A stretch of 3,657 nucleotides of DNA. Source: a virus. Lineage: Duplodnaviria; Heunggongvirae; Uroviricota; Caudoviricetes. The notes under the pieces are model-generated. The model was not told the DNA's origin, made no database searches, and was given only the letters and a program-made list of their open reading frames with translations. Within the stretch, counting starts at the first letter, position 1, and the number at the start of each line of letters is the position of its first letter. This document shows, one piece after another, positions 1 through 3,657 of the stretch. The position numbers and the translations under genes were made by a program. The stretch lies in IMG/VR virus record IMGVR_UViG_2534681938_000039. One strand, written 5' to 3'.

Positions 1-249
1 TGCCCCACGCAATTCATCAATTGCACAAACCAGCCGTTCACGTTCGACGTCGTTCATTTCTTCAAAACGCATCGTTGCGTGACGCTGTTTTAACTGCGCA
101 TGGAAGCAAACCGTTAGCCGTTCGCGTTCCATCATCTGATTATAATAATCACATGTATCCTGCCAGCGAGGGACAGCAAGATGCTTGCCAATTATCCGGC
201 GCATAGCTGCTGGCTGTTTTTCAACGAGATTGAGCGTCATCACTGTCAT
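1..249 (-). CDS. Partial early-operon protein, N-terminal 83 aa (MTVMTLNLVEKQPAAMRRIIGKHLAVPRWQDTCDYYNQ...), continuing beyond the window start. Position matches the orf78/B slot downstream of cox in P2-like phages; function not assigned.
   Basis: Hand translation of the minus strand from ATG at 249..247 gives an open frame with no stop down to position 1. A GGAGGG Shine-Dalgarno lies 7 nt upstream (about 257..262). The start overlaps the stop of the upstream small ORF (ATGA). Not in the ORF track because it is truncated by the window edge. Confidence 0.6.
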   Translation of the reverse strand, partial: MTVMTLNLVEKQPAAMRRIIGKHLAVPRWQDTCDYYNQMMERERLTVCFHAQLKQRHATMRFEEMNDVERERLVCAIDELRGA

Positions 250-416
250 TTCCAGACCCTCCGGCTTTTCAGAAAGGTCAGAGCCTTTTTTAACGGACTC
301 TGTTTTTTGGTGCGGATAATGATTCCCTTACGCCCCTTACCGTGGGTGATGGTGAAGTCAATCGCCCTGGGGCTTTCGTTACGCAATAACTGAGCAATAC
401 AACGAGGCTCATTCAT
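246..416 (-). CDS. Small basic hypothetical protein, 56 aa (MNEPRCIAQLLRNESPRAIDFTITHGKGRKGIIIRTKKQSPLKKALTFLKSRRVWK)
   Basis: ATG at 416..414 is preceded by AAGGAG about 6 nt upstream; that SD overlaps the cox stop codon. Its TGA stop (248..246) overlaps the ATG of the next gene (249..247). The ORF track starts it at an upstream GTG (440), which would overlap the cox 3' end; the ATG with SD is the more plausible start. Confidence 0.45.
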   Translation of the reverse strand: MNEPRCIAQLLRNESPRAIDFTITHGKGRKGIIIRTKKQSPLKKALTFLKSRRVWK

Positions 417-426
417 ACGGTTCTCC

Positions 427-702
427 TTAACGTGGTTCACCGAGACCTAACCACATCAACCAGCCGTCACGAATCTCTTTAGGACGGCTTTCATAAGCCA
501 GTTTTAGTCCGTTATTCCATGCCGGAAGGTATACCCAATATTCACCAGCACGCCCCGATACTGACTGAGGGTCAGTAATCTCAATAACTGGTAATTTCCC
601 TTTCTCAATCATGCCCCTTACAGCTCTTGGAGTTTTACCAATGAGTTTTGCAAACTCCTGATAAGGCACGGCATCAGTCACGCTTACAAGCTGTCTATTC
701 AT
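427..702 (-). CDS. cox: Cox-like protein of a P2-family phage (small DNA-binding excisionase / repressor of the lysogenic promoter), 91 aa
   Basis: 91-aa ORF divergent from the repressor gene and first gene of the minus-strand operon. Same length and position as P2 Cox. GGGAG SD upstream of the ATG at 702..700. Assignment rests on gene order and recalled family features, not on a search. Confidence 0.7.
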   Translation of the reverse strand: MNRQLVSVTDAVPYQEFAKLIGKTPRAVRGMIEKGKLPVIEITDPQSVSGRAGEYWVYLPAWNNGLKLAYESRPKEIRDGWLMWLGLGEPR

Positions 703-823
703 CTGCTACGATTCTCCCTTAGTGCTTCTAATGGCTCCTAATGGCTAATTATTGCCTAAAAGGATAACTCCAGAAGCACAACATTTCACACTATCAGCAA
801 GAAATTACGCAATCGGAGTAATT
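703..823. promoter_or_regulatory. Immunity switch region between divergently oriented cox and C; expected to hold the early (Pe) and repressor (Pc) promoters and the C operator
   Basis: 121-bp AT-rich intergenic region between the two start codons, containing a tandem direct repeat. In P2-family phages the two promoters and the C operators lie in this interval. Exact -35/-10 elements could not be assigned confidently by eye. Confidence 0.6.
727..746. repeat. Tandem direct repeat, 10-bp period (TCTAATGGCT / CCTAATGGCT); candidate C-repressor operator half-sites
   Basis: CTAATGGCT occurs at 728..736 and again at 738..746, a perfect 9/9 match. P2-family C repressors are known to recognise direct rather than inverted repeats. 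Confidence 0.5.
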
Positions 824-1123
824 ATGTCAATAGACGTTTCGGAGAAGTTGAAGCTAATCCGTGAATCTGAAAGGTTAAACCGTAAAGAATTCAGTGAATT
901 AACTGGTGTAGCCTACAGCTCACTTTCGAGCTATGAGAGCCGGTCAAAAAACGCTGGAGTTGAAGCCATAATGAAGGTCTTACAACATCCTAGATTTACT
1001 AAATATACTTTGTGGTTCATGACTGATCAGGTAGCTCCAGAAGCCGGGCAAATTGCGCCCGCTCTCGCACACTTTGGGCAAAACGAAACAACGTCGCCCC
1101 ACTCCGGTCAAAAGACTGGTTAA
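824..1123 (+). CDS. C: C-type immunity repressor of a P2-family phage, 99 aa, helix-turn-helix
   Basis: ATG at 824 with GGAG SD (815..818); TAA stop at 1121..1123. HTH-like segment (LNRKEFSELTGVAYSSLSSYESR). Same length and position (immediately upstream of int, same strand) as P2 C. The ORF track's 123-aa version starts at an upstream TTG (752) inside the operator region and is less likely. Confidence 0.8.
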   Translation: MSIDVSEKLKLIRESERLNRKEFSELTGVAYSSLSSYESRSKNAGVEAIMKVLQHPRFTKYTLWFMTDQVAPEAGQIAPALAHFGQNETTSPHSGQKTG

Positions 1124-1162
1124 CAATTTATCGTGAATATATTCATCACAAGTGCCTACTAT

Positions 1163-1185
1163 TGGTGGCTAAATTTCAGCCACCA
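1163..1185. other. Inverted repeat (TGGTGGCT, 7-nt loop, AGCCACCA) in the C-int intergenic region
   Basis: Perfect 8-bp arms at 1163..1170 and 1178..1185. No U-tract follows on either strand, so it does not look like a canonical intrinsic terminator. Confidence 0.3.
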
Positions 1186-1237
1186 CGAAAAAAGCGATTA
1201 GTAGTAGCAAAAAAAGTACCACTCGGAGGGTTTTCTG

Positions 1238-2251
1238 ATGGCAATCAAAAAACTCGATGATGGTCGATATGAAGTGGACATCCGCCCTACTGGACGTAAC
1301 GGAAAACGCATCCGTAGGAAGTTTGATAAGAAAAGCGAAGCTGTCGCTTTCGAAAAATACACGTTGTACAACCACCACAATAAAGAATGGCTATCAAAAC
1401 CAACAGACAAACGACGTCTGTCGGAACTGACACAGATCTGGTGGGATTTAAAGGGTAAACACGAAGAGCATGGGAAATCTAATCTTGGAAAAATTGAAAT
1501 CTTCACAAAAATAACGAATGACCCATGCGCATTTCAAATCACGAAATCCCTTATCAGCCAGTACTGCGCCACCCGAAGAAGTCAGGGTATTAAACCTTCG
1601 AGTATCAATCGTGATTTAACATGTATTAGCGGCATGTTTACAGCCCTGATTGAAGCGGAGTTATTCTTTGGTGAGCATCCTATCAGAGGGACAAAGAGGC
1701 TTAAGGAGGAAAAACCAGAAACAGGCTATCTCACACAGGAAGAAATAGCCTTACTGCTTGCAGCACTTGACGGCGACAATAAAAAGATTGCGATTCTTTG
1801 CCTAAGTACAGGAGCACGTTGGGGAGAAGCAGCTCGTTTGAAAGCAGAAAATATCATCCATAACCGCGTCACGTTTGTTAAAACGAAAACAAACAAACCA
1901 CGCACCGTCCCGATCTCAGAGGCTGTTGCCAAAATGATCGCGGATAACAAACGAGGTTTTTTATTCCCTGATGCTGATTACCCTCGCTTCAGACGAACAA
2001 TGAAAGCAATAAAACCGGATTTGCCAATGGGGCAAGCCACACATGCACTAAGGCACAGCTTTGCCACTCATTTCATGATTAATGGAGGAAGTATTATCAC
2101 GCTACAACGGATACTAGGTCACACGCGGATTGAGCAAACTATGGTTTACGCTCATTTTGCGCCAGAGTACCTTCAGGACGCCATTTCTCTTAATCCGCTA
2201 AGAGGTGGTACTGAGGCCGAGAGTGTCCACACAGTGTCCACAGTAGAGTAA
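1238..2251 (+). CDS. int: Tyrosine site-specific recombinase (phage integrase), P2 Int-like, 337 aa
   Basis: 337-aa ORF with GGAGGG SD 7 nt upstream. The C-terminal half carries the tyrosine-recombinase catalytic signature: R in TGARWGEA, H-x-x-R in HALRHSF, H in GHT and the nucleophile Y in TMVYAHF. It ends 80 bp before a P2-type att core. Confidence 0.95.
   Translation: MAIKKLDDGRYEVDIRPTGRNGKRIRRKFDKKSEAVAFEKYTLYNHHNKEWLSKPTDKRRLSELTQIWWDLKGKHEEHGKSNLGKIEIFTKITNDPCAFQITKSLISQYCATRRSQGIKPSSINRDLTCISGMFTALIEAELFFGEHPIRGTKRLKEEKPETGYLTQEEIALLLAALDGDNKKIAILCLSTGARWGEAARLKAENIIHNRVTFVKTKTNKPRTVPISEAVAKMIADNKRGFLFPDADYPRFRRTMKAIKPDLPMGQATHALRHSFATHFMINGGSIITLQRILGHTRIEQTMVYAHFAPEYLQDAISLNPLRGGTEAESVHTVSTVE
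2222..2242. promoter_or_regulatory. Tandem direct repeat AGTGTCCACA x2 (11-bp period); candidate Int arm-type binding sites overlapping the int 3' end
   Basis: Perfect 10-bp copies at 2222..2231 and 2233..2242. The reverse complement contains TGTGGACA, which I recall as the P2 Int arm-site consensus. Location in the arm next to the att core fits. Confidence 0.55.
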
Positions 2252-2330
2252 CGTTTAAGGGCTTTCAGTGGTAATTTATGCCGCTCAAACCCGCATTGTA
2301 CCGTTGAAAGCCCCTACTGGTGACACCCTA

Positions 2331-2357
2331 AATCTCCCTTACACGGGCTTATTTTTT
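2331..2357. other. P2-type phage attachment site core (27 bp)
   Basis: Reverse complement of 2331..2357 is AAAAAATAAGCCCGTGTAAGGGAGATT, which matches the 27-nt P2 att core as I recall it. It overlaps an imperfect dyad (GGGCTTAT 2345..2352 / ATAAGCCC 2362..2369). Confidence 0.7.
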
Positions 2358-2401
2358 ATGCATAAGCCCTATCCCTGATAACCGTCTTCCATTGACCACA
2401 T

Positions 2402-2443
2402 TGAACCGCCCCGGGTTTCCTGGAGAGTGTTTTATCTGTGAAC
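2402..2443. repeat. Terminal inverted repeat region of the IS element (orfB-proximal end)
   Basis: Begins with TG and reads TGAACCGCCCCGGG..., which resembles the terminal repeat I recall for IS629-type elements. The partner repeat is outside the window, so the inverted-repeat relationship cannot be confirmed here. Confidence 0.65.
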
Positions 2444-3334
2444 TCAGGCTGCCAGATCATCGTTTCCGATGGAAGCATAATAAGCTTTTTCTGCTTCTGC
2501 CGGAGGAGTATGGCCCAGCCTTCCCAGCAATCGTCGATTGTTATACCAGTCCACCCACGTTAGTGTGGCCAGTTCCACTTCTGCACGGTTTTTCCAGCTC
2601 TTACGGTGTATTACCTCCGCTTTGTAAAGACCATTGATGCTCTCAGCCATCGCGTTGTCATACGAGTCGCCTGTACTCCCTGTTGATGCCAGTAATCCGG
2701 CTTCTTTTAGTCGCTCCGTATAGGCCAGTGACACATACTGAGAGCCTTTATCGCTGTGATGGATGGTGCCAGACGGACGACGGGCCCACAACGCCTGCTC
2801 CAGCGCATCCAGCACGAATGTCGTTTCCATAGACGATGAGACCCGCCACCCCACGATGTATCCGGCAAACACATCAATGATAAACGCCACATAGACGAAG
2901 CCCTGCCATGTGCTGACGTAAGTAAAATCAGCCACCCACAGCTGGTCAGGTCGTTCTGCCACGAACTGACGGTTTACGCGGTCGCCTGCGGCAACGGCTT
3001 TCCGGCTGATGGTCGTACGGACCTTTTTACCCCGGAGAACACCGGCAAGTCCCATAACCGCCATGAGACGTGCCACTGTACATCTGGCCACCCTGATTCC
3101 TTCCCGTAACAACTGACGCCAGACTTTACGCACACCGTACACCTGATGATTTTCATCGTATACGCGCTGTATCTCTCTCTTCAGCCAGTCGTCGTGCTGC
3201 GCACGGGCACTGCGTTTATCCGGATGATGTCGCTGTTGCTGACAATGGTAATACGTTGACGGGGCAATATGCAGTTCGCTGCATACCGGTCCGACCCCGT
3301 ACTGCTCACGCAGCTTATCCAGCAGTGGCATCAT
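2444..3334 (-). CDS. IS3-family transposase OrfB (DDE / integrase-core catalytic domain), 296 aa as an independent ORF; normally expressed as an OrfAB fusion
   Basis: Carries the D, D, 35-residue, E triad typical of IS3-family transposases: D in WVADFTYV, D in [10 protein letters not shown] in [18 protein letters not shown] stop at 2444..2446. Confidence 0.95.
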
Positions 3335-3657
3335 TTTTTCCAGAGGCGGTCGAACTCCGCCTTCGCAAAATAAGCGGAAGCCTGGCGAAGGATATCGTTA
3401 CTGCGGCGCAGTTCACGATTTTCACGTTCCAGCTCTTTCAGACGCTGACGTTCAGCGCTGGTGAGCCCACCATCACCGCCCCCGGTATCCCGCTCATGCT
3501 GGCGAACCCAGACACGCAGAGTCTCCGGCGTACAGCCAATCTTTGGGGCAATGGAACAAATTGCCGCCCACTGTGAGTCATATTCATCCTGACTTTCCAG
3601 AACCATACGAATCGCCCGCTGACGGACTTCGGGGGAAAAACGAGTATTTTTAGTCAT
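3331..3657 (-). CDS. IS3-family transposase OrfA (HTH and leucine-zipper-like N-terminal part), 108 aa
   Basis: Protein [26 protein letters not shown]... with a heptad-like [20 protein letters not shown] segment. Its TGA stop (3333..3331) overlaps the OrfB ATG (3334..3332). The start codon occupies 3657..3655, the window edge. Confidence 0.95.

Follow-up and report, generated by a model that had tools for sequence, protein, structure and literature searches.

A probable P2 Hy dis-type immunity switch at the end of a P2-like prophage: tandem repeats beside cox as probable cox-boxes over Pc, and a candidate C operator elsewhere

Comparison of the cox-C region with those of related phages suggests that the window (the whole stretch of DNA analysed, 3,657 nt) carries a developmental switch of the P2 Hy dis type. 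In this switch the C repressor would bind two 8-bp half-sites at 813-820 and 839-846, and the tandemly repeated CTAATGGCT, lying beside cox, would provide cox-boxes over the promoter Pc. We consider this combined reading likely.

The window is the end of a P2-like prophage. Its minus strand carries the 5' part of gene B, which runs off the window and reaches to 249, orf78 (246-416) and cox (427-702, 91 aa; Pfam Phage_Cox, 1.7e-42), while its plus strand carries the gene for the C immunity repressor (824-1123, 99 aa; Pfam HTH_3; PDB 2xcj/2l49, P2 C, 2.5e-39) and int (1238-2251). The genes were taken from the list of open reading frames and from Pfam, with annotation transferred from ON470606. 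The first-pass annotation had recognised a P2-family cox/C developmental switch here, correctly, with cox and C placed around a 121-nt intergenic spacer at 703-823. An attachment-site arm follows 3' of int, and then an IS3-family element from 2402 onward. Escherichia phage vB_EcoM-720R8 is the closest deposited phage (99.9% identity over 427-1123), positions 1-2404 are found at 99.9% in many E. coli O157:H7 chromosomes, and a C protein identical to that of the window is encoded on 50 IMG/VR contigs. An identical C was also observed on a 7-kb contig of a MAG labelled Bacillota (JAEYGZ010000011.1), where the spacer has two substitutions and the first 70 Cox residues are present, the cox frame diverging after residue 70; most likely the contig is chimeric or rearranged, or is contamination from Escherichia.

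The Cox protein, the C protein and the 121-nt intergenic region are identical to those of the defective P2-like prophage which sits between ogrK/yegQ and yegR in E. coli B REL606. According to PMC11126057, P2 Hy dis received its immunity region from the defective P2-like prophage of E. coli B. The primer A3-44 (CCTTTCAGATTCACGG), with which the operator of Hy dis was amplified (PMC1904268), has a match free of mismatches at 859-874, in the variable part of C. The C protein of the window shares 64 of 99 residues with P2 C (64.6%), and Hy dis C is reported to be 63% identical to P2 C (PMC1904268); with WPhi C we computed an identity of 49.5%, the reported figure for Hy dis and WPhi being 44%. 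Identity to P2 C is concentrated in the C-terminal half (42/47, against 22/52 in the N-terminal half), and the distinctive N-terminal half pointed out by the first-pass annotation is therefore real. In the alignment Tyr36 and Arg41 of P2 C, which are among the residues proposed for base contacts (PMC2995052), are both replaced by Ser. Since the N-terminal half differs in this way, the phage should be heteroimmune to P2.

The Cox protein, lytic repressor of Pc and directionality factor of excision by type, is closer to its P2 counterpart (PDB 4lhf), with 76 of 91 residues identical (83.5%), and it carries Glu33, the residue reported for Hy dis Cox (PMC3936717). The same paper gives position 25 as Thr in Hy dis Cox and as Pro in WPhi Cox. 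In a global alignment anchored on GK...AV we observed Thr24-Pro25 in the Cox of the window and of E. coli B, and Pro24-Glu25 in that of WPhi; the residue numbering in PMC3936717 is probably off by one.

Within the part compared with P2 (127-1402), only 550-1045 is divergent, with a sliding identity of 38-85%; elsewhere identity is at least 90% and mostly 97-100%. Because this stretch runs from the N-terminal part of cox through the spacer and over the first two-thirds of C, it has the make-up of a classical immunity-module substitution and can be regarded as a heterologous immunity module. For membership of an immunity class, PMC3448106 asks for a C protein at least 95% identical to that of the class prototype. 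The C protein studied here is 100% identical to that of the E. coli B donor prophage, and the class prototype record is AJ306907; we assign the switch to the P2 Hy dis / E. coli B immunity type through the donor prophage, the primer and the reported identities, rather than through the prototype AJ306907. The immunity class is distinct from that of P2 but already known. The suggestion of the first-pass annotation that immunity specificity might be distinct thus holds with respect to P2, and gives way to the Hy dis type on account of the E. coli B prophage identity and the A3-44 match. The developmental switch of P2 Hy dis was reportedly described by Renberg-Eriksson et al. in 2001 (Virology 290:199). 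Experimental work on it has included promoter mapping, mutagenesis of the operator, EMSA and SPR (PMC1904268, Henriksson-Peltola et al. 2007). This type of switch, characterised from 2001 to 2007, is common in E. coli (strain B, many O157:H7), and no new biology is implied by its presence.

The repeat that had been singled out in the first-pass annotation was confirmed: CTAATGGCT is found exactly at 728-736 and 738-746, with a single C between the copies, and reads as AGCCATTAG twice on the cox-coding strand. Tandem Repeats Finder reported 724-746 with a period of 10, 2.3 copies and 92% matches, and a repeat search returned GCTTCTAATG/GCTCCTAATG at a spacing of 10. When the 121-nt intergenic region was put through 5000 mononucleotide shuffles, only 2 of them contained a 9-mer that recurred exactly at a distance of 9-11; the repetition is non-random. 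The two copies are, however, only part of a longer array which the first-pass annotation missed. They form units 2 and 3, in the middle of four units phased at exactly 10 bp over 719-756: TTAGTGCT (719-726), TAATGGCT (729-736), TAATGGCT again (739-746) and TTATTGCC (749-756). An Rfam scan gave no match in the cox-C switch. Around the array we also observed an 8-bp perfect inverted repeat, GTGCTTCT/AGAAGCAC, at 722-729 and 772-779 with 42 nt between the arms. We rejected it as a structural element; by a rough estimate a region this large would yield about as much by chance, and in some loci 777-779, within the right arm, is polymorphic. The inverted repeat is probably due to chance.

A sigma-70 consensus scan of 600-950 found no promoter, in agreement with the first-pass annotation, which could not call the Pe and Pc boxes by eye. 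Since the Pe -10 (TAATTT) and the Pc -10 (AATTAT) both deviate from the consensus, we placed the promoters by homology to the annotated P2 record AF063097. In that record Pc adjoins cox, and Pe, O1 and O2 adjoin C, the Pe -35 TTGACA overlapping the C start codon. The annotation was carried over through a MAFFT alignment of 31 distinct cox-C switches, including P2 and the window. It puts the putative Pc -35 equivalent, TCTAAT, at 727-732 (ATGAAT in P2) and the putative -10 equivalent, AATTAT, at 747-752 (TATAAT in P2 and many relatives), both on the plus strand. With these positions the copies of CTAATGGCT would cover the Pc -35 and the spacer. By homology the Pc transcript is predicted to start near 759, which agrees with P2, where the start found by primer extension is some 50 nt away from the first codon of cox (PMC1904263).

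The array at 719-756 aligns with the P2 Pc region GAATTGCG/TAATGTCT/TAATGCCT/TTAGTGCC. The P2 array is placed alike, beginning some 17-25 nt away from the start codon of cox, it shares the 10-bp phasing and the overlap with the Pc -35 and -10, and its units are of a like type (P2 TAATGTCT and TAATGCCT, compared with TAATGGCT in the window). The P2 Pc promoter and its array of cox-boxes are said to have been treated by Saha et al. in 1987 and 1989. According to Berntsson et al. 2014 (PMC3936717), cox-boxes are 10-11 bp apart, overlap both the -10 and the -35 of P2 Pc, and seed a filament of Cox that has one protomer for each helical turn; at a target, 70 bp or more are protected by Cox. The P2 consensus cox-boxes TTAAACGCA, TATAAGACA and TAAAAGGCA lie on the cox strand at 600-627 of locus L001, over the Pc -10. 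At 719-756 we find the 10-bp spacing and the overlap with the Pc -10 and -35 expected of cox-boxes, beside a cox gene of the Phage_Cox family.

The match to the cox-box consensus itself, TTAAA(G/C)NC(A/C), is poorer. The tandem units have 3-4 mismatches in the phased register, and only the flanking minus-strand units at 723-731 and 753-761 come within 2. The consensus is too degenerate for a search, with 100 matches in the window at up to 2 mismatches, and because of this noise we used the scan only for the register of the P2 boxes and for the two flanking units. Published P2 Cox sites hold at least 6 boxes, and only four units are clear in the array studied here.

Conservation of the array was then compared with that of the rest of the spacer. 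Across the 31 switches the cox-proximal 50 nt have an autocorrelation of 0.49 at lag 10 and 0.51 at lag 20, against a background of about 0.23; in the C-proximal half of the same switches this periodicity is absent. The cox-adjacent block with the repeat is recognisable in every C type of the alignment, a typical relative having TTTAATTGCTCTTAATGGCTTATAATTGCCTTTAATG and P2 having ATGAATTGCGTTTAATGTCTTATAATGCCTTTTAGTG. Within the divergent module, identity to P2 peaks locally at 724-763 (0.65, versus 0.38-0.45 for the operator part). Among 54 loci of the C type of the window, counted as those sharing an identical C N-terminus, no site varies in 703-776. In the L009, L006 and L108 types, which have other C helices, the cox-proximal identity is 0.73-0.78 and the C-proximal identity 0.45-0.58, the latter being at the random level. 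The phasing is hence family-wide and independent of the C type. Its position at Pc, its persistence across C recognition helices and its invariance in the 54 loci together indicate that the array is most likely a Cox operator, that is, a set of cox-boxes over Pc.

These observations bear on two other explanations of the array. The near-perfect duplication could be the product of recent slippage, or a chance repeat, and have no function. In favour of this, the corresponding two units are less alike in relatives (for example TAATTGCT/TAATGGCT), which makes the 9/9 identity specific to this lineage. Against this, the exact repeat was matched in only those 2 of 5000 shuffles, both units have homologues at the same positions in the 31 distinct switches, so that no change of length accompanied the duplication, and the array is free of polymorphism among the 54 loci while 777-801 varies freely. 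We regard a functionless repeat as highly improbable. Alternatively, the phased units could be intrinsic elements of the Pc promoter or of DNA shape (repeated TAAT, -10-like motifs, phased A/T runs, curvature) with no dedicated protein ligand. This would be consistent with their overlap with the Pc -35 and -10 equivalents, with their A/T-richness at a 10-bp phase and with the poor match of units 2 and 3 to the cox-box consensus. On the other hand, the homologous P2 stretch is described as overlapped by cox-boxes, with the protection by Cox noted above (PMC3936717), the array is conserved well past the promoter hexamers, and the same unit type recurs in arrays across genera. We consider such a ligand-free role unlikely, and it is in any case compatible with binding of Cox.

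On the C side of the spacer, the Pe -35 TTGACA (825-830, minus strand) falls within C codons 1-3 and has the position of the annotated P2 Pe -35. The corresponding ATGTCAA at 824-830 is present in all but one of the 31 distinct aligned switches, and its conservation over all the C types is 95-96%. For the Pe -10 we predict TAATTT (802-807, minus strand), 17 bp from the -35, which is the geometry of the annotated P2 Pe; the Pe transcript would start near 795. The Hy dis C operator consists of two direct half-sites of 8 bp, which flank the Pe -35 and whose centres are 26 bp, or 2.5 helical turns, apart (PMC1904268, PMC2995052). Its O2 has a natural point mismatch, the operator is bound by C, and its mutation makes Pe refractory to repression (PMC1904268). 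In a scan of 780-880, TCGGAGTA (813-820) and TCGGAGAA (839-846), both on the plus strand, were the sole 8-mer pair with at most one mismatch at a spacing of 26; the pair flanks 825-830, and its single mismatch matches the reported natural point mutation. The described sequence features of a Hy dis-type operator are thus present in this pair (8-bp half-sites, 26 bp apart, flanking the Pe -35, one mismatch). The first half-site lies in the Pe spacer, overlapping the Shine-Dalgarno sequence of C, and the second lies inside C codons 6-8. An 8-mer pair of this kind arose in 20 of 5000 shuffles, and part of the repeat is constrained for other reasons, since GGAG of 813-820 is the C Shine-Dalgarno and TCGGAGAA encodes a widely conserved Ser-Glu-Lys. 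We place the candidate C operator at 813-820 and 839-846, about 80 bp from the tandem repeat.

The block 802-823 (22 nt), which holds the predicted Pe -10 and the first half-site, is 85% conserved within the RSKNA-helix type and 37% conserved against other C types. The RSKNA-helix set comprises prophages of Kluyvera, Citrobacter, Trabulsiella, Scandinavium, Huaxiibacter and Enterobacter MAGs which share the helix ...SYESRSKNA.... Identity of the C-proximal DNA follows the N-terminal identity of C (r=0.59, p=0.0005) and not that of Cox (r=0.10). Identity of the cox-proximal DNA, in a correlation of the Mantel type, goes with the N-terminal identity of both C (r=0.55) and Cox (r=0.43), which does not discriminate between the two because the genes are linked; only the C-proximal half gives a clean result. 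Between the two promoters, 777-801 appears to be an unconstrained spacer and is a hot spot of polymorphism. This 25-bp stretch between the predicted Pc and Pe start sites holds 11 of the 15 variable sites among the 54 loci, and it is merely 45% identical within the C type across genera. The stretch homologous to 777-801 holds O2 in P2, and it appears unconstrained in the window.

With the two ends of the spacer characterised, we can return to the proposal of the first-pass annotation that the copies of CTAATGGCT are half-sites of the C operator, their spacing (10 bp) perhaps defining a particular, possibly distinct immunity class. The annotation was right that repressors of the C family bind direct repeats (PMC1904268, PMC2995052), the repeat is statistically non-random, and C is reported to autoregulate Pc in P2 (PMC3448106). 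However, the half-sites of known C operators are 22, 26 or 34 bp apart, centre to centre, and flank the Pe -10 or -35 (PMC1904268). The CTAATGGCT copies have a spacing of 10 bp, lie inside Pc, about 55-80 bp from the Pe -10, and have no sequence similarity to TCGGAG(T/A)A. Moreover, the phased array is kept together with unrelated C recognition helices and unrelated C-proximal DNA (L009, L006, L108), and the pair which fits the published Hy dis operator exactly lies elsewhere, at 813/839. At 728-746 we thus find a direct repeat, of 9 bp, as in a C operator, but not the spacing, the flanking of Pe or the covariation with the C helix. The repeat lies outside the Pe elements under the control of C, the Pe -35 at 825-830 and the predicted -10 at 802-807, a location which the first-pass annotation had itself named as speaking against its proposal. 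We conclude that the repeat is very unlikely to be the C operator. The more general point, that the C type and the geometry of its operator define an immunity class, is true, but it was attached to a repeat which is not that operator.

The candidate operator falls within the known range of P2-family operators. P2 (class I), WPhi (class III) and the window all have direct-repeat half-sites by Pe and a dimeric HTH_3 repressor of 97-99 aa. They differ in the geometry of the sites: ATCTAAAC twice, 22 bp apart, around the -10 in P2; 10-bp sites, 34 bp apart, around the -10 in WPhi; and TCGGAG(T/A)A twice, 26 bp apart, around the -35 in the window. Both P2 and the window have the Pe -35 TTGACA within the opening codons of C; in WPhi TGTCAA lies immediately upstream of the C start codon. 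The likeness to P2 Hy dis consists in the C type as assigned above, in a candidate operator whose 8-bp half-sites stand 26 bp from each other on the two sides of the Pe -35, and in Cox Glu33; the two differ in origin, P2 Hy dis being a laboratory hybrid and the switch of the window belonging to a natural prophage beside an IS element. A further parallel is found in phage 186, where Apl, at pR-pL, is likewise a directionality factor and lytic repressor, and where PMC7498355 describes its binding to direct repeats that are one helical turn apart and lie between convergent promoters. Phage 186 differs in its immunity repressor (CI, 196 aa), in the architecture of its switch and in the distant subgroup to which its Cox/Apl protein belongs. 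In an additional locus, the prophage L025 (Rahnella sp. S5-11, NZ_JBKEZJ010000004.1), we observed two copies of GATCTAAAC at a spacing of 22 bp directly upstream of C, which is the sequence and spacing of the P2 O1/O2 half-sites. The C recognition region of that locus is P2-like (IPYGSLTYYETGRSTP), and the N-terminal half of its C is only about 40% identical to that of the C studied here.

The array itself differs from that of P2 in some respects. Units 2 and 3 of the window are identical to each other and deviate in the 5' half of the consensus (TTAGG/TAATT versus TTAAA), and the recognition-helix region of Cox reads KTPRAVRGMIEK in the window and KSTGAVRRMIDK in P2. It is conceivable that the lineage-homogenised CTAATGGCT boxes and the altered recognition-helix region of Cox form a Cox-operator specificity of their own, such that P2 Cox would fail on this array and the Cox of the window would work on P2 sites. 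We hold this to be a speculative and rather improbable extension. If true, the switch would have, in addition to C immunity, a second level of specificity that is asymmetric. At the other end of int, 2213-2358 is identical to P2 in 146 of 146 positions, covering the 3' end of int, the P' arm, the Cox site and the core (at 2330-2357 of the window, by the P2 annotation), and beyond the core the identity ceases. From this identity we take 2213-2358 to be an attR-type junction. The Cox-binding site of the P' arm (2241-2314) is 100% identical to the site annotated in P2, and for excision the Cox of the window must therefore be able to use boxes of the P2 type. This agrees with the reported complementation of a P2 cox3 prophage by the Cox of Hy dis (PMC3936717). 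Separately, Tandem Repeats Finder reported an 11-bp tandem, AGTGTCCACAC, in 1.9 copies at 2222-2242; it falls on 2217-2243, where by the P2 annotation Int binds the P' arm.

Taken together, the switch may operate as follows. Two convergent promoters would lie in the cox-C spacer, Pe directed leftward into cox and Pc rightward into C and int. In the lysogen, C dimers on 813-820 and 839-846 would block RNA polymerase at the Pe -35, and Pc would stay open, so that C and Int are made. When the level of C falls, Pe would fire, cox being the first gene made, and Cox would polymerise on the phased units at 719, 729, 739 and 749, one protomer per helical turn, and occlude Pc. Synthesis of C and Int would then stop, the lytic state would be locked, and Cox at the att arm (2241-2314) would direct excision. 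The Pc and Pe transcripts would overlap over roughly 759-795, as in P2. In this scheme we infer the binding of Cox at 719-756, the exact promoter hexamers and the start sites from homology.

If the array is indeed a Cox operator, the helical-turn repeats beside cox in P2-family switches belong to the lytic regulator and Pc, and not to the immunity repressor. The immunity half-sites would be inconspicuous by comparison, the 8-mer pair being partly hidden here in the ribosome-binding site of C and in codons 6-8, and assigning an immunity class from the obvious repeat would lead to misassignment. What the comparative set brings out is a block of 22 bp that covaries with the C recognition helix, next to a stretch, 777-801, that is free to drift.

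A few observations concern the surroundings of the switch. The E. coli B REL606 prophage (NC_012967.1, 2100409-2122347) is defective, with partial genes for D, tail tube, virion morphogenesis and portal, and it carries a cargo block of an AAA ATPase, 'ABC-three component system' proteins and a glycosyltransferase. Among 5,426 complete E. coli genomes there is none in which 80% or more of the window is covered at one place, and the junction of prophage and IS element is therefore absent from that collection. The IS3-family insertion sequence occupies 2402-3657 on the minus strand, with orfA at 3331-3657 and orfB (rve, HTH_21) at 2444-3334. We presume that its transposase resembles that of IS629/IS1203. 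The terminal repeat of the element starts at TGAACCGCCCCGGG, 44 bp past the att core, and an ALIL frameshift pseudoknot was detected within the element at 3260-3376 (121.5 bits).

Follow-up and report, generated by a model that had tools for sequence, protein, structure and literature searches.

Heterobivalent tyrosine integrases place their N-terminal domain on arm sites and the remaining protein on the core of the attachment site. The arm-type sites of lambda Int (P1, P2 and P'1-P'3) follow the same heterobivalent logic as those described below, with accessory bending proteins acting in between, but they differ in consensus, number and orientation, and they do not overlap the int coding sequence. 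The int gene of lambda is retro-regulated by sib. A preprint on mv4 outlines the lambda layout. For phage P2, the Int-binding sites of the att region were reportedly footprinted by Yu and Haggard-Ljungquist in 1993. The arm-binding domain at the N-terminus of P2 Int has been described, and P2-type phages share the arm-site consensus tgTGGaCa, present in directly repeated copies that flank the core on both sides (PMC3448106). Between the core and the Int arm sites, attP contains six cox boxes facing two ways (PMC3936717).

Phages of the 186 type have the arm-site consensus tgccGCCActt (PMC3448106; Nilsson, Cardoso-Palacios and Haggard-Ljungquist 2011). Their sites are likewise directly repeated at a distance of one helical turn, next to where int ends, and, as in the P2 type, it is the N-terminal domain of the integrase, a related protein, that recognises them. 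They differ in the recognition sequence, TGGCGGCA on the coding strand, and in a more conserved, GGKMAAE-like integrase tail. A further comparison is offered by KplE1 IntS and P4 Int, whose recombinase sites overlap the 5' promoter of the integrase gene and repress its transcription (PMC2951348). As at the locus studied here, these attL sites overlap the expression unit of their own gene; here, however, it is the 3' coding end of int that is overlapped, with the arm sites away from the promoter, and the promoter serving int lies upstream of the repressor gene C. The P2 record annotates a promoter, Pc, with both C and int downstream of it, and a search for a promoter-like site in positions 2150-2450 of our sequence gave none.

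The DNA analysed, hereafter the window, is a stretch of 3,657 nucleotides from the IMG/VR virus record IMGVR_UViG_2534681938_000039. By megablast it is 96% identical to P2 (AF063097) over window 1-2358 and 99.2% identical to the prophage-derived record vB_EcoM-720R8 over window 1-2401. Between 2180 and 2358, an interval covering the 3' end of int and the 27-bp att core, the window and P2 are identical, with a coordinate offset of 594. The features on which the argument relies are the following.

1238-2251, plus strand: int, encoding a 337-aa heterobivalent tyrosine integrase (open reading frame, Pfam domains, 100% identity to P2 Int)
2217-2243, minus strand: Int-binding region of the P' arm (annotation carried over from P2, AF063097 24470-24496, with full sequence identity)
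2224-2231, minus strand: core-distal arm-type octamer TGTGGACA (matches the consensus tgTGGaCa, PMC3448106)
2235-2242, minus strand: core-proximal arm-type octamer TGTGGACA (11 bp from the core-distal copy, same orientation)
2241-2314, no strand assigned: binding region of the excisionase Cox, lying between arm sites and core (transferred from AF063097, identical sequence)
2331-2357, no strand assigned: 27-bp att core AATCTCCCTTACACGGGCTTATTTTTT with the Int core-type sites (same sequence as the attP core of P2 and as the end of cyaR)
2358-2401, no strand assigned: chromosomal (B-side) attL flank toward yegR (as in K-12 and most IMG/VR loci)
2402-3657, minus strand: insertion sequence of the IS3 family, IS1203/IS629-like (Pfam rve, HTH_21 and HTH_Tnp_1; annotated as IS1203 in E. 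coli genomes)

The int product carries the Pfam domains Int_N and Phage_integrase. It is 100% identical to the Int of P2 (AF063097), and identical also to the crystallised P2 Int chains 5c6k and 5dor of the PDB, so that a cognate P2-type heterobivalent integrase is encoded near the sites. In residues 1-66 of the protein, Pfam recognised no named arm-binding domain.

A preliminary description of the window, made from its letters alone, had pointed to a perfect tandem repeat in the last codons of int, had taken its reverse complement for the P2 arm-site consensus and had proposed that the repeat forms Int arm-type sites. All three points agree with the present analysis. The decamer AGTGTCCACA is found twice, at 2222-2231 and 2233-2242, with a start-to-start distance of 11 bp and a single C between the copies. 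Both copies lie inside the final ten codons of int (window 2221-2251, ...GAG AGT GTC CAC ACA GTG TCC ACA GTA GAG TAA), where they encode the C-terminus ...SVHTVSTVE. On the reverse complement, the octamer TGTGGACA occurs exactly at 2224-2231 and 2235-2242 and nowhere else in the window; both copies match tgTGGaCa of PMC3448106, and they stand as direct copies on the minus strand, about one helical turn (11 bp) apart. As a generic near-tandem 10-mer, the AGTGTCCACA pair is no more than mildly unusual: when the window was shuffled 1000 times with its dinucleotides preserved, 42 of the shuffles held a perfect repeat of 10 nt or longer at a spacing of 10-22. The chance expectation for a pair of exact consensus octamers 11 bp apart is about 1.7e-6 per window. 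A literature search on the bare motif TGTGGACA returned unrelated primer matches only.

The P2 record (L001 in our collection), read in the orientation of the window, gives the order int, Int P' arm, Cox, Int core/attP, IHF, Int P arm and ogr. Its protein_bind features are placed at 2811-2837 (Int P' arm), 2835-2908 (Cox), 2924-2951 (Int attP core and attP), 2950-2983 (IHF) and 2987-3014 (Int P arm). The repeat at 2222-2242 falls inside the annotated P' arm, window 2217-2243, and the stretch that the preliminary description had read as Int arm-type sites is thus the one labelled 'protein_bind Int, P' arm' in P2. The annotated P2 core maps to window 2330/2331-2357, and about 88-90 bp separate the repeat from the core at 2331-2357; arm and core are parted by the Cox region, in a sequence identical to that of P2. 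An inverted repeat, 2256-2273 and 2299-2316, lies within the Cox-binding region. The P arm of P2 consists of TGTGGACG and TGTGGTCA, with the 11-bp spacing and the orientation seen in the P' arm, and the four octamers of the two arms jointly yield TGTGGaCa.

The repeat is therefore the already known P' arm Int-binding site of P2, in identical sequence. This site was annotated, and reportedly footprinted, in P2 decades ago, and the value of the locus as a discovery is small. It provides a calibration point instead, as the call made from the sequence alone was correct.

With the P' arm of P2 (AF063097 24470-24496) the window shares the sequence, the position relative to int, the distance to the core, the core itself and the Cox region. 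It differs from P2 in that the site belongs to an integrated attL end, in its immunity region (C 65% and Cox 83% identical) and in having chromosomal DNA and an IS element where P2 has its P arm. In E. coli K-12, the gene for the small RNA CyaR ends in 27 nt, its terminator half, that equal the att core at 2331-2357 (L091 3175-3201); at this site, the target of P2-type phages is therefore the 3' end of an sRNA gene, which they rebuild at the other prophage end. In the window, the core copy is preceded by phage P' DNA and not by the 5' part of cyaR. K-12 carries a PR-X remnant (P arm, ogrK and yegZ') at the cyaR site, and the flank after the window's core is the sequence that follows PR-X in K-12, as it is in most of 80 IMG/VR loci with an identical Int. 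This shared chromosomal flank identifies the window as the int-proximal, attL-type end of an E. coli P2-type prophage at cyaR/yegR. The window diverges from P2 past the core, and the remainder of a complete attP (the P arm, the IHF site and two more arm sites) is absent from it; since the core is followed by the yegR-side flank and then by an IS, the site is an attL and not an attP.

The terminal sequence of the IS starts at about 2402, 44 bp beyond the core and directly past an arm-like octamer of the host flank. Its orfB (2444-3334) and orfA (3331-3657) are both on the minus strand, and the element runs off the window. In a search whose matches were dominated by IS copies, no complete E. coli genome in our collection showed the exact int/IS junction. 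An apparent 20-nt extension of O157:H7 IS1203 matches into the flank was considered as a shared insertion site and rejected, being a weak chance alignment inside an unrelated lambdoid prophage.

The host flank also deserves a mention of its own. The arm-like octamer TGTGGTCA occurs there as a relic at 2393-2400 on the minus strand, and the flank from 2375 to 2401 resembles the P arm of P2 (host CTGGTCACCGTCTTCCATTGACCACATCGA, P2 CTGGTCACGTCCACACATTGACCACATCGA; about 3848-3878 in L091). One arm-type octamer is intact and the other decayed, and the spacer to the core is shorter than that of P2. Its presence in K-12 and in most loci examined gives this flank the look of a relic, fixed in the chromosome, of an older P2-like arm.

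We conclude that the octamers are very probably the two P' arm-type sites of P2 Int, which would serve the bridging of arm and core together with Cox, and that their overlap with int would be incidental. Direct evidence comes from the sequence identity with P2 and its database annotation, from the match to the consensus and from conservation among relatives; binding and bridging are carried over from published work on P2. The N-terminal domain of Int would bind the two P' octamers, and its core-binding and catalytic domains would occupy the core some 90 bp away. Cox, bound to the intervening 90 bp or so, would wrap or shape the complex during excision, and the attL end would synapse with attR, leading to excision of the prophage. 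The 11-bp spacing would set both arm sites on one face of the helix, and the int open reading frame would merely happen to read through them. In the free phage, the octamers would form the P' arm of attP and serve integration. Because the window is a prophage junction without the partner P arm, its role in situ would be that of attL only, in excision.

The comparison with relatives was based on two sets: eight phages with an Int 50-80% identical to that of the window, and 80 species-level genomic loci with an Int identity of 37-90%. The int stop was taken as the first stop codon past the catalytic YAH motif. A scan of viral contigs with Int returned only loci of about 100% identity, which are informative on flanks and not on divergence. 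A P2-type pair, defined by at most 2 total mismatches and a spacing of 10-12, adjoins the int 3' end in 24 of the 80 loci, and none of 2000 shuffles reached the match quality observed for the P2-type pair in relatives. The position of the pair varies among these 24 loci: 11 have it inside the open reading frame, 4 have it spanning the stop codon, and in the other 9 it follows downstream. Pairs located in the open reading frame are read in differing frames, with tails such as SVHTVSTVE, SVHALSTGD, MSTNRPHL and MSIMRP, and conservation of the Int protein stops at ...LNPL.GG. Close relatives that keep the register of P2 conserve the 16 octamer columns at 94%, against 69% for the other 26 columns of the tail. 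Since the octamers persist inside the open reading frame, over its stop codon or beyond it, and the tail is variable, the DNA-binding constraint dominates.

The same arrangement is encountered in 186-type relatives, in which TGGCGGCA is found twice at 11 bp and lies inside the int open reading frame in 13 of 15 loci, with GGKMAAE-like tails (int 3' ends of L137, L144, L145, L155-L159 and L163-L169). By these sequence comparisons, the overlap with coding sequence is common to many members of either branch, P2-type or 186-type, yet in the P2-type branch it is incidental and readily lost or shifted in evolution. The peptide tail of Int looks largely like a by-product of the arm sites.

These data also bear on two further suggestions of the preliminary description. 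It had proposed that the same bases are constrained both by protein sequence and by DNA binding; the DNA half of this proposal stands, as the octamers are conserved as DNA, whereas the protein half is weak, the peptide tail being variable and truncated in one Int of about 80% identity. That Int could bind its own 3' end holds at the level of DNA, by the very definition of an arm site.

The truncation just mentioned occurs in Klebsiella phage Kp4847-1 (Int 79.5% identical), which has TAA in place of GAA just ahead of the octamers when compared with a K. michiganensis prophage (L083 1382-1405 against L096 about 1685-1714). The nonsense change makes Int 10 residues shorter but does not touch either octamer, so that nature has in effect truncated the tail. 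A literature search retrieved no text on a role of the C-terminal tail of P2 Int in the protein, for example in dimerisation. A study of 2005 is said to have addressed the determinants of Int dimerisation, which might involve the C-terminal region. For P2-like phages at large, the arm sites are conserved and the C-terminal tail of the integrase is often just their translation. Annotators should keep in mind that short, conserved-looking integrase tails of the 'VH.VST' or 'GGKMAAE' kind may mirror arm sites.

Besides its role in DNA, the repeat might act within the int mRNA as a target through which Int down-regulates itself post-transcriptionally, a proposal that we consider unlikely. The repeat is necessarily present in the int transcript, and PMC11789052 refers to Yu, Barreiro and Haggard-Ljungquist 1994 (J Virol 68:4220) for a viral protein that regulates itself by binding its own mRNA. 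The RNA from 2215 to 2375 folds far better than its shuffles (z = -4.9), with some bases of the second repeat paired at the foot of the main hairpin. Against a target in the message, 9 of 24 relatives have the pair beyond the stop codon, and the hairpin coincides with inverted Cox boxes and shows one compensatory pair only in 8 sequences.

This long hairpin (2259-2315, GGGCTTTCAGTGGTA ... TACCGTTGAAAGCCC) follows the int stop directly, within the Cox-binding region. It is kept in relatives with at least 76% Int identity, where the single compensatory pair takes the forms GC, AU and GU. The hairpin may be an RNA structure or a set of inverted Cox boxes, between which this one pair does not discriminate. 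A second hairpin of the fold is a perfect 8-bp stem, GGGCTTAT / ATAAGCCC, at 2348-2370, which spans the junction of core and host DNA.

The placement of arm sites in or against the last int codons, in phages of the P2 type as well as those of the 186 type, might itself have been selected, with the occupancy of the sites by Int and Cox, or the binding of Int to RNA, feeding back on the completion or translation of the int message. We regard this as quite unlikely; if true, the supply of integrase would be coupled to the state of the att site. A more specific version, in which Int and Cox at the P' arm block RNA polymerase in the last int codons and cause non-stop transcripts and a negative feedback on Int, appears very improbable. 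Its geometry would be suitable, since the sites precede the end of the stop codon by 9-27 nt and the Cox region begins at 2241, but the overlap is not conserved and some relatives have their sites past the stop codon. Moreover, the known autoregulation of integrases through an att overlap works at promoters (PMC2951348), and positions 2150-2450 hold no promoter-like site.

A repeat bound by Cox or IHF instead of Int would be in keeping with the annotated Cox region, which abuts the repeat with a 3-bp overlap. The P2 annotation nevertheless gives 2217-2243 to Int and places IHF beyond the core, on its opposite side, and the P arm, which has no annotated Cox site, contains octamers of the same type; such an assignment is extremely improbable. 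Finally, although about 4% of shuffled windows hold some perfect near-tandem 10-mer, the view that the repeat arose as a duplication by chance, or is one of the peptide (SVHT/VST), and plays no part in DNA binding is effectively refuted by the two exact consensus matches at the annotated position of an identical phage sequence and, in the comparative data, by conservation in relatives across reading frames and outside the open reading frame.

The immunity region completes the comparison with P2. A C-type repressor gene (824-1123), whose product is 65% identical to P2 C, lies upstream of int, and the divergently transcribed gene at 427-702 encodes a Cox protein (Pfam Phage_Cox) 83% identical to that of P2. 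With Int and the att site being those of P2 and Cox being 83% identical, a variant Cox is paired here with P2-type Cox boxes. The module is mosaic, the differences of C and Cox (427-1123) from their P2 counterparts being located in the N-terminal, DNA-binding halves. In the intergenic switch region between cox and C, a direct repeat GCTTCTAATG / GCTCCTAATG with a period of 10 occupies 724-743 and includes CTAATGG three times; it may be an operator or a cox box set of this immunity type.

Follow-up and report, generated by a model that had tools for sequence, protein, structure and literature searches.

The locus described here raises the question of whether a phage attachment core is followed by more phage DNA or by the DNA of a host. 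In a stretch of 3,657 nucleotides from a tailed phage record (the window, at its full length), an initial annotation had identified the reverse complement of a segment downstream of the integrase gene as the P2 attachment core, and had left it open whether the DNA beyond this core was phage, as in an intact attP, or host, as at the end of an integrated prophage. The integrase of P2 (Int) is a heterobivalent tyrosine recombinase which, with IHF, recombines attP with attB within 27 bp of identity. P2 excision depends on Int, Cox and IHF, which act on attL and attR.

A whole-window search located a single copy of the att core AAAAAATAAGCCCGTGTAAGGGAGATT, at 2331..2357 on the minus strand and with no mismatches; no second match to the 27-mer with three or fewer mismatches was present in the window outside these positions. 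The record for phage P2 (AF063097.1) gives 24356..24382 two labels, attP and Int core-binding site, and comparison of the sequences showed that the letters are the same 27-mer. The core named in the initial annotation is therefore, letter for letter, the attP core annotated in P2. Its placement 80 bp downstream of int also held, as the int stop codon ends at 2251 and the spacer to the core measures 79 nt. That the 27-mer is a chance resemblance without attachment function can be dismissed: none of 200 dinucleotide-preserving shuffles matched it, even with three mismatches allowed, the surrounding DNA and Int are identical to those of P2, and homology breaks at both edges of the core.

The features of the window up to and including the core are as follows.

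1..249, minus strand: 3' part of a homologue of P2 gene B (Phage_RepB), truncated by the window start; placed by the CDS position in a 99.9% identical O157:H7 locus and by a match to PF26815 (Pfam) on this gene in related loci
246..416, minus strand: small ORF of 56 aa, the equivalent of P2 orf78; supported by a CDS annotated in the O157:H7 relative and by the name 'Orf78 protein' given in ON470606.1
427..702, minus strand: cox, 91 aa, excision directionality factor and Pc repressor; ORF list and Pfam Phage_Cox (143.6 bits)
824..1123, plus strand: C immunity repressor, 99 aa; CDS in relatives, Pfam HTH_3, and 64/99 residues identical to P2 C by BLASTP
1238..2251, plus strand: int, tyrosine integrase, 337 aa; 337/337 residues identical to P2 Int by BLASTP, Pfam Int_N and Phage_integrase
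2217..2243, unstranded: P' arm; the P2 feature 'Int, P' arm' (24470..24496) mapped through a 100% identical stretch
2241..2314, unstranded: predicted Cox-binding region of attP/attL; the P2 feature 'protein_bind Cox' (24399..24472) mapped through a 100% identical stretch
2331..2357, minus strand: 27-bp P2 att core (O); exact match, AF063097.1 annotation, and homology breakpoints at both edges

The order of cox, C and int and their sizes (91, 99 and 337 aa), by which, together with the core, the module had been placed in the P2 family, agree with the ORF list and with the CDS of relatives. The placement itself is borne out by an Int that is 100% identical to P2 Int and by 100% identity between window 2200..2358 and P2 24355..24513. 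The lysogeny module is of the Peduovirus type, with cox divergent from C and int, and encodes a Phage_Cox protein, an HTH repressor and a P2-type tyrosine integrase; positions 1..2401 share 96% nucleotide identity with P2 over 85% of that span. The protein-binding DNA on the P' side is all identical to that of P2. The P' arm holds two direct repeats of AGTGTCCACA (2222..2231 and 2233..2242, 11-bp spacing). The consensus of P2-type arm sites is tgTGGaCa, which the reverse complement of these repeats fits (PMC3448106). Between the P' arm and the core lies the predicted Cox-binding region, the DNA of which is 100% identical to the P2 footprint.

The module is nevertheless a mosaic: Int matches P2 at all 337 positions, whereas the adjoining C repressor shares just 65% identity with its P2 counterpart and diverges in the N-terminal two-thirds of the protein. 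Given this degree of identity between the repressors, immunity should differ from that of P2. Mosaicism of this kind is well known among P2-like phages. In comparison with P2 (AF063097.1), the window has the same 27-bp core, P' arm repeats, Cox-binding region, Int and cox-C-int-att order; it differs in the repressor and in the P side of attP, which is replaced here by E. coli DNA.

This replacement was recognized from the point at which identity with P2 stops, which is the edge of the core. In P2, attP continues beyond the core into an IHF site, the P arm, a terminator and ogr, according to the AF063097.1 annotation. When the two were aligned, the P2 IHF site, P arm and ogr were absent from the window beyond the core, and other sequence was found instead:

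2358..2401, unstranded: bacterial arm (B) from the E. coli chromosome, on that side of the cyaR-yegR attachment locus which faces yegR; O157:H7 has identical sequence ahead of yegR, and K-12 shares this flank

Many E. coli O157:H7 chromosomes align with window 1..2404 at 99.9% identity (the final 3 bases of the alignment, up to 2404, are a chance extension into the insertion sequence that follows), and the next genes in these chromosomes are yegR, yegS and the gat operon. The alignment of the DNA beyond the core against P2 attP and E. coli loci, which had been proposed as a check, thus returned a host-like yegR-side arm and no continuation into ogr/D.

An empty attachment site was rebuilt from the outer flanks of the prophage in O157:H7 strain JEONG-1266 by joining the yegQ/cyaR side, the core and the yegR side. 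The rebuilt site is found uninterrupted and at 100% identity in many O157:H7 genomes, with the host arm directly after cyaR and the core. It is covered to at least 80% in 4566 of 5426 complete E. coli genomes, a count that may include sites with a short insert, such as the 629-bp remnant in K-12, because pieces up to ~700 bp apart were joined. A 150-bp probe spanning the P' side, the core and the host arm (2252..2401) gave a full match in 747 of the 5426 genomes, and unoccupied genomes matched it only from position 80, which is window 2331 and the first base of the core. Phage homology therefore ends at 2358, empty-site homology begins at 2331 and the two overlap in the core, which is the signature of a site-specific recombination junction. 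The earlier marking of the core as the crossover point appears sound in the light of these breakpoints. The core is predicted to be the region of identity inside which Int exchanges strands; the exact cleavage positions within it are not deducible because both junction copies are identical.

As judged from these alignments, the choice between attP and a prophage junction is settled: the DNA past 2357 is to be read as host DNA and the site as the attL (B-O-P') of an integrated prophage. The junction is attL by the B-O-P' convention because the side that is retained carries the P' arm and the Cox-binding region. The paper describing the structure of P2 Cox also puts Cox action at attL (PMC3936717). 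It is very probable that 2331..2357 is the core of the attL of a P2-family prophage that has the Int/att specificity of P2 and a different repressor, and that is integrated at the 3' end of cyaR. A longer core, extending to 2365, was considered because P2_2H4 and similar phages match for 8 bp further, and was rejected, as only 6 of these 8 bases agree after the core.

Several phage-database records contain the region, and one of them (ON470606.1) matches the window through 2401, which speaks for an intact attP in a free, circular or packaged P2-like phage genome. However, ON470606.1 is a 'partial genome' in which yegR, yegS and the gat repressor, all of them host genes, are included, and is thus a prophage excerpt. 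The genomes of virions (P2, P2_2H4 and others) leave the window right after the core and run into the IHF site, the P arm and ogr. The flank seen in the window (ATGCATAAGCCCTATCCC... after the core) is chromosomal in thousands of genomes. An intact attP is, on balance, extremely improbable.

Two records that are filed as phages carry host DNA, namely vB_EcoM-720R8 (ON470606.1) and 'Phage TP' (AY639599.1), and entries of this kind can lead to a host flank being taken for phage sequence. 'Phage TP' has ogr at a distance of 292 bp from a partial core and the host flank, a spacing that is also found in the K-12 element PR-X, and the record appears to be a K-12-type ogr-D' remnant. Its 'putative protease' is presumably yegQ, judged from the gene arrangement.

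The boundary between core and host arm is spanned by a perfect 8-bp inverted repeat (GGGCTTAT / ATAAGCCC) at 2345..2352 and 2362..2369, which is present only in attB and attL and is absent from attP. A terminator scan around the core found no canonical terminator over it on either strand, and the sole match lay inside the end of the insertion sequence.

The integration locus was identified from the far end of the related prophage. In JEONG-1266 (NZ_CP014314.1), two exact copies of the core (AATCTCCCTTACACGGGCTTATTTTTT) lie 31,960 bp apart, and the second adjoins ogr. The sequence that ends in this second copy is the CyaR sRNA (Rfam RF00112, 100.7 bits). The core provides the last two bases of the 5' half of the stem of the CyaR terminator, together with the loop, the 3' half of the stem and the U-tail. 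The 3' end of cyaR is thus the target of P2 integration, which restores it with sequence carried by the phage. The copy of the core in the window is a displaced, orphan 3' fragment of cyaR and not a functional cyaR, because it amounts to no more than the final 27 nt of the sRNA gene; Rfam, scanned permissively over the window (E up to 10), gave no match to CyaR.

The locus lies between yegQ and yegR, the usual site of P2 in E. coli. In K-12 MG1655, the cryptic prophage PR-X (ogrK-yegZ) is annotated as starting inside cyaR. On the yegR side of PR-X, the core is reduced to 18 to 19 bp (TACACGGGCTTATTTTTT), which are fused to a truncated D gene and followed by the host arm of the window. PR-X therefore shares the chromosomal locus and the yegR-side host arm with the window and keeps the junction of cyaR, core, P arm and ogr, but int, C and cox are missing from it, along with most of the phage. 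The cyaR locus is taken here to be locI, the classical preferred site of P2, and Barreiro and Haggard-Ljungquist reportedly described in 1992 that locI of K-12 is occupied by a remnant. Searches of the literature (yegQ with P2-like; cyaR with ogrK) found nothing on an overlap between the att core and cyaR. The E. coli W genome paper gives 'cyaR RNA' as the site with P2-type elements in W, K-12 (ogr-D') and B (PMC3032704).

The closest relative of the window is the O157:H7 prophage at the yegR-yegQ/cyaR locus (JEONG-1266), which is 99.9% identical over 1..2401 and has the same junction and host arm. Over these positions the only differences are A175G, in gene B, and one A fewer after 1208; the missing A belongs to an A-run that precedes the int start, in the space between C and int. 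In contrast with the window, the host arm of the O157:H7 relatives runs on to yegR, and none of them has the insertion sequence IS629 at 2401|2402.

Two further features of the relatives were observed. In the JEONG-1266 locus (1..2301), an 'ABC-three component system' gene pair and an AAA ATPase directly follow replication gene A. The position after gene A is presumably the variable cargo region of P2 (old/tin), and the gene pair and ATPase are probably anti-phage defence cargo. Of ten loci with an identical Int, two (at 5014..5449) have yegR ~170 bp more distant from int than the remaining eight do, a spacing that implies a putative extra insertion of ~170 bp in the host arm of these two.

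In the window, the host arm gives way to an IS629/IS1203 element, the start of which, at 2402, had been overlooked in the initial annotation. Its features are as follows.

2402..3657, minus strand: IS629/IS1203 (IS3 family); 100% identical to many annotated IS1203 copies, NCBIfam transpos_IS3, right end TGAACCGCCCCGGG... at 2402
2444..3334, minus strand: IS629 orfB, 296 aa, with an rve integrase core domain; ORF list and domain matches
3260..3376, minus strand: ALIL pseudoknot, the stimulator of programmed -1 frameshifting of the IS3 family; Rfam RF01497, 121.5 bits, E = 2.6e-32
3331..3657, minus strand: IS629 orfA, 108 aa, HTH_Tnp_1; ORF list and domain matches

The ALIL pseudoknot sits at the overlap of orfA and orfB, and the window ends exactly at the ATG of orfA, 54 bp short of the left end of the element. 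Alignment with three other copies showed that the terminus (TGAACCGCC...) begins at 2402. As these three copies are flanked by 3-bp target duplications (CTT, GTA and CAG), CAT (2399..2401) is predicted to be the duplication here. The host DNA between the core and IS629 amounts to only 44 bp (2358..2401), and in the reference arrangement the stop codon of yegR is ~115 bp upstream of the insertion point. In nucleotide identity (100%), in the possession of orfA, orfB and the ALIL pseudoknot, and in its terminal TGAACCGCCCCGGG, the element is the same as known IS629/IS1203; it differs in its position 44 bp from a P2 att core, which was not seen elsewhere in the collections searched.

The host|IS629 junction was absent from the 5426 complete E. 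coli genomes, GTDB species representatives, JGI metagenomes and IMG/VR. Among the exact-protein matches listed for Int, none of the 10 loci had IS629 beside it, and all 10 had yegR next to int. Since the junction occurs in no collection that was searched, it is taken to be an insertion specific to the strain, with an assembly artefact as the less likely alternative.

Were the join between host arm and IS629 at 2401|2402 an assembly chimera, its absence from every other genome and contig searched would be accounted for, and the IS part, at 100% identity to many copies, is the type of repeat that misleads assemblers. The break, however, falls exactly at the first nucleotide of the terminal inverted repeat of the element, as transposition gives. 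IS629 is also highly active and variably placed in O157:H7, and the best-matching O157:H7 genomes each hold 17 to 28 places that match it. A chimera is consequently considered very unlikely, and a strain-specific insertion is the preferred origin of the junction.

It is also conceivable that the attL is real but orphan, either because the prophage is a defective remnant or because IS629 caused an adjacent deletion or inversion, so that the core no longer serves excision. A flank other than yegR would then be found beyond the IS, or attR would be missing, as opposed to CAT followed by CGATAGAATCTCCC and yegR. A simple insertion of IS629 would give GGGGCGGTTCA, then CAT, then CGATAGAATCTCCCTTCATAGC and yegR, from 54 bp beyond the window end. 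An orphan attL would fit with a host|IS junction that is unique among the collections searched, and the window ends within the IS, so the CAT duplication and the continuing flank are out of view; remnants also occur at the locus, as in the case of K-12 PR-X with its truncated core. Against this, the part from gene B to the core differs from the O157:H7 prophage by no more than one substitution and one 1-bp indel, all ORFs are intact, and the IS junction is clean and terminal, as is typical of simple transposition. The O157:H7 prophage itself carries the core in two exact copies as well as the P2 late genes, although its tail-fibre gene is annotated as truncated. Taken together, these observations make an orphan attL unlikely, and the attL of an integrated P2-family prophage, with IS629 inserted into its host arm, remains the favored reading.

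The host arm bears some resemblance to the P arm of P2. The two have in common an exact 15-mer, CATTGACCACATCGA (window 2390..2401, continuing in the JEONG-1266 locus at 8391..8405), which contains a candidate arm-type Int site, TGTGGTCA, on the other strand. Neither 2000 shuffles nor 1338 control windows taken from the prophage yielded a match of equal score. Looser similarity between the host arm and the P arm extends further in the alignment, around a 16-bp gap. In addition, the first 10 bases of the core (AATCTCCCTT) recur ~50 bp beyond the real core in relatives (JEONG-1266 locus 8409..8418), and this second partial core lies 7 bp past the point at which IS629 interrupts the window. These motifs suggest that the 'empty' site may be layered with fossils of earlier P2-like integrations.

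Whether the bacterial arm as such is the fossil of an older P2-like P arm is doubtful; if Int were to bind its arm-type site, that site could modulate integration or excision. IS629 splits the 15-mer CATTGACCACATCGA after CATTGACCACAT, and the IS629 copy would be a natural knockout of the 15-mer if the host arm motif CCATTGACCACATCGATAG were bound by Int. A pattern scan of species representatives for the core with the arm-like motif returned only Escherichia/Shigella entries, which are too few to date the flank. The probability that the P-arm-like host flank is functionally relevant is low. IS629 lies outside every known Int, Cox and IHF site, so that it would be expected to have no effect on recombination at the core.

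In the history proposed for the locus, Int bound to arm-type and core-type sites would, with IHF, have recombined attP (P-O-P') and attB (B-O-B') inside the 27 bp. One product of this reaction would be P'-O joined to the yegR-side host arm, i.e. the junction in the window. The other would be cyaR-O-P joined to ogr, at the other end of the prophage ~32 kb away and outside the window, where the duplicated core would rebuild the CyaR terminator and keep the sRNA gene intact. Excision would need Int and Cox on the P' arm and the cox-boxes (2217..2314), as well as IHF at attR, and would be expected to yield attP (the P' side, 2252..2357, followed by ACGCGTAATACAATG...) and attB (cyaR followed by ATGCATAAGCCC...). 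The host arm would have received IS629/IS1203 by transposition, 44 bp away from the core (2401|2402), either after integration or in the prior empty site.

The arrangement follows the same logic as the attL of lambda and its Int/Xis/IHF system, in which a heterobivalent tyrosine integrase also acts on arm-type and core-type sites. Lambda Xis and P2 Cox are both small winged-helix directionality factors that bind between arm and core at the junction, as is generally known and as described for Cox, which doubles as a repressor in the lytic switch (PMC3936717). The sequences and the chromosomal target of lambda are, in contrast, unrelated.

The junction is an instance of P2 biology that is already known, and only the position of IS629 is new. 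It leaves what is understood of P2 site-specific recombination unchallenged, and its value lies mainly in annotation. The prophage boundary can now be fixed to the base, with phage DNA ending within 2331..2357, host DNA at 2358..2401 and IS629 from 2402, and the integration locus is identified as the 3' end of cyaR, the usual site of P2. The element pairs the P2 integration module with an immunity repressor that is not that of P2, and the IS629 copy 44 bp from the core would be a strain-specific marker that could aid the typing of O157-like strains.

Follow-up and report, generated by a model that had tools for sequence, protein, structure and literature searches.

A probable IS629 insertion in the bacterial arm of a P2-like prophage junction at locI of Escherichia coli, beside what is most likely the fossil of an older P2-like arm

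For the excision of a P2 prophage, Int acts at the core and at both arms, P′ and P, with Cox beside P′ and IHF beside P. The arm-type sites of Int share a consensus, tgTGGaCa, that is common to P2-like phages with different cores (PMC3448106). Of the mapped copies of the insertion sequence IS629, 62% lie within prophages or prophage-like elements; the element makes target duplications of 3-4 bp, matching duplications were found at only 21 of 47 sites, and its insertion sites differ strongly among strains (PMC3271280). An IS3-family element has also been described in the neighborhood of the P2 attachment site locI. In evolved K-12, recombination between an IS3 in ogrK and an IS3 in gatD deleted the ogrK-yegR-yegS region, with a fitness gain via the loss of yegS (PMC3708739).

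Here we analyzed a stretch of 3,657 nucleotides, referred to below as the window. A P2-like (Peduovirus) prophage is integrated here at locI, at the 3′ end of cyaR, in an O157:H7-type E. coli; the window shows its int-proximal junction, with the features listed in Table 1. The phage part differs from the end of the prophage in O157:H7 strain JEONG-1266 by one SNP and one indel across 2401 nt, and many other O157:H7 genomes match it at the same level. The substitution is an A versus G at position 175, in gene B, and the indel is a single missing A at position 1208, in the spacer between C and int. JEONG-1266 lacks the IS and carries a complete prophage of ~32 kb between yegR and cyaR/yegQ. Gene B, which is accompanied by a small orf in the window, has a Pfam Phage_RepB match in related loci; the cox gene is annotated as a cox family protein in O157, and the repressor is annotated in relatives as an HTH protein or as immunity repressor gpC. 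The exact integrase protein occurs in 19908 index blocks, with yegR following int in every locus read. Phage P2 itself matches the phage part at ~96% identity over 87% of its length; this 87% coverage of window positions 1-2358 comes as two pieces. The uncovered part probably falls within 700-1240, the C repressor/operator region, which suggests an immunity type unlike that of P2.

Table 1. Coordinates of the features identified in the window, with the evidence for each.
Feature	Position	Strand	Evidence or remark
Replication gene B, P2-like, 5′ part (exits window)	1..249	-	Equals O157 locus L001 4001-4249, within CDS 3749-4249
cox, excision directionality factor and repressor	427..702	-	Pfam Phage_Cox, E 1.7e-42
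C-type immunity repressor, 99 aa	824..1123	+	Pfam HTH_3
Tyrosine integrase, P2-type, 337 aa	1238..2251	+	Pfam Int_N and Phage_integrase
Int P′ arm-binding site	2217..2243	+	Transferred from NC_001895 annotation (L002 618-644)
Cox-binding region of attP	2241..2314	+	P2 annotation (L002 642-715), 100% identical sequence
att core, 27 nt, AATCTCCCTTACACGGGCTTATTTTTT	2331..2357	+	Exact match to P2 attP core
Host bacterial arm of locI (cyaR-yegR spacer), most likely a decayed IHF-site and P-arm fossil	2358..2401	+	Empty sites, P2 homology
Predicted target duplication CAT	2399..2401	.	Inferred; second copy would lie beyond the window
IS629/IS1203 (IS3 family), orfB-proximal end first	2402..3657	-	1256 of ~1310 bp
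IS629 orfB, DDE transposase domain	2444..3334	-	Pfam rve E 9.3e-28, HTH_21, rve_3
ALIL pseudoknot, IS3-family frameshift stimulator	3260..3376	-	Rfam RF01497, 121.5 bits
IS629 orfA, HTH	3331..3657	-	Pfam HTH_Tnp_1 E 2.4e-12

The attachment region is preserved on the phage side. P2 is matched at 100% identity throughout window positions 2200-2358. This stretch takes in the 3′ end of int together with the annotated Int P′ arm site, Cox-binding region and core, and two direct repeats of TGTCCACA (2224-2231 and 2235-2242) lie within the P′ arm site. The core corresponds to the last 27 nt of the K-12 sRNA gene cyaR, i.e. its 3′ end and terminator. We take the junction to be BOP′ (attL) in the POP′ nomenclature of P2, the opposite strand being shown here. 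JEONG-1266, the relative without the IS, shows the other prophage end: Rfam identifies a complete CyaR there (100.7 bits) with a match that spans the core, and after the core come the IHF site, the P arm and ogr. The genuine P arm of the prophage in the window should accordingly be at that other junction, beside ogr and cyaR.

Between the core and the IS are 44 bp whose origin determines what the IS has entered. The window is homologous to P2 no farther than 2358, and other Peduovirus genomes obtained from virions have departed from it by 2365. When the empty site was rebuilt by joining the cyaR side of K-12 to the flank from this window, the resulting order cyaR-core-flank-yegR was found uninterrupted in 4567 of the 5426 complete E. 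coli genomes searched, with 100% identity in Sakai and EDL933. IS-free O157:H7 genomes bearing the same prophage read ...CCATTGACCACAT/CGATAGAATC... and run on to yegR, whose stop codon lies ~114 bp past the insertion point, placing the IS downstream of yegR. All ten int-bearing loci that were read have the order int-core-flank-yegR, all without the IS. Because P2 homology stops at 2358, IS-free O157:H7 reads through to yegR and the empty site is widespread, positions 2358-2401 are host DNA, the bacterial arm of P2 locI, and not arm DNA of the resident prophage. The first-pass annotation had offered both origins for these bases, and its host alternative, in which the IS simply sits beside a prophage junction, is the one borne out by the end of P2 homology at 2358 and by the 4567 empty sites.

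Two database records named as phages were considered as evidence for a phage flank and rejected. vB_EcoM-720R8 (ON470606.1, L004) is a prophage prediction that runs into host yegR, yegS and gatR, and 'Phage TP' (AY639599.1, L005) is a K-12-type remnant locus that includes yegQ, there labelled 'putative protease'. Matches to either record can falsely imply phage origin.

The IS begins at 2402 with the IS629/IS1203 end TGAACCGCC..., its initial bases being TGAACCGCCCCGGG; its first base is the 45th past the core, which agrees with the earlier placement of a TG terminus at 2402, 45 bp beyond the core. Alignment with the empty O157:H7 locus (...CCACAT/CGATAG) puts the break exactly between 2401 and 2402, and ~150 bp of non-coding DNA separates the integrase from the IS. 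From 2402 to 3657 there are 0 mismatches in 1256 positions to an annotated IS3-like IS1203 copy of O157:H7 (L016), and many plasmid copies are likewise 100% identical. The L016 copy is ~1310 bp long, is annotated as an IS1203 family transposase with programmed frameshift, carries a pseudoknot annotated at the equivalent position and is bordered by GTT on both sides (a 3-bp duplication). Its far end reads ...CCGGGGCGGTTCA; the window, in which the visible IS end starts with TGAACCGCCCCGGG at 2402, leaves out the last 54 bp of the element. The orfA and orfB genes overlap on the minus strand, as in IS3-family elements that use a -1 frameshift. Every testable family feature was found, and the element is IS629/IS1203. 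No promoter-like site was created at the junction of IS and host DNA, where the single terminator-like match lies inside the IS inverted repeat.

It is likely, in our judgment, that an IS629 copy transposed into the bacterial arm of a P2-like prophage junction at locI, that the arm motif found there is a fossil and that the event is neutral for excision. Transposition would have followed the IS3-family route, with the DDE transposase supplied by a -1 frameshift. The point of entry would be separated from the core by 44 bp and lie ~114 bp downstream of yegR, with CAT as the probable target duplication. A simple insertion with target duplication, as we infer here, predicts a far junction of the form ...TTCCGGGGCGGTTCA-CAT-CGATAGAATCTCCC..., alternatively written ...GGGGCGGTTCA-CAT-CGATAGAATC..., leading into yegR. 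As a strain-specific polymorphism of IS629, the IS event is nothing out of the ordinary. Neither the whole window nor positions 2330-2480 were found at ≥80% coverage in any of the 5426 complete E. coli genomes. Searches of GTDB representative genomes and JGI metagenomes returned no match to the exact junction patterns, nor to the predicted far junction with a gap of 2-5 nt, and the two ORFs that span the junction were absent from the gene-position index.

Alternatively, the IS may be the scar of an IS-mediated rearrangement (IS629 recombination, or an adjacent deletion or inversion), in which case yegR would no longer be the next gene. With the last 54 bp of the IS outside the window, the target duplication is out of view, O157-type genomes hold ~17-28 matching places, and this very locus lost ogrK-yegR-yegS in experimental evolution after an inserted IS3 had recombined (PMC3708739). 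Matching duplications were seen at only 21 of 47 IS629 sites (PMC3271280). However, there is no sign of rearrangement in the window, where a clean IS terminus stands in otherwise unaltered host sequence, and we consider this explanation unlikely. Much less probable still is an assembly chimera, in which a contig of the IS629 repeat was misjoined to the prophage flank. The junction was present in no other public sequence searched and the window ends within the repeat, as such an artifact might produce, but the two parts meet precisely at the outermost base of the IS inverted repeat, as is expected of transposition and only rarely of a random misjoin, and the strong variation of IS629 sites between strains (PMC3271280) argues against it as well.

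Insertion of IS629 into host DNA leaves the arm-like motif to be explained. The first-pass annotation had noted TGACCACA at 2393-2400 as a near-match to the int-side TGTCCACA, and a position check agreed. The resemblance is in fact closer than had been claimed: of the two repeats in the annotated P arm of P2 (GTCCACAcatTGACCACAtcga), the outer one has exactly the sequence TGACCACA. The copy in the window, however, most likely belongs to a host-flank fossil. A 15-nt sequence around it, CATTGACCACATCGA, is identical in the P2 P arm and in the host flank, and the repeat sits within ~30-60 nt of sequence homologous to the P2 P arm. The frequency of the motif was uninformative: with ≤1 mismatch, the 8-mer TGTCCACA occurs 5 times in the window where 3.07 would be expected, and 5 or more also arose in 43 of 200 shuffles. 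The motif count was not significant and was dropped as evidence for an arm. We aligned host flanks locally with the 110 nt that follow the P2 core, using 2000 shuffles as the null. The O157 flank scored 20 (null mean 8.4, sd 1.4, shuffle maximum 16), the K-12 flank 23 (mean 8.3, sd 1.5, maximum 16) and the flank of Escherichia sp. MOD1-EC7003 28 (mean 8.8, sd 1.7, maximum 19). Unlike the 8-mer alone, the wider similarity is thus more than chance would give.

Several features distinguish this flank from a functional P arm. Such an arm would have at least two tgTGGaCa direct repeats and an IHF site between core and arm at the spacing of attP; here the outer repeat TGACCACA alone is intact, and an IHF site at that spacing is lacking. 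The inner-repeat homologue, at ~2382-2390, reads CGTCTTC(C) (..TCTTCC) where P2 has GTCCACAC, and it is decayed in all E. coli alleles, with the IS or without it. In the window allele the outer repeat lies at +36 to +43 from the core, whereas P2 has its outer repeat at +52 to +59 and its inner repeat at +41 to +48. The distance from repeat to core is therefore 16 nt shorter in the window/O157 allele than in P2 attP, and ~20 aligned columns of the IHF-site stretch are missing from that allele. IS629 is inserted one base past the TGACCACA repeat, splitting the fossil three bases short of the end of the 15-nt identity (CACAT/CGA).

These observations do not sustain the earlier proposal that the IS had entered the att arm of the prophage and had removed or displaced a second repeat. 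The IS-free allele, which continues as CGATAGAATC..., has no further repeat beyond the insertion point, the inner homologue lies upstream and is decayed in every allele, and the real P arm is at the other junction. The suggestion that a rebuilt empty site might prove to be ordinary host intergenic DNA without similarity to arm sites was right as to the host DNA and wrong as to the similarity. That 2358-2401 is an arm of this phage, or that the window comes from an attP-bearing phage genome, with IS629 disrupting a functional arm and impairing integration or excision, would fit the identity of TGACCACA to a genuine P2 P-arm repeat, the 15 nt around it that match P2 and the full-length match to vB_EcoM-720R8, the sole phage record to show one, but is scarcely credible when that record is a prophage prediction extending into yegR, yegS and gatR, the 44 bp occur at the empty sites of 4567 genomes, P2 and the other virion-derived genomes diverge at 2358-2365, the O157 allele is without the IHF-site stretch, with a decayed inner repeat and a core spacing 16 nt too short, and the true P arm lies at the ogr end, phage origin being already refuted.

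Comparison of empty-site alleles offers a history for the host arm. A long allele, carried by E. coli M160133 (L041) and Escherichia sp. MOD1-EC7003 (L037, minus strand, after the core at 661-682), aligns with the P side of P2-like phages; the match opens at the base next to the core, takes in the IHF-site stretch and extends to ...CATCGA (ATGCGTAATTCAATGAAACAGAAGGA... compared with ACGCGTAATACAATGAAATAAAAGGA... on the P2-like P side). The long-form query was covered at ≥80% in 168 complete genomes. An intermediate allele (MFDS1022581, L042) is missing ~8 nt, and the short allele of O157 and K-12 (L001 6359-6405) is missing ~20 aligned columns. The three look like successive stages in the decay of an IHF-site and P-arm module, and the decayed inner repeat that is common to all of them points to one ancestral relic. 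The same module is found in Wphi, fiAA91-ss and L-413C, which are P2-like phages with a different core. Its presence in phages with other cores indicates that it is phage-native and makes the reverse descent, in which a phage captured host DNA, unlikely. In E. ruysiae and Kluyvera, cyaR and the core are followed by unrelated DNA up to yegS, with neither such a flank nor yegR.

Judging from these alignments, the 'empty' locI is most likely the fossil of an older P2-like junction, consisting of core and P side, whose prophage body has been lost. The distribution of the module suggests descent from phage to host. The body of an older P2-like prophage would have been lost from locI, leaving a relic of core and P side that then decayed, and the bacterial arm of locI would be a decayed copy of a phage module whose long to short alleles still segregate in E. 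coli. Such a fossil would imply that P2-like phages have used the 3′ end of cyaR repeatedly. It also calls for caution, as arm-like motifs beside a core do not by themselves prove that the DNA belongs to the resident prophage. The arm likeness of the bacterial flank of locI is not mentioned in the literature searched (cyaR/P2 attachment site, ogrK/yegR), a search without the key papers of 1989-1992. It is conceivable, though improbable, that the TGACCACA repeat still binds the N-terminal domain of Int, which would give both the locI attB and the int-proximal junction some of the character of attP. If so, the repeat may contribute to the preference of P2 for locI or modulate excision, and IS629 would alter that.

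The gene yegR may have come with the older lysogeny event. No YegR homologues were found in phage genomes except in the two host-containing records, and the lack of a homologue in other phages means that there is no direct support for yegR as phage cargo. Together, yegR and the fossil have the appearance of an insertion confined to E. coli and its close clades. In E. ruysiae (L030, L032), a P2-like prophage is present at cyaR and its int-side flank leads straight into DNA upstream of yegS, and several Kluyvera species (loci within L019-L036) likewise have unrelated DNA after cyaR. Some E. coli loci (L006, L008 ~7255-7440) and MOD1-EC7003 (L037) contain an additional ~170 nt (TGAACCTAAAGCATTGGAAC...) that separate the flank hairpin from the stop codon of yegR; in MOD1-EC7003 the detectable yegR is a fragment of 22 aa only. 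Five loci of GTDB 'species' representatives for E. coli/S. flexneri (L018, L022, L023, L033, L034) were not relied on. They have many single-base indels in cyaR and yegR, with frameshifted tblastn matches, and look like error-rich assemblies rather than divergent species.

Two further core-like stretches were observed around locI. Just past the insertion point and directly after the arm homology, the O157 allele (L001 6409-6418) reads AATCTCCCTT, 10 nt that equal the first 10 nt of the core; in the window this stretch is displaced to the far side of the IS. K-12 has AATCCTCCTT at this place and other alleles differ as well; the likeness may be due to chance or may be the trace of a second, partial core. 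In K-12 (L003 ~5812-5832), the yegR-side end of the P2 remnant is a partial core, CTACACGGGCTTATTTTTTT, fused to a D′ fragment. The position of this partial core at the end of the remnant implies that the remnant arose by a deletion with one of its endpoints within the core on the int side.

With IS629 in host DNA rather than in the prophage arm, the anatomy of the junction allows a prediction for the prophage. The P′ repeats, the Cox boxes and the core of this junction are intact and P2-identical, the IHF site and the P arm are expected at the other junction, as in JEONG-1266, and 44 bp separate the IS from the core, which puts it past the annotated core site of Int. For these reasons the insertion is predicted to be neutral for excision, which would restore a usable attB with IS629 alongside. 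The earlier ideas of impaired excision and of prophage truncation through the IS are speculative, and the anatomy speaks against any effect on excision. For strain typing the insertion could be a useful marker, and deletions around yegR-yegS or the prophage end might start from it.

Four described systems come closest to this locus. Strain-specific IS629 insertions of O157:H7 involve the same element (100% over 1256 nt) and likewise lie next to prophage DNA, but the site found here, in the cyaR-yegR spacer 44 bp from the junction, is absent from the collections searched. The evolved K-12 case (PMC3708739) also represents entry of an IS3-family element into this neighborhood and demonstrates that such insertions can seed deletions; it differs in that the element here is IS629 and not IS3, in the cyaR-yegR spacer and not in ogrK, with no deletion visible. 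PR-X of K-12 (ogrK-yegZ) occupies the same locI and is also a P2-derived relic beside cyaR, one that keeps the core, the IHF site and the P arm. However, PR-X is coding, measures ~630 bp (ogr and a D fragment) and occurs in some strains only, whereas the fossil described here is non-coding, ~40-60 nt long, on the yegR side, present in essentially all E. coli and far more decayed; in K-12 this older fossil directly adjoins PR-X. Finally, the P arm of P2 attP shares TGACCACA and CATTGACCACATCGA identically with the bacterial flank, and the long host alleles align with it over the whole IHF-site and P-arm stretch. The window allele departs from that arm in that its IHF-site stretch is deleted and its inner repeat decayed, and, unlike a phage arm, it already exists in unoccupied sites.
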